Shown piece by piece: positions 1 through 64,000 of a DNA stretch of 64,000 nt. Position 1 is the first letter of the stretch. Every line of letters starts with the position of its first letter. The notes under the pieces were generated by a model that made no database searches, was not told the origin of the DNA, and saw only the letters and a program-made list of their open reading frames with translations. The DNA comes from Vulcanimicrobiota bacterium. Its GTDB lineage: Bacteria; Vulcanimicrobiota; Vulcanimicrobiia; Vulcanimicrobiales; Vulcanimicrobiaceae. The stretch lies in the NCBI GenBank assembly GCA_963795855.1, contig CAWCIZ010000002.1:448001-512000 (forward strand), written 5' to 3'. The translations under genes and the position numbers were made by a program.

Positions 1-37
1 GAGAGGCGCACGCGGGCGACTACGGTTGTTTTATTTT

Positions 38-1798
38 TCATGGATTGAGCGCTCCTTCCCCGACTGTTGTTACGTTAACGTTATTCGCGTTAAGGATAGT
101 TCCGGTGGCTTGCTGCAAGTCGACGACCGCGTTGTTGAGATCCGTCTGAGCCTGTAGTTCGCGTCCGCGGTTGTCGGCGAGTTCGATTTCGCGCTGCAGA
201 ACCAGAAACGTCGTGGACTCGCCGGCGCGAAAGCGGCGCTCCTCGCTCGAAAGCACTTGTTCCGATGCTTGTCTGGCTGCGCGCGCGGCGACGAGCCGAG
301 CTTGCGCGCTCTGGTACGTTTGCAACGCGTTGCGCACGTCCATCGTCACGCGTTGAATCGTGGAGGCTTCCTGCACCGCGGCGCTTCGCTCTTGCTCTTG
401 CGCGGCTGCAAGATCCGCCTTTGCGGTCGTGTTTCCAATTGGGAACGTCACTTGTACGCCCGCGGCATACACGGGAAACTTGTTCGAGAGCAGATTCTTG
501 ATGGATTGGTCCAAGCCGCCTTGCAAGTACGACGGCACGGGGGCGTTCGTATTCGGCAGCGCGGGAATTTGCTGCGCCGGCGGCAGCGTGCGGTTTACGG
601 CCGCGATGAGTTGATTGATTGCGATGAATTGTTGGACGCTGCTTTCGAGGAACGGGCTGGCGCTCGTGGGCAAAACGGTGCCGGCAAAGCCGTTGCTGGT
701 GTATCCCAGATTGAGGTTCACCTGCGGTTTCGTTTGGTTCTGCGCGTAGGCGAGGTTTACGTCGGCAGTCGCGCGCAGGGTGCGAATTTGCGCGATCTCC
801 GGGCGGTTGCGCAGGGCTTGCGTCACGAGATCTGCGAGCGACGGCTGCCGCGGCAACTGCAGTACCGGCGTGGTCGGCACCAGATTGGCATCCCAGAGCG
901 GATCGTTCGGATTGGTGACCAGTTCGGATTTCAACTGGTTCTGAAGCATCCCGACGTTCTGCAGCGCGGAAAACACGTCTTCCTGAAAGACGGCGACCTG
1001 GCTGTTCGTCTGCACGACGTCGATGGGTGCGCTTACGCCTTGGCGGGCCAGCCGGACGTTGCTGTGCTGCTGTGCGATGGTGTCTTTGAGCGCCTGCTCC
1101 TGAATCGCGACGTTGCGCCACGCCGCCACGAGATTCCAGTACGTCTTTTGCACCTGCGAGATCGTCGAGGAGACGGTCGCGAGCGTTTGCGCGTTGGAGC
1201 CGGTCGCGTTGATCTGCGCCAATTGGAGCGCGCGCGCGGCGTCCGTGATGTTGCGGCCTCTTCCGAGCGGCTGGGAAAAACTCACCGAGAAGATCGTCGG
1301 ATACGTCGGATTGAACGTGTTGATCTGCGTGTTGTCGTACGTTTGTTTTCCGGACGCGTTGACGCTATACGTCTGTCCGCCGGGGAGCATGCCTTGAACG
1401 CCCGCCGCAATGCTCGTATTACGCTGCACGATCGGCGTGAAGTTCGGTCCGGCGAAAAACTCGTTTTGCGGCGGCTGCGTGACGTACTGATACTGCGGTT
1501 CCACGGAAAGACGCACGTCGTAGGCGCCCTTCGCGGCCTGAATCTGATAGAAGGCGATTCGGCGATTGGCTTGCGCGACGGCGAGATCCGGATTACGCGA
1601 GAGCGCCATCCCGATTGCGTTGTCCAGCGTGATGCCGACGAACGGCTGCTGCGTCACGCCGACCACGTTCGGCGGCGGCGGCGAAACGTTCGGTGCGGCG
1701 TATCCCGGCGCAACAGCCGGTACGGCCGGCAGTTGCGGTGAGGGCGCCGGAGACGGAACGGTTGCGGCGGCAAGCAAAATCGTAGCGATAAGGTTCAC
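38..1798 (-). CDS. TolC-family outer membrane efflux protein
   Basis: Signal peptide, ITLDNAIGMALSRNPDL start of TolC repeat, two helical repeats, ERRFRAGESTTFLVL; directly downstream of EmrB/EmrA. Confidence 0.9.
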   Translation of the reverse strand: MNLIATILLAAATVPSPAPSPQLPAVPAVAPGYAAPNVSPPPPNVVGVTQQPFVGITLDNAIGMALSRNPDLAVAQANRRIAFYQIQAAKGAYDVRLSVEPQYQYVTQPPQNEFFAGPNFTPIVQRNTSIAAGVQGMLPGGQTYSVNASGKQTYDNTQINTFNPTYPTIFSVSFSQPLGRGRNITDAARALQLAQINATGSNAQTLATVSSTISQVQKTYWNLVAAWRNVAIQEQALKDTIAQQHSNVRLARQGVSAPIDVVQTNSQVAVFQEDVFSALQNVGMLQNQLKSELVTNPNDPLWDANLVPTTPVLQLPRQPSLADLVTQALRNRPEIAQIRTLRATADVNLAYAQNQTKPQVNLNLGYTSNGFAGTVLPTSASPFLESSVQQFIAINQLIAAVNRTLPPAQQIPALPNTNAPVPSYLQGGLDQSIKNLLSNKFPVYAAGVQVTFPIGNTTAKADLAAAQEQERSAAVQEASTIQRVTMDVRNALQTYQSAQARLVAARAARQASEQVLSSEERRFRAGESTTFLVLQREIELADNRGRELQAQTDLNNAVVDLQQATGTILNANNVNVTTVGEGALNP

Positions 1799-1807
1799 GA
1801 TATCTCC

Positions 1808-3355
1808 TTATTCAGCACTCATCGGTGCGCTTGCGCGCGGGCGGCGCATCAAGATCACGAGGGGCGCGAGCACCAGCGTGATGAGCGCCGTGAGCCGCGA
1901 CGTATCCGCATATGAAAGTATGTACGCTTGCTGCGTCACGAGACCGGCGAGGTTGGCCAGCGCGCTTTGCGAGTGCTCACCGCCGTGCTGCTGCAGATAT
2001 TGGCGTACGGCTTGCGCGTGCAGCGAAACGTCGGAGCCCAGGGCGGCTTGATGGTGCGTGACCGCGCGCACGAGAACGGTCACGAGCACCGCGGTCGCAA
2101 TGCTGCCGCCGACCTGACGCGCGAGGTTGAAGAACGCCGAGGCGGCCGCTACGTCTTTGGGCGGTACGGAACCGAGCACGGCGATCGAAAGCGGCACGAA
2201 GATTTGCGAGAGACCGACGCCGCTGACGATTAGCGCCGCGCCGAACGTCCAGAACGACGAATCGGAAGTCGTCACCTGCGCCAGAAGCCAGTTCGAGAAG
2301 CCGAGCAAGACGAACCCGACGAAGACTTGCCAGCGCGCGTCGACCCGGCCGCGCATCGCCAGGATTGCCGCGATCGGCGTGAGCAGTCCGATCGCCAGCG
2401 CGCGAACCAAAATCGTCTCGCCCGAGAGCGTAGCGGTGAAGCCGAGCGAATTTTGCACGTATTGCGGCATAATCAGCACCGATCCGTATAAACTCACGCC
2501 CAGCGCCGCGCCGAGCAGACTTCCGGCGGCGACCTCGCGATAGCGCAGCACGTGCAGATTCACGACGGGAATCTTCGAACGCAGCGTCCAGACGACGAAG
2601 CCGGCCAAACCTCCGGCGGACGCGAGAGAAAACAAGCGGATGTTGGAATCCGCGAACCAGTCGTACTGCTGGCCTTGATCGAGGACGTATTGCAGGGCGC
2701 CCAGGCCGAGCGCCAACAGCGCCAGACCGATCCAGTCGAGCCGCTTGCGTTTCTGCGGTTCGATCGGATTGCGCAGCACGAGATACACCGCTGCGGCGGC
2801 AAGTATGCCGACGGGAATATTGATGAAGAACGCCCAGCGCCACGTGAGGTTGTCGGTGATGATCCCGCCCAGCAGCGGGCCAAGCGCCGGACCGGCGATG
2901 ACGCCGAGCGAGAAAATGCCTTGCGCTTTGCCTTGCTCGCCGAGCGGATACGTATCGCGCAAGATCGCTTGCGACGTGGAAATGAGGCCGCCGCCGCCGA
3001 CGCCCTGAATGAGACGCCAAAAGACCAGTTCCGTGAAACTGCCCGACAAACCGCACATGATCGACGCAAACGTGAACAGCCCGATGGACGCCAAGTAATA
3101 CGCGCGCCGGCCGAAACGTTCGGAGAGCCAAGGCGTGATCGGAATGATAACGACGTTCGCGACGATGTACCCGGTGACGACCCACGCGCCTTGATCGACC
3201 GAGACGCCGAAGTTGCCTTGAACGTTCGGCAGCGCGACGTTGACGATCGTCGTGTCGATGATTTCGAGCATCGTCGCCGCTATGACGGCGAGCGTCACCA
3301 CCGTCCTGCGCCAACCGAATTCGGTGACGGACGTATATGCTGCCGTTGCGCTCAC
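1808..3355 (-). CDS. emrB: DHA2-family (EmrB/QacA) MFS efflux permease
   Basis: IDTTIVNVALP, WVVTGYIVA, LGPLLGGIITDNLTWRWAFFINIPVG motifs; multi-TM protein. Confidence 0.93.
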   Translation of the reverse strand: MSATAAYTSVTEFGWRRTVVTLAVIAATMLEIIDTTIVNVALPNVQGNFGVSVDQGAWVVTGYIVANVVIIPITPWLSERFGRRAYYLASIGLFTFASIMCGLSGSFTELVFWRLIQGVGGGGLISTSQAILRDTYPLGEQGKAQGIFSLGVIAGPALGPLLGGIITDNLTWRWAFFINIPVGILAAAAVYLVLRNPIEPQKRKRLDWIGLALLALGLGALQYVLDQGQQYDWFADSNIRLFSLASAGGLAGFVVWTLRSKIPVVNLHVLRYREVAAGSLLGAALGVSLYGSVLIMPQYVQNSLGFTATLSGETILVRALAIGLLTPIAAILAMRGRVDARWQVFVGFVLLGFSNWLLAQVTTSDSSFWTFGAALIVSGVGLSQIFVPLSIAVLGSVPPKDVAAASAFFNLARQVGGSIATAVLVTVLVRAVTHHQAALGSDVSLHAQAVRQYLQQHGGEHSQSALANLAGLVTQQAYILSYADTSRLTALITLVLAPLVILMRRPRASAPMSAE

Positions 3356-3359
3356 GGTC

Positions 3360-4622
3360 TTACTTTACGAGGACCGAAGCTTCGACCGACATACCTGGCC
3401 GCATCGGATATTTCGCGAAGTCGGTGTCTTTGTCGAAGGCAATCTTCACCGGAATGCGTTGCGTGACTTTTACGAAGTTTCCGGTCGAATTCTGCGCCGG
3501 CACCAGCGCGTACGTGTTTTGCGAGGCGGGGTTGATCGAGTCGACCGTTCCATGGAACGTCACGCCTTTATAGGCGTCGACGCGGATGTCGACCGGCTGG
3601 CCTGGGTGCATGCTGCCGAGTTGCGTTTCTTTGAAATTCGCCGTGACGAAGACTTGATTGGGAATCAGCGTCAGAAGCGTCATTCCGGAACTGACCGTTT
3701 GTCCGACCTCGACGCTCTTCTCACCGACATATCCGTCGATGGGAGAGTAAATGCGCGTATTGGCGAGATTCTGCTGCGCGATCTGCACCGCGGCGCGCTG
3801 CGCGGCAATCTGCGCCGGGGCTTGCGCCTGGCTCAGTTTGCCTTGCGCCGCCTGCACGCCGCCCTGCGCCGCCGCGACGCCCGCCTGCGCGGCGCCGATC
3901 TTCTGTTCGGCGGCGTTGAGGTTTGCTTGCGCCACATCGACGGCGTCCTGTGCCGCGCGATACTGCGATTCTGCCTGCGCTTCTTGCGCTTGCGCCGCGT
4001 CCAGCTGCTGTTTGGCGAGGTCGCCGGTCTTCACCAGCGATTGGGTGCGGTGCAAATTCGCCTGGGCGTTCGCGAGCGCTTGACGCGCGCCCGGAAGCGC
4101 GGCCTGCGCCTGCTGCACTTGCGCCTGCGCAGCCGCAACGCCGGCCTGCGCGACCGGAACCTGCGCCGCCGCGTTCTGCACGTTGGCTTGCGCCTGCGAA
4201 ACGCCTCCGGTGCCCTGCGTCACGCCGCTCTGCTGATTTTCCAGCGCCAGTTGCAAATTGGCTTGGGCTTGCGCGACGGCGGCGCGTTCGGTGGCGTCGT
4301 CGAGGGTGACCAGCAATTGGCCTTTTCTCACGGGCTGATTCGTGTCGACTAGAATTTGATTGACGCGTTCGGTGATTTTGCTCGTTATCGCAACGGTGTT
4401 GGCGTCGACGCGCGCATCGTCCGTGGACTGGTGAACGTGTGCATACGAGAACCACCGTACGCCCCACAAGATGATGAGAATGGCGACGATGATTCCCCCG
4501 ATCACGAAGACCGGCCGCATGTTCCGTCCGCCGCCGCCGTTCCCCGCTTCCCGTTCCACGCTCATTCCTTTTCCGTTCTCCGCAGTGGGGACTTCCCGTT
4601 CGTCGCGTTCGCGCGTTTGCAT
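3360..4622 (-). CDS. emrA: HlyD/EmrA-family periplasmic adaptor
   Basis: STDDARV, long A/Q coiled coil, ANFKETQL, NSTGNFVKVTQRIPVKI, RPGMSV. Confidence 0.93.
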   Translation of the reverse strand: MQTRERDEREVPTAENGKGMSVEREAGNGGGGRNMRPVFVIGGIIVAILIILWGVRWFSYAHVHQSTDDARVDANTVAITSKITERVNQILVDTNQPVRKGQLLVTLDDATERAAVAQAQANLQLALENQQSGVTQGTGGVSQAQANVQNAAAQVPVAQAGVAAAQAQVQQAQAALPGARQALANAQANLHRTQSLVKTGDLAKQQLDAAQAQEAQAESQYRAAQDAVDVAQANLNAAEQKIGAAQAGVAAAQGGVQAAQGKLSQAQAPAQIAAQRAAVQIAQQNLANTRIYSPIDGYVGEKSVEVGQTVSSGMTLLTLIPNQVFVTANFKETQLGSMHPGQPVDIRVDAYKGVTFHGTVDSINPASQNTYALVPAQNSTGNFVKVTQRIPVKIAFDKDTDFAKYPMRPGMSVEASVLVK

Positions 4623-4624
4623 CT

Positions 4625-5221
4625 CTACTTCTTTCTTACGCCGTTCAAAAATACGTTGATGTTGAAATCGATGATCTCGTCCGGAGTCTTGTTGGGATAC
4701 GGCAGTCGTTTATGCCCGATAACGTACGAGAATATTGAGCCCATGAAGAAGCGTGCAAGCAGCACGGGGTCGCCCTCCAGCTCGCCCGCGGCTACGCGCG
4801 CGCTCATGTACTCGGTCAAAATCTGCTGAATGATGGCGGGCGAACGCCATGCGGCGTCTCCTGCCGCCGCCCACTGGTCTTCCTCCGCGAACGTCACGAG
4901 GATGAGATCGCGCAGACGCACCATGTGCTCCAGCATCACATGCGCGATCTTGCGAAGATCTTCGCCGATGTCGCCGCGCAGGCTCGGAAGCAGTTCGCCA
5001 AGTACGCCGGCGGGACAATAGTGCAGAACGCATGCTTCGATGAGCGCGTCCTTGTGCCCGAAATGACGGAACAGCGTTGCTTCGTTCACGCCCGCCAGTT
5101 CGGCGATCTCGCGCGTCGTCGTTCCCCGGCGGCCCTTTTTGGCGAGCAACTTGCGAGTCGCGGCGAAGATCCGGGTGCGCGTATCTTCGGAGGAGCGCGA
5201 AGGAGGCGTTTCGTGCAGCAT
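4625..5221 (-). CDS. TetR/AcrR-family transcriptional regulator
   Basis: HTH TTTREIAELAGVNEATLFRHFGHKDAL; ATG at 5221 overlaps the upstream TAA (TAATG). Confidence 0.92.
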   Translation of the reverse strand: MLHETPPSRSSEDTRTRIFAATRKLLAKKGRRGTTTREIAELAGVNEATLFRHFGHKDALIEACVLHYCPAGVLGELLPSLRGDIGEDLRKIAHVMLEHMVRLRDLILVTFAEEDQWAAAGDAAWRSPAIIQQILTEYMSARVAAGELEGDPVLLARFFMGSIFSYVIGHKRLPYPNKTPDEIIDFNINVFLNGVRKK

Positions 5222-5874
5222 TATTTGCCCGCGAACACGGCGTCGTTTACCGCTACGTTGGTTTGGTACTGGCCGTAGGTCGCATCGGCCACAGCGTGCA
5301 CGTGCGGAATGTGAATGTCGGCGTGCTGCGTCGCGACCACGTTGTACCGGCCTTGCTGCCGATAGGTTTGCGTCATCACGATCGTGCCGCCGTTGCGGTA
5401 GTGCCAATCCATGCGCACCACCTGATACGTCGACGGATCGACGTACGCGACTGCGTCCTCGATCTGGTCGCTGTAAATTTTCTTGGTCATGCGCAGCGCG
5501 TAAGCAGCGTGCCCGTCAATCGATTGCACCCCGTCGTAGTCGATGTTCGAGTCCTTTTCCCACGTTGCGACGTCGTCGATGTCGCCGAAAAGTTTGTTGA
5601 TGCCCTTCGCATAGGACGGCACGCTATCGAAGACGACTTCGTAATTGCCGGGGCGCTTGAAATACGACGTGCCGTCCAGCTTGGGCGAGAGCCAAGGGAA
5701 ATTGAGCATTCGCACGTTCACATGAACGCGAGCCTGATAGCTCTGCAATTCAGGGTTGCGAGCGCCGATTGCGGCAAGGATGGCCGTGGGGGAGCCTTGC
5801 GCGGACGCAGGCGCCTGCAAGGTCGCGGCCAGCAGTACGGTCCCGAGCAGGGAAAAATAGCGGTTTCGTGTCAT
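5221..5874 (-). CDS. Secreted LolA-like / outer-membrane lipoprotein-sorting-type protein
   Basis: Signal peptide from MTRNRYFSLL; YFKRPGNYEVVF and AYVDPSTYQVVRMDW beta-rich pattern typical of the LolA-like fold. Confidence 0.55.
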   Translation of the reverse strand: MTRNRYFSLLGTVLLAATLQAPASAQGSPTAILAAIGARNPELQSYQARVHVNVRMLNFPWLSPKLDGTSYFKRPGNYEVVFDSVPSYAKGINKLFGDIDDVATWEKDSNIDYDGVQSIDGHAAYALRMTKKIYSDQIEDAVAYVDPSTYQVVRMDWHYRNGGTIVMTQTYRQQGRYNVVATQHADIHIPHVHAVADATYGQYQTNVAVNDAVFAGK

Positions 5875-5888
5875 CGTCTTCACTACGT

Positions 5889-5908
5889 GTGCAAGTACGT
5901 ACTTGCAC
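5889..5908. promoter_or_regulatory. Perfect 20-bp palindrome, probable TetR operator 1
   Basis: GTGCAAGTAC-GTACTTGCAC. Confidence 0.75.
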
Positions 5909-5913
5909 GCAGC

Positions 5914-5942
5914 ATCGTACCATACCGCACAGTTGAGTGCAA
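5914..5942 (-). promoter_or_regulatory. sigma70-type promoter of the efflux operon
   Basis: Minus strand TTGCAC-17 nt-TACGAT with TG of an extended -10. Confidence 0.7.
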
Positions 5943-5956
5943 GTACCTGCTTGCAA
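5937..5956. promoter_or_regulatory. Imperfect copy of the palindrome, probable TetR operator 2
   Basis: GTGCAAGTAC-CTGCTTGCAA, 17/20 identical to operator 1, overlaps the -35. Confidence 0.65.
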
Positions 5957-5971
5957 CAAGGGAAAGATCGC

Positions 5972-6757
5972 ATGTTGACAGAGACCATCGTCCGCCAGGC
6001 AGCCTCCCAAGCCGGCTTGAGTCCCTTCGCCTGCGTCCTGCGGCGGCTCGATTCCAAAGAGCCGGGCCTGGCGCTCGAGCCGAACGCCGCCTTCTATCCG
6101 GCCAGCATGGTCAAGACGCCGCTCGCGGCGGCGGCGTTCGCATTGGTGAACGAAGGCGCACTGGAGTTGGATCGCCGGTATCCCGTCACGCAAGCCAACA
6201 TGACCGTGAACGACAAGCCGTCCCCGCTCGTCCCCGGCTACGAATCGCCGCTCACCGAACTCATCGATCTGATGGTGACGCGATCGGATAACGTCGCCAC
6301 GAACATGATCTTCGACATCGTCGGTCGCGAGCAAGCGACCGAAATCGTGCAGCAGCGCTTCGGCCTGAACGCGACGGCCTTCCGCCGCAAACTTTCCGGC
6401 TCGCTGCCGCTGATCCACGATCCGCAGTGGCAGGGTCCGCTGCTGAACACACATCCGCCGGCAGATGCCGCCCGGCTGTTCGAACTGATCGCTCGATCGC
6501 AAGTTCCGCTCGCGGGCGCGTTGCGCGAAACTCTGGCGCGCCAAGAGTGGAACAACAAGCTTTCCGCCGGTTTGGAAGCCGGCGACCGTTTCGCCCATAA
6601 GACCGGCGATACCGACGAAGTCACGCACGACGGCGGCATCCTCGAAACGCGCGGCGGCGCATCATACGTCCTGGTCGTTTACTCCGGTATGGAATCGACG
6701 GACGCAAATAATGAGCGCTTTGGCGCGTTTGCGCGGCGCATTCGGCCCGAATTGTAA
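5972..6757 (+). CDS. Serine hydrolase, class A beta-lactamase-like fold, no signal peptide
   Basis: SxxK (ASMVK), SDN, HKTG, HDGGI; ATG 5972 after GGAAAG. Confidence 0.85.
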   Translation: MLTETIVRQAASQAGLSPFACVLRRLDSKEPGLALEPNAAFYPASMVKTPLAAAAFALVNEGALELDRRYPVTQANMTVNDKPSPLVPGYESPLTELIDLMVTRSDNVATNMIFDIVGREQATEIVQQRFGLNATAFRRKLSGSLPLIHDPQWQGPLLNTHPPADAARLFELIARSQVPLAGALRETLARQEWNNKLSAGLEAGDRFAHKTGDTDEVTHDGGILETRGGASYVLVVYSGMESTDANNERFGAFARRIRPEL

Positions 6758-6822
6758 GCAAGCCGCCATTCGCCGTGTTTCACTCCCGTGCGAGCGGGTA
6801 AAAAAGCGGCCGTGGGCAGAGA

Positions 6823-6853
6823 AACGTAGGCCGTGAAACGCACGGTCTACGTT
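6823..6853. terminator. Hairpin between convergent genes, probable terminator of the hut operon
   Basis: AACGTAGGCCGTG-AAACG-CACGGTCTACGTT, 13-bp stem with one G-T pair. Confidence 0.6.
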
Positions 6854-7094
6854 ATTTGGTTCGGGATCCGGCTCGCGCGGCCGGTGTCGGGCGGCAGTCG
6901 GTTTTAATCGACGGAGTTTTGTGTTTTGCGGAGGCTGCGGCATGCTTGGAGCGGCATGGCGACGCCGACCGCGGAAGCGGCCCCGATTCGACCGGCGCCG
7001 GGGTTACCGCGGTGGTGCGCGTGTAGGCTTTCTGTCCGCAACCGGTCACGGCCGCCAACGTCAGCACGATGGCGAGCACGCAAATTCGATTCAT
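6852..7094 (-). CDS. Small lipoprotein (80 aa)
   Basis: MNRICVLAIVLTLAAVTGC lipobox; ATGA overlap with the upstream stop. Confidence 0.6.
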   Translation of the reverse strand: MNRICVLAIVLTLAAVTGCGQKAYTRTTAVTPAPVESGPLPRSASPCRSKHAAASAKHKTPSIKTDCRPTPAARAGSRTK

Positions 7095-8398
7095 ACGCTT
7101 CCTTCGGAGTTCTCGATACGCAAGCGCGGCTGCAGATGCCGCAGCGCCTCCAGGGCTTGCTCGGGCCGGCGCGCGCCCCGTTCGCGGACACGACGCCCTC
7201 CAACGTATGTTTCCAGCACGTCGGCGCTTTCCGCGCGGTACACGACGTGATTGCCGAGCGGAGCCCACGGATCCGCGCGCGTGAGATCGAGAACGACGTA
7301 ATCGGCGAACGCTCCCTCGCGTAAATCCCCCGCGTCCACGTTGAGCGCGCGCGCGCCTGCGGCCGTTCCGAGCGAGATCGCGGTCTTCGCGTCCAGCGCC
7401 GCTCCATCCAAACGCGAAACTTTCTGCAGCAGCGACGCTGCGCGCATTTCGTCGAGGATCGACGGCTTCACGTCCGCATCCGTCCCCAGCCCAACTGAGA
7501 CGCCGGATTCGAGCAGGCCGATGACGTCGCAGACGCCGTCGCCCAAATACTGGTTCGTCGTCGGATTGTGAACGACGCGCGCGCCGCTTTCCGCCAGCAT
7601 ACGCCGTTCTTCGCCGGTAATGTAGATCGCATGGATCGCAACGGTTCGTTCGTTCAAAGCATCGAGTCGCCGGAGAAGCGCTATCGGCGTCGCTCCGTAG
7701 CGCGCCAGCGTTTGGGCGCCTTCGTATTGCGCTTCCGCAACGTGCACGTGCAGCATGCACTCCCGCTCGCTCGCGAAGGCCGACGCGGCGCGAATCATGC
7801 CGTGCGATGCGGCGTGCAGAGAATGCGGCGCGACGCAAACGTGCACGCCGGGAAATTCGGACATGAGAGCGGCGGTGCGTTCTCGCGCTTGCTCGACGGA
7901 TTCCCGAAATGCCGCGGGCGCGTACGCCGCATCCATCCACGTGCGCGCGAATACCAGACGAATACCTGCGTCCGCTGCGGCGCGTATCGCCTGTTGCGCG
8001 TGAGCGTTTCCGGCACCGTTCAAATAAAAGAATTCCGCGACGGTCGTTATCCCGGCGGCGAGCATCTCGTCGAAAGCGAGGCGAAACGTCCAGTACACAT
8101 CCTGCGGCGTCAGTTCGGGAACGATACGGTAGAGCGCGTCGCTTCGCCAGCGCGCGAACGGCAGGTCGTCGGCCCAGCCGCGCATCAGGATTTGATACGC
8201 GTGGCTATGACCGTTGACGAGCCCCGGCATCACGGCGACGTGCGCGCCGTACGACGTTACGGGTGCGCCGGCAAAACGCTGCGAGATATCGGCGAACGTA
8301 CCGCACGCCGCTATTCGATCACCCTTGACGGCAAATGCGAAATCGCGCCGTTCCGATCCGCCCACCAAAGCGCGCGCGCATCGCACGACGGCGGTCAC
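7091..8398 (-). CDS. hutF: Amidohydrolase, formiminoglutamate deiminase (HutF)-like
   Basis: PGLVNGHSHAYQ, AGITTVAEFFYL, APHSL, HVHVAE, GTD; last enzyme gene of the hut operon. Confidence 0.65.
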   Translation of the reverse strand: MTAVVRCARALVGGSERRDFAFAVKGDRIAACGTFADISQRFAGAPVTSYGAHVAVMPGLVNGHSHAYQILMRGWADDLPFARWRSDALYRIVPELTPQDVYWTFRLAFDEMLAAGITTVAEFFYLNGAGNAHAQQAIRAAADAGIRLVFARTWMDAAYAPAAFRESVEQARERTAALMSEFPGVHVCVAPHSLHAASHGMIRAASAFASERECMLHVHVAEAQYEGAQTLARYGATPIALLRRLDALNERTVAIHAIYITGEERRMLAESGARVVHNPTTNQYLGDGVCDVIGLLESGVSVGLGTDADVKPSILDEMRAASLLQKVSRLDGAALDAKTAISLGTAAGARALNVDAGDLREGAFADYVVLDLTRADPWAPLGNHVVYRAESADVLETYVGGRRVRERGARRPEQALEALRHLQPRLRIENSEGSV

Positions 8399-9607
8399 GA
8401 AATGCGCACCCCGCTGCGGTACACGGCCGCGGCAAGGTTGCCGCCGAATTGCCAGCCGAACTCTTCCGCGGAGTCGATCCGCAAAGCAACCAGATCGGCG
8501 GGTGCGCCGGTACGCAGCGTGCCTGCCTGCGCGCGGAGCGATCGCGCCGCAGCGATTGTCACGCCGTACAACGCTTCCGCGGCAGTCATGCCGAAGAATT
8601 TACGCCCGAAGAACGCGACGGTCTGCAGGTTGAAACAGGGCGAAGTGCCGGGATTGTAATCGCTTGCAAGCGCGACGTCGGCGCCCCGTTCGAGCAGTTC
8701 GCGCACAGGCGCGCGCTGCGGAAGATCGAGATACGCAATCGTCGCAGGACACGCGACCGTCACGATGCCGCGTTGCGCGATCGCGGCGACGTCGTCGTCG
8801 CGAATGCAATTGCAGTGGTCCACCGCGTCCACGCCGACCTGCGCCGCCATGCGTGCGGCGGCTCCGTACTGCATTTCGTCGCAGTGCACGCGAAGCCGCA
8901 GTCCGTGGGCGCGCGCCGATTCCAAATAGCGGCGCGTCTGCTCCGCAGAAAAGAATCCGGGCTCGCAGAATGCGTCCGCGAACACGGCGCCGTGCGCTTT
9001 GGCGACCGGCATGCACTGGTCGATCAAGTAATCGACGTAGTCGATCTCGCTCGAAAATTCCGGCGGCAAGGCGTGCGCGCCGAGAAACGTCCCAATCAGG
9101 CGCGGATTGCCGGCGTCGGCTCGGTGCTCGTGCACGAGCGAGAGCGGCTTCCATCTCTCCCGGAGCGTGCAGCGCATAGCCGGTTTTGGTTTCGAGCGTC
9201 GTCGTCCCATGCGCCGCAATTGTCTTCAGGCGGGTGTCGATCTGCTTCCAAAACGCATGAGGATGCTCCAGCGCTTTGCGGGTCTGCGTCACAGTGTACA
9301 GCATCCCCAGCGGCGCCTTTTCTCCGCGCTGCCGCGCGGAAAAATCCGGCTCCCGATTGCCCGCGAAGAGCGGGTGCGCGTGTGCGTCGACAAACCCGGG
9401 AAACACGACGCAATCGGGAAATTCGTGCAACTCGGCGTCGCGCAAGGACGGTGGAAGCGAGGCAACGTCACCGCTCCACGAAATACGCCCGTCTTCTATC
9501 GCGAGCGCGCCGTCGCAAATCGTTCCTAACGCATCGAACGTCACCCCGTGCTGGGCGACGTTCGATGCATTGGTGACGATCGTTTTGGCGCGAACTACAA
9601 GCGCCAA
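8395..9607 (-). CDS. hutI: Imidazolonepropionase (frameshift near 9147, probably sequencing error)
   Basis: [16 protein letters not shown] and [11 protein letters not shown] in one frame; [23 protein letters not shown] in another; TTG start. Confidence 0.9.
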
Positions 9608-11255
9608 TCGATGCCCTTCTCGTCCGCCGTTTCGATGGCCGCATCGTAGCCCGCATCGGCGTGGCGCACGACGCCCATTCCGCAGTCGGTCGTCAGCACG
9701 CATTCCAACCGCTCGCGCGCGTCGTCGCTGCCGTCGGCGACCACGACCATTCCCGCGTGCAGACTGTATCCGATACCGACGCCGCCGCCGTGATGCACGG
9801 AAACCCAGTGCGCGCCGGCAGCGGTATTGAGGAGCGCGTTGAGAATCGGCCAGTCGGCGATTGCATCGCTGCCGTCCTTCATCGATTCCGTTTCACGGTA
9901 CGGCGACGCGACGCTCCCCGTGTCGAGGTGATCGCGGCCGATGACGATCGGCGCTTTGAGTTCGCCGCTGCGCACCAGGTCGTTGAACCGTACTCCCGCT
10001 TTCGCGCGATCGCCGAAGCCGAGCCAGCAAATGCGGGCAGGTAACCCTTGAAACGCAACGCGCTCGGACGCCAGCGAAATCCACCTGCGCAGATGCTCGT
10101 CCTGCGCAAAGAGTCGAGCAGTTCGCGATCGCAGCGCGCGATGTCGGACGGATCGCCCGAAAGCGCGGCGAAACGAAACGGCCCGCTGCCTCTGCAAAAT
10201 AGGGGGCGAATGAACGCGGGCACGAAGCCCGGAAAGTCGAACGCGCGCCCCACGCCGGCGCGCTGCGCCTGCGCTCGCACGTTGTTTCCGTAATCGAACA
10301 CGACCGCGCCGGCGTCCAGAAAATCCAGCATCGCGGTAACGTGCTTCGCGACGGTTTCCAGGCCGCGGCGCTCGTAGTCGTCGGGATCGTTCTTGCGCAG
10401 ATGCTCGGCTTCGCCCGGCGAAAGTCCCATCGGCACGTAGCCGTTCACCATGTCGTGCGCCGACGTTTGATCCGTAACCGCATCGGGACGAAAGCCGGAA
10501 GCGAAGAGTGCGGGAAATTCGTGTCCCGCATTTCCTTCATAGCCGACGGAAAGCGGCTTACCGCTGCGGCGCGCTTCTTCGACGAGTCGCACCGCCTCGT
10601 CGCGGGATTCCGCGAGCACGTCGAGATATCGCAGATCGCGGCGGCGCTCCAAGCGCGAACGATCGACGTCGATGACGAGCGCGACGCCTTCATTCATCGC
10701 GATCGCGAGCGGTTGCGCGCCGCCCATGCCGCCGATGCCCGCGGTCAAACAGACGCGGCCTTTGAGCGTGCCGCCGAAATGCTGCCGCGCGAGCTCCGCG
10801 AAGGTCTCGTACGTCCCTTGCACGATGCCTTGCGTGCCGATGTAGATCCAAGAGCCGGCAGTCATCTGCCCGTACATCGTCAGGCCCTGCGCCTCGAGTT
10901 CGCGAAAAACTTTCCAGTCCGCCCACTTGGGCACCAGATTCGAATTGGCGATCAGCACCCGCGGAGCGCGCTCGTGCGTCTTCCACACTGCCACCGGTTT
11001 GCCGCTCTGGACGATCAGCGTCTCGTCGTTCTTCAAACGCTTGAGCGTACGAACGATCGCATCGAACGCTTCCCACGAACGCGCCGCGCGTCCGTTACCT
11101 CCGTACACGACCAAGTCTTGCGGACGCTCCGCGACGTCGGGGTCGAGGTTGTTCATCAGCATGCGCAGCGCCGCTTCCTGCGGCCACCCCTCGCACGAAC
11201 GCGTCGAGCCGCGCGGCGCGCGAATGGTACGAGGAGCGCTCAGCGTCGTGGCCAT
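9595..11255 (-). CDS. hutU: Urocanate hydratase (frameshift near 10113, probably sequencing error)
   Basis: [33 protein letters not shown]-terminal [24 protein letters not shown] in a second frame. Confidence 0.95.
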
Positions 11256-11267
11256 CACATTTCCTTT

Positions 11268-12815
11268 CTACACCAGTTCCATGCCGATCGCGTTTTGCGC
11301 GGCCTGCACGAGCGCTCCGCTGTGAATCAGTTCGCGCGCGGCGACGATGTCCGGCGCCGGCACGCGATCGTCGGTCAACGGTTCGATCCGCTCGCGCGCG
11401 GCGTCGTACGCGGCTTGCGTGCCCGCACCCGATTTGAGCGGGCGCCGAAAATCGGTCGCGACGAGTGCGCCGAGCAGTTCGCACGCAAGCGAACCTTCAA
11501 CGTTTTGCAGGACGCGATCCAAGTTCACCGCAGCGGTCATGCCCATGCTGACGTGATCTTCTTGCCCAGCGGAAGTTGGAATCGAATCGACGCTGTTGGG
11601 CCACGCGAGCCCTTTGTTCTCGGAAACCAGGGCCGCCGAGGAATACTGCACGATCATCAAACCCGATTGCAAACCCGAACGTCCGGTCAGAAACAGGGGC
11701 AACCCGCGCTCTTCGGCGTTCAGCAGAAGATACAAGCGGCGTTCGCTGATGCCCGCGAGTTCCGCGAGCGACATCTTGAGCAAGTCGCAGGCGAGCGCGA
11801 TCGGCTGTCCATGAAAATTTCCGCCGGTCAGAAATTCTCCGTCGTCCGGAAAGACGAGCGGATTATCGGTCACGGAGATGGCTTCGGTTTCGATCACGCC
11901 GCGGGCATGCCGCGCTGCGTCTCGCACGGCGCCGTGCACGACCGGAATGCAGCGATAGGAGTACGGATCTTGCACGCGGCCGCACTCGCGGTGCGACTCC
12001 ATGATTTGCGAGCCGCGCAGCAATGCGCGTAGATTGTCGGCGACGCGGGCTTGTCCGGGATGCGGCCGCAGCGCGTTGAGCCGTCGATCGAAAACGCGAT
12101 CCGTGCCCAGGAACGCTTCCAGCGACATCGCTCCGATGATGTCCGCGGCAGCGAGCAATCGTTCCGCGCGCAATTGGCAGAGGGCGGCTATACCGGTCAT
12201 GACTTCGGTGCCGTTGACGAGCGCGAGCCCCTCTTTCGCGCCGAGTTCGATCGGCTCGAGACCGGCGAGTTGCAACGCGCGCGCACTCGGCATGCGCTCG
12301 CCGCGATAAAACGCCTCTCCTTCGCCGATGAGCGTGAGCGTCATGTGCGCAAGCGGCGCGAGATCGCCGCTTGCACCGACCGAACCTTGCCGGGGCACGA
12401 CCGGCGTTACGCCGCGATTGAGCAGCCCGACCAGCAGATCCAGCGTCGATTCCCGTACGCCGGAATGTCCCGCGGAAAGGGAACTGACGCGTAAAACGCC
12501 GGCGGCCCGAACGAACTCACGAGCCAGCGGCTCGCCGGTGCCGGCGGCATGGCTGCGCACCAAATTCAGCTGCAGTTGCGCGGCGTCTTTCGGCTCGACG
12601 GTAACGTTCGCAAGACGTCCGAAGCCCGTCGTCACGCCGTAAATCGCATCGCCGTTGCCGAACTTCTCGTCGACGAGCCGGCGCGCGGCGGCGACCCGCT
12701 CGCGTGCGCTCTCCGTGACGCGCACCGGCGCCTCGTTTTGCGCGACGTCGCGAATGACTTCGAGCGTGAGGTGCTTGCCGTCGAGGTCTACCGTGGGAAG
12801 GGCGGTCGTGGTCAT
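11268..12815 (-). CDS. hutH: Histidine ammonia-lyase
   Basis: YGVTTGFG, MIO motif GSVGASGDLAPL, QDPYSYRC, GGNFHG, QEDHVSMG. Confidence 0.96.
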   Translation of the reverse strand: MTTTALPTVDLDGKHLTLEVIRDVAQNEAPVRVTESARERVAAARRLVDEKFGNGDAIYGVTTGFGRLANVTVEPKDAAQLQLNLVRSHAAGTGEPLAREFVRAAGVLRVSSLSAGHSGVRESTLDLLVGLLNRGVTPVVPRQGSVGASGDLAPLAHMTLTLIGEGEAFYRGERMPSARALQLAGLEPIELGAKEGLALVNGTEVMTGIAALCQLRAERLLAAADIIGAMSLEAFLGTDRVFDRRLNALRPHPGQARVADNLRALLRGSQIMESHRECGRVQDPYSYRCIPVVHGAVRDAARHARGVIETEAISVTDNPLVFPDDGEFLTGGNFHGQPIALACDLLKMSLAELAGISERRLYLLLNAEERGLPLFLTGRSGLQSGLMIVQYSSAALVSENKGLAWPNSVDSIPTSAGQEDHVSMGMTAAVNLDRVLQNVEGSLACELLGALVATDFRRPLKSGAGTQAAYDAARERIEPLTDDRVPAPDIVAARELIHSGALVQAAQNAIGMELV

Positions 12816-12867
12816 ATGACGGGACTACTTCCGGCCGGGTGACTCGCCGCCTTCCCGCGTCACGAGG

Positions 12868-13386
12868 CTAGAGTTTCGACCAATCCGCGCGGTGCGGCGT
12901 CCCATAAGGCGGACCGTTTTGAATCACGATTTCCTCGTGGTCGCGCAACGGAATCGAACGCGGATCGGCGTTCCACGCGCGACCATTCACGCTCACGCGC
13001 AGCGAACGCCCGCGCGGCGCGCGGACCGGTCCGGCCACGCTGCGCCCTAAATCGCCGCCCCAGATGTCGAAGAACTCTCCGAGCGTGAACGTGCGCACGG
13101 TCGGCGCTTCGATATGGATGATGCCGTCCGCCGCGTGCGTGTGCACCCAATACAGACAACCGGCAATCGGCATGATGCCGATCTGAGCCGGCACCTCGAC
13201 CCTGCGGCCGCGATTGAAAATCTGCAGATGCGTATGGATGTGTTCCGCCGCATACTCCTGTGCATCGCAGTGTATGCCGTCGATCGGCAAGCCGGACATG
13301 AGGCTTTGCGCGGACGCGCGGCCGTGCCCGAGCGCGCCGCAAATCAACGCTGCTGCGGAAAAGAGAACGGCGATTCGAAGCTTCAC
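12868..13386 (-). CDS. Secreted hypothetical protein with His/Cys motifs
   Basis: Signal peptide from GTG (VKLRIAVLF); HIHTHL, CLYWVHTH..DGIIHIE, FTLGEFFDIWG; start uncertain. Confidence 0.7.
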   Translation of the reverse strand: MKLRIAVLFSAAALICGALGHGRASAQSLMSGLPIDGIHCDAQEYAAEHIHTHLQIFNRGRRVEVPAQIGIMPIAGCLYWVHTHAADGIIHIEAPTVRTFTLGEFFDIWGGDLGRSVAGPVRAPRGRSLRVSVNGRAWNADPRSIPLRDHEEIVIQNGPPYGTPHRADWSKL

Positions 13387-13399
13387 AAAAGCCCTTTCC

Positions 13400-13470
13400 G
13401 GTGGAAAGCGTGGATATGGAGAGGATGCACTGTGCATAAACGCAACTTTTTGTGGAAACGTTGTGAGTAG
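13400..13470 (-). promoter_or_regulatory. Cluster of five co-oriented DnaA-box-like 9-mers
   Basis: Minus strand TTATGCACA (13431-39, perfect TTWTNCACA), GTTTCCACA (13451-59), CTACTCACA (13462-70), ATATCCACG (13409-17), CTTTCCACC (13400-08). Confidence 0.5.
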
Positions 13471-13483
13471 AGCGTTCGCCGTC

Positions 13484-13512
13484 TTGCTACGCCTTTTTCG
13501 TAGTGATACCAT
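13484..13512 (+). promoter_or_regulatory. sigma70-type promoter with extended -10
   Basis: TTGCTA-17 nt-TACCAT preceded by TGA; predicted TSS about A13519. Confidence 0.7.
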
Positions 13513-13518
13513 GCAAAC

Positions 13519-13710
13519 ACTTCGATAAAACGAAGCGCGACGAACGTAGGTCGCGACCGGCCATGTTGACGATGCAGTCGCTCGTCGGCGATCCGAGTGG
13601 ACGGTCAAAGTTTCGCGGTCTCGTCAGTAGGACTTCTTTACGGGAGTCAAACAGGCGGAACAAGCCAAAACAAATACGTCGGGGCCTCGGAGCAATCCGA
13701 GGCCTTTGTC
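13519..13710 (+). ncRNA. Candidate stand-alone structured small RNA (~190 nt), family not recognised
   Basis: Lies between the promoter and an intrinsic terminator; several hairpins; no SD-led ORF that ends before the terminator. Confidence 0.6.
13681..13710 (+). terminator. Intrinsic terminator
   Basis: GGCCTCGGA-GCAA-TCCGAGGCC then TTTGTCATT. Confidence 0.75.
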
Positions 13711-13732
13711 ATTGTGCCGTTACGTGCGAAAT

Positions 13733-13766
13733 AAAAAAGCCGCACTGGGGAGAAGCGCGGCTTTTT
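13733..13766. terminator. Bidirectional intrinsic terminator downstream of the WYL gene
   Basis: AAAAAAGCCGC...GCGGCTTTTT. Confidence 0.75.
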
Positions 13767-13779
13767 CAGGGCGGACGGA

Positions 13780-14775
13780 TTACTTGGAAACGGGCAGTTC
13801 GTATTTCGCGGCGATCTGCGCGATCAGCATGCGAACGCGATCGCGCACCGAAGCGGGAGCGACGATCTCCGCTTGCGCGCCCCAGCCCAGCACCCAGCGC
13901 GCGAGTTCATCGACGTCTGCGACGTGATACGTGATCTCCACCGAACCGTCGGCGCGGCGATCCACCGCGCGATCGGCGACGATGCGCGCGGCCACGGCGG
14001 CCTTCGCGACGCGCGAGGCGAACCGCACGCGCACTTCGGTCGTGTGCTCGTTGTGCAGCACGCCGCTAATCGAACTGGACGCGAAATCGTCGACGCTGAA
14101 ATTCTGCGGTTTGGTGAACGTGCGGCCGAGCACGTCCAGGTCGGCGATGCTGTCGACGGCAAAGACGCGCTTGTCGCGGCGGTCGTGGTCGAATGCGACG
14201 CAGTAGACGCGGCCGCTGCTCACGATGAAGCCGTACGGATCCGCAACCCGTTTGGAACGCTGCCCTTCCTTGTCGGTGTAGGTAAAGCCGACGCTGCGCG
14301 AGCTGCGCTCGGCAGACGAGAGCAGCCCGAAGATCCGTTCGCCCTCCTGGTCCAGCTGCGTTTCGCTGAGCCGGAACGTCACGGGCGAGGTGCCCTCGAC
14401 GCGCTCTTTGACCCCGCTGCCCGCCGCGCCGGTGATCTTCTCGGTCACTTCGTCGACATAGGTCCCGATCGCGCCGCCTAAACTTGCGCTGATCGCGCGA
14501 AGCGCGACGAGCCCGAACAACTCGCTGCTGTTCAGTTCCAACCGCTTCAGACTATAGCCGTCGCTGAACCGGTACGTGTTCGTCGCGCGGTCGAAGTACC
14601 ACGGAAACCCGGCGTCCGCCAGCACGGCTAAATAGCGCCGCAAGCTGCGAGTCGACGGGCGATGCTCGCCTTCGCTGATGCGGTCTTTGAGTTGTTCGAA
14701 AGAGAAGCGGCCCTCGTCGATGGCGTTGAGCAGCCGGACGAGAAGCACGATTTTCGGCTCGTTCGTGCGTTCCAT
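13780..14775 (-). CDS. HTH-WYL-WCX transcriptional regulator (PafB/PafC/YafY-like)
   Basis: N-terminal HTH (STRSLRRYLAVL), WYL core (FTY..RVADPYG..GRVYCVAFD..KRVFAVDSI), WCX (WVLGWGAQAEIVAPASVR); probable leaderless ATG. Confidence 0.92.
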   Translation of the reverse strand: MERTNEPKIVLLVRLLNAIDEGRFSFEQLKDRISEGEHRPSTRSLRRYLAVLADAGFPWYFDRATNTYRFSDGYSLKRLELNSSELFGLVALRAISASLGGAIGTYVDEVTEKITGAAGSGVKERVEGTSPVTFRLSETQLDQEGERIFGLLSSAERSSRSVGFTYTDKEGQRSKRVADPYGFIVSSGRVYCVAFDHDRRDKRVFAVDSIADLDVLGRTFTKPQNFSVDDFASSSISGVLHNEHTTEVRVRFASRVAKAAVAARIVADRAVDRRADGSVEITYHVADVDELARWVLGWGAQAEIVAPASVRDRVRMLIAQIAAKYELPVSK

Positions 14776-14853
14776 TGGCATATTGTGCCAGTTAAGTGGC
14801 GAGACGGCCATCAAAATGACCTCAAAACCGCGCCTTCGCTGCTCAGAGAGCCA

Positions 14854-16509
14854 TCAGCCTGGCGTTTCCGTCGGCTCGGGCGCCGGAAGCGGCTTTGGAA
14901 AACAGCCATTTGGCGCAGTAATGGGCGGCACCGAAGGGTTCGGCGGGGTCGCCGTGACGCCGAGTTCGATGGGATAGCTCGAACCGCCGTCGGTCATCGT
15001 TTCCACGGGCAGCGTCATCTTCGCGTGCGGCCCGACCGTAAGCGGCGGTCCAATTTGATAACGGTCCGAAACGCGCGCGCAGCCGAGCTGCACCAGTTGC
15101 CCGTTTACCAAGAAGCTGCTTCGCACCGAACCGCCCATCGGCCGCTCGTACAAGTACAGCGTCTGCGGCTGATCGAGCGGATTGTCGATTTGGAAGTTCA
15201 CCGTTCGCACGACGCCGTATTCGCCGTAATCGTGGCCCGTCGGAACCGGCTCGCCGGCCGGATCGGCGGCGGGTGGAGTTTGTGCGCCGTATTGAATGCC
15301 GGCGTCGGGGCCCGGAGCCGTAAACGCGACCGCGTCCAGCGCATAGTTGACCAGCGAAAACGCGCCGGTGCGATGATGCCCGTCGTCGGGCAATTGCGGT
15401 TGCGCGAGGTATGCGGCGAGCTGCGCATCCGTCAAGCCGCCCTGCGGCAGCGAAAGAACGGTCACGGTGATCGCTCCGCCGCTTAGCACGCGAATGCCGA
15501 CGCTTCCCGCGGCTCCGTCGAGACGGTTCAGCGCGAATTCGTCCGCGACGTACGGCGCCTGCGCGCCGATGTCGACGACGATACCTTCGTTCAGCGGTTT
15601 CTGCGTGAGAAAGTCACGGGAGACCGCGTGCCCGACGCTCATGACGTCCATGCTCGGCCCCGCCGATGCATCGATCAATTGTACCGTCGACGGCTGCGAA
15701 CCACTCGAACGCAGTACCAGCGCGAGCTGCCGCGGGTCGTCCGTATTTTCGTGATAATAATACAAGCGTGCGGGGACGTTTGGCTCGACCTGCGCGCGGA
15801 ACAGCACGCCCGCAGCGGTAAGCCGTTCCGGATCGTCGTCATAGAAGAGAATCGGCGCAGAAAACGGGTCCGCCGCGACGTTTTGAATCGTCACCGTCGA
15901 TGTCGCGGCAACGTCGAGATACTCGTCGCCGCCGGCGATCGTTACCGGCACCGGAACCGCAGCGCTCGCGCCGGGGCCGAGCGTTTGCGGGAGCGTGAAG
16001 GGTGCGATCTGCGGCGCCGCGACGCCGGGTTGCAGTTGCACGGAGCGCAAGAGCGTTTTTTGGATTTGCAACGTCAGCCATTGCGTATCTACCTGCGTTC
16101 CGGTAACGCGCAGAACGATTGACGGCGGCACCGTTCCGGCATCCTGAGCCACGTGAACCGGAATTTGCACGGTTGCACCGGTCGCGTCGTTCAGCGTAAT
16201 CGTCGCGCGCCCCGTCTGCTGCAATGCGGTAACCGTCAGCGTGCGCGCCTGCTGATCGACCACAAGCGTCACGATCGGCGTATCGACGGTTGCCGTGAAC
16301 GGACCCGTACCACTTTGAATCGCGATCGTTTGCGATTGCGCGGGGTGCAGATTTACGACGGACGCGCTCACCGCGAGCGGCGCAGGTGACGGCGTAGCGG
16401 ACGCCGGCACGGATGCGGAAGGCGAAGGCTGCGGGCTAACGAGATCGGGCGGCGGTGGAGGCGGCGTGGCCTGAATGGCCAGCGCAAGGACGGCGAAGAA
16501 AAACGGCAC
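14854..16509 (-). CDS. Secreted hypothetical protein, Pro-rich linker and beta-rich domains
   Basis: Signal peptide, 551-aa ORF, FYDDDPE..GVLFR and GEYGV motifs. Confidence 0.7.
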   Translation of the reverse strand: MPFFFAVLALAIQATPPPPPPDLVSPQPSPSASVPASATPSPAPLAVSASVVNLHPAQSQTIAIQSGTGPFTATVDTPIVTLVVDQQARTLTVTALQQTGRATITLNDATGATVQIPVHVAQDAGTVPPSIVLRVTGTQVDTQWLTLQIQKTLLRSVQLQPGVAAPQIAPFTLPQTLGPGASAAVPVPVTIAGGDEYLDVAATSTVTIQNVAADPFSAPILFYDDDPERLTAAGVLFRAQVEPNVPARLYYYHENTDDPRQLALVLRSSGSQPSTVQLIDASAGPSMDVMSVGHAVSRDFLTQKPLNEGIVVDIGAQAPYVADEFALNRLDGAAGSVGIRVLSGGAITVTVLSLPQGGLTDAQLAAYLAQPQLPDDGHHRTGAFSLVNYALDAVAFTAPGPDAGIQYGAQTPPAADPAGEPVPTGHDYGEYGVVRTVNFQIDNPLDQPQTLYLYERPMGGSVRSSFLVNGQLVQLGCARVSDRYQIGPPLTVGPHAKMTLPVETMTDGGSSYPIELGVTATPPNPSVPPITAPNGCFPKPLPAPEPTETPG

Positions 16510-16570
16510 GGCTCACTCCATACGCTCGCAGCCGCTTGCGAGCCTTCGCCCAAGAACATACACTAAAAGC

Positions 16571-16951
16571 ATGATCGCCGATTCCCCGACGAACGACGAA
16601 GCGGGCGAGTTACTGAGCGAACTCGTATCGCTCTACAACGCGGGCGTACGCACGCGAAATTTCAGCGGACTGCTCGCACTGCTGGCTGACGACGCGGTCT
16701 TCACGTTCGAAGGAACCTCCGATCGCGGGCCGCTCGTGGGCAAACCCGCCATCGCTCAGCATTTTCAAGACGATCCGCCCGATGACGCCGTCCGAATCGT
16801 CCGCTGGAAACGGCAGGGCAACGAAATCGCCGCGCAATTCGGCTGGCTCGACATCCCGGAAGGCGGCGGCTGCCTGTACGTCGAGCCGCGAAATGGCCGC
16901 GTTTTGCGGCTGACGATCGCGTTCGGCGGGCCGCGCCGCGCGTTTCGCTAG
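16571..16951 (+). CDS. NTF2/SnoaL-like protein
   Basis: LLALLADDAVF..GPLVGKPAIAQHF pattern; TACACT 6 nt before the ATG. Confidence 0.75.
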   Translation: MIADSPTNDEAGELLSELVSLYNAGVRTRNFSGLLALLADDAVFTFEGTSDRGPLVGKPAIAQHFQDDPPDDAVRIVRWKRQGNEIAAQFGWLDIPEGGGCLYVEPRNGRVLRLTIAFGGPRRAFR

Positions 16952-16976
16952 CCGGGCGTCCGGGGACGTATTCCAC

Positions 16977-17231
16977 ATGAGCACATGGCACGTGTGGGGA
17001 GATTACGTCCAGACTCGCCCCGATCATATCGGCAACGCGACGCTCGTCACGGGCGAAGACAAAGCGGCCGAGCAGACCGCGAAATCGCACGGTTTCGATT
17101 TCGATTACCGTCTGCGCAACGGCTTCATGCCGTGGGCTGCAACGTTCCGCTGCGACAAGGACGAGGATCAGGATTTCGCGTTCGCAGCCTATCCGATCGT
17201 TCGCGGCTGGGACCGCGTCGCTTCAGCGTAA
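16977..17231 (+). CDS. Hypothetical protein (84 aa)
   Basis: ATG-led ORF filling the gap, natural amino-acid composition. Confidence 0.55.
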   Translation: MSTWHVWGDYVQTRPDHIGNATLVTGEDKAAEQTAKSHGFDFDYRLRNGFMPWAATFRCDKDEDQDFAFAAYPIVRGWDRVASA

Positions 17232-20143
17232 CAGCGCGTCCGCCTCGCGTTCCAAATCCTTTGCCTGCGCCTCGAGCGTTTGCAGGACGGCGTTTTCGGA
17301 CGCAGTCGGTGCGGCATCGGCCGCCGCCGCGCCTTCGGCTAGGTAGTCTGAGTTTACCGTAGACCTGTTGCGGATAGCGCAGCGCGTCTTCACCTTGCGT
17401 CACTTCGGGTTCGTAGATGCGGTGCAGCAACGCGTCGATTTTCCCACTGTTCGCGCCGCCCTTTGCCTTCGCCGCATTCAAGCGATCGATATCCGAACTC
17501 AAAGTTGAAAGATCGCCCCGCACGCGCTGCAGAAACGCGAGTTGCGCGCGCAGCGCCGCCATGCTCGCATGCGACCGCGGATCCATGCGCACCGCAAGCG
17601 AACCCGATGCAGTCTGCGCGCCGTCGCTGACCCGCACGGTATACGTGCCCGGAAGAACGGCCGGGCCGCCGAAACCGCCCGCACCCCACGGTACGTAATT
17701 CTTGACCGGATGCAGCGATTCATAGGCGAGATCCCACCACACGCGGTTGATGCCGGCTTTCGGCTTGTCGACCGTCAGCGTGCGAACGATGTGCGAACCG
17801 TCCAAAATCTGCACGGTAACTTTGGCGGCGGCGGCCGGCGCGTTCTTTAAGTACACGTTGATGTCAGCGCCGTAGTGCGGATTCTCTCCCGAGCCCGGCG
17901 TATCGGTGTACGAACCGATCTGATACCGGTATGCCGGCCGCAACGTAAAAAGATGCAGCGGCTGCGCGGCGATAGCGTCCGTAAGTTCCTGCATCGGATG
18001 CAGATCGTCGAGTATCCAGATCGCGCGCCCGTGCGTGCCCACGACGAGATCGTCGAAGCGCTTCTGCACGGTGAAGTCGTAGACCGGAACCGTCGGCAGA
18101 TTGTTCTGCAGCGCGATCCAGTGCGCGCCTTCGTCGTACGAAAGCCAGAGCCCGGTCTCCGTTCCGGCGTACAGCATTCCGCGGCGAACGGGATCGGCTT
18201 TGACCATGCGCGCGTAACTATCTTGCGGCAACGCTGCGCTCATTGCGGTCCAAGTTCGGCCGTAGTCGTGCGTTTTGTAGAGGTGCGGAACGCGGGAGCC
18301 GGACTTGTGATAATCCGCGACCATGTACGCCGTACGCGCGTCGAACGGCGACGGATCGACGTAGTCGATTCTGCCCCACGCTCCGGGCGCATCGTTTTTC
18401 ATAGCGGCCGGCGTCACGTTGCTCCAATGCGCTCCGCCGTCGCGGGTGAGCCACACGAGCCCGTCGTCGGTGCCCGCCCAGATCTCCCCGCCGCGCAGCG
18501 CAGACTCGGCGATGGTGAAGACGGTGTCGTAGTATTCGACGCTCGTGTTGTCCCGCGTCAAACCGCCGGAGAACTGCTGGAAGCGTTTGTCGTTGCGCGT
18601 CAAATCGCCGCTGATTGCGCGCCAGTGCACGCCGCCGTCGTCGGTGCGGAAGACTTCGTTGCCGCCCATGTACAAGCGGTGCGGATGCTCCGGCGACATC
18701 GCCAGCGGCGACGTCCATTGGAAGCGGTACTTCAGTCTGCGCGGCGGGCCAGCCCATGGCGTCTTCGGGCCACACGTCTATCGTGCGCGCCTGCTGCGTG
18801 CGACGGTCGTATTGCGTAAGCGCACCCTGATAGCCGTCGCCGTAAATCAAATTCGGATCGAGCCGATCGAAGACTATCCAGCCGCTCTCGCCGCCGCCGG
18901 CCGTGAAGAAGTCGTCGGGAGAGATGCCGCCGAACGCCAAACTATTGCTCGGGCCGCACGCACTGCCCGCGTCCTGCGTTTCCGCGCAGACGGTATACGG
19001 CGTCAGATCGTCGGTGTCGACGTGATACGCTTGCGCGATCGCGATCGGCGCGTTCAGCCACGTGTGCGATCCGTCGTTCGACACTTCCGCGCCTTCGTCG
19101 CCGCCCGCGATCATGCGCTGCGAATTCGCCGGGTCTATCCAAAGAGAGTGATAGTCGCCGCCGCGCGTGCCGCGCAGCCTTTTCACGGTCGCGCCGCCGT
19201 CGGTGGATTCCCACATCTGCACCGACATAAAAAACAGGTGATTCTGATCGTGCGGATCGACCGCGGTCGACGTGAAGTAAAACGGCCGCTGGTTGATGCC
19301 GTGGCTGCGATTGACGAGTTTCCACGTCTTGCCCCCGTCGTCGCTGCGCCACAGCGAGCCTTCTTCGGACTCGATGAGCGCGTAGACGCGTGCCGGGTTG
19401 CTGGGCGCGAATGCGACGGCAATTCTACCGGTCGTTCCCGCCGGCAATCCGTTGGCACGCAAGCGCGTCCAGCGATCGCCGCCGTCACTGGATTCGTATA
19501 AACCGTCACTCGGGCCGCCGCTGTTCAAGTGGTACGGCGTGCGCCATCCTTCCCACATTCCGGCAAAGAGGTGCTGCGGATTCGACGGATCGATCGCAAC
19601 GCTCGACGCGCCGGTGCGCGAATCGGTTGAGAGCACGCGCTGCCACGTCTTTCCACCGTCGAGCGTGCGGTATACGCCGCGCACGTCGCCGGCCTTGTAC
19701 ACGTCGCCCAGAACGGCGACGAAAACGCGGTCCGGATTGTGCGGATCGACGGCGATGCGCGAAACGGCGCCGCTCGCGTCGAGCCCGATGTGTTGCCACG
19801 TCTTGCCGGCATCGCTCGATTTCCACATGCCGTCGCCGAACGCGACGTCGTTACGAAGATTCGGTTCTCCGGTACCGACGTACACGACGTTCGCATCCGA
19901 AGGCGCTACGGCAACGGCTCCGATGGAACTGACCGGTTCGCGATTGAAGACCGCATTCCACGTAACGCCTCCGTCGGCGGATTTGAACAGGCCGCCGAGA
20001 CCGCCCGCGTAGTACGTGCGGGCGTCGCCCGTGACGCCGGTCACGGCATCGATCCTGCCGGAGAGCGGACCGATATTGCGAAAATCCAGGCCCGAATACA
20101 GCGAAGGCGAGATCGCCATGAGCAGTGCGGCTATGAACAACAT
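17223..20143 (-). CDS. Secreted VPS10/BNR-repeat beta-propeller glycosyl-hydrolase-like protein (frameshifts near 18736 and 17347)
   Basis: FRNIGP..GRI, many SxDGGxTW Asp-boxes, YRFQWTSP, GTHGRAIWILDD, GINRVWWDL; three frames joined. Confidence 0.88.
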
Positions 20144-20183
20144 GGCAACGCGCTTTCAACGCTGCGCCGCATGCGGCTCCCGG

Positions 20184-21023
20184 TCAGCGCTTTGGCACAA
20201 ACAGCGCATCGAGTTCGTCGCCCGAAATCCGATCGGCTGCAAAGGCGAACGTGCCTTCATCGCGCAGCTGCTGCGCCGCTCGGCGCACGGATGCCAGCGC
20301 ATGCGCGAATCCGGCGGGCCCGATGCTGATCCGCGCGACGCCAGACTCCGCCAAACGCCGCACCGGCGGCGTCGTCGCGTTCGCAAAAATGTTGACGGGA
20401 CCCGCGATTTCGCGCGTCAGCCGCGAGATCGCGTCCTCACCGTTCGCGCCGATGACGAACGCGCAGTCGGCGCCTGCCTCGAGAAAACGATTCGCGCGCG
20501 AGATCGCCTCCTTCAAGTGCGCGTCCGTGGTCGCGCCGGCATAGCGCAGTAAAGCGTCCGTGCGTGCGTTGATGACGATGGGAATGCCGAGACGCGCGCC
20601 CGTTTCTTTCATTGCTTCGATGCGCTCGCATTGGGCGTCGACGTCCATCAAGACACCGGGCTCCGCCGTATCCTCGATGTTCAAGCCGGCCGCGCCCGCT
20701 TCTATCGCACCGCGTGCAGTTGCTTGCGCGTCGTCCACGGTACGCCCATATGCCGCTTCCAAATCCGCGCTTACAGGCACATGCACTGCGCGAGCGATGC
20801 GCGCCACTGCGCCAAGCATGCTTTCGCGCGAGATGTGCTCGCCGTCCGGAAAGCCTTGCGTCCATGCGACCGCGGCGCTGCCCGTTGCGAGCGCGGGATA
20901 ACCGAGTTCCTCGACGATGCGCGCGCTCGCCGCGTCCCAAACGTTGAACAGCACGAGCGGTTGGCCCGGCTTGTGAAGCGAGCGCAGTGCTTGTGCGCGC
21001 TCCGCTTGCGTCGTGGAATTCAT
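20184..21023 (-). CDS. Isocitrate lyase/PEP mutase family protein
   Basis: NVWDAASAR, PVSADLEAAY, GLNIED, INARTD, AGADCAF. Confidence 0.9.
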   Translation of the reverse strand: MNSTTQAERAQALRSLHKPGQPLVLFNVWDAASARIVEELGYPALATGSAAVAWTQGFPDGEHISRESMLGAVARIARAVHVPVSADLEAAYGRTVDDAQATARGAIEAGAAGLNIEDTAEPGVLMDVDAQCERIEAMKETGARLGIPIVINARTDALLRYAGATTDAHLKEAISRANRFLEAGADCAFVIGANGEDAISRLTREIAGPVNIFANATTPPVRRLAESGVARISIGPAGFAHALASVRRAAQQLRDEGTFAFAADRISGDELDALFVPKR

Positions 21024-21121
21024 GGGCGCGCATTACCGGCTCGGAGTCGCTGAGGCCTTGCGCTGCCGGCGGCGACGGTTCCGCGGGTGTTCGGCCGCCG
21101 TTGCTTGGGAAAAGTACGTTT

Positions 21122-21406
21122 ATGGCTAGTCAGAGCGTCGCGAACCGCAGCGGATCCGAGCCCGCCCCCGGCACGTGGAGTCGGATCAAAGAGTGGTCCG
21201 GTTACGTCGTGACCGTACTGCCCTACGTCTCGGCCGGCCTCGTTCTAATTCCCAGCCTGGGCGTGTGGATCAAGGCTGGAATACTGGTCGTCTTCGTCGT
21301 GCTGGTCCTCGTAGTCCGCATCTGCCACGAAAAGGCCGGCATCGCGGTGACCGCACCGGACGAACGCCAAAAACGTCCGAGCACCTTGCGCACCCGAAGT
21401 CGTTAG
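21122..21406 (+). CDS. Small membrane protein (94 aa, two TM helices)
   Basis: Two hydrophobic segments and a basic C-terminal tail. Confidence 0.5.
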   Translation: MASQSVANRSGSEPAPGTWSRIKEWSGYVVTVLPYVSAGLVLIPSLGVWIKAGILVVFVVLVLVVRICHEKAGIAVTAPDERQKRPSTLRTRSR

Positions 21407-21888
21407 AGCGCCGGAATCCTCACTGCGCCGGCGGCGACGTCGCTGCCGAATGCGCGCAGGAAGCGCGCCTGATCTTCATGCTTGCCGTCCGGTTCGAAGT
21501 CGAACCGCCGCTGCTCGGCGATAGCGCTTTCTACTTCGTAGCCTTGCGCGAGGCGCACCGCCGCGCAGAACGTGGATGTGCGTCCTTCGCCGCCCTTGCA
21601 GTGAACGAAAAGGCGATCCGTCGCGCTGCATTCGCGGCAGAGTTCGAGCCATTCACCGATCTGTTCGTAGTCTGGAGCGCGATCGTTCTTCACCGGAATG
21701 TGCACGTATCGAAGCCCGGCGTTTTCTACGATCTTTCGCTCATCGCGTTCCCGGAGATTTATGACGAGGCTCACCCCTTGCATTTTCAGCTTTTCGTACG
21801 CGCCACGGCCGGGTTGACCGCCGCGGGCAAGCCACGAATCGTACCACGCGAAGCGTTCGATCTCGTCCATGGTCCGTTGTTCCCACAT
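21403..21888 (-). CDS. Protein-tyrosine/dual-specificity phosphatase family protein
   Basis: CX5R loop VHCKGGEGRT, VINLR, YVHIPV. Confidence 0.9.
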   Translation of the reverse strand: MWEQRTMDEIERFAWYDSWLARGGQPGRGAYEKLKMQGVSLVINLRERDERKIVENAGLRYVHIPVKNDRAPDYEQIGEWLELCRECSATDRLFVHCKGGEGRTSTFCAAVRLAQGYEVESAIAEQRRFDFEPDGKHEDQARFLRAFGSDVAAGAVRIPAL

Positions 21889-21915
21889 ATCCGACGAGAG
21901 ATTTCATCGTCGCAT

Positions 21916-23106
21916 TTACAGCAGGGAGAACAGCGCCGGAATGACGTCGTACGGATCGGGCCCGCTGCCGTCGTTCGTGAGCACGATGATGTCGATGCCG
22001 TCGTTCGGGAAGGTCGCGTTCATCGACTGAAATCCGCCGATAGCGCCGTCGTGCCAAATATAGAGATGTCCGCTCAAGGAGCTGATTAGCCAGCCGTCCG
22101 CGTACGTTCCGTACGACTGCGGAAACGGACCGGGCGCGAACATTTGCGTCAGGGAGTCCTGCGTAAATAATCCGGGCGCGCGTACCGCTTCGTCCCATTT
22201 TTCCAGATCGCCGACGGTCGACGTCAGGCCGCCGGGCCCGGCCAGCCACTCGAGATTCCACTGATAGATGCGCTGCGGTCCGTTTCCCCTATCCGCATAG
22301 CCCAGCGCGAGATCCGTCGTTCCCGCCGGCGGATATCCTTGCTGCGTGTGCGTCATTCCGAGCGGCGCGAAAATACGCTGCTGCAAGAATGCGCCGAGTG
22401 GTTCACCGCTCACGCGCGCCACGATTATGCCCAGCAGCAGATAATTCGTATTCGAGTAATCGTAGCGGCTGCCCGGCGCAAACAGCAGCGGAAACCCCGC
22501 GAGTTCGTCGACGATCGGTTGGCGGTCGCTTTGCCCGCTCGCCAAAAAGGCGTTGTATGCCGGCGAAAAATCAGGATACGAAAAGAAATTATTGTAATCG
22601 ACGAATCCGCTGCTGTGCTGCAAAAGATTCACGAGGGTCATGCTCGCCGCGCCCGGCAGCGCCGGAAAGTATTTCGACACCGGATCGTGCACCGAAAGTT
22701 TGCCGTCCTGTTGTAAAAGCAGGATAGCGCCGGCCGTGAATTCTTTACTCACCGATGCCAGATCGAAGACGGTGTTCGAATCGGGCGCGAATTCGCCGCG
22801 CGGCAGATTCAGAACGGTATCGGGTTGCGGAATACCCCAAACGTTCCTTGCGAAAAACGAATCCGGTTTTCCGCGATCGCGTAATCCGTAGCCGTGCACG
22901 TACACCGGAACGTTTCTGCGGTAGATCGCCAGTTCGACGCCCGAGTCCGCGCCGAAGTTGCGCTCGATGACACTATCGAACGTCGTGCCCGTCGATGGAG
23001 CGGGCCGCGCGGAAGTCGTGGGCGCGACGGGCGGCGGACCGCCCGAACCTCCGCCGCACCCGCAGATTATGCTTGTGGCCGCGAACAGTGCGAGAATGCG
23101 TTTCAC
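21916..23106 (-). CDS. Serine hydrolase (beta-lactamase/PBP family) lipoprotein
   Basis: Lipobox ICGC, ASVSK, LLQHSSG, YSNTNY, WHDG. Confidence 0.88.
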   Translation of the reverse strand: MKRILALFAATSIICGCGGGSGGPPPVAPTTSARPAPSTGTTFDSVIERNFGADSGVELAIYRRNVPVYVHGYGLRDRGKPDSFFARNVWGIPQPDTVLNLPRGEFAPDSNTVFDLASVSKEFTAGAILLLQQDGKLSVHDPVSKYFPALPGAASMTLVNLLQHSSGFVDYNNFFSYPDFSPAYNAFLASGQSDRQPIVDELAGFPLLFAPGSRYDYSNTNYLLLGIIVARVSGEPLGAFLQQRIFAPLGMTHTQQGYPPAGTTDLALGYADRGNGPQRIYQWNLEWLAGPGGLTSTVGDLEKWDEAVRAPGLFTQDSLTQMFAPGPFPQSYGTYADGWLISSLSGHLYIWHDGAIGGFQSMNATFPNDGIDIIVLTNDGSGPDPYDVIPALFSLL

Positions 23107-23164
23107 GGTACGCGTATCATCGCATCGCGCGCCGAAAAAGTCTTGAGGGAACGCTCAGGAAACG

Positions 23165-24551
23165 CTAAGCGCGGCTCTCGCGAAGCCAGCGTTTGAATTC
23201 CGAGTCTGCGCGCAGCGGATCGAGCCGGGGATCCGGCGCAAACAGCCGGCGCGAACTCGAATCGACGCGCTCGAGCCATGCAAGCGCCGCCGCATGCTCG
23301 TGCCGAGAGGCAAGCGCGGCTGCAAGAGAAAGGATGGCCGACGGATCCGTCACGACGCCTCGTTCCCGAACCAGCGCCTGAGCGCGAGCAAAATCGCGAT
23401 TCGATGCGGCGCGATTGCCGTCTTGGCTTTCGTAGAAACTGAGCAACGCATCGACGTCCACATCGGGGGTGCCGGTTCGCCCTAACGCCCGAAGTTCGCG
23501 TTCCGCCTTCTGCCGGTCGGTCTGTCCGTCGGACAGCGCCAGAACGAACGCGGCCGATCGGTCGGCCGGACTTTGGGCCAGCGACTGCTTCGAGTATGCC
23601 TTGCTCTGCGAATAATCGCGCCGCAGATAAGCGAGCAATGCGAGATCGTCCCCGGCTTGCGTCCAGCTCGTATTGAGCGCCAATGCCGCCCGAAATTGCA
23701 CGGACGCCGCCCGGCTATCGCCGCGCTCCATCAGCAGTTCGCCGTACCACGTACGCGCTTCGACCAGCGTCGGATCGAGCGGCACCGCCCTGTGCAACTC
23801 TTCTTCCGCCAAACCGGCGCCGGCGAAGAGTCGGATTCGCTCTTCCGAACGCGGCATGTGCGTCGGCGGAAGCAGGATCGATGCTCACGGCACGACGCGC
23901 GGCTTGGAATGCGGCGCGCGCGTCGACGATCATCTGCGGCGTGCCGGCGGCTCGAACGGCAAGGCTCAAATACGCGTCAGCCAAGCCCGCGTATCCGAGC
24001 GCGCTGCGCGGTTCTTGCCGAACGGCGGTTTCGAAGTACGTTATCGCTCTGCGATCGTCGCCCGAGTTCTTTCCGTTGGCCCAATAGTAATAGCCCAACG
24101 CATACGCCGGCGGTATGTTCGGCGGCGGCTGGTGACGCTGATTCCACAAGAACGCACCGGCGGCGAGCGCGATGACCGCACCAAGAGCAGCTGCTGCAAG
24201 CCGCAGCCGCGAACCCGGCACCGGTACGGATGATTGCTCACTGCTCGCCTGCGCGATCTGCAAGCGGTAGCCGCGGCGCGGCACGGTTTCTATGCGTATG
24301 GCCGGATCCCACTCACGCAGTGTCCCGCGCAGTTGGTACACACTCTGCGTGAGGCTCGACTCGGCGACGTCGGCGTCGGGCCACACCGCGTCCATCAGCG
24401 CCGTTTTCGAAACGACTTCGCCGCGCCGTTCGAGCAGAGCGCAGAGCACCTCGAACGTTTTGGGCGAGAGCGGCACGATTTGCTCGCCGCAGCGCAGCAC
24501 GCGCTCTTCGAAGTGTGCGGTGCAACGGTCGAGCCGACGTGTTTCCTTCAT
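23165..24551 (-). CDS. Winged-helix DNA-binding + TM + TPR protein (frameshift near 23830)
   Basis: LSPKTFEVL..LMDAVWPD..IETVPRRGYRL, TM segment, TPR-like helices, DPRLDPLR. Confidence 0.82.
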
Positions 24552-24643
24552 CGTTTCATGAGAACTCGCTGACCATACGCTGGGGACTTCGACGCCCGGC
24601 GATGGGATGATTCTCGTGCGCCGCCGCGCGGAAAGGCTTCTGT

Positions 24644-25308
24644 ATGCGTCATGCGATTGCCCCGGCCGGACTTGCCGGACTGCTGCTCTGTGCGTGCGGC
24701 GGGGGCGGCGCAGGGGGCGGTCCGGGCCCCACTCCCACGCCGGTACCCACGGCGACCCCGGTCACGTACTATCAGCCTCTCGCCGCCGGCGACGTTTGGG
24801 TGTACATGTGCCACAATACCATCGACAAGTCCGAGGCGGCTTTCACAATTCAAAATGCAATCCTCGGCACGACGACCGTCAGCGGTCAAACTGTGTACGA
24901 GCTCCGCTGCAAATACCGAGTTCGCCGACGCAGAGCACGACGGTCATTCAGTTGCTCGCAAACGACGCGAAGGGCAATACGTCGATTTACGGCTATCTGG
25001 TGAACGGCACCGCGCAGCCAATCGCAGCGGCCGTCCTCGTTGCTGCGAATCCGGGTCTCAAAGGCACGGCATACGACTATGCGGCGCCGGACGGCACCAC
25101 GATTACGCGCATCTACGAAGGTATGGAACAAAGCAACCCAACGAAACTCGGCACGTTCACCGTCGCGCCGTATTTCGAAAGCAATTCGACGCACAATTAC
25201 GGGTACGCGTTAGGGACCGGAATCGTCGAGGAAGATCACGGACCGAACTTTCAATACGACTGCCTAATCCAAAGCGCCACGGTTAAAACCGCCGAAGCGC
25301 GTACGTGA
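24644..25308 (+). CDS. Lipoprotein of unknown function (frameshift near 24903)
   Basis: Lipobox LCAC, PT linker, YYQPLAAGDVWVY; continues in a second frame to YALGTGIVEE. Confidence 0.65.
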
Positions 25309-25317
25309 CGGCAACTA

Positions 25318-25344
25318 CAAAGGGCGCCGTTTCGGCGCCCTTTG
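25318..25344. terminator. Bidirectional intrinsic terminator
   Basis: CAAAGGGCGCCG-TTT-CGGCGCCCTTTG between convergent genes. Confidence 0.8.
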
Positions 25345-25349
25345 CGGAC

Positions 25350-27848
<2,499 letters not shown>

Positions 27849-27973
27849 GGTCTGTCTCTAAACTCCTTACTTGCGATCCGCGCCCTACGAGTTGCTACCG
27901 GATATACCCGTTTAGGTTGCTTGACAGGCTCGTCCAGGAAATCCCCATCAAGCCGTTTATCGTGAGAACGTAT

Positions 27974-28000
27974 AACCCCGCCCGGGCGTGTTAAGGTTCC
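27974..28000 (-). promoter_or_regulatory. Possible ECF (SigH/SigR-like) promoter of clpC
   Basis: GGAAC-19 nt-GTT on the minus strand; a GGGTATAT element also lies at 27902-27909. Confidence 0.35.
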
Positions 28001-28019
28001 GCTTGCGTTACCGGGTTAT

Positions 28020-28478
28020 TCAAAAGCTGAAGCGTACGCCGGCAAACCCGACCGTCGACCCCGAGCTTTGGGTCTGCTTATAGAAACGAAACTCGATCGA
28101 CGTCAGCGGCGCAATGGATTTGCCCGCGAACAACGTGATGACCGTGCCGGTCGACCCGTCGATGGAAAGCGTGCCCACGCCCGCCCCTGCCCCGATGTAG
28201 GCTCCGCCATATCCGCCTCCGGTGAATCCACGAACCTCCGCAGTCGCGGCATAGCCGCCTTTTCCGCTGAGAGGGACCAAGAGGGAGCCCTGTACCTCGA
28301 GCGGCACGGCCGGAACCGACGCTCCGCTGCTTACAATCGCCGCCGCGCCGGTCTGGGAGGGGGTGTCTCGCAAAAATCCGCCCGCCGCAACGGATATCGA
28401 GGCGAGCGCGTGCACCGGGAACGAAGCCAAAAATGCCGCGGTCAGTGCCGCCCCGAGCGTCCTGAACGATATACGCAT
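28020..28478 (-). CDS. Small outer-membrane beta-barrel-like protein
   Basis: Signal peptide, Gly/aromatic beta strands, C-terminal VRFSF. Confidence 0.6.
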   Translation of the reverse strand: MRISFRTLGAALTAAFLASFPVHALASISVAAGGFLRDTPSQTGAAAIVSSGASVPAVPLEVQGSLLVPLSGKGGYAATAEVRGFTGGGYGGAYIGAGAGVGTLSIDGSTGTVITLFAGKSIAPLTSIEFRFYKQTQSSGSTVGFAGVRFSF

Positions 28479-28512
28479 GGGTCAGGGGGTTGGCGACGAA
28501 GCCAAACACATC

Positions 28513-28824
28513 ATGCCGACCGTGGAACAAGTGCGCGACGCGCTCAAAGACGTAAAGGATCCGGAGCTGAACATTCCCGTACTCGATCTCGGATTGGTCT
28601 ACGACATTTCGACCGAAGGCGAGCACGGCGAATTCGTTACGGTGACGATGACGCTCACCTCGCCGATGTGTCCCGTCGGGCCGATGTTCAAGCAAAACGT
28701 CGAGGATGCGGTGCGCGCAGTCGAAGGCGTGAAAACGGTGACGGTCGACGTGACGTTCACGCCGCCGTGGGATCCGCGCGAGATGGCGACGGACGACGTC
28801 AAAATGATGCTCGGGATCTGGTGA
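28513..28824 (+). CDS. Metal-sulfur cluster assembly factor (SufT/DUF59)
   Basis: VKDPELNIPVLDLGLVY, MTLTSPMCP, FTPPW. Confidence 0.92.
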   Translation: MPTVEQVRDALKDVKDPELNIPVLDLGLVYDISTEGEHGEFVTVTMTLTSPMCPVGPMFKQNVEDAVRAVEGVKTVTVDVTFTPPWDPREMATDDVKMMLGIW

Positions 28825-28845
28825 AACGCGCCCCTTCGGGTGCGG

Positions 28846-29310
28846 TTAGTGTTTCGTGCAGTAATCGGTGACGGGCGCGTCGGGTTTTCCGTCAACGACG
28901 CGCGTGAACGAACGCTCGATACGCGCCGGAGATGCGAGCTTCCACGTGGCGACGCCGTGCATGATGCCGCTGTCGGAGTAGTATGCGCCGCCTGCCCACG
29001 TCCAGACGTTGTCTTTATCGGGACCAGAGGACGTGCTCACGCCGAACGAACCGTCGTAATGAAAATCCTGGTAGGCCCAGTCATTTTGAGACGGCACGTA
29101 GCCGACGTACGCGACGCCCCCGTTGCCGTTATCCTGCGGTCCCCACCGAACGACGGCCCATTTGTCGCCGGGCGCGGCCTCCACGTTCCACTCAGTCGTC
29201 GAGGAGTGCGCGGGACGATCGGCCGTCGCGGGAATCGTCATGTGGCAGCTCCATGCGCCGGCGAACGTCTGCGCAAAGAGGTTGACCGCCGCAACGAGCA
29301 CTCCAAGCAT
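28846..29310 (-). CDS. Secreted hypothetical protein
   Basis: AGGAG SD, FAGAWSC...terminal C pattern, beta-rich. Confidence 0.65.
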   Translation of the reverse strand: MLGVLVAAVNLFAQTFAGAWSCHMTIPATADRPAHSSTTEWNVEAAPGDKWAVVRWGPQDNGNGGVAYVGYVPSQNDWAYQDFHYDGSFGVSTSSGPDKDNVWTWAGGAYYSDSGIMHGVATWKLASPARIERSFTRVVDGKPDAPVTDYCTKH

Positions 29311-29379
29311 CTCCACTCCTCATGCAAGCGCCCAGGGTAGGTCTTCTTACGCCGCGTCGACCCTGCAACCCCTCGTCAT

Positions 29380-30798
29380 TTATCGCAGGAACCGAACGTT
29401 CAAAACCGCCTGCCGATTCATATCGCCGACGCCGCCGAACGGCACGATGGCGCCTATTTCCAGGCCGGTGCCGTTCTTGCGCCGGAACCGCACGTCGAAG
29501 GCGGCGCTGTACTCCGGCCGTCCGTTGCCGAACGACTGCCCGTAGTCGTGCGCGTACGTGAGCGATGAAACCAGATTGAAAGCGTCGCTTGCTTTCCACG
29601 TAATGCCGCCGGTATACGTGCGGCTCGTGCTCGGAAACGGCGGGGCATCGTGCGCGAAATTCACGCCCCCGGTCAGTTGTACGCGCGCATTCACCGGAAG
29701 CGTGCTCCAAAGGCCGGCGCTGCTGGCGAGCGTCCCGCGCCCGTAGTTGTAGAACGATTCGCCTAAATCGAATGAGCCGGAGATCGTCGACCGTCCGACG
29801 TGCGCGGTATTCGTGTCGAAATGCAGTTCCGGCGTGATGCGAAAATCCTGGCTGACCGGCCAATCGCCGGGGTGCACGTCATGGCCCAAGTCGATTTGCA
29901 GCCGGCTGGACCCGAGGCCGCGAACGGGCCGCTGATTTCCCGCGAACAGCAAATCGTCGCTGCGCGTGCCGTTATACTGCGCGAACGAAAGCGATGCAAA
30001 GCCGTGCCGGGTCGACGACGCGAGCGCATAGCGAAGCGATCGCGATTGGAGGAGTGAGGAGCCCGTCAACGACTGCGAGAGCGAATCGTTGATGCGCTGG
30101 TAGGCGCCGATATCGAAGCGGTTGCCGTCGACGTCCAGCGTTTGCGCGAGCGCGACGTAGCCGCGATCGCTCGAAGCGAAATGCTCTTCCATTCCGGCGC
30201 CGGGGCCGCCGTTGTATTTGTCGTAGCGCACGCGCGCGAAAGTGTAGCCGTCCGACCCGCTCGACACGACCAGCGGCCATTCGAGCGCCGCGGACGGAAC
30301 CGGCGAGGAGCCGAAGTCTTTCGCGCTCGGCGGCGGAATGCCGTACGTGTACGACGCTGCCGGCACGAACGCGGTGCCCGATCGCACCTGCGCGTTGCTG
30401 AAGATGATTGAAACTGCGGGCTGAATCTCGACTTGCTGTCCGACTGCGAGCGCGTCGATCGTATTGAATTGCGGCACGATCGCATTGGGCGCGAACGTTC
30501 CGCGCTTGTGCGCGAAATCGTACACGTACCCTTCTCCGGACGAAGTTCCCGCCGGGCCTTTCACGGTGACGTCGCCGGCCATCGTCAGTCGATTGCCGCG
30601 CAGGTCGTACGCCGCGCGCGTCGCGTCGAATTCGACGTTGTCGAAGCGAAGCGCAACGCCGCCCTGCGCGATCAGGAGGCTGCGATCGGCGTACAGCGCA
30701 ATCTGCTGCGCCGTCATGACGGCGGCATGCGTCTGAGCCCGCGATGGGACTGGGAGTAAGAAAAGAACGGCGCAGAGAGCCGCCGTGAGGCGCCGCAT
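29380..30798 (-). CDS. Outer-membrane protein with OstA/LptD-like N-terminal domain
   Basis: Signal peptide, [21 protein letters not shown] jellyroll-like repeats, beta-strand C-terminal half. Confidence 0.55.
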
Positions 30799-30859
30799 AG
30801 CCGATTGTTCCTTTACCGACCGGCGGGGACCTCGCGCCTTCGCGTTCAAGCCACAGCCG

Positions 30860-32413
30860 ATGAGGACGCACGAGGAGAAGTACGCGGAGCTGCTGCGTAA
30901 ACGCGAGCAGGCTCAAACGCCGGCCGGTCCCGACGCGGTAGAGAAGCAGCACGAACGCGGAAAACGGACTGCACGCGAGCGTGTCGAGGCGCTCGTGGAT
31001 CCGAGCTCGTTCATCGAACTCGACCAGTTTGCCGTGCACCGCACGACGGCGTTCGGACTCGGCGAAAAAGAATTCCTCGGCGACGGCGTCGTGACGGGGC
31101 GCGCCACGATAGACGGACGGCAAATCTTCCTCTTCTCGCAAGACTTCACGGTGCTCGGCGGATCGCTGGGCGAAGTCTTCGCGGAAAAGATTTGCAAAGT
31201 GATGGACCTGGCGGTGCGTACGGGATCGCCGATGATCGGGATCAACGATTCGGGCGGCGCGCGCATACAGGAAGGCGTCGTGAGCCTCGGCGGCTACGCC
31301 GAAATCTTTTGGCGAAACGTTCAAGCCAGCGGCGTGATTCCGCAGATCAGCCTCATCGCCGGTCCGTGCGCGGGCGGCGCCGTATATTCGCCGGCCATCA
31401 CCGACTTCATCATCATGACCGAGCAGATCGCGCAGATGTTCATCACCGGTCCGGAAATCATCAAGACCGTGACCGGCGAAGACGTCACCTTCGAGCAGCT
31501 CGGCGGAGCGACCACGCACGCCACGAAAAGCGGCGTCGCGCATTTGACGGCGGGCGACGAAGACGAGATGGTCGACATGACCAAGACGCTGCTGTCCTAC
31601 GTTCCGCAGAACAATGTGGACGATCCCCCGCGCTTCGCGTGCGACGACGATCCGGAGCGGCTGGTGATGGAACTGGACGACGTCGTGCCCGATTCGCCGA
31701 ACAAGCCGTACGATATGCACGACGTCATTCTGCCGGCGCTCGACAACGGCGATTTCTTCGAATTGCAGCCGCTCTACGCGCAAAACATCGTGACCGGGTT
31801 CGGGCGGGTCGGCGGCACGACCGTGGGCGTCGTGGCGAACCAGCCCAACGTCTTAGCCGGGGTGCTCGACATTAAAAGCTCGATCAAAGCGGCGCGCTTC
31901 GTGCGGTTTTGCGACGCGTTCAACATCCCGCTCGTGACGTTCGTCGACGTTCCCGGCTTCCTGCCGGGAACGGATCAGGAATACGGCGGGATCATCACGC
32001 ACGGCGCGAAATTGCTGTACGCATACGCCGAAGCCAGCGTGCCGAAGATTACGATCATCACGCGCAAAGCGTACGGCGGCGCGTACGACGTCATGGCCAG
32101 CAAGCACATCCGCGCGGACGTGAACGTCGCCTGGCCCACGGCCGAGATCGCGGTCATGGGCGCGGAAGGCGCCGTTAAAACGATCTTCCGCCGCGACATC
32201 GCTGCAGCCGAGAACAAAGAAGCGAAGATGCAGGAACTCGTCGACATGTATACCGAGCGCTTCGCCAACCCGTTCATCGCCGCGCAGCGCGGCTACGTCG
32301 ACGACATCATCGAAGCGCGTATGACGCGGCGCGTCATCGCAAAATCGCTGGAGATGCTCGCGAACAAACGCGTCGAGCGCCCAAAACGCAAACATGGAAA
32401 CATCCCGCTATGA
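30860..32413 (+). CDS. pccB: Acyl-CoA (propionyl-CoA) carboxylase carboxyltransferase beta subunit
   Basis: [44 protein letters not shown]. Confidence 0.95.
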
Positions 32414-33112
32414 GCAACACGCGTAAAGAGTTTTTGCTTACGTCTTCGCTTTTCACGCTGGCTCCGGCCATTGCCGGCGCCGAAACGCCCGCGCCGTCGT
32501 CCCGTCATCCCGCGCTCGACTTCGCGTTCGACAGCGCGCGCTTCGACGCAGTGCTCGCAAAACCGGCGAAGCATAAGCAGTGCTTCGGGGCGGTGAAGAC
32601 TCGCCGGAGGCGACGTGCTGGGCAGCATGACCAATTCCATCGATGCCTACGACTCGTTTTTGAACGAAGGTCCCGGCGCGCTGCAAGCGGTGGCCGTGCT
32701 GTATCATGGTCCCGCGATTTTCATGGCGCTCAGCGACGCGGTTTGGAACCGGCTGATCGCGCCGTTCTTCGCGTCGCACGCTTTTCAGAAAGACGCGCCC
32801 GCAGACATGCGGCATGACGCGGGCCATCCCGTCGCCGGCAGAGGCAATCCCTATCTCCACTCGACGACCAACGATCCGGACGACGTGAGCGTAGAGCGGC
32901 TCGTCGGAAAAGGCGCGTCGTTTTTCGTCTGTCACAACGCGCTCGAAGGGTTCGGCCGCTACATTGCGCAGACGTTGAAACGCGACGTGCGAGAGGTACG
33001 CCGAAGCCTCATTTCGGGAGTCGTGCCGGGTGCGCTCGTCGTTCCCGCCGGCGTGATGGCCATCAACGCCTGCCAGGAAGCGAAGTTCACCTACATCCAG
33101 GCGAGCCTATAG
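32410..33112 (+). CDS. Exported DsrE-like protein with Tat-like leader (frameshift near 32599)
   Basis: TRKEFL leader, [33 protein letters not shown]. Confidence 0.65.
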
Positions 33113-33155
33113 CGGCGAGAGGCGCGGGCTAACGGTGCGGGGTATCTAAACGGCC

Positions 33156-33941
33156 GTGAAGCTCTTGGAGGGAAAGAAAGCGCTCGTCACGGGCGTCGCA
33201 AACCAGTGGTCGATCGCGACGGGAATCGCGCGGCAGATGTACGATCACGGGGCGCAACTGGCGTTCACCTATCAGGGCGAGCGCGTGAAAGAGCAAGTCG
33301 AAAAGATCGCGGCGGAGTTCGGCGGCGGTCCCGTCGTCGAATGCGACGTGTCGTCCGACGAGTCGCTCGCGCGCATGGCCTCATCGCTCGACGCATTCGG
33401 GAAACTCGACACGCTGGTGCACTCCATCGCGTTCGTCAAAAAAGAAGACCTCAGCGGCACCGTCTACAACACGTCGCGCGACGGTTTTTCGATGGCGCTG
33501 GACGTGTCGGCTTATTCGCTGATCGCGCTGGTCAACGCGCTGCACGATCGCATGAACGACGGCGGCTCGATCATGGCGCTCACGTATCTCGGATCGACGG
33601 CAATCGTTCCGAACTACAATATCGCGGGCATATCGAAGGCGGCGCTGGAGTCGATCGTGCGCTATCTGGCATTCGATCTCGGCGCGCGCGGCATTCGCGT
33701 AAACGGCATTTCGGCAGGGCCGATCAAGACCGCGAGTTCGCGTCAGGTCGGCGGGTTTTCGCGCATCCTGGACGTCGTGCCGAAAGTCGCGCCGCTCAAA
33801 CGCAACGTCACCCAAGACGACGTGGGTAACACCGCTGTGTATCTCGCCTCCGATCTCTCCGCGTCGATTACCGCGGACGTCCACTTCGTCGACGCGGGCT
33901 ATCACGCAATGGGGATGTATCCGCCGACGATGACTCCGTAA
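33156..33941 (+). CDS. fabI: Enoyl-ACP reductase FabI
   Basis: GVANQWSIATGIA, VHSIAF, DVSAYSL, YN..GISKAALES, ISAGPIKT. Confidence 0.95.
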   Translation: MKLLEGKKALVTGVANQWSIATGIARQMYDHGAQLAFTYQGERVKEQVEKIAAEFGGGPVVECDVSSDESLARMASSLDAFGKLDTLVHSIAFVKKEDLSGTVYNTSRDGFSMALDVSAYSLIALVNALHDRMNDGGSIMALTYLGSTAIVPNYNIAGISKAALESIVRYLAFDLGARGIRVNGISAGPIKTASSRQVGGFSRILDVVPKVAPLKRNVTQDDVGNTAVYLASDLSASITADVHFVDAGYHAMGMYPPTMTP

Positions 33942-34078
33942 TGGAACCGGACGAACTGGCCGCGGTTATTGCGGCGCTCGAAGCGCTTCGCCGCGAAAAT
34001 GCGCCGGAGCAGCCGGTGCGGCAGTCCGCCTGGAAACTCGCAGCTCGGCGCGAAGCCGTATCCGATGACGTTCTCTAA
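33941..34078 (+). CDS. Acyl-CoA carboxylase epsilon subunit-like protein (45 aa; not in the ORF track)
   Basis: MEPDELAAVIAALEALRRENAPEQPVRQSAWKLAARREAVSDDVL; TAATG overlap with fabI; overlaps the start of the next gene. Confidence 0.75.
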   Translation: MEPDELAAVIAALEALRRENAPEQPVRQSAWKLAARREAVSDDVL

Positions 34079-35826
34079 GGTCCTGATCGCGAACCGCGGC
34101 GAAATTGCGATGCGGATCATTCGCACTGCGCGTGAGATGGGGATTGCGACGGTCGCGGTCTATTCCGAAATCGACCGCGACGCGCTGCACGTGCGCATGG
34201 CGGACGAAGCATTTTTGCTCGGTCCCGCCTCACCGTCGCAGAGCTATCTCAACATCGAGAAACTGCTCGACGCCGCCAGGCGTTCCGGCGCGCAAGGTAT
34301 CCATCCCGGCTATGGATTTCTGGCCGAGAGTGCGCCCTTCGCGCGAGCCGTCATCGACGCCGGATTCGTTTGGATCGGGCCGCATCCGGACGCAATCGAT
34401 GCGATGGGCGACAAGGTACGCGCGCGGATCGCGATGATCGAAGCCGGCGTTCCCGTCGTGCCCGGCGGTACGGAAGCAATCGAGGACGAGCGGGCAGCGC
34501 GCGACGCAGCGAAAAAGTACGGCTTGCCGCTCGCACTCAAAGCATCGGGCGGAGGCGGCGGAAAAGGTTTGAAGGTCGCGCGCACGCTGGAGGAATTGCC
34601 GTCTGCGCTTGCGACCGCGCAGCGCGAAGCGGTGGCCTATTTCAGGAACGGCACGATCTACGCCGAGCGCTATCTCGACAACCCGAAACACGTGGAACTG
34701 CAGATTCTCGCCGACAAGCACGGCACCGTTCTGCACGTGGGCGAACGCGACTGCTCCCTTCAGCGCCGTCATCAAAAGCTTTGGGAAGAAGCGCCGGCTA
34801 CGATCTCCGATGCCGTGCGGCAAGGCATGCGCGAGGCCGGAATCCGCGCAGCCAAGGCGATCGGATACGACAGCGTCGGAACGATAGAGTGCCTCGTGAG
34901 CGGGGACGAGTTCTACTTTCTCGAGATGAACACGCGCATTCAGGTCGAGCACACTGTGAGCGAAATGATCGCCGGTTTGGATTTGATTCGCGAACAGATT
35001 CGCGTCGCGGCCGGCGAGAAGCTCGGCTACGATCAATCCGCGATCGTTTTTCGCGGGCACGCCATCGAAGGACGAGTCAACGCCGAGGATCCGTCTCAAA
35101 ACTTCCGCCCTGCACCCGGAACGGTAACCGCGTATCGCGAGCCGGCCGGCCCCGGCGTGCGAATCGACTCCGCGGCTTTCCCCGGTTTTACGATTACGCC
35201 GGACTACGATTCGATGATCGCCAAACTCGTCGTGTGGGCGCCGACGCGCGAACAAGCCATTGCGCGGCTGCGGCGCGCGATCGACGAATACGAGATCGGC
35301 GGCGTGCCGACGACGCTTCCGCTGCTGCGCGCGCTTTGCGATCATGGCCCGGTTGCAGATGCGAGTTACGGAACGGCCACACTCGAAGCGTTCGCCGCGG
35401 AGCTCGTATGCGGCAAACGGCGCATCGCACGCGAGTTCGGGAGCGGCGGCCGAATCTTCGGCTGCGGACCATGGCGATTTCAACGCGCCGCCGATTCGCG
35501 TCGAGGTGAACGGCAAACTTTATCGCGTGCGCGTTCTCGATCTGCCCGTGCGTCAGGCATTGCCGAAAGCAGCACCACGCACTGCGCGCAAGAACCGCGG
35601 CGTCGCGGCGAGCGGCAACGACGTCACTTCACCGATGCACGGCGTCGTCGTCGAAATCGTGGTCAAACAGGGCGACGCCGTCGAGCAGGGACAAGTCGTG
35701 GCGGTCATCGAGGCGATGAAAATGATGAACGAAATTCGCGCGGCAAAATCGGGAACCGCCGCGAAAATTCACGTCGGCGCCGGCGACACGGTCGAAGCGC
35801 AGTCGCCGCTCGTCACGCTTGCGTGA
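34065..35826 (+). CDS. Biotin carboxylase-BCCP fusion (acyl-CoA carboxylase alpha subunit; frameshift near 35401)
   Basis: KVLIANRGEIA, HPGYGFLAE, ERDCSLQRRHQK, EMNTRIQVEH; biotinyl motif EAMKM in a second frame. Confidence 0.93.
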
Positions 35827-35839
35827 GCGCCCGTCCGAT

Positions 35840-36301
35840 CTAGATTTCGATCCGCACGTTTTCGAACGAGACGTGCGCGTCGCCCACGAAACGCTTGCCG
35901 AGTTCCTTGTCCGTGCGGTTGAACGTCGCGGGATGCACGTGCACCTGCAGCAGATACGCGCCGCTCTCCGGCACGCAAACGTTTGCCCCGTAATGGTTTT
36001 GCTCGGGATCCCACACGAACGGCAAATGCGAGGACGCCGCTTGCCCGCCGCGGCCGTCGAGCAGGGTCGCGACCACGTTTAATCCGGGAAGGAACCGGCC
36101 ATCGAGCACGTCCTTGACGATCACGTCCACATGCACGTTCTGCTGCTGCGGCTCTTGCCATTCGAGCTTGCCGGCGCTGAATTCGTACAGGCCCTTCGCC
36201 GGTCCGATGCGGTAGGAGATCGCGTAGTCTCCCGCGGTCTTCTTCTCTGTGCCGTCGGGCGCGTTTTCGCCCGGTTTGACGACCAACTCCGTGTTTCGCA
36301 T
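35840..36301 (-). CDS. P19/Tp34-like iron-transport-family protein, no signal peptide
   Basis: [36 protein letters not shown] pattern. Confidence 0.6.
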
Positions 36302-36371
36302 GAGAACAGCCTTCCCACTTCGCGCTGCGCTGCCACGGATGACCGGGCGGCTGCGTCGAAGAACCGGCCGA

Positions 36372-37950
36372 ATGCCTCGCAGTGAAAACGCGAGCGGGAT
36401 TCCGCTCGAACCCGTCTACGACCGCGCAGCCGGCCCGCCCCACGAACCGGGTGAACCCGGCAGGTTTCCCTTCGTGCGCGGCGTGCGTAAGGATATGTAC
36501 CGCGGGCGGTTGTGGACGATGCGCCAATATGCGGGTTTTGCGACGGCGGCGGAATCGAACGCCCGTTACCGCTATCTGCTGGAGCGCGGCACGACAGGGT
36601 TATCCGTCGCGTTCGACCTGCCGACGCAGCTCGGTTACGATTCGGATGCGCCGCAGTCGCGCGGAGAGGTCGGGAAAGTCGGCGTAGCCATCGACAGCGT
36701 TGCCGATATGGAAACGCTGTTCGACGCGATTCCGCTCGAGCGCGTGACCGTGTCGATGACGATCAACGCGCCCGCGTCGATTATCTTGTCGATGCTGCTC
36801 GCCGTCGCGCGCCGGCGCGGCATCGCGTTCGACAAACTCGGCGGGACCATCCAAAACGACGTCCTCAAAGAATACGTCGCCCGCGGGACGTACATTTATC
36901 CGCCGAAACCTTCCATGCGGCTCGTTACCGACGTCATGTCGTACTGCGCTCGAGAGCTTGCCGCAGTGGAACACGATCTCGATTTCCGGCTATCACATTC
37001 GCGAAGCCGGATCCACGGCGCTCGAAGAGATCGCGTTCACGCTTTCGAACGGCAAGGCGTACTTGCGCGCCGCGCGCGACGCGGGAATCGATTTGGACGA
37101 CATCGCGCCGCGCTTATCGTTCTTTTGGAACGCGCACAACGATCTCTTCGAAGAGGTGGCGAAATTCCGGGCCGCGCGCTATTTGTGGGCACACATCACG
37201 CGCGATGAATTCGGCTGCAAAAACCCGCGTTCGCAGATGCTGCGGTTCCACACGCAAACCGCGGGTTCGACCCTCACCGCGCAAGAGCCGGAGAATAACG
37301 TCATCCGGGTCACGCTGCAAGCGCTCGCGGCGGTGCTGGGCGGCACCCAGTCGCTGCATACGAACGGCAAGGACGAAGCGTTGGCGCTGCCGACCGCGCA
37401 AGCGGCGAAGATCGCGCTGCGCACGCAGCAAATCATCGGCTACGAAAGCGGCGTCACCGATGTCGTCGATCCGCTGGCGGGCTCGTTTTACGTCGAAACG
37501 CTGACGAACGCACTGATCGAACGCTCGCGGGCGCTGATTCGCGAAGTCGACGACCTCGGCGGCAGCGTTGCCGCAATCGAGAGCGGATGGATGCAAACGC
37601 GCATCGCCGAGTCCGCGTATCGAGCGCAGCAGGCGGTGGAGAGTGGCGAGCAGGTCGTAGTCGGCGTGAACCGCTTCGCCGAGCCGGGCGAGCACGCGGC
37701 GATTCCCCTGCAGCGCGTCGACGACGCGGTCGAGCACCAGCAGCGCGCGCGGTTGAATGCGTTTCGGGCTGCGCGCGACGGTGCAGCGGTCGACGCTTGC
37801 CTCGAACGCGTGCGGCGCGCGGCGAACGGGAGCGAGAATCTCATGCCTCTTTTCATCGATGCGGTCGACGCCGGCGCGACCCTGGGTGAAGTTTGCGACG
37901 TCCTGCGCGAGGTCTTCGGCGTCTATCGTGCGCCGGAGGTCGTCGCGTAA
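36372..37950 (+). CDS. Methylmalonyl-CoA mutase, substrate-binding subunit (frameshift near 36958)
   Basis: [60 protein letters not shown]; no B12-binding domain. Confidence 0.93.
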
Positions 37951-38345
37951 TGCAGATCGACCACGTCGCCATCGTCGTGAAAGATCTGGAGCGAACGATA
38001 GATCTCTACGTCAACACGCTCGGTTTCGAACAAGTCTATCGCGAAACCGTTACCGATCAGGGCGTCGAAGCCGTCGGCCTGCGCGCAGGCGAATCGGTAA
38101 TCGAACTGCTGCGCCCGCTGGACGAGTCGTCGGCGATCGCGAAATACCGCGGCGAGGCGCCGACGAAGCTGCATCATACGGCATATCGCGTTGCCGATCT
38201 GGAAGGGGAATTACGCCGCTTGAGAGCGGCCGGCGTCCGGCTCATCGACGAACGCCCGCGCAAAGGGGCGCACGGAAACCTCATCGCGTTCTTACACCCA
38301 AAGAGCACGGCGGGCGTGCTCGTCGAGTTGTGCCAGCGTCAGTAA
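37950..38345 (+). CDS. mce: Methylmalonyl-CoA epimerase
   Basis: IDHVAIVV, QGV, IELL, LHHTAYRV, AFLHPK..GVLVEL; TAATG overlap. Confidence 0.93.
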   Translation: MQIDHVAIVVKDLERTIDLYVNTLGFEQVYRETVTDQGVEAVGLRAGESVIELLRPLDESSAIAKYRGEAPTKLHHTAYRVADLEGELRRLRAAGVRLIDERPRKGAHGNLIAFLHPKSTAGVLVELCQRQ

Positions 38346-38911
38346 GGAACGCCTTTTTTGCGCTGTTCCCGCAGCGCGTCCATGTACCAGTAGAATTCGT
38401 CGAAAAAGCGCTTCGAATGGGTGCGAAACTCCGGGTCCGCCGGCTCGCCCTCGTCGCTAAAAGCCGTTCCGACGTTCGGCACGGGGAGCGTCGATGGAAT
38501 CGAGGACATGCCGAGCTCTCCCAGCGTCATCCGCAACTGCATCGCGGCGCGAACGCCGCCGAAGCGGCCGCCGGAATACGAGACGATCGCCGACGGCCGC
38601 CAAAAATACTCCTCGAGAAAATAGTCGAGTATGTTCTTGAGCGCCGGCGGAATTCCATGATTGTACTCGCCGGTCACGATCGCGAAGCCGTCCGCAGCGC
38701 GATACAACTGCGCCAGTTCCTCGAGCGCTTCCGGCGCCTTGCCCGCGGGGTAATCCGAGTACTGCATTTCCAATAACGGAAGCCGGTGTTCCAGCGGATC
38801 GACGAGCGTCGAGCTGCACCCGAGCCGCGCAAGCTCTTTCTGCACGAAACGCGCGAGTTTGATCCCCTGCCGCTCGACGCGAACCGATCCGAAGATCACG
38901 GGCACGTTCAT
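38339..38911 (-). CDS. NADPH-dependent FMN reductase
   Basis: GSVR, VTGEYNHGIPPALKNILD, YSGGRFGGVRA. Confidence 0.92.
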   Translation of the reverse strand: MNVPVIFGSVRVERQGIKLARFVQKELARLGCSSTLVDPLEHRLPLLEMQYSDYPAGKAPEALEELAQLYRAADGFAIVTGEYNHGIPPALKNILDYFLEEYFWRPSAIVSYSGGRFGGVRAAMQLRMTLGELGMSSIPSTLPVPNVGTAFSDEGEPADPEFRTHSKRFFDEFYWYMDALREQRKKGVPY

Positions 38912-38949
38912 GAAGGCACCCTTCACCGTGGTTCGCGAAATTACCGTCC

Positions 38950-39858
38950 ATGGCTCGCAAGCGATCGCGCCGGCGCCGCGCTAATCCGGTGCCGCTCTTT
39001 CTTTTTGCTTTGGTTCTCGGCGCGATCGTCGCCTGGGCCGTCTATCCGCGTAAGCACCCCCGCCGTCACGAAACGCCGCACCACACCGTCGCGGTTGCAA
39101 CACCGGCGCCGCAAAACGCCGAAACGCCGGCGCCTTCGCCCTCGCCCTCGCTCGCCGCAGCTTCGCCCGCCGCCGCTTCACCCGCGGCCGCGTCGACGAG
39201 CCCGGTGCAGGTCGCGCTCATCATCGACGACTGCGGTCAGTGGTTGAGTACGGAGCAAGCCTTGATCGCGCTGCCGATTCCCATCACGATGTCGGTCCTT
39301 CCGCACGTGCGGTACACGGCGCGTATCGCGCAAGAAGCCGCAGATGCAGGCAAAGGCGTCATGCTGCATCTTCCGATGGAGCCGCTTTCGCACGCCTACC
39401 CCGGTCCGGGCGAAGTGAAGGACGCAATGACGGACGAGCAAGTCGCAAAGCAAACGGAGGACGACGTCGCGCAAGTGCCGCTCGCGAAGGGCGCGAACAA
39501 TCATGAGGGCAGCGCCGCGAGTTCGGACGAGCGCGTCATGAAAGACGTCGTCGCCGTATTCAAAGAACACGGCTTGTTCTTCGTCGATTCCCGCACGAGC
39601 GCAAAGAGCGTCGCGCAGCAAACCGCGCAAGACGCCGGCGTTCCGAACGCCAAACGAGACGTGTTCCTGGATGACCAAGCCGATGTTGCGTACACCGAAA
39701 CCATGCTCGAACGCGCCGTGGCCATAGCCAGACGCAACGGCTCCGCCATCGCCATCGGCCACCCAAAGCCAACGACGCTCGCGGCCATCCGGGACTTGTA
39801 TCCAAAGATGCAGGCGCAAGGCGTGCAGTTCGTCTTAGCGCAAACGCTGGTTCACTAA
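38950..39858 (+). CDS. Divergent polysaccharide deacetylase family protein
   Basis: ALIIDDCG, MLHLPMEP, NNHEGS, FVDSRT, RDVFLD, IAIGHP. Confidence 0.92.
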   Translation: MARKRSRRRRANPVPLFLFALVLGAIVAWAVYPRKHPRRHETPHHTVAVATPAPQNAETPAPSPSPSLAAASPAAASPAAASTSPVQVALIIDDCGQWLSTEQALIALPIPITMSVLPHVRYTARIAQEAADAGKGVMLHLPMEPLSHAYPGPGEVKDAMTDEQVAKQTEDDVAQVPLAKGANNHEGSAASSDERVMKDVVAVFKEHGLFFVDSRTSAKSVAQQTAQDAGVPNAKRDVFLDDQADVAYTETMLERAVAIARRNGSAIAIGHPKPTTLAAIRDLYPKMQAQGVQFVLAQTLVH

Positions 39859-39864
39859 AACGGC

Positions 39865-41385
39865 TTACAGGTTGGGTGCGAGCGCCGCATCGATTTCGGT
39901 CTCGAACGTCCTGTTCCAAGGCAGCGTGACGTTCATCGCCGCGATGTGATATCCCGGATCGAGCTGCTGAAGAATTGCCGCGCCGCGATTCCATAACGCC
40001 GCGCTGTTGAACTGCGCCACCGGCGCGGCTTGCTCCGGAAGCAGATACGTGTGATCCGCAATCCCCGCGGCGTCGAGCATACGATTGAGTTCCGGCCGGA
40101 CGTAGTCGTGGAACGCGTAGTCGTCGAGGATGCGGTTGAACGTAAACGTTTTGTGCGCGAGCGCGTCGTACGTTCCGGCACGTCTTCCGACGTTCGCCGC
40201 AACCGCCTCGGCAACCGCGGTGCCGACGGTGTTTGCGTTCGTATTCCAAGACGAGTACGCATCGAGTCCGGAGGCTATGCCCGTTGCGAGCAGTTCTTCG
40301 GCAAAATGCGCCTGAGGCGCAAACGTGTTTTCCAAAAACGTCAAATCGGCAAACGCCACGGAAACGCCGGACTGCTCGTCTGCGTGCATCGCCGAAAGAA
40401 GCGACGCGTCGTCCGCTGCGGTAGAATCCGGTACGCGAACGTACAACACGATGTCGGGGCGAGAGTCCACTCTTTGCGCGCCGCAAAGTTTGACGAGCGA
40501 ACCGATCGCGACGTCGATGGGCGCGTATTCGAGCGGGTCGTTGTACGTGCCGCCGCCCGGGCGGGAATACCGCACCTCTATGCGCGGCGCCCAGCCGATG
40601 TTTCGCGCGAGCGCTTGCGCGACCATGGCCATGCCGAGTTCGTCGGCGCCGGGTTCGATTGCGACGCGCTGCTCGAGGTTCTGCTGCTCCACCGAGGCGC
40701 GAAGCGCCGCGACGTCCTTCAAATGCAGCCCGACCGGACCTGCGTCGTCTTGCCCGAGCACGAGATCGTCGACGTCATTCTGCCCGGTCAAGCGGATTGC
40801 AAGCAGATCGACGGACAGATTGCGCGCTCGCGTTTGAAGATACGCATTCAGCGTGTCGTCGCCGATTAGCGCTCGCAAACGCGCTGCGCGCGCGGCCTCG
40901 CTCGCAAGCGGCGGATCGTGCAGATTCGCATACTGCTGCAAATAGTCCCAAGCGGGATACGCCGCAAAAAAGTTTTTTGCCGGACCGATTGCCGGAACGC
41001 CTGTCGGCGCGAGGCGCATAACGGTTCCGAACGCGCCGATCCAACCGTGCGGGTGCAGTCGCCGGAGCGTGCGCAACTCTTGCAATCGAAAGTACGCGTC
41101 CGCATACGAAACGCCCGGCACGCGTGAGGCGACGAGCCCCCCGTACGCCAGCATATCCGTAGATACGACGACGCTCGACGCGGGGCGTGCTTGCGCACCG
41201 TTGAGCCACGCGGCGATGGCGTCGGGGCGACCGAAGGTGAGATAGTTTCCCAGCAGCGCCCGCGGCGGTTCTGCGATCGTTACGCCCGCGATTCGGCCGA
41301 GCATCTGCGGAAGTTGCCGCGTGACCGGACGATCGTCCAAGGGCACGAATGCTATAAGGGCAAAAAAAAGCGCCGCGAGTTTCAC
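39865..41385 (-). CDS. DUF4127-family protein
   Basis: VPLDDRPV, STDMLAYGGLVASR, LGQDD, PGADE, YSSWNT..NTVG. Confidence 0.8.
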   Translation of the reverse strand: MKLAALFFALIAFVPLDDRPVTRQLPQMLGRIAGVTIAEPPRALLGNYLTFGRPDAIAAWLNGAQARPASSVVVSTDMLAYGGLVASRVPGVSYADAYFRLQELRTLRRLHPHGWIGAFGTVMRLAPTGVPAIGPAKNFFAAYPAWDYLQQYANLHDPPLASEAARAARLRALIGDDTLNAYLQTRARNLSVDLLAIRLTGQNDVDDLVLGQDDAGPVGLHLKDVAALRASVEQQNLEQRVAIEPGADELGMAMVAQALARNIGWAPRIEVRYSRPGGGTYNDPLEYAPIDVAIGSLVKLCGAQRVDSRPDIVLYVRVPDSTAADDASLLSAMHADEQSGVSVAFADLTFLENTFAPQAHFAEELLATGIASGLDAYSSWNTNANTVGTAVAEAVAANVGRRAGTYDALAHKTFTFNRILDDYAFHDYVRPELNRMLDAAGIADHTYLLPEQAAPVAQFNSAALWNRGAAILQQLDPGYHIAAMNVTLPWNRTFETEIDAALAPNL

Positions 41386-41407
41386 GTCTGCGGCGCTTTT
41401 CGCGTCT

Positions 41408-41575
41408 TTAAACCGTGGCGCCTCGTCCTGTGAGCAGGTTCACGAAGAGCAGCACCACCGCAACCGCAAAGAGTATCCAAATCCAGCCGGCCAAAAAGTG
41501 TAGAATCAGGCCTGCGATCCAGATCGCGAACAAAATCACGATGACGGTCCACAGGATTCCCGCGAGAGCAGCCAT
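41408..41575 (-). CDS. Small membrane protein (55 aa, Lmo0937/DUF5670-like)
   Basis: Strong SD AAAGGAGG; LWTVIVILFAIWIAG..GWIWIL..LLTGR. Confidence 0.75.
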   Translation of the reverse strand: MAALAGILWTVIVILFAIWIAGLILHFLAGWIWILFAVAVVLLFVNLLTGRGATV

Positions 41576-41659
41576 GGTTTCCTCCTTTCCCCATCGGGGC
41601 ATTCGAGCGCTTGACCTTGTGCCCGGTCCCAGCTGCTACTAACGTACCCAAACTCGCGG

Positions 41660-42550
41660 CTACTCCAAGGTGATGCGAAGCGAACCGCCGCGTGCTTGCA
41701 AAAGCGCGCGCGCCCCTTCCGCGTTCACGTTCTTGCGTGAAATCACGACGGCAACTTTGACGCTCCCGTGTGCCTGCTGCAAGAGATCGGCTGCGCGCGC
41801 CTCGTCGACGTCCGCGAGTTGCGTGACGAGCCGCAACGCGCGTTTACGCAGTTTCGCGTTGGTCGCGACGACGTCCACCATGAGATTGTCGTGTACTTTG
41901 CCCAAACGCACCATGACCGCCGTTGAAAGCGTGTTGAGCAAAATTTTTTGCGAGGTGCCGGCCTTGAGCCTGGTCGACCCGGTCAACGGCTCCGGACCCG
42001 TCGAGAGCACGATGCCGCTGTCGCACGCGCGCGGCAGCGGAGAGCCGGCGCTGTTTGCGACGCCGAACGTCCAGGCTCCGATTTCTCGCGCAGCACGCAT
42101 CGCGCCGAGCACGAACGGCGCTGCTCCACTCGCGCTCATGCCCACGACCGCATCGTTCGAAGCGACGTGATCGCGCATTTCGCGTTCGCCGGCAGCGGCA
42201 TCGTCTTCCGCACCTTCGACGGCTCGCGTAAGCGCGCCGATTCCGCCCGCGATATGCGCGCACACGAGCGACGGATCCGTGCCGAACGTGGGCGGCATTT
42301 CCGAAGCGTCGAGAAATCCGAGACGGCCGCTGGTGCCCGCGCCTACGTAATGCAGCCGGCCGCCCGCGCGAATGCGTGAACTGATTTCTTCAACCGCGCG
42401 CGCAAGCTCATCGCTCACCGCGCTCACTGCTTCCACCGCCGCGCGCTGCTCGGAGGCGAGAATGCGAACCAAATCGCGCGTTTCCATCTCGTCGAGGCCC
42501 GATGTGTTCGGATTGACCGCCTCGGTCTGCGGTAGCGGGGAATCGCTCAT
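41660..42550 (-). CDS. murQ: N-acetylmuramic acid 6-phosphate etherase
   Basis: TEAVNP, GAGTSGRLG..DASE.PPTFG, VEGAED, GPE..GSTRLKAGT, NLMVDV. Confidence 0.95.
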   Translation of the reverse strand: MSDSPLPQTEAVNPNTSGLDEMETRDLVRILASEQRAAVEAVSAVSDELARAVEEISSRIRAGGRLHYVGAGTSGRLGFLDASEMPPTFGTDPSLVCAHIAGGIGALTRAVEGAEDDAAAGEREMRDHVASNDAVVGMSASGAAPFVLGAMRAAREIGAWTFGVANSAGSPLPRACDSGIVLSTGPEPLTGSTRLKAGTSQKILLNTLSTAVMVRLGKVHDNLMVDVVATNAKLRKRALRLVTQLADVDEARAADLLQQAHGSVKVAVVISRKNVNAEGARALLQARGGSLRITLE

Positions 42551-43452
42551 GCGTCCAGCAGCCGCTGCGCTTGCGCGAGCGCTCCAACGCACGGTTCCGT
42601 CGCAAGTTTCACTACGGGCATGTTCGGATGTTCGTTCAGAAGGCGCGTCTCCAGCAGGTACGTCAGCAAATTATTCGATTGGAGCAGGCCTCCGGCAAGC
42701 ACGATCGGCACGGCGGCGCCGAGCAAATCCGCGCGCTTCACCACACTCTTGACGAGCTCGGCCAGCGCAAAAGCGGCACCCTGCACGATTTTTCCGGCGC
42801 TGCGTTCGCCGGCTTGCGCCGCATCGAGCACCACGCGCGCCGCCGCGGCCGCCGTACCAACGGGATGCTGCGACCGGTACACCGCTTGCAGCACCGCGTG
42901 TAAATCGCGCGCGTTCAGGTGCGCTTCGATCGCGCTTACGAGTTCGTCGCGCGGGGCGCGGCCGTCATACGCGCGCAGAACGTGGCCGATCGCCGCCGAG
43001 CCGATTGCAAAACCCGAACCGTCGTCGCCAAGCAGATAGCCGTAGCCGCCGCACCGGTATCCGTTCTCCCCATGCTGGGCGAACGCAATGGAGCCGGTTC
43101 CCGCGATGACGACCACACCATCGCCTTGCGGTACTGCCGCCCGAAGCGCAACGTAAGCATCGTCGCGAACCGCGATGCGGGCAGACGCGTACCGCGAACG
43201 CAGCGCGTTTTCGATCGCGCCACGAACCTCTTCGCGCGCCGCTCCCGCCGCGCCGACGAAGATCGCGTGCGGCATCGCGCCGTCCAACGAGCTTTCGACG
43301 GCGTCCGCGATAATCGCGGCGGCGCCTTCGGTTCCGCGTACCGACGCGTTCGCGCCTTCGCGCACTTCGATGCGGCCGGCTTCACCGTCCACGGCGTGCA
43401 CGACGGCGGTTTTCGTTCCGCCGGCGTCGACGCCGACTGCTATTGTCGGCAT
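42547..43452 (-). CDS. BadF/BadG/BcrA/BcrD-family sugar kinase (GlcNAc/MurNAc kinase-like)
   Basis: GVDAGGTKT, IAGTGS, GGYGYLLGDDGSG. Confidence 0.85.
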   Translation of the reverse strand: MPTIAVGVDAGGTKTAVVHAVDGEAGRIEVREGANASVRGTEGAAAIIADAVESSLDGAMPHAIFVGAAGAAREEVRGAIENALRSRYASARIAVRDDAYVALRAAVPQGDGVVVIAGTGSIAFAQHGENGYRCGGYGYLLGDDGSGFAIGSAAIGHVLRAYDGRAPRDELVSAIEAHLNARDLHAVLQAVYRSQHPVGTAAAAARVVLDAAQAGERSAGKIVQGAAFALAELVKSVVKRADLLGAAVPIVLAGGLLQSNNLLTYLLETRLLNEHPNMPVVKLATEPCVGALAQAQRLLDA

Positions 43453-44588
43453 TCCGCCTCGATTTTCCCGAGAAGTTTCGGCAGCGCAAAAGGTGCGATG
43501 GATCCGAGCGGGACCCGGCGGCTTGCGCCCGTTGCGCGCGGAACGTTCGCGGCGCGCCCCCGAAGCGTCTCGTATCCGAGCAACGCGAAGGCGATCGCCT
43601 CTTTGGCATCGCCGTTAAAATCCATCACGTCGGAGCGTTCGACGCACATGCGCGGCAACCGCTCTTGCAGACCGTTCATCAGCGTCGCGTTGTGCGCTCC
43701 GCCGCCGCTTACCAGCACGCGCGCCTTTTCCGGCGCTGCGGACGAGATCGCGGAAGCGAGCGTCTGCGCGGTCAGCGCGGTCAGCGTCGCGGCACCGTCT
43801 TCCAGCGAAAGCCCCTGCAAACCGCTTTCATGCGCGCGCAGGAACTGCGCGCCGAACCGCTCGCGCCCCGTGGACTTCGGAGGCGGCAGCCCGAAGTATG
43901 CATCCGCAAGCATCGTTTCCAGGACGTTCGAATCGACGCGGCCTGCTCGCGCAAGCGCGCCGTCGCGGTCGAACCGCATCTCACCGTTCGTGCGCTCGCG
44001 CACGAATGCATCGATCAGCATATTGCCGGGGCCGGTGTCGAACGCCGCTACGTCATACGGACCCGCACCGCGCGGAAGCACGGTGAGATTTGCGATGCCG
44101 CCGACGTTCACGGCGACGCGGTCCTCTTCTTCGCTGCCGAGCAGCAGCGCGTCGACGTACGGTACGAGCGGCGCGCCGTGTCCGCCCGCCGCGCAATCCG
44201 CACTGCGAAAATCGTAACAGATCGTGGTTGAGAGCACTTCGCGCATGACGAACGGATCCGCGAGTTGGAGCGTGACGTGCCGGTTGCCGTCATGCCAGAG
44301 CGTCTGACCGTGCGAAGCGACGTAATCGATCGGCATTTCCGCTGAAACCAGATCGGCGGCTCGCGCAAACGCGTGTCCAAGTTCGTTGTGCAGATCGGCC
44401 AGGAGTGCAACGCTGCCGCGGTTCGGCGGCAGCGCCGCGTGCAAATGCTCCAGCACCTGCGGTTCGAAAGGATGCGTGACGAAGTTTAGCAGATGAACCG
44501 CATAGCTCTCGCCGCGCGGCCGAATGCGAACGAGCGCTGCATCTACACCGTCGAGCGACGTGCCGCTCATCAAGCCGATCGCGATCAT
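43440..44588 (-). CDS. anmK: Anhydro-N-acetylmuramic acid kinase
   Basis: IGLMSGTSLDGVD, SHGQT, GGHGAPLVP, FDTGPGN, PPKSTGRE, KEAIAFA. Confidence 0.95.
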   Translation of the reverse strand: MIAIGLMSGTSLDGVDAALVRIRPRGESYAVHLLNFVTHPFEPQVLEHLHAALPPNRGSVALLADLHNELGHAFARAADLVSAEMPIDYVASHGQTLWHDGNRHVTLQLADPFVMREVLSTTICYDFRSADCAAGGHGAPLVPYVDALLLGSEEEDRVAVNVGGIANLTVLPRGAGPYDVAAFDTGPGNMLIDAFVRERTNGEMRFDRDGALARAGRVDSNVLETMLADAYFGLPPPKSTGRERFGAQFLRAHESGLQGLSLEDGAATLTALTAQTLASAISSAAPEKARVLVSGGGAHNATLMNGLQERLPRMCVERSDVMDFNGDAKEAIAFALLGYETLRGRAANVPRATGASRRVPLGSIAPFALPKLLGKIEAECRQ

Positions 44589-45604
44589 CGCAGATCCAAA
44601 TCCTCGATGAGCGCTTCATAAAACGCCGCACGCAGTTCGCGCGTGTCCGTCCGCCCGAAGTAGACGCTGTTCGTCAGCAGCACGCCGACGCAGTCGCGCT
44701 GCGGGTCGGCCCACACGCACGTCCCTACGAAACCGGTATGGCCGAACGACGCGTCCGAAAAAAAACGTCCGCACGAATTTTCATCGCTCGTTTTGAGAGC
44801 CCAGCCCAGACCTCGCCGCAAAACCGGATCGAAAGCTTGTTCGCGCGTCGCTTCGCGCGCCGTATCTTCTCGAACGATCGACGAATCGCGTCCGCATAAC
44901 GCGGCCATGTACTGCTCGGCCAGCCACGCGACGTCGGCGGCGCTTCCGAAGAGTCCCGCGTGGCCGGCGATTCCGCCCATCAAATAGGCTTTTTCGTCAT
45001 GCACCGCGCCTTGCACCCGGCCGCGCCAGCCGTCCTCTTCGGTGGCGGGAATGCGCTTTGCGCCCGGTTCGATCGGCCGGTAAACCGGCGTCGCGCGCAC
45101 TTCTCTCACCAGCGACGCAAGCGACGTTCCGTACGCGCGCTGCAAGAGTTCGCCCAGCGCGATGAACCCGAGATCGCTGTAGATGACGCGTTCGCCGGGC
45201 CGCGCGACCAGATCGCGCTCGATCGCATAGCGCGCGACGTTGTGCCCGAGCAACTGGCGATAGTCTGCGCCGGAGTTCATTCCCGAGTCATGTGCCAGCA
45301 GCATCCGCAGCGTTATCGCCGCGTGCGAGGTATCTTGCCATTCTGGAAACCATCGCGTAAGCGGTTCGTCGAGCAATATGCGCTGCTCCTGAACGGCCCG
45401 AAGCGCCAGCGTCGCGACGAAAAGTTTAGTGATCGACGCGAGGTCGAATGCGGTGTCCACGTACACGGGTTGCTGCAGCGCGTCGTCGCGCGTGACGCCG
45501 TACGCGGATTCGAACACCGGCTCGCCGCGGAACTCGACGCGCGCGACCGCACCGGTGAACTGCTTGCCGCAAGCGCCGCGCAGCACGCGCTGCACGCGGG
45601 TCAT
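44585..45604 (-). CDS. Serine hydrolase, AmiE-like amidase candidate
   Basis: FDLASITK, YSDLGF, GAVHDE.A..GGIAGHAGLF, GHTGF.GT; lies between nagZ and anmK. Confidence 0.8.
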   Translation of the reverse strand: MTRVQRVLRGACGKQFTGAVARVEFRGEPVFESAYGVTRDDALQQPVYVDTAFDLASITKLFVATLALRAVQEQRILLDEPLTRWFPEWQDTSHAAITLRMLLAHDSGMNSGADYRQLLGHNVARYAIERDLVARPGERVIYSDLGFIALGELLQRAYGTSLASLVREVRATPVYRPIEPGAKRIPATEEDGWRGRVQGAVHDEKAYLMGGIAGHAGLFGSAADVAWLAEQYMAALCGRDSSIVREDTAREATREQAFDPVLRRGLGWALKTSDENSCGRFFSDASFGHTGFVGTCVWADPQRDCVGVLLTNSVYFGRTDTRELRAAFYEALIEDLDLR

Positions 45605-47118
45605 CCTTGGGCGAACTCGGCGCTGCGATGTAGCGGAAACCGTCCTTCGGCCGGAGCACCGCCGAACAACACGTCCGAGAGGCCTTCCATGCTCGGCTTA
45701 TCGTCGCCGTACGTGCACAGCACGGTCTGCGCTCCCTCCAACAGGAGCGCGTCGAACGGTTCGCGCGTACTGACGATAAGCGAATCGGGGAACTCGTCCA
45801 AAATTGCGCGCGCGGCTTGCAGTTGTTTTTCGTACACGTGCGCGCGCCGCAGCAGCAGAATCGGACGTTTTCCGCGCACTCGCAAGTCGGCAAGCAGCGC
45901 CGCCGTTTGCGCGGGCTGCGGCTCGAGCGGCAAACGCAGTTCCGGAACGCGAAGTCCGCCCGCAAGCGAGGCATGCTCCGTATGCAGGCCCTGGACACCT
46001 TCGGTGGTTGCGCCCTCGAACGACACGACGATGCTGCGATCCGCGTCGGCATGCGCGCTTCCGCGGATCGCCGTAACCGCTCGCCGGCCGATCTCGCGCC
46101 CGATGCCGGCATGCTCGGACCGCGCATCCAGCGGCAACGGCGGCTGCAGCCGCGCGCGCAATTCGCCGACACGCGTATGGGCTTGTTCCAGCCGCACGCG
46201 AGAAAGGCGCCCCGACTCGACGGCGTCCACGATACGGTCGATGCTCGTAAGCGCCATTTCGACGCTGTGACTGATCAAGACGCAATCTGCGCCCGCCATC
46301 AGCGCTTGCACCGCGCCTTCTGCCGTGCCCACGCCCTTCGCGATTGCGTCCATCTGCATGCAATCGGTGAAGCAGACGCCCGAGAAGCCGATTTCGTCGC
46401 GCAGTACGTCCGTGAGGATTCGCGGTGAAATCGTGGCGGGACGCTCCGCATCCAAACTGCGCGCGACGATGTGCGCCGTCATCAACGCCTCCGCGCCGGG
46501 CAACAGTTTTGCGAACGGAACGAGATCGCGATCGCGCAGCGTCTGCTCATCGACGTCGATCGCCGGAAGATCGAGGTGCGAGTCGACCTCGGTCGAGCCG
46601 TGCCCGGGAAAATGCTTGAACGTCGGAACGATACCCTGCGAGCGCATGCCGCGAGCGAATGCGCCCGCCAATTCCACAACGCGCTCCGGGTCGTCCCCGA
46701 ACGCGCGGGAGCCGATCACCGTGTTCATGCGCATCAACATCAGGTCGAGCACCGGGGCATAGTCGACGTTTACGCCCGCGCGGCGCAAATCGAATGCGGA
46801 CTGCGCACCCGCGCGCGTCGCTAATCCGGCGTCCCCGGTTGCCGCAAGCGCGAGCATCGCGGGCAATTCCTCGACTTTGTCGCGAAGCCGAGCGACTCGG
46901 CCGCCTTCCTGGTCGATTGCGACGATCGCTCGCGGCAGCAAATCGCGGATCGAATCGGTCAAGGCTCGCGTCTGTTCGAGCGACTCGACGTTGCGGCCGA
47001 ACAAAATCAGTCCCGCCGGCGGCGTCCCGCGCAGCATGGCCCGGACCGTTTCGTCGATGCGCGTTCCTTCAAACCCTACGCAGACGACGCCGGCGGCGAG
47101 CGTGCGAATATCCGTCAT
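45601..47118 (-). CDS. nagZ: Beta-N-acetylhexosaminidase (GH3)
   Basis: IDQEGGRV, KHFPGHG..DSH, FTDCMQM; ATGA overlap with the upstream stop. Confidence 0.92.
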   Translation of the reverse strand: MTDIRTLAAGVVCVGFEGTRIDETVRAMLRGTPPAGLILFGRNVESLEQTRALTDSIRDLLPRAIVAIDQEGGRVARLRDKVEELPAMLALAATGDAGLATRAGAQSAFDLRRAGVNVDYAPVLDLMLMRMNTVIGSRAFGDDPERVVELAGAFARGMRSQGIVPTFKHFPGHGSTEVDSHLDLPAIDVDEQTLRDRDLVPFAKLLPGAEALMTAHIVARSLDAERPATISPRILTDVLRDEIGFSGVCFTDCMQMDAIAKGVGTAEGAVQALMAGADCVLISHSVEMALTSIDRIVDAVESGRLSRVRLEQAHTRVGELRARLQPPLPLDARSEHAGIGREIGRRAVTAIRGSAHADADRSIVVSFEGATTEGVQGLHTEHASLAGGLRVPELRLPLEPQPAQTAALLADLRVRGKRPILLLRRAHVYEKQLQAARAILDEFPDSLIVSTREPFDALLLEGAQTVLCTYGDDKPSMEGLSDVLFGGAPAEGRFPLHRSAEFAQG

Positions 47119-48194
47119 GTCAATAATGTCCCCATCGATCGATCGAAACGGCGCACGTGCGCATCGTCGAAAGCGATGCCGATCTCTTCGCCCTGTGCAG
47201 GGTGTGCGCCGGCCGGCAACCGCAGGACCATGTCGCCGCGCGCCGTGTGGGCGCGAACGAAACGATCGGACCCGGTCGTCTGAACGGATACGACGCAACC
47301 GCGCAGCGGTGCGCGCGCGTCGATGCGTACGTGTTCCGCACGAATTCCAAGCAGGTGCATGTCGCCGTCGATGAGATTCATCGGCGGCGATCCGAAAAAC
47401 CTGGCGACGAGCACGTTTGCGGGAAAATCGTACACCTGCTGCGGGCGCCCGTATTGCGCGATACGGCCCTCAAACATGATCGCAAGATTGTCCGCGATCG
47501 AAAGCGCCTCCACGTGATCGTGTGTCACGTGAATGGCCGCGCCGGGAAACGAGGCGCGGAATTGCGTGAACTGCTCGCGCACGTAAGCGCGCAACTGCGG
47601 ATCCAAATGCGCAAGCGGCTCGTCCAGCAGCAGGATGCGCGGATCGCTCAAAACGGCGCGCGCCAGCTCGGCCCGCTGACGTTCGCCGCCCGACAGGCGT
47701 GCGGGACGTTCGCGAAGGTGTGCGTCGATCGCCAGCGCCTCGGCAACCTCGCGCACGCGCTTTGCCACGATCTCGCTGCGCACTCGGCGCACGCGCAGCG
47801 GGAACGCCAAATTTTCGTACACGCTCATCTGCGGGAAGAGCGCGTCGTCTTGAAAGACGAGTGCGACGCGCCGGCGAGCGGCCGGAACCGCAAGCAAGTC
47901 GCGTCCGTCGAGCTGCAGCGAGCCGGAGTCCGGCGATTCGAGGCCGGCAATCACACGCAGCAGCGTTGTTTTCCCGGCTCCGCTGGGACCGAGAATGACG
48001 AGCGATTCTCCGTCGCTCGCGGATAACGAGACGCCGTCGAGCGCCGCACGGCGTCCTCGCGCGTCTCGATACGTTTTGACGAGATTAGCGGATGCGAATG
48101 ATTTGCGCGACGAGGCGGCCGCCGATTTCGCTGAAGTCGATGCTGACGCGAGATCCTCGTCCGAGATCGGAAAAGGATGCGAATCCTGAACCAC
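47115..48194 (-). CDS. ABC transporter ATP-binding protein (MalK/PotA-like); start uncertain
   Basis: GPSGAGKT, LSGGERQR, LLLDEP, HVTHD, C-terminal TOBE-like region. Confidence 0.85.
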   Translation of the reverse strand: MVQDSHPFPISDEDLASASTSAKSAAASSRKSFASANLVKTYRDARGRRAALDGVSLSASDGESLVILGPSGAGKTTLLRVIAGLESPDSGSLQLDGRDLLAVPAARRRVALVFQDDALFPQMSVYENLAFPLRVRRVRSEIVAKRVREVAEALAIDAHLRERPARLSGGERQRAELARAVLSDPRILLLDEPLAHLDPQLRAYVREQFTQFRASFPGAAIHVTHDHVEALSIADNLAIMFEGRIAQYGRPQQVYDFPANVLVARFFGSPPMNLIDGDMHLLGIRAEHVRIDARAPLRGCVVSVQTTGSDRFVRAHTARGDMVLRLPAGAHPAQGEEIGIAFDDAHVRRFDRSMGTLLT

Positions 48195-48462
48195 GGATGA
48201 TACTCGTCGTCGGCGTTACGGCGACGGGCACGAGCCCGCGCGGCGTCGCGATGAGGATGCTGGCGCCGCCGTAATCCACTCCCGTGATCGTGCCCGAAAT
48301 GACGCCGTGCGCGCCGGGTGCGACGACAGGCTGCTCCGCTGTAGGGCGGGCGTGCTGGTGCCCGTGCGCCCAAGGCGGCGGAGCGGCGAGCGCGAGCGTG
48401 CAGCCGGCGGCAAGCAAGGCCCCGGCGAGCGCCGCAGCTGCGAGAGTGCGAAACGAAGCCAT
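48085..48462 (-). CDS. Small secreted OB-fold-like (DUF5666-like) protein
   Basis: Signal peptide, PPPWAHG, ISGTITGVD..DLGRGSRVSI..GRLVAQII. Confidence 0.6.
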   Translation of the reverse strand: MASFRTLAAAALAGALLAAGCTLALAAPPPWAHGHQHARPTAEQPVVAPGAHGVISGTITGVDYGGASILIATPRGLVPVAVTPTTSIIRGSGFASFSDLGRGSRVSIDFSEIGGRLVAQIIRIR

Positions 48463-48516
48463 GACGGTATAGTCAACGGTACGGTCCAATGCAGACGTTC
48501 CATTCGACACGGATCT

Positions 48517-49539
48517 TTACTCACCATCGTAATAATCCAAGCCGGGGGAGCCGCGCACCATGCGGCCTCGTTCCGGCACGTACAAACCGACCTTGTCCGA
48601 ATCGGGATAGAAGCATGTTTCAAGGCGCTCGTTCATTCCCACCAGCAGTACGAGGCAGTCCTCGTCCGAGTCGTTCCTGAGCTGATGGGTCCCTCGCTCG
48701 CCCACCGGAAAACCGATGAAATCGCCGGGCCTGCACTCGAGCGTGCCGCGCAACGTACGGATGCTCGGCCGTCCCTCCATGACGAAAAAGAACTCTTCTT
48801 CCGCTTCGTGCGAGTGGAGCGGGCAAAAGACCTTACCGGGCGGGAGCTTCGCCACGCGATAGCCCAATTTGCGAGCGCCAATCTGCAACCCCACCTCGCC
48901 GTCATACGCGGCGTACGGCTCGCGCTCGCACGAATACGGAAATTCCAAGTCGTCGAGGTTGATGCGATTGATCGCCGCGCCGCCGCGCCGCTCCAACAGC
49001 GCGCCGATCGCTTCGTCCGCGTTCTTGAAGATCGGTTGTCCGTCGCAGAGCAGCAGCGTTTGAAGTTCGAGCGCCCACAGGCGGCGGAGCCCGGCGACGA
49101 ATTTCGCGGGATCGCGCAACTTCTCGTCGGGCAGCAAACTCAGCGCGCCCGCCGGTGCGCCGATCAGCGCGTCGCCCACGACGGCAGCGCGCGCGGCAGG
49201 AAGATGGAACGCGACCTCTTCGCTTTTTCCGTGCGGTATGGCGACCGCATAGGCGCCGGCAAACACCTCGTCGCCGGGCCCGAACGAGTCGAGCACGCGC
49301 GCCGGAAAGCGTTCGAGCAGGGATGCGGTGCCGCGGATATGATCGGGATTCGTGATCACGACCGTGTGTACGCCGCCGAGCGCTTGCAGCGCATCCATCG
49401 ATTGCGCGTCCAGCGGCAGCGGATCCACGGCGACGCAGCCGCCCTCGCGCTCAAAAAGATAACTGTTGAAATTCATTCCTCGCTCCGGCTGCCATGCGGA
49501 CCACATCCAGGCGCCGGGGATATCCAAACGCGCGAGCAT
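48517..49539 (-). CDS. MBL-fold-like + cupin fusion protein
   Basis: N-terminal VAVDP..TNPDH..GDALIG..LLLCDG; C-terminal PLHSHEAEEEFFFV..HQLRN..YPDS. Confidence 0.8.
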   Translation of the reverse strand: MLARLDIPGAWMWSAWQPERGMNFNSYLFEREGGCVAVDPLPLDAQSMDALQALGGVHTVVITNPDHIRGTASLLERFPARVLDSFGPGDEVFAGAYAVAIPHGKSEEVAFHLPAARAAVVGDALIGAPAGALSLLPDEKLRDPAKFVAGLRRLWALELQTLLLCDGQPIFKNADEAIGALLERRGGAAINRINLDDLEFPYSCEREPYAAYDGEVGLQIGARKLGYRVAKLPPGKVFCPLHSHEAEEEFFFVMEGRPSIRTLRGTLECRPGDFIGFPVGERGTHQLRNDSDEDCLVLLVGMNERLETCFYPDSDKVGLYVPERGRMVRGSPGLDYYDGE

Positions 49540-49838
49540 TACTCGAGGGCTTTCCGGTACGCGTCCGCCGCTTTCTGCGAGTCGTCGCCTTTCGCGCGCG
49601 CGCGTTCGACGATTTCCCGAAGGCGCACGACGCGCTCGTCGTCCGCCGGTTTCCCGGCCAGAACCAAACGCAGCGCAATGAGCGTGAGGTCCGGCGTCCT
49701 CGGACCGAGCATGCGGATTCCTTCGTAAAACGCCGAGGCGCCCGGCACCTCGGGACGCTTTTTCAGCAGATCCTCGACCACTTCGCTTTTCGGCGGATCG
49801 CCGCCGAGAAGATAGCGGTCCAAGAGATTGAATTCCAT
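49539..49838 (-). CDS. Hypothetical helical protein (99 aa)
   Basis: MEFNLLDRYLL...YRKALE; TAATG coupling to the downstream gene. Confidence 0.65.
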   Translation of the reverse strand: MEFNLLDRYLLGGDPPKSEVVEDLLKKRPEVPGASAFYEGIRMLGPRTPDLTLIALRLVLAGKPADDERVVRLREIVERARAKGDDSQKAADAYRKALE

Positions 49839-49841
49839 GCT

Positions 49842-51302
49842 ATGAAGTTCGCCGCGTGGGTCGTTCTGCTCTGCGTTTTCGCCGCCTCCGGCGGCCGAAC
49901 GGCGGCGCAGCCCGCCTCCCTCCCGCAACTTCTGAGCCGCATGCGCGCGGTCAACGGCGGGTTGTGGAACGCGCACATGAGCAGCACGTCGCCGCATACC
50001 GTCGACGGCACGCCGGCAATTCTCGACACGGAAGCGCAGGGTTTGCGCTACATCCTTTCGCAGTGCAGCGGCCGCGTCTGCTTGGGCACGTACTTCGACG
50101 GCGAACGGTTGTTTTCGGTAAACATCAACGGGACGGCGCTGCCGCGATCGCCGGCGCCCGAAGCTTATCTTCGGGCACTGCGGATCATCGGGACGCTGGA
50201 CTTTCTTTCGCCGACGTTCGTCGACGACGGAGGGCGCATCGACGACGGCGGAACGGTCACGTTCCAAGGCAAACGCCGCCGCCGTATCTACGTTTCGGAT
50301 GCGATCGCTACCCCGATGGCGATCTACGTCGATCCGGAATCCGGATTGGTTGCGGGCGCGAGCGACGTAAACGGCGACGCCACGTACGAAATGCGCGACT
50401 ACCGGCGCGTCGGCGCATACTGGCTGCCGTACGACATCGAGCGGAACAACTTGCCTCTGGAACGCTACTTGACGCGCAAAATCGTTCCCGAGCCCCTGCA
50501 GACGCCGCGCGGTTTGGTGCCGCACATCGCCGATTCGCCCGCGGGCATGCCGCTCGATCCGATGAGTACGACGCCGATCGGTGACTGCTCGATCGCGGGC
50601 GTGAGCGTGAAGTGTCTGGTCGATAGCGGCAACTCCGCGCTTTCGATGAGTTTGCAACTGGCCGAGCAGCTCCATTTGGAGCCGATCGGCATGATGCGCA
50701 TCGCGGGCCTGGGCGACTATGCGACCGAGGTCGTCCGCTCCGGACCGCTCGTGCTCGGCAACGTGCGCTTCGGCGACGCGAATTACGTCGTGCTCAGCGA
50801 CATTCACCGCTACGGGTATGACGTCGTCATCGGCGCGGACGTGTTGGCGAGCATGCCGATCACCATCGACTACACGCGTCACGCGTTGTATTTCGGCGGA
50901 GAAACGCCGGCGGATCTGCAAGGCACGACCGTTCCCCTCGCTTTCCAAAACTTCGTTCCGGTGGTGAACGTAACGCTTGGGCAATTGCCGGCGGAACTCG
51001 CCGTCGACACCGGCGATCAGTCGAACATCAATCTCGCGTACGAGTATTACGAACAGCACAGTTCTCTTTTTTCTGCCACGAAGACCGAGAGCGTGAGCGG
51101 CGTGGGCGGCAGCAGTGAAGAACTGATCGGACAAATTGCGAGCGTGCACATCGGAACGCTCACCGCGGAAAACCAGCAAATCGGCACCACGCGAACGCTC
51201 AAAGGAACGGCGAACGGACATCTCGGCGCGGGATTTCTTTCGAAATATCGCATAACGCTCGACTACGCACACGAACTGCTGCGCTTGCTTCCGAAAACCT
51301 GA
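49842..51302 (+). CDS. Secreted aspartyl protease with two retropepsin-like domains
   Basis: Signal peptide; LVDSGN..VIGADVL and AVDTGD..HLGAGFL. Confidence 0.8.
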   Translation: MKFAAWVVLLCVFAASGGRTAAQPASLPQLLSRMRAVNGGLWNAHMSSTSPHTVDGTPAILDTEAQGLRYILSQCSGRVCLGTYFDGERLFSVNINGTALPRSPAPEAYLRALRIIGTLDFLSPTFVDDGGRIDDGGTVTFQGKRRRRIYVSDAIATPMAIYVDPESGLVAGASDVNGDATYEMRDYRRVGAYWLPYDIERNNLPLERYLTRKIVPEPLQTPRGLVPHIADSPAGMPLDPMSTTPIGDCSIAGVSVKCLVDSGNSALSMSLQLAEQLHLEPIGMMRIAGLGDYATEVVRSGPLVLGNVRFGDANYVVLSDIHRYGYDVVIGADVLASMPITIDYTRHALYFGGETPADLQGTTVPLAFQNFVPVVNVTLGQLPAELAVDTGDQSNINLAYEYYEQHSSLFSATKTESVSGVGGSSEELIGQIASVHIGTLTAENQQIGTTRTLKGTANGHLGAGFLSKYRITLDYAHELLRLLPKT

Positions 51303-51323
51303 ATATGGGGGTATGATACCGTC

Positions 51324-51833
51324 ATGCCGCAGGTTAAACTACAACGGCCGCTCGGCGTGCCCGCGGTCCCGGCGCGTTCCGCCGCCTCCTCCATCATGCA
51401 CGAGATCGAAGCGCATCGGAATGACTGGGAAGAGTTCGCGCTCTATATCAATTTTGCAAGCCTCGGGCTTCCGGACGTCGGCTACGTCGCGATTCCGGTC
51501 AACGTTACCGGCGTGACGGAGTCGCTGGAACCGCGTCATGAGATTCGCTTCACAATGCGCGCGATGCGCAGTCCGGACGCGTTTCCGACGTTCCAGGGCG
51601 CGCTTGGTATCGACGCGAGCGGCGCGTCGAGCGCGGAACTCTGGCTTGCGGGCAGCTACGACGTTCCGCTGCACGGCCTCGGCGGACTGATCGACAAAAC
51701 GTTCGCGCGCGGTACGGCGGAAAAAGCGCTGGAGAACATGCTGAACGAACTCGCCGAGGCCTTTGAAGCGCGCGTGCAGCAGCGGGAACGCGCGAACATG
51801 CGATACCGTCTCGTCTTCAACACCGGGAATTGA
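51324..51833 (+). CDS. Hypothetical protein (possibly START/SRPBCC-like fold)
   Basis: FPTFQG.L..LAGSYDVPL.GLG..D pattern with a C-terminal helix; TATGAT 6 nt before the ATG. Confidence 0.6.
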   Translation: MPQVKLQRPLGVPAVPARSAASSIMHEIEAHRNDWEEFALYINFASLGLPDVGYVAIPVNVTGVTESLEPRHEIRFTMRAMRSPDAFPTFQGALGIDASGASSAELWLAGSYDVPLHGLGGLIDKTFARGTAEKALENMLNELAEAFEARVQQRERANMRYRLVFNTGN

Positions 51834-52417
51834 AAGAAAGCGTGACCGTCACACTCAAACGCGCCGCCCTGACGGCGGCATGCTTTTTTGCAGCCTTCGC
51901 ACTGACGTCGCATCCGCGCCCGGCCGCTGCCGCGATAGCGGGACTCAACATCTGCACGGTCGTCGCAGTGCAAATGGTCGATAACGTGGACTCCTCGAAC
52001 GCGCAGCCGGGTGACTTCTTCCGGTTCGAAACGATCAACGCCGTCACCAGCGGAAATAAAATCGTCATTCCCGCGCGCACGATGGGGTACGGAATCGTCG
52101 CAGTTGCATCCCCTGCCGGCCGATCCGGCCGCCCCGGCACGCTGGTCCTCGAGCCGCGTTACCTCGTGCTCCCGGGCGACGCTCATTTGGGCGTCGTGCT
52201 CGATCACAACACGAGCGACTTGGAGCGCAACGGCACCAGCGGCAACATGCCGGGATATCTCGGCGCGATTCCGGTGCCTGGAATCGGCGCTGCGATCGGC
52301 ATCTTCAACTTCTTCCATCACGGCCGCGACATCGAAGTGCGAAAAGGGACTGCTTTCACAATCTTCCCGAACGATTCACCCGCCTCGGAGCACTGCCAAG
52401 CGGATCCCGATCTCTGA
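51830..52417 (+). CDS. Secreted hypothetical protein (TrbI/VirB10-like beta domain)
   Basis: Signal peptide, VDSSNAQPGDFFRF..IVIPA.T.GYG.V..GR.G.L; start may be GTG 51842. Confidence 0.6.
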   Translation: MKESVTVTLKRAALTAACFFAAFALTSHPRPAAAAIAGLNICTVVAVQMVDNVDSSNAQPGDFFRFETINAVTSGNKIVIPARTMGYGIVAVASPAGRSGRPGTLVLEPRYLVLPGDAHLGVVLDHNTSDLERNGTSGNMPGYLGAIPVPGIGAAIGIFNFFHHGRDIEVRKGTAFTIFPNDSPASEHCQADPDL

Positions 52418-52459
52418 CTCCCAGGGTTCGCTCAGGATATTTTCGTAACGTGACTCGCT

Positions 52460-54720
52460 GTGTTTGCAGTAATCGCCGCGATCTGCTGCGTGGTTTCCGG
52501 ATTCGTCCATGCGCCGTCCGGAGCGCCGATCTCGGACGCGCAAGTCGTGCTGCGCGGACCGGTCACCCAGCGCGGCGTAAGCGACGCCGGAGGCAAGTTC
52601 ACGCTGCAGGCTCCCGCCGGAACATACCGGCTCACGGCCGACCGCCGCGGCTATTCACCTGTGACGGTCTCGCCCGTGCAAGTGAACGGCGACACGAACG
52701 TCGACGTCGTTCTGGAACCGGAGGACTCGCCGCAGACTTCGCACGATCGGCAGCGTGACGGTGAACGGCCGCTTGGCGCGCATCAGCGGCGCTATACCCT
52801 CAGTAATTCTCACGCGCTCGGATCTCGAACGCACCGGTATAGATCGGGTCAGCGAAGGTCTGCTCGACATTCCCTCGCTCGACATTCAGTATCCGCACAA
52901 CGGCGGCGCCGCGGGACTGGCGACGGTTTCGCTCCGCGGGCCGGACCCATCCGAAACGATGCTCACGCTCGACGGCCAACTGCTCAACGACGCGAACACC
53001 GGCGACGTCGACATCTCGCAGCTTCCCGTCGCCGCCTTTTCCGCGATCGACGTCTCCGAAGGTTTGGGGCCGCAAGACCTGGAGGGAAGCAGCACGATCG
53101 GCGGGGCGGTGAATTTGCTCTCGCTGCGGCCGACGCGCGACGCTCATTCCGCGTTTTCGCTCTCCGCCGGCTCCTTCGGCCAAAGCGAAATGTGGGCCAA
53201 CGCGACCGGCTCTGCGTCTAAACTGGGATACGCGCTCGCGCTCGACGATCAGCAAGAAGCCGGCTACGTGAACGAAACGGATCTCGTCTGTTCGTTCGAT
53301 CTGACCTCGTGCAGCCGTCAGCACCTCGGTTCGTCGATCGCACAGCGCTCCGCGCTCGCAAATCTCACGTATGCGTTTTCGCAGAACGCCGACGTCGGAG
53401 TGCGGCTCTTCAGCCTCGGCGACGTGCGAGATCAAAGCGCCGGAATCGCCGGAATCGATTCCGCGACGGGCATCCTGCAAGGACCGGGGCCGCAGACTGT
53501 TCGGCCAAAGCATTCGCGCCTATGACATGCACGGGCGCGCGCCGCTCGGGGCGGGAGAACTCGTAGCCGATCTTTCGCGCTCGACCGACAACGTCGACAT
53601 CGCCGGCGGCGGCGTCTCGAACCCGCTGTACGACCTTTCGCACGCCGACATGCGAACCAACGAATCGCTGCAGTGGGGACGCGCGTTCTCCGCGTCGAGC
53701 TTCGCGTTCGGCGGATATCTGCGTCAGGAGACGTTCGTCGCTCCGGGAGCGGTACCGCAGCTGACGCAGAACATCGCGTCGTATTTTGCTCGCGCGGCAT
53801 GGCAGCCGGCCGCGAAACTGCACCTGGGCGCCGGCTTGTACGCGTCACACTACACGACGTTCGGATCGAACCTCGACGGCCGTCTGAGTGCGGTTTACGA
53901 CACCGATCCGCGCACTTCCGTGCGCTTTTCAGCGGGAACGGGTTTCCGCGCTCCGCTGCTCATCGAGCGCTACGTCTTCACGAACGACGGACTGCCGCCG
54001 CCCGACAACAACTGCGTCATCTCCGGTCAGGGTAATCCGAATGAAAAGCCGGAGCACGCGACGGAATACGAGTTGGGCGTGTCGCGTCAATTCGGAGCAA
54101 ACTCGACGCTGGACGCGTCAGTCTATCGCACGAATCTGCGCGATCCGATCGAGAACTACTACCCCGGCGATACGTGCCCGGCCGTCAGCTATTCGTATCC
54201 GATTAATATCGGCAATGCCGTGTACGAAGGCGCCGAGCTGCACTACGTGCAGCGCTTTCCGCAAGCGCATGCGTTCATCACCGCGATGTACGGCTTGAAC
54301 GTCGCCTATCCGTCAAATATGCCTGTCACCGTGTCGAATCCCACGTCGGGCGCGTACATCGTCAACGACGAGCAGTTCCCGAATATTCCGCAGCAGCAAG
54401 CGTCGCTCGAAGCCGATTGGGCGTACCGCGCGTGGCACGCTGCGGCGGTCGGCGTGTATCGCGGAAACAACAATCCGCTCAATCAGCCGCCGCTCGTATT
54501 CGTCGACGCAGCGGTGGGGCGCGAGATCGCGCACGACGTCGATCTAACGCTCGCGGGAACGAACCTCTTCAACGCCGGTGCGGGGAAATTTCAGATCTTC
54601 AGTGGCGGCGAGCCGTATTACGGTGTGGTTGCGCCCGGACGGCTCGGGCCGCTTCCGACCAACCTGCTTACGGTGGAACCCGCCGGCTTGCGCCTCATTC
54701 TAACGGTGCGCTCGAAGTAG
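52460..54720 (+). CDS. TonB-dependent receptor (frameshifts near 52736 and 53496)
   Basis: Carboxypeptidase-regulatory-like N-domain, plug (VSLRG..TLDG..GGAVNL), GTGFRAP, NPNEKPEHA, GTNLFN. Confidence 0.85.
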
Positions 54721-55461
54721 CGACGAACGCCGCGATCGCCGGCAACGTAAGATCGGGCCGGTCGCGGTGCGGTGCATGGCCGCAGTTCGCAAGGTAGAGA
54801 ACGTCGACGCGCGATTCTTGCGCGGCGGCTCGGATTGCATCCAGTTGCGCGACGGTGCCGTATTCGTCGTCAGCTCCTGGATCGCCAGTATCGGCACGCG
54901 TGTTTTTCGAACCGCGTCTTCGATATTCCAGGTCCGAAATTGCGGATGCAGCCAAACGTCGTTCCAGCCGTAAAACGTGCGGTCGGGATCTTTGTGGTAG
55001 CGGCTCAGGCGTCGCCGTAATTCCGTCGACTCGTACGCCGTCTTCGCACGCGCGATGCTTTGCACGGAAACGTCCTCCACGAACACGTGCGGCGCTTCGC
55101 AGACGACGCCGCGAACGCGCGCGCCGATTTCGCCTGCATAAATCAACGCAATGGAGGCGCCGTCGCTCTGCCCGACCAGCACGGCATCGCGCACGTCGAA
55201 CGCGGCCAGCACGTCGGGAAGTGCCTCCAACGCCTCGTCATGCATGTACGAAACGGCACGCGACTCTTCCAGCACGTCGGAGCCGCCGTTGCCGTATCGC
55301 GAGTATGCAAGCACCGCGCAGCCGGTGAGCGATGCGAGATCTTCAGGCACGCGCTTCCACATCGCCGCGGATCCAAGCCCTTCATGCAGCAGCACGATGA
55401 CCGGCAGATCGCTCGAGCCGGGGATGTGCCGGACTTCGACGCGGCGCCGAGCCGCGGTTAT
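54695..55461 (-). CDS. Alpha/beta hydrolase (frameshift near 54875; start uncertain)
   Basis: LHEGLGS, GQSDGAS nucleophile elbow, QG.DDEYGT, CGHAPH. Confidence 0.85.
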
Positions 55462-55871
55462 CGATTCGATGGAATGAACGAGAGCGAAAGCGAGTTGATG
55501 CAGTACCGCGTGCCGAGCGGCTCGGGACCATCCTCGAACACGTGACCCAGATGCGAGTCACAGCGCTTGCAGCGGACTTCGGTGCGATTCATTCCGTGGC
55601 TGTAGTCGTCCACCAGTCGCACGTTTTGCTGCTGCTCCGGATGCGTGAAACTGGGCCAGCCGCAATGCGAATCGAACTTGGCGGACGATGCGAACAGTTT
55701 CGCGCCGCACGCGCCGCACGCGAACGTCCCGGCACCCCGTTCTTCGAGCAAGCTGCCGGTAAAGGGACGCTCGGTCCCCGCCTCTCGCAGCACGCGATAG
55801 CGCTCGGGGCCCAGCTGCGCGCGCCACTCCTGGTCGGTTTTGCTGACTTGCGTCGCGGCGTCGTCTTTCAT
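55458..55871 (-). CDS. msrB: Peptide-methionine (R)-S-oxide reductase
   Basis: GTERPFTG, CxxC, KFDSHCGWPSF, HLGHVF.DGP..RYCINS. Confidence 0.96.
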   Translation of the reverse strand: MKDDAATQVSKTDQEWRAQLGPERYRVLREAGTERPFTGSLLEERGAGTFACGACGAKLFASSAKFDSHCGWPSFTHPEQQQNVRLVDDYSHGMNRTEVRCKRCDSHLGHVFEDGPEPLGTRYCINSLSLSFIPSNR

Positions 55872-55875
55872 GGCG

Positions 55876-56550
55876 TTATTGTAACATCTCGACGTCGCCG
55901 CCGGTGTCGTCGAAAAGGAACTTCGTATCGAACTCCAGCGGCTCGCCCGTCGACTCGTCATTCACTCGCGAATGTATTTCCAACCGGTGCAAAACTTTGC
56001 CGTGCCGCTTCATCGTGCCGCCGTAAAAATATTGCACGAGCGGAATTCTGTCTTTGTCGAGCGGCGCCAACCGCTGATTTTGAACCAGCATAGACAGCAG
56101 ACGTTCCTGCAGACGCTCGGGGATCAGCCGCGCGACGTCATCCGCCTGCATGCGCACGAGTTCCAATTCTTTTTGTGCTTTGTTCTCGACGTTCACGCTC
56201 TGGTTGCTGCAAAAACGCACGAGCGCATCCCAGTCGTCGGCACCGATGCCCGTGAACTGCAAGCCGTAGCGCCAAACCGGTTTGCCCTGCAGCGTCCCCG
56301 GAATGCACCAGACGTGTTTGGCCCGCAGTAATATTGGACGCTCCTCGACGGCGATGCGGAAGTTCAATTCGTCTTTCTCGAACTTCATCGGCGAAACGAC
56401 GCCGATACCGCTTGCGGAAACGTCGACCGGAATGAGCGCCGTCCAACCGTTCTGCGCGGCGAGCCACACACGAAAACCGCCGGCGCGGCGCGGATAACGG
56501 CGCCGGTTATCCGATCGCCCCGAAAACCACGCCAGCAAATCGGTGAGCAT
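55876..56550 (-). CDS. PilZ-domain protein
   Basis: RRRYPR (RxxxR) and DVSASG (DxSxxG), YGLQF. Confidence 0.8.
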   Translation of the reverse strand: MLTDLLAWFSGRSDNRRRYPRRAGGFRVWLAAQNGWTALIPVDVSASGIGVVSPMKFEKDELNFRIAVEERPILLRAKHVWCIPGTLQGKPVWRYGLQFTGIGADDWDALVRFCSNQSVNVENKAQKELELVRMQADDVARLIPERLQERLLSMLVQNQRLAPLDKDRIPLVQYFYGGTMKRHGKVLHRLEIHSRVNDESTGEPLEFDTKFLFDDTGGDVEMLQ

Positions 56551-56559
56551 CCATTTCTC

Positions 56560-57783
56560 TTATCGGATGAACGAAAGGGATACCTTTGCCGCATCGTAGC
56601 CGCTCTGTATCGCGCCTGCGACCGTGCCTGCATCGTCGGCCGATGCCGCTTCACCCGCAAAGAACAGCGAATCGCCGATTGGCTCGGCGAGCCGCTCGCG
56701 CGCGCCGGCGCCGTTTACGCGCAGATAGCTGTATGCGCCGCATGCGTACGGATCAGTCTCCCAATCGTGGTAATATGCGTGCACCAGCTGCGCGCGGACG
56801 TCTATAGCCGGAAAGAGCCAGTCGCATGCGTCCAATGCAGCGCGGACCGGGTCGCTGCGCGGCGGCAGCAACGCGCTTGCGGCATCTCCGCCCGCCCAGA
56901 CCGCGAGAACCGGCGCGCGCTGCGGCATGCGCGACCACACCGTTCGAAACCCGTGCCGTCCGGGCACTTGAAAGAACCCGTCGTGCCAAAACACGGAACG
57001 GAACTCGAGCATGACTTTCACGACGGGCCCCATGCCGATCGCGTCGATCGCGTCCTGCTTCTCCGGCGGAAACGGCGGAACGAACCGCACGGATTGGCGG
57101 CGCAAAACGCCGATGGGCAGCGTCACTATGGCGCTGCGCGCGTGCACCTGCACCGGATGATTGGCGCGAACTGCATCAATCGCTATGCCCTCCGCCGACC
57201 ACCGAATTTCCTCGACACGCGTATCCAGCAGCGTTCGTTCGATCAGCGGACGCCACAGATAGTCCATGACCTGTGAGTAGCCGTTGCGCGGCCGCGACGA
57301 CGTATCGTTTACAGAACTGCGCCACTCTTTTGCAATTGCAATCACGCTCGCGTCCGTGGTAATCGCCGCATCGAAGCCTTCAATGAGCATGCGCGCCTGC
57401 GCCGCGTCATCCGAGTTCCGATTTTTCAAAAATTCGTCGACGCTCGTATCCGCGCCGTTTACGTCGACGCCGCCGAGTACGCGTTCCGTCGCCTCCCATA
57501 TCGCGTTCGGCGCGCTTGCAATTCCGATCGCCCCTTCGCCGCATTCGCGCAGCAGCGCCATCGTCGTTGCGGCTTTTCCGTGAATGAATTCCGCGCCGAG
57601 CTCGACCGGAAACGCGCCGTCCGTCGTTCGCACCGTGTAAGCGCGGCCGCCGACCCGATCGCGCGCCTCGATCAGCAGCACGTCGATGCCGCGATCGTGA
57701 AGGGTCCGTGCGGCCGCCAGGCCGGCGGCGCCTGCGCCGATCACGGCAACAGCGGTGGGTACAACCCGCCTATGAACGTCCAC
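56560..57783 (-). CDS. Flavin monoamine oxidase-family oxidoreductase; start uncertain
   Basis: VIGAGAAGLAAA, EARDRVGGR, ELGAEFIHG, FFAGEA..TVAGAIQSG. Confidence 0.88.
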   Translation of the reverse strand: MDVHRRVVPTAVAVIGAGAAGLAAARTLHDRGIDVLLIEARDRVGGRAYTVRTTDGAFPVELGAEFIHGKAATTMALLRECGEGAIGIASAPNAIWEATERVLGGVDVNGADTSVDEFLKNRNSDDAAQARMLIEGFDAAITTDASVIAIAKEWRSSVNDTSSRPRNGYSQVMDYLWRPLIERTLLDTRVEEIRWSAEGIAIDAVRANHPVQVHARSAIVTLPIGVLRRQSVRFVPPFPPEKQDAIDAIGMGPVVKVMLEFRSVFWHDGFFQVPGRHGFRTVWSRMPQRAPVLAVWAGGDAASALLPPRSDPVRAALDACDWLFPAIDVRAQLVHAYYHDWETDPYACGAYSYLRVNGAGARERLAEPIGDSLFFAGEAASADDAGTVAGAIQSGYDAAKVSLSFIR

Positions 57784-58254
57784 AGCACTTCCTTTTCCGA
57801 CGGCGCCGCCATTCCACAAAAATATGCCTTCAGCGGCATGGGATGCACCGGCGAGAATCTTTCCCCGCATCTGAGTTGGAACGATGCGCCAGCCGGAACC
57901 AAGAGTTTCGCGGTCGTCATGCACGATCCCGACGCGCCCACGTCGGGCGGCTTTTATCATTGGGTGATGTTCAACATCCCGGGCGATACGCGCGAACTCG
58001 CGGAAGGTGAAGGCGGAAAGCAATTCGGAAAGATTTTTTCAGGAGTGGTGCTTGGGCACACCGACTTCGGCGCGAACGAATACGGCGGCCCTTGTCCGCC
58101 GCCCGGGCCGCCGCACCGCTATCACATCACGGTGTATGCGCTCGACACGGAAAAGTTGCCGCTCGACAAGTCGACGACCGGGGCGAAATTCGAATTCGCG
58201 GCCGCGCCGCATACCCTGGCAAAAGCGGAAATCGTCGGCGTGTACGCCAGATAG
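57772..58254 (+). CDS. YbhB/YbcL (PEBP) family protein
   Basis: GENLSPHLSW, HDPDAPT..HWV, YGGPCPPPG..HRY. Confidence 0.93.
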   Translation: MNVHSTSFSDGAAIPQKYAFSGMGCTGENLSPHLSWNDAPAGTKSFAVVMHDPDAPTSGGFYHWVMFNIPGDTRELAEGEGGKQFGKIFSGVVLGHTDFGANEYGGPCPPPGPPHRYHITVYALDTEKLPLDKSTTGAKFEFAAAPHTLAKAEIVGVYAR

Positions 58255-58258
58255 GCAG

Positions 58259-58286
58259 CGGGCGCCGCTGATGCGGCGCCCGTTTC
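58259..58286 (+). terminator. Intrinsic terminator hairpin
   Basis: CGGGCGCCGC-TGAT-GCGGCGCCCG then TTTC. Confidence 0.65.
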
Positions 58287-58297
58287 GATTGCGCGGC

Positions 58298-58483
58298 TTA
58301 CTCGCCGGCGCCTATATCGGATCGCATAGATTCGCGTATCTGCGTTTTATCGTCCGTGTCGCGATCGCTTTCGATTTCGCCGCGTTCGGTTTTCGAGCGC
58401 TTCATCGTGTCGGTGACGTTGCGGTCGCGCATCTCCCGGTCGTCCATCGCGGTATTCCGAGTCGGGTCTCTGTCGTTGTTCAT
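58298..58483 (-). CDS. Small highly charged hydrophilic protein (61 aa)
   Basis: SD GAGGTG; D/E/R/T-rich. Confidence 0.6.
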   Translation of the reverse strand: MNNDRDPTRNTAMDDREMRDRNVTDTMKRSKTERGEIESDRDTDDKTQIRESMRSDIGAGE

Positions 58484-58537
58484 TCAACTCACCTCGCACC
58501 GGAGCTTTCCCGCCCGCGCCTAAGCGGCAAACCGTTT

Positions 58538-58942
58538 TTATCTGACAATTGCCGAAATTGCAGATTGAATGTCACTCGGTACGCGTCGGGCGGCGAAGGT
58601 TTGTTTCAAGTCTGACAATGCTGCGTGCTTCTGCTCTGCCGTCAGCGAGGGCGCGTTGCGGACCAAGGAGATGTTCGGCCTGACCGGCGCGCAGGGTTCG
58701 CCCGCTTCTTTGCACGCGTAGTCGGCCGCGTACTTCGCGAGCTCGGCGCGCTGCGCGGGCGTTACGTCGACGAAATAGCGCGAGAGCTGCGGATCCGAGG
58801 ACAAACGCCGGATGAGATCGCCGGAAATGCCGCGCACGCCGGAGTAGCCTCCGAGACGCACGTACATCGAATGGTATGACTCCGCAGCGGCTACGCTGAA
58901 GGCAAGCAGGGCGGCGAGAAGGACGGCAAATGCAATTCGCAT
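58538..58942 (-). CDS. Secreted group I truncated-globin-like protein
   Basis: Signal peptide then SMYVRLGG..DPQLSRYF..C..AG.PC. Confidence 0.65.
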   Translation of the reverse strand: MRIAFAVLLAALLAFSVAAAESYHSMYVRLGGYSGVRGISGDLIRRLSSDPQLSRYFVDVTPAQRAELAKYAADYACKEAGEPCAPVRPNISLVRNAPSLTAEQKHAALSDLKQTFAARRVPSDIQSAISAIVR

Positions 58943-58991
58943 GATGCGTTAATTCGCGAAAAATGACGGCGTTTATTCCAAGGCAAGCAAA

Positions 58992-59510
58992 CTATCGCGT
59001 TCGTTCCAGAAAGACCACGGGCGCGCCGTTTATGGCTCCACGGTCGAACGCCCGATAACCGAAGTTCTGTACGATCCGCAGCGAGGCGGCATTCGCGTCG
59101 TTCACCAAACAAACCGTGCGCGCCGGCAGATGCGCATCGCCCCACTCGAGGACCGCGCGCACCGCTTCGGACGCATACCCCTTGCCCGTCATCGCCGTCG
59201 CGAGCGCAAACCCGAGTTCGGGAGCGTTTTGCATAGCCGGAATCGTCTCGCGTTTGAAATCCGCGAAACCCGTCTCACCAACGAAAGCTGCCGTGGATTT
59301 TTCCTCGATGACCCAATACCCGTAGCTCACTAAGGACCAATGCCCGGCGTATGCGAGTATGCGCGACCACGTCTGCGTGCGAGTCGACGGAATGCCGCTG
59401 ATGAACCGCGTCACGACCGAATCGGCCCACATCGCCGAGCAGTCGTCAAGATCTTCGCGGCGGTGGCCGCGCAGACGCAGTCGCGGCGTTTGAATCTCCG
59501 GGACGCTCAT
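58992..59510 (-). CDS. GNAT (RimJ/RimL-type) acetyltransferase
   Basis: TPRLRLR, PELGFAL..GKGYASEAV, N.ASLR. Confidence 0.9.
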   Translation of the reverse strand: MSVPEIQTPRLRLRGHRREDLDDCSAMWADSVVTRFISGIPSTRTQTWSRILAYAGHWSLVSYGYWVIEEKSTAAFVGETGFADFKRETIPAMQNAPELGFALATAMTGKGYASEAVRAVLEWGDAHLPARTVCLVNDANAASLRIVQNFGYRAFDRGAINGAPVVFLERTR

Positions 59511-62500
59511 CGAACTACTGCCCGCTCAACTTGACGCAGCAGCGTCTGCACCGCCGCATGCAACTGCGGATCGGCGGTCGAGCCGACCGGCCGCGTAACG
59601 TACACGTCGACGGGGCGCGGATGCAGTTCCATGTTTTGGCCGCCGAGCGTCGTGACGCGCTCGAAGGGTAAACGGAACGTCGAACCGTCGACAAGTGAAA
59701 TCGCGGACGTGTAAATGATCCAGCCCGCCGTCGGGACGCCGACGACCTTGCCGAGATGAAGCGCGCGGTAACCTTGCGTGAAGTCCTCGCCGTCCGAGAG
59801 CGTTTCTTCGTTCACCATCAGGACCGTCGGTTTTTCCAGCGCGCGCTGTCCCAGTTCGGTTCGCGCGGCCACCGCCGGCATGTTTCGCGGATACATACGC
59901 AAGTAGGGGCGGCGACCGAAAACGTCGAGCGCATACGCGTTCACGAAGCCGCCTTCATTCGAACGCACGTCGACGACGACGCCGTCCTTGCCGTAATCGG
60001 TGACGTTGAGATCTTGATACAATCTCGCCAGCGAGTCCGCCGACATATCCGGCATGTGCACGTATCCCAGACGTCCGCCGCTCTCGCGCAATACTGTCTC
60101 GCGGTTCGCCTCCACCCACGCTCGATAGCGAAGTTCCATCGCGGTCGCGTAGTTGACGGGCTGAACCGCGACGTCGCGCGAGCCGTTCGCAGACCGGATC
60201 GTGAGAACGACGCGCTTGCCGATCGTATTGTCCAAAACCGCGTCCAAGTTCGTGCCGGAGCCGATGCGAGCGCCGTTCACGGCGAGCAAGTCATCGCCGG
60301 CGCGGATTCGTCCGCTTATCGCCGCGGGCGACTGCGGGACGACGGCAGTGATGCGAAGCGTTCCGCTGCGTTCGTACGCATCGCGATCGAAATCGAGGCC
60401 GAGGCGCCCGCTCGTGCGCTTCGCCGGCGAGGGCGGATAGACGCCGCTGTGGGAGCTGTTCAGTTCGCCTACCATCATCGCGAGCAGCCGGCGGAACTCG
60501 TCCGGCGTTTGCGCGCCGGCGATCTGCGGCGCGTACCGCTCGCGCACCGCTGCCCAATCGACGCCGTTGGTGTGCGGGTCGGCATAGAAGTCGCGGATGG
60601 CGCTCCAGGCTTGCTCGAAGGATTGCACCTTGTCGCGGTTCCAGTCTTCGTCGAACTCGGCGCTGACGTTGAGCGGCGTTTCCTTTCCGTTCGACGCGTC
60701 GACGATCTGCAGCGCGCCGTCGCCGTCGAGATAGTAGATCGTCTTTCCATCGGGAGACCACGTGGGCAAGTTCTTATCGCCGGCCGAATGCGTGAGCTGC
60801 CGCACGACGGCCTTATCGGTGAGCGGAAACAAGTACAGGTTGGTTTGTCCGGCTGCAACGGCACTGACCAGCAGCGTCTTGCCGTCCGGACTCAACGCCT
60901 GCGATTGCACGTCCACGCCAATGGGCAACAGCTGCAACCGCTGTTCGATATTCCCAAACGCAATGTCCACACGTTCTTTTTTGGGCGGCGTCGTACGCTG
61001 CGATGCGTTGGTTTGATGCACGGATGGTCCGGTTGGTGTGAAAGCTCTTTGAATTTGGTCTCTTCGAACACCGGCGTACGCGGCGTCAAATCGACGCGCG
61101 CCACCTGTCCCGGTTCCGTTCGCTGCGCGGTATCGAACAACACGAATTTGCCGCCCGGATCCCACGAAATCGTGTCGTCGAAGACGTTTGCAAGGAATGA
61201 AACCGGCCGCTGCTGCGGAGCATCGGCATCGACGACGTGCACGTTCGTGAATCCCATCGGCTCCGCTGCGAAGAATGCGAGCCAGCGTCCATCCGGGGAC
61301 CATTGCAGCGGCCGATCCGGGTCGAACGGTTCCCAGGGCAGCTCTTGCCGCGCAAGCGTCCGTACGGACTTCGTCGCCACGTCGAGCACGCGCACTTCGC
61401 CCGGCGTTTCGAAGGCGATCCGTTCGGCTGCGCCGTCCTCATGGGGCCGGTATTGCAAGTAGCGGATGTCCTGCGGCCCGGCCACCAGCTGCGCGCTGCG
61501 ATCGTTCAGAAAATCGTACGTTTGGATCGCGCCGTCGTGTCCTTCGCCCGCAACGTACGCGACGGTGTTGCTGTCCGGCGCCCATGCAACCGCGCCCAGC
61601 GCATACCGCCCGTGCAGCGGCACTTCCTGGGCCGAGCCGCCGTCTTTCGCGTCGGCGGCGAACAGCCGGCCGTGCGTGATGAACGCAACTTTCTTTCCGT
61701 CGGGCGAGAGCGCAAACGCCGTGAAACGATCGTGCGCCGTCGGGTGAGCGGTGTGCGGCGCTTCAATGGCCCCTTCCAAACGTACCGGAATATGCTGCGT
61801 GCCGCCGCTCGCAACGTCGTAGCGGTAGATGCCGAAGTTCCGTTCGAAGACGATAGCGGAACCGTCGCGCGCGATGCTCGGCCAAACGACTCTGCCGCTG
61901 CTGAAATGCGTGAGTTGGCGCGCGGCCGCACCGGGACGCTGCTGCCAAAGATTCTGGGCACCGCTGCGATCGGACATGAAATACAGGGTGCGCGCGTCGC
62001 GCGACCACATCGGCCACTCGTCTTTAGCCGTTCCCGGCGTGACGCGCTCGTATGCGCCTTGCGGCGTGCGGATCCAAATCTCGCACTCATCGAGATGGCT
62101 GTGCCCGACGCGCCACCACTGCGAGCCGGCAAAACCGCGCGCGTCGAACGCAAGCGTGCCGTCACGCGGCGAGGGCGCTGCAAGGTACACGTTCATGTAC
62201 GGCTGCGTCACGACGCGCATCGGCGTGCCGCCTGACGCGGAGACGCGGTAGACGTCGTGCGCGCCGTAGATATTGCGGCTGGAATTCGCGAAGTAGACGT
62301 ACCGGCCATCGGGCGACCAACCGTCGAGTTCGTCGTAGCCGTCGTCGTACGTCAGGCGCGAAACCGTGCCGTCGGATAGGCGCAGCACGTAAATGTCGCC
62401 GTTGCCCGTCTTGGACGAGATGTATGCCACCTTCGTCCCGTCGGGCGAGTAGATCGGCCGCTCGTCGGTCGCACCGTCGGCGATCAGCAGTCGCGCCGTC

Positions 62501-62622
62501 CCACCCGAAGCCGGAACGGTCCAAACGCTTCCGCCGGAGGTAAATGCAATCGTGCGCGCGTCGGGAGAGAGTGACGGCTGCGCGAGCGAAGCGAGCGCGG
62601 CAACGGCGGCGGCGACTATCAT
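59507..62622 (-). CDS. Tricorn-like S41 protease (frameshift near 61044)
   Basis: PD40/TolB repeats (SPDG), GELNSSH, PDZ domain, GYVHMPDM, DVRSNEGG, SDGE. Confidence 0.9.
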
Positions 62623-62638
62623 ACCGCGCTCTTTTCGT

Positions 62639-63154
62639 CTACTTCGTGTTTTCCCACTGCTGCGCGAAGATGACGCCGCGCAGATCTTTCTCGAGCGCAA
62701 AAAATGCTTTGGCGCGCGCGTCGTCGAGATCGATCTCCTGCATGCCGGCCGTCACGGTTCCGAGAGTAGTGGTTACTCCGCACCGCACGACGCTGATTTG
62801 ATCTTCGGGGCCGTCAAGATAGAGATTCGTCGCCGGTGATAAGCGCATTTCGAAAAAATCGTGGCGTTTCAGCACGCCCATGACGGCCGTATACGCGCCG
62901 AGCGGCTTCGCCGCGTCGTACGTTCCGCGAATGCTCGTCGCTCGCCGCGCATCCAGAGTAACCTGTGCCTTCAAACCGGCCGGGTAGTACACCGCCTCGA
63001 ACGTGTACCACGGCAATGCCTGACCCACGAGCGAGTACTGCGCCACCTTCACGTAAACGACGTCGTCATACGATGGAGCACCGGCGGCGCATGAAGCGGC
63101 GGCGCGCGAACAGACTAGAAGCAAAAGGCAAGCGGCGGCGACGAAAGCGCGCAC
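62639..63154 (-). CDS. Secreted hypothetical protein
   Basis: GTG-led signal peptide VRAFVAAACLLLLVC; in the operon between oppF and the protease. Confidence 0.6.
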   Translation of the reverse strand: MRAFVAAACLLLLVCSRAAASCAAGAPSYDDVVYVKVAQYSLVGQALPWYTFEAVYYPAGLKAQVTLDARRATSIRGTYDAAKPLGAYTAVMGVLKRHDFFEMRLSPATNLYLDGPEDQISVVRCGVTTTLGTVTAGMQEIDLDDARAKAFFALEKDLRGVIFAQQWENTK

Positions 63155-63155
63155 G

Positions 63156-64000
63156 CTACTCGCCGCTTTGCGAACCCGGTTCCACGACGACGGGGCCGGC
63201 GGCAACGTCGATATCGGAACCGATATCCGGCGCTTTTCCGCTATGCTCCTCGACCCAGTGGCACGCGGCGAAGTGTCCCGGCGCGTACTCGTTGAACGGC
63301 GGAACTTCGACTTTGCAGCGATCGAACGCAACCGGACAGCGCGTATGGAAGCGGCATCCCGACGGCGGATTGACGGGCGAAGGGATGTCGCCGACGAGAA
63401 CGATGCGCTTCTTGCGCCGCTCGACGTGCGGATCGGGAATGGGAATCGCGGAAAGGAGCGATTGCGTGTACGGATGCAGCGGGTTGTTGTAGAGATCGTC
63501 GCGATGGGCCAGCTCCATGATTTTTCCCACGTACATAACCGCTACCCGGGTCGAAATGTGACGTACGACGGAGAGATCGTGCGCGATGAACAGGTACGTC
63601 AGACCGAGTCTGCTGTTGCAGATCCTCGAGCAGGTTGATGACCTGCGCTTGAATCGACACGTCGAGCGCGGAGACCGGCTCGTCGCAAACGATGAATTTC
63701 GGATTCACCGCGAGAGCGCGCGCGATGCCGATGCGCTGGCGCTGGCCGCCGGAAAATTCGTGCGGATACCGGTTGGCGTGATACGGCTGAAGGCCGACGA
63801 GGCGCAAGAGTTCTTGAACCCGCCGCTGGGCGGCTTTGCCGGTCGCGAGGTGATGAATTTTGAGCGGTTCGCCGACGATGTCGGAAACGGTCATGCGGGG
63901 ATTGAGCGATGCAAACGGATCCTGGAAGATGATTTGCATTTCTTTGCGCAACCTGCGCAGTTCCGCGCGCGTACAGTTCAGAATGTTGCGCCCGTCGAAC
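63156..64000 (-). CDS. oppF: Oligopeptide/dipeptide ABC ATP-binding protein (5' end outside the window; frameshift near 63609)
   Basis: [56 protein letters not shown]. Confidence 0.9.

What the first reader, a model, noticed from the sequence alone, without database searches (positions are those of the whole stretch)
13484..13710. Unannotated stand-alone structured RNA (~190 nt) with its own promoter and terminator, facing a WYL regulator
Seen in sequence: TTGCTA-17-TACCAT promoter, TSS near 13519, and a GCAA-loop terminator at 13681-13710. Between them are: a 5' hairpin (CTTCG/CGAAG, 13520-35); an ~87-nt bulged rod (GACGA 13539/TCGTC 13621; GGTCGCGA 13549/TCGCGGTC 13613; CCGGCCA 13557/TGGACGG 13598; TGTTGACGA 13564/TCGTCGGCG 13582); a mutually exclusive local hairpin CGCGAC/GTCGCG (13536-55); two small hairpins (GACTTCT/GGGAGTC; GGC-GGAACAA-GCC); and an A-rich linker. 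No same-strand gene follows, so it is not a riboswitch leader. It lacks hallmarks I know for tRNA, tmRNA, SRP and RNase P. It is 6S-sized, but its ends do not pair by eye. Inference: a lineage-specific sRNA, perhaps RNA-polymerase-binding. WYL domains are known to sense single-stranded nucleic acids, so a link to the neighbouring gene is possible but unshown.
Basis: partly seen in the sequence, partly recalled or inferred. Interest (0 to 1): 0.8.

Follow-up and report, generated by a model that had tools for sequence, protein, structure and literature searches.

The report
DnaA-boxed pseudoknotted RNA gene family
This is a real gene for an intricately folded small RNA of no catalogued family, found in one to five copies across an order of mostly uncultured soil bacteria, and nearly every copy sits behind binding sites for the protein that starts chromosome replication, which hints that the RNA reports replication status to the cell.

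Summary
The RNA gene is real: promoter, start at 13519, about 190 nt, terminator. It has no Rfam match. Homologues occur in at least 102 of 115 sampled genomes of the family and 5 of 5 of its sister family (Vulcanimicrobiota), often as 2-5 separately promoted copies. Covariation supports four helices plus a pseudoknot joining the loop of hairpin 2 to bases just before the terminator, solved with three different sequences. 6S, Y RNA, CsrB, tmRNA, SRP, RNase P, riboswitch and peptide readings fail their tests. WYL is a neighbour in 69 of 80 loci but is not required. Best reading: a DnaA-activated, protein-binding RNA that couples replication state to another process; its partner is unknown and nothing was tested at the bench.

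The parts
13400..13470 (+). Array of same-orientation DnaA-box-like 9-mers at -119, -110, -88 (TGTGCATAA, 13431-13439), -68 (TGTGGAAAC, 13451-13459) and -57 from the start site
   Evidence: the -88/-68 pair is the only such pair in the 3.06-Mb genome; the -119 and -57 boxes have 3 mismatches and are read by eye from their phase
13484..13512 (+). Housekeeping-type promoter: TTGCTA, 17 nt, extended -10 TG-n-TACCAT
   Evidence: tmRNA, SRP and 6S-candidate genes of the genome have similar promoters without DnaA boxes
13519..13713 (+). Predicted ~190-nt noncoding RNA (start inferred, not mapped)
   Evidence: contigs of relatives in 4 of 4 RNA libraries laid cover parts of 13531-13657
13520..13535 (+). 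P1, 5' hairpin
   Evidence: 96.8% of cells paired in type A, 90.8% in type B
13537..13554 (+). P2 hairpin; its loop (13544-13548) forms the pseudoknot
   Evidence: 95.8% paired, 3 of 5 pairs change on both sides; 98.8% in type B
13555..13606 (+). P3, bulged arm; distal part is lost in some copies
   Evidence: basal helix 4 of 5 pairs change on both sides, inner helices 96.7% paired; short forms L027, L021, L020
13610..13671 (+). P5, long arm with conserved internal loops; absent in a few minimal copies
   Evidence: upper part 93% paired, lower part; missing in L338, L339
13675..13679 (+). 3' strand of the pseudoknot (pairs with the P2 loop)
13681..13713 (+). Intrinsic terminator hairpin of the RNA
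   Evidence: a strong hairpin follows the pseudoknot strand in 177 of 179 copies
13734..13766 (.). Second hairpin flanked by A and T runs, likely terminator of the convergent WYL gene
   Evidence: sequence; inference
13780..14814 (-). wHTH-WYL-WCX regulator, distant relative of DriD/PafBC-type proteins; conserved neighbour
   Evidence: Pfam WYL and WCX; PDB matches incl. PafC, PafBC; RNA within the fetched flank in 69 of 80 loci
12868..13419 (-). Divergent gene for an uncharacterised protein, followed by hutH-like histidine ammonia-lyase gene (11268-12815)
   Evidence: no Pfam family; Atlas hits are hypothetical proteins; syntenic in relatives

Best explanation
A family of stand-alone noncoding RNA genes whose promoters are bound, and most likely activated, by the replication initiator DnaA, and whose product acts as a folded shape that binds a protein or complex rather than by base-pairing to mRNAs. 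Shown computationally: the gene, its fold (P1; P2 whose loop pairs with the 3' end; two peripheral arms, either of which can be lost), its order-wide spread with 1-5 separately promoted copies, and the phased DnaA-box array. Inferred: DnaA binds the boxes cooperatively on one face of the helix; since they all lie upstream of the -35 element (-57 to -119) it activates rather than blocks; RNA level therefore follows free DnaA (growth, readiness to initiate); extra copies raise the dose, as for titrating RNAs; the closed P1-P2-pseudoknot core protects both ends and is the binding surface. It would work like B. subtilis sda (DnaA-activated checkpoint signal) but with an RNA as output. The bound partner is not identified.
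For: Boxes: 167 of 178 distinct upstream regions have at least one and 149 at least two forward boxes (at most 2 mismatches to TGTGGATAA), 6 have a reverse box; positions peak at -57/-58, -68/-69, -78, -88/-89, -99/-100, -110, -118; 2 of 40 control promoters in G000 have one box and only this locus has two. Boxes travel with copies at unrelated loci and with inner tandem copies that have no divergent gene. Reversed-pattern control: 1 match in 301 genomes against 94 genomes with the real pattern. Same box types lie upstream of the genome's dnaA, whose domain IV keeps the DHTT signature (significance of that motif recalled). Consensus TTATNCACA, cooperative binding and activation of sda through upstream boxes: PMC4447404, passages; DnaA as activator or repressor: PMC8203912, parts 1-2 of 6. 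Shape over sequence: pseudoknot kept with three unrelated sequences, own partner better than permuted partners in 0 of 300 permutations for types A (100 copies) and B (56); whole-structure covariation above all 500 shuffles and all slid controls. No conserved reading frame; no complementarity of 8 nt or more to the dnaA leader.
Against: No binding, expression or mutant data. RNA evidence is weak: contigs of relatives in runs chosen because they hold this stretch, no strand or ends, DNA not excluded. DnaA can repress from nearby boxes (nrdAB), so the sign is inferred. 11 of 178 copies lack a box at this threshold. Genomes are kin, so counts overstate independence; shuffle controls ignore phylogeny. 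Hfq is present, so base-pairing is not excluded; only an exact-complement scan of one genome was run. Some complete genomes of the family gave no copy with any query (e.g. g5, g22, g48), so the RNA may be dispensable.
Confidence: 0.45

Rival explanations
1. The RNA is a ligand or inhibitor of the neighbouring WYL regulator, damping a DNA-damage response while replication runs normally.
For: RNA within the fetched flank of 69 of 80 WYL loci, across both families; RNA and this WYL orthologue are both confined to the order in what was searched; the WYL fold is Sm-like (PMC11804915, passages).
Against: Convergent 3'-to-3' layout; second copies lie far from WYL; WYL orthologue is in 30 of 34 family genomes picked largely for lacking an RNA hit, and only 10 of these showed a diverged copy beside it; a 12-nt ssRNA did not activate PafBC; hutH and the unknown gene are equally syntenic.
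Confidence: 0.15
2. DnaA-regulated, Hfq-dependent sibling sRNAs that base-pair with mRNAs.
For: Hfq is encoded; own terminator; sibling copies are common among such sRNAs (recalled).
Against: Almost no conserved unpaired sequence: the one long loop is tied into a pseudoknot and its sequence differs by type; type B terminators have almost no U tail; longest complement to 3762 candidate ORF 5' regions was 13 nt apart from the overlapping locus itself.
Confidence: 0.12
3. An RNA-polymerase-binding RNA that is a functional analogue of 6S, Ms1 or CoRP.
For: Right size; unrelated polymerase-binding RNAs exist in different lineages (PMC11077062, passages); 6S scores are low in this family.
Against: No 5'-3' closing stem or central bubble; a rod-like 6S candidate lies elsewhere, about 55-75 kb from dnaA in G000, G005, G011, G013, G021; that paper found one abundant type per species.
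Confidence: 0.12
4. The selected function is mainly at DNA level: a datA/DARS-like DnaA titration or nucleotide-exchange locus, with the RNA tuning or reporting it.
For: One of only four clusters of four or more boxes within 150 nt in G000; position is roughly kept: 0.55-0.76 of the half-chromosome from dnaA for one copy in 8 of 8 genomes computed, 0.14-0.17 for a second copy in 3.
Against: Boxes sit at fixed helical distance from a promoter; the transcript shows strong structural selection; no IHF-sized spacer; conserved position may be plain synteny. datA/DARS features are recalled.
Confidence: 0.08
5. The repeats are read by another transcription factor, not DnaA.
For: Several boxes have 2 mismatches; 10-11-nt phased repeats are used by other oligomeric regulators (recalled).
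Against: The -88 box fits TTATNCACA exactly in many copies and perfect TGTGGATAA boxes occur; the repeats upstream of the WYL gene are a different motif.
Confidence: 0.1

Closest known systems
B. subtilis sda promoter (DnaA-activated checkpoint gene)
   Same: Cluster of DnaA boxes upstream of a promoter of a small stand-alone gene; output expected to follow DnaA (PMC4447404 passages)
   Different: Output here is a structured RNA in several copies; activation and target are untested
Protein-titrating RNAs (6S, Ms1, CoRP, CsrB/Rsm)
   Same: Stand-alone gene, strong promoter, terminator, similar size, several copies, shape conserved over sequence
   Different: No 6S rod with bubble, no repeated unpaired GGA (0.1-0.4 per copy), no Rfam match; a loop-to-3'-end pseudoknot; DnaA boxes
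Bacterial Y RNAs (YrlA/YrlB, Yrn1)
   Same: Tandem copies; the window's P2 region fits the GNCGAAN0-1G motif (PMC4201824 passages); P3 has a bulged helix that recalls the Ro60 site (recalled)
   Different: Ro60/TROVE found in 2 of 61 genomes and not in G000; no tRNA-like domain; motif not kept across types
CcnA of Caulobacter (cell-cycle ncRNA)
   Same: A noncoding RNA tied to a replication/cell-cycle regulator (search listing and start of abstract only)
   Different: Modulates CtrA and GcrA by its title; no sequence or structural match was tested or seen
Orphan structured RNA classes such as raiA, ROOL, OLE (recalled)
   Same: Pseudoknotted, conserved by covariation, function open
   Different: No match to any of 4227 Rfam models; different size and context

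Membership tests
Any Rfam family | Score at or above the family's gathering threshold | tested here: not met
   Best 22.1 bits against 39 (terminator only) in the window; 3 sub-threshold hits in 18 homologous loci
6S RNA | Long rod closed by 5'-3' pairing with a central bubble | tested here: not met
   Four separate helices plus pseudoknot; 6S candidate elsewhere
6S/Ms1/CoRP | Binds RNA polymerase | not testable with these tools
   Needs RIP-seq or pull-down
Y RNA | Ro60 gene in the genome, within about 4 kb | tested here: not met
   TROVE in 2 of 61 genomes, none in G000 (86% complete); criterion
Y RNA | GNCGAAN0-1G motif near the 5' end and tRNA-like domain | tested here: inconclusive
   Motif present in the window's P2 but varies in homologues; no YrlA match in Rfam
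CsrB/Rsm RNAs | Many unpaired GGA motifs | tested here: not met
   2.5-2.9 GGA per copy, 0.1-0.4 unpaired; CsrA itself is present
tmRNA, SRP RNA, RNase P RNA | Family model match; single housekeeping copy | tested here: not met
   All three found elsewhere in G000 above cut-off
Riboswitch or leader | Consistent same-strand downstream gene | tested here: not met
   Downstream gene is convergent at WYL loci and varies elsewhere
Small-protein gene | Conserved start and frame | tested here: not met
   The internal ATG context is in 31 of 117 type A copies and gives products of 8 to about 60 aa in differing frames
Hfq-dependent base-pairing sRNA | Conserved unpaired seed, U-tailed terminator, Hfq binding | tested here: inconclusive
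   Hfq present; no seed seen, U tail weak in type B; binding not testable
DnaA-regulated promoter (sda/nrdAB type) | Several TTATNCACA-like boxes at conserved positions near the promoter | tested here: met
   167 of 178 with one, 149 with two or more, one orientation, 10-11 nt phase
DnaA-regulated promoter (sda/nrdAB type) | DnaA binds and changes transcription | not testable with these tools
   Needs footprinting, ChIP and reporter assays
Mobile-element or phage RNA | Occurs on plasmids or phages, or beside a transposase, reverse transcriptase or nuclease | tested here: not met
   No match in plasmid or phage collections; one type B pattern scan of viral contigs gave 2 hits, both inside coding sequence; neighbours seen are housekeeping-type genes (named by eye for loci outside the window)

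The most novel reading that the evidence does not exclude
The RNA is a feedback regulator of chromosome replication: DnaA switches it on and the pseudoknotted core binds DnaA or another initiation or replisome factor, making it an RNA counterpart of Hda, SirA or Sda and a bacterial trans-acting RNA that controls initiation by protein binding.
Probability: 0.15. Interest if true: 0.92.

Novelty: categorically new. Interest (0 to 1): 0.72.

Why it matters
The direct DnaA targets in the passages read are protein genes; my searches for a DnaA-driven noncoding RNA or for this family in print listed none by title or abstract start (subscription papers and supplementary motif catalogues were not seen). 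A multi-copy RNA class whose promoter is, in this genome, the only site with this DnaA-box pair would be a new output of the initiator and a direct way to ask how slow-growing soil bacteria tie replication to other processes. The lineage has a cultured member (PMC9758169, listing), so it may be testable; I did not check that strain for the RNA. 'Categorically new' refers to the RNA class and its control; if it proves a simple protein decoy it is a new variant of a known kind. Another agent of this scan noted the same family in another genome.

Tried and rejected
Y RNA idea (motif likeness): dropped after the Ro60 search. An alternative pseudoknot between GTTGACG and CGTCAGT was considered by eye and dropped because both strands have better-supported partners; it was not counted formally. 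Generic promoter/terminator scan: found neither signal. R2 hits under about 32 bits in other families were treated as noise; of six inspected, five looked like coding or unrelated sequence and one (L230) was real. The single R1 hit in family f3 (G097, E 2.8e-4) was not inspected. DnaA-box pattern hits in f3 lie upstream of a glutamine-synthetase-like gene on the other strand and show no such RNA; those inspected in other families look like origins or AT-rich box clusters; G209 and G230 were not inspected. A loose structural descriptor was useful beside WYL genes but pure noise genome-wide. No second copy in G000. Duplex of the RNA with the dnaA leader was no better than random regions (-103 against -108 +/- 8). 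Read depth cannot rank the RNA against its neighbours; contigs also covered parts of both flanking genes, and nothing covered 13665-13766. Covariance models were not run outside the class; other phyla and the metagenome collection were not searched, so 'confined to the order' means not found with these queries.

Full report
Observation. No same-strand gene follows; the convergent gene has WYL and WCX domains. Rfam gives nothing near a threshold in the window or in 18 homologous loci. tmRNA, RNase P RNA and SRP RNA lie elsewhere in the genome, as does a weak but rod-shaped and positionally conserved 6S candidate.

Distribution. BLAST found the stretch in 21 of 36 family genomes, in conserved order hutH, unknown gene, RNA, WYL, often as two or three tandem copies each with its own promoter and terminator. 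Record titles of WYL relatives name Eremiobacterota/Vulcanimicrobiota. Model R1 (19 sequences) hit 89 of 115 family genomes, 0 of 3 of the sister family and 1 of 32 of the other family of the class, weakly. A diverged type B, seen in records titled Ca. Elarobacter and Ca. Lustribacter, was modelled as R2 (28 sequences) and hit 9 of 9 genomes of genus g24 with arrays of 3-5 copies, plus G125 and G134. Further diverged copies beside WYL in G020, G033 and G115 bring the same sample to at least 102 of 115. A type C is in 5 of 5 genomes of the sister family. Ten genomes outside the order gave no close WYL orthologue (at most 32% identity) and no such promoter beside their WYL genes. Many genomes have a second copy at unrelated loci. 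G000 has one copy. Unpublished genomes: G025 gave 1 of 19 seed sequences (L012), G027 an example of a short form (L020), G014 one diverged copy (L315), G153 one count, G048 one of the ten outside genomes; no conclusion depends on them.

Structure. On 19 type A sequences the model P1, P2, P3, upper P5 and pseudoknot has 91.8% of cells paired and 17 of 40 pairs changed on both sides, above all 500 shuffles; slid controls reach at most 39.5%. On 28 type B sequences: 90.1%, 20 of 42, pseudoknot 100% paired with 3 of 6 pairs covarying. In type A the pseudoknot is weaker in that alignment (81.9%). An alignment-free test on 159 of 179 copies (20 dropped because the P2 loop was not parsed) found at least 4 pairs in 93%, better than permuted partners in 0 of 300 trials per type, and much lower across types, whose loop/tail sequences are unrelated. 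The structures were drawn from these sequences and the controls ignore phylogeny, so the numbers are not probabilities; the three independent sequence solutions are the stronger argument. Some copies lack the distal P3, others lack P5: the constant core is P1 plus P2 knotted to the 3' end. No reading frame is conserved.

Promoter. Upstream of the -35 element lie same-orientation 9-mers matching the DnaA box. 167 of 178 distinct upstream regions have one, 149 two or more, 6 a reverse one, at 10-11-nt phase; among 40 promoter-like controls in G000 only this locus has two. Types A and B were collected without using the boxes; the five type C copies were found through them. Boxes accompany copies far from WYL and inner tandem copies, so they belong to the RNA gene, not to the divergent neighbour. 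In G000 the -88/-68 pair is unique; dnaA and its boxes are on another contig, and in 8 near-complete genomes the RNA is 0.27-1.6 Mb from dnaA, so this is not the origin. Consensus and precedent come from passages of PMC4447404 and parts 1-2 of PMC8203912.

Expression. Fifteen runs held a small share of the stretch. In the four laid, short contigs of relatives cover parts of 13531-13657, the longest pieces in contigs of 112-155 nt. This fits a discrete small RNA but shows neither strand, ends nor level, and the runs were chosen for holding it.

Mechanism. Shown: gene, fold, spread, box array. Inferred: DnaA binding (about 0.85), activation rather than repression (about 0.7), action by protein binding rather than mRNA pairing (about 0.65-0.7). 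Together they give a DnaA-switched RNA that signals replication state, like sda but as an RNA; confidence 0.45. The WYL protein is the obvious candidate partner (69 of 80 loci) but is neither needed for the gene nor always accompanied by it, has a different upstream motif, and its relative PafBC was not activated by ssRNA. Y RNA, CsrB, 6S, riboswitch and peptide readings fail defining tests.

Novelty. No Rfam family; ten literature searches, seen mostly as listings, showed no description of this family; supplementary motif catalogues were not read and may bear on that. An earlier agent's note on another genome (e1-7659525) reports twin RNA genes behind DnaA boxes in one family; I saw it after reaching the same reading, and it is not independent evidence. 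Added here: order-wide range, three sequence types, arrays of up to five, the compensated pseudoknot and the minimal core.

Noticed in passing
window 14779-14900 (upstream of the WYL gene) and L084-L121: Repeats of a TTTGA motif at about 11-nt spacing plus TGGCACA are conserved upstream of the WYL gene in many relatives; a candidate autoregulatory or other operator, distinct from the DnaA boxes.
   Followed up: partly
G000:C2:142216-142300: A same-orientation DnaA-box cluster resembling the upstream half of the RNA promoter, with no RNA behind it, ahead of a nitrile-hydratase-like gene (named by eye); possibly a relic of a lost copy.
   Followed up: partly
G000:C3:855004-855150: Another cluster of four box-like 9-mers ahead of a DNA-methyltransferase-like gene (named by eye).
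   Followed up: no
L252-L254 (family f3): A conserved DnaA-box pair 20 nt apart lies upstream of a glutamine-synthetase-like gene, with a hairpin leader, in three genomes.
   Followed up: partly
G000:C3:331936-332122: Highly diverged 6S RNA candidate (19.6 bits, below cut-off) that folds as a rod and keeps its place near dnaA in relatives.
   Followed up: partly
G000:C3:397477-398778: The dnaA domain IV match lies in an open frame of only 94 aa against about 450-500 in relatives, suggesting a frameshift or assembly error; hutU (9595-11258) and hutI (8395-9703) in the window also appear split across frames.
   Followed up: no
window 12868-13419: Uncharacterised protein with histidine-rich HxH motifs, tightly syntenic with the RNA and WYL genes; Atlas clusters are all hypothetical.
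   Followed up: partly
L172, L173: A copy sits between a HIT-family gene and a yqeY-like gene (named by eye), a position where rpsU is usual (recalled).
   Followed up: no
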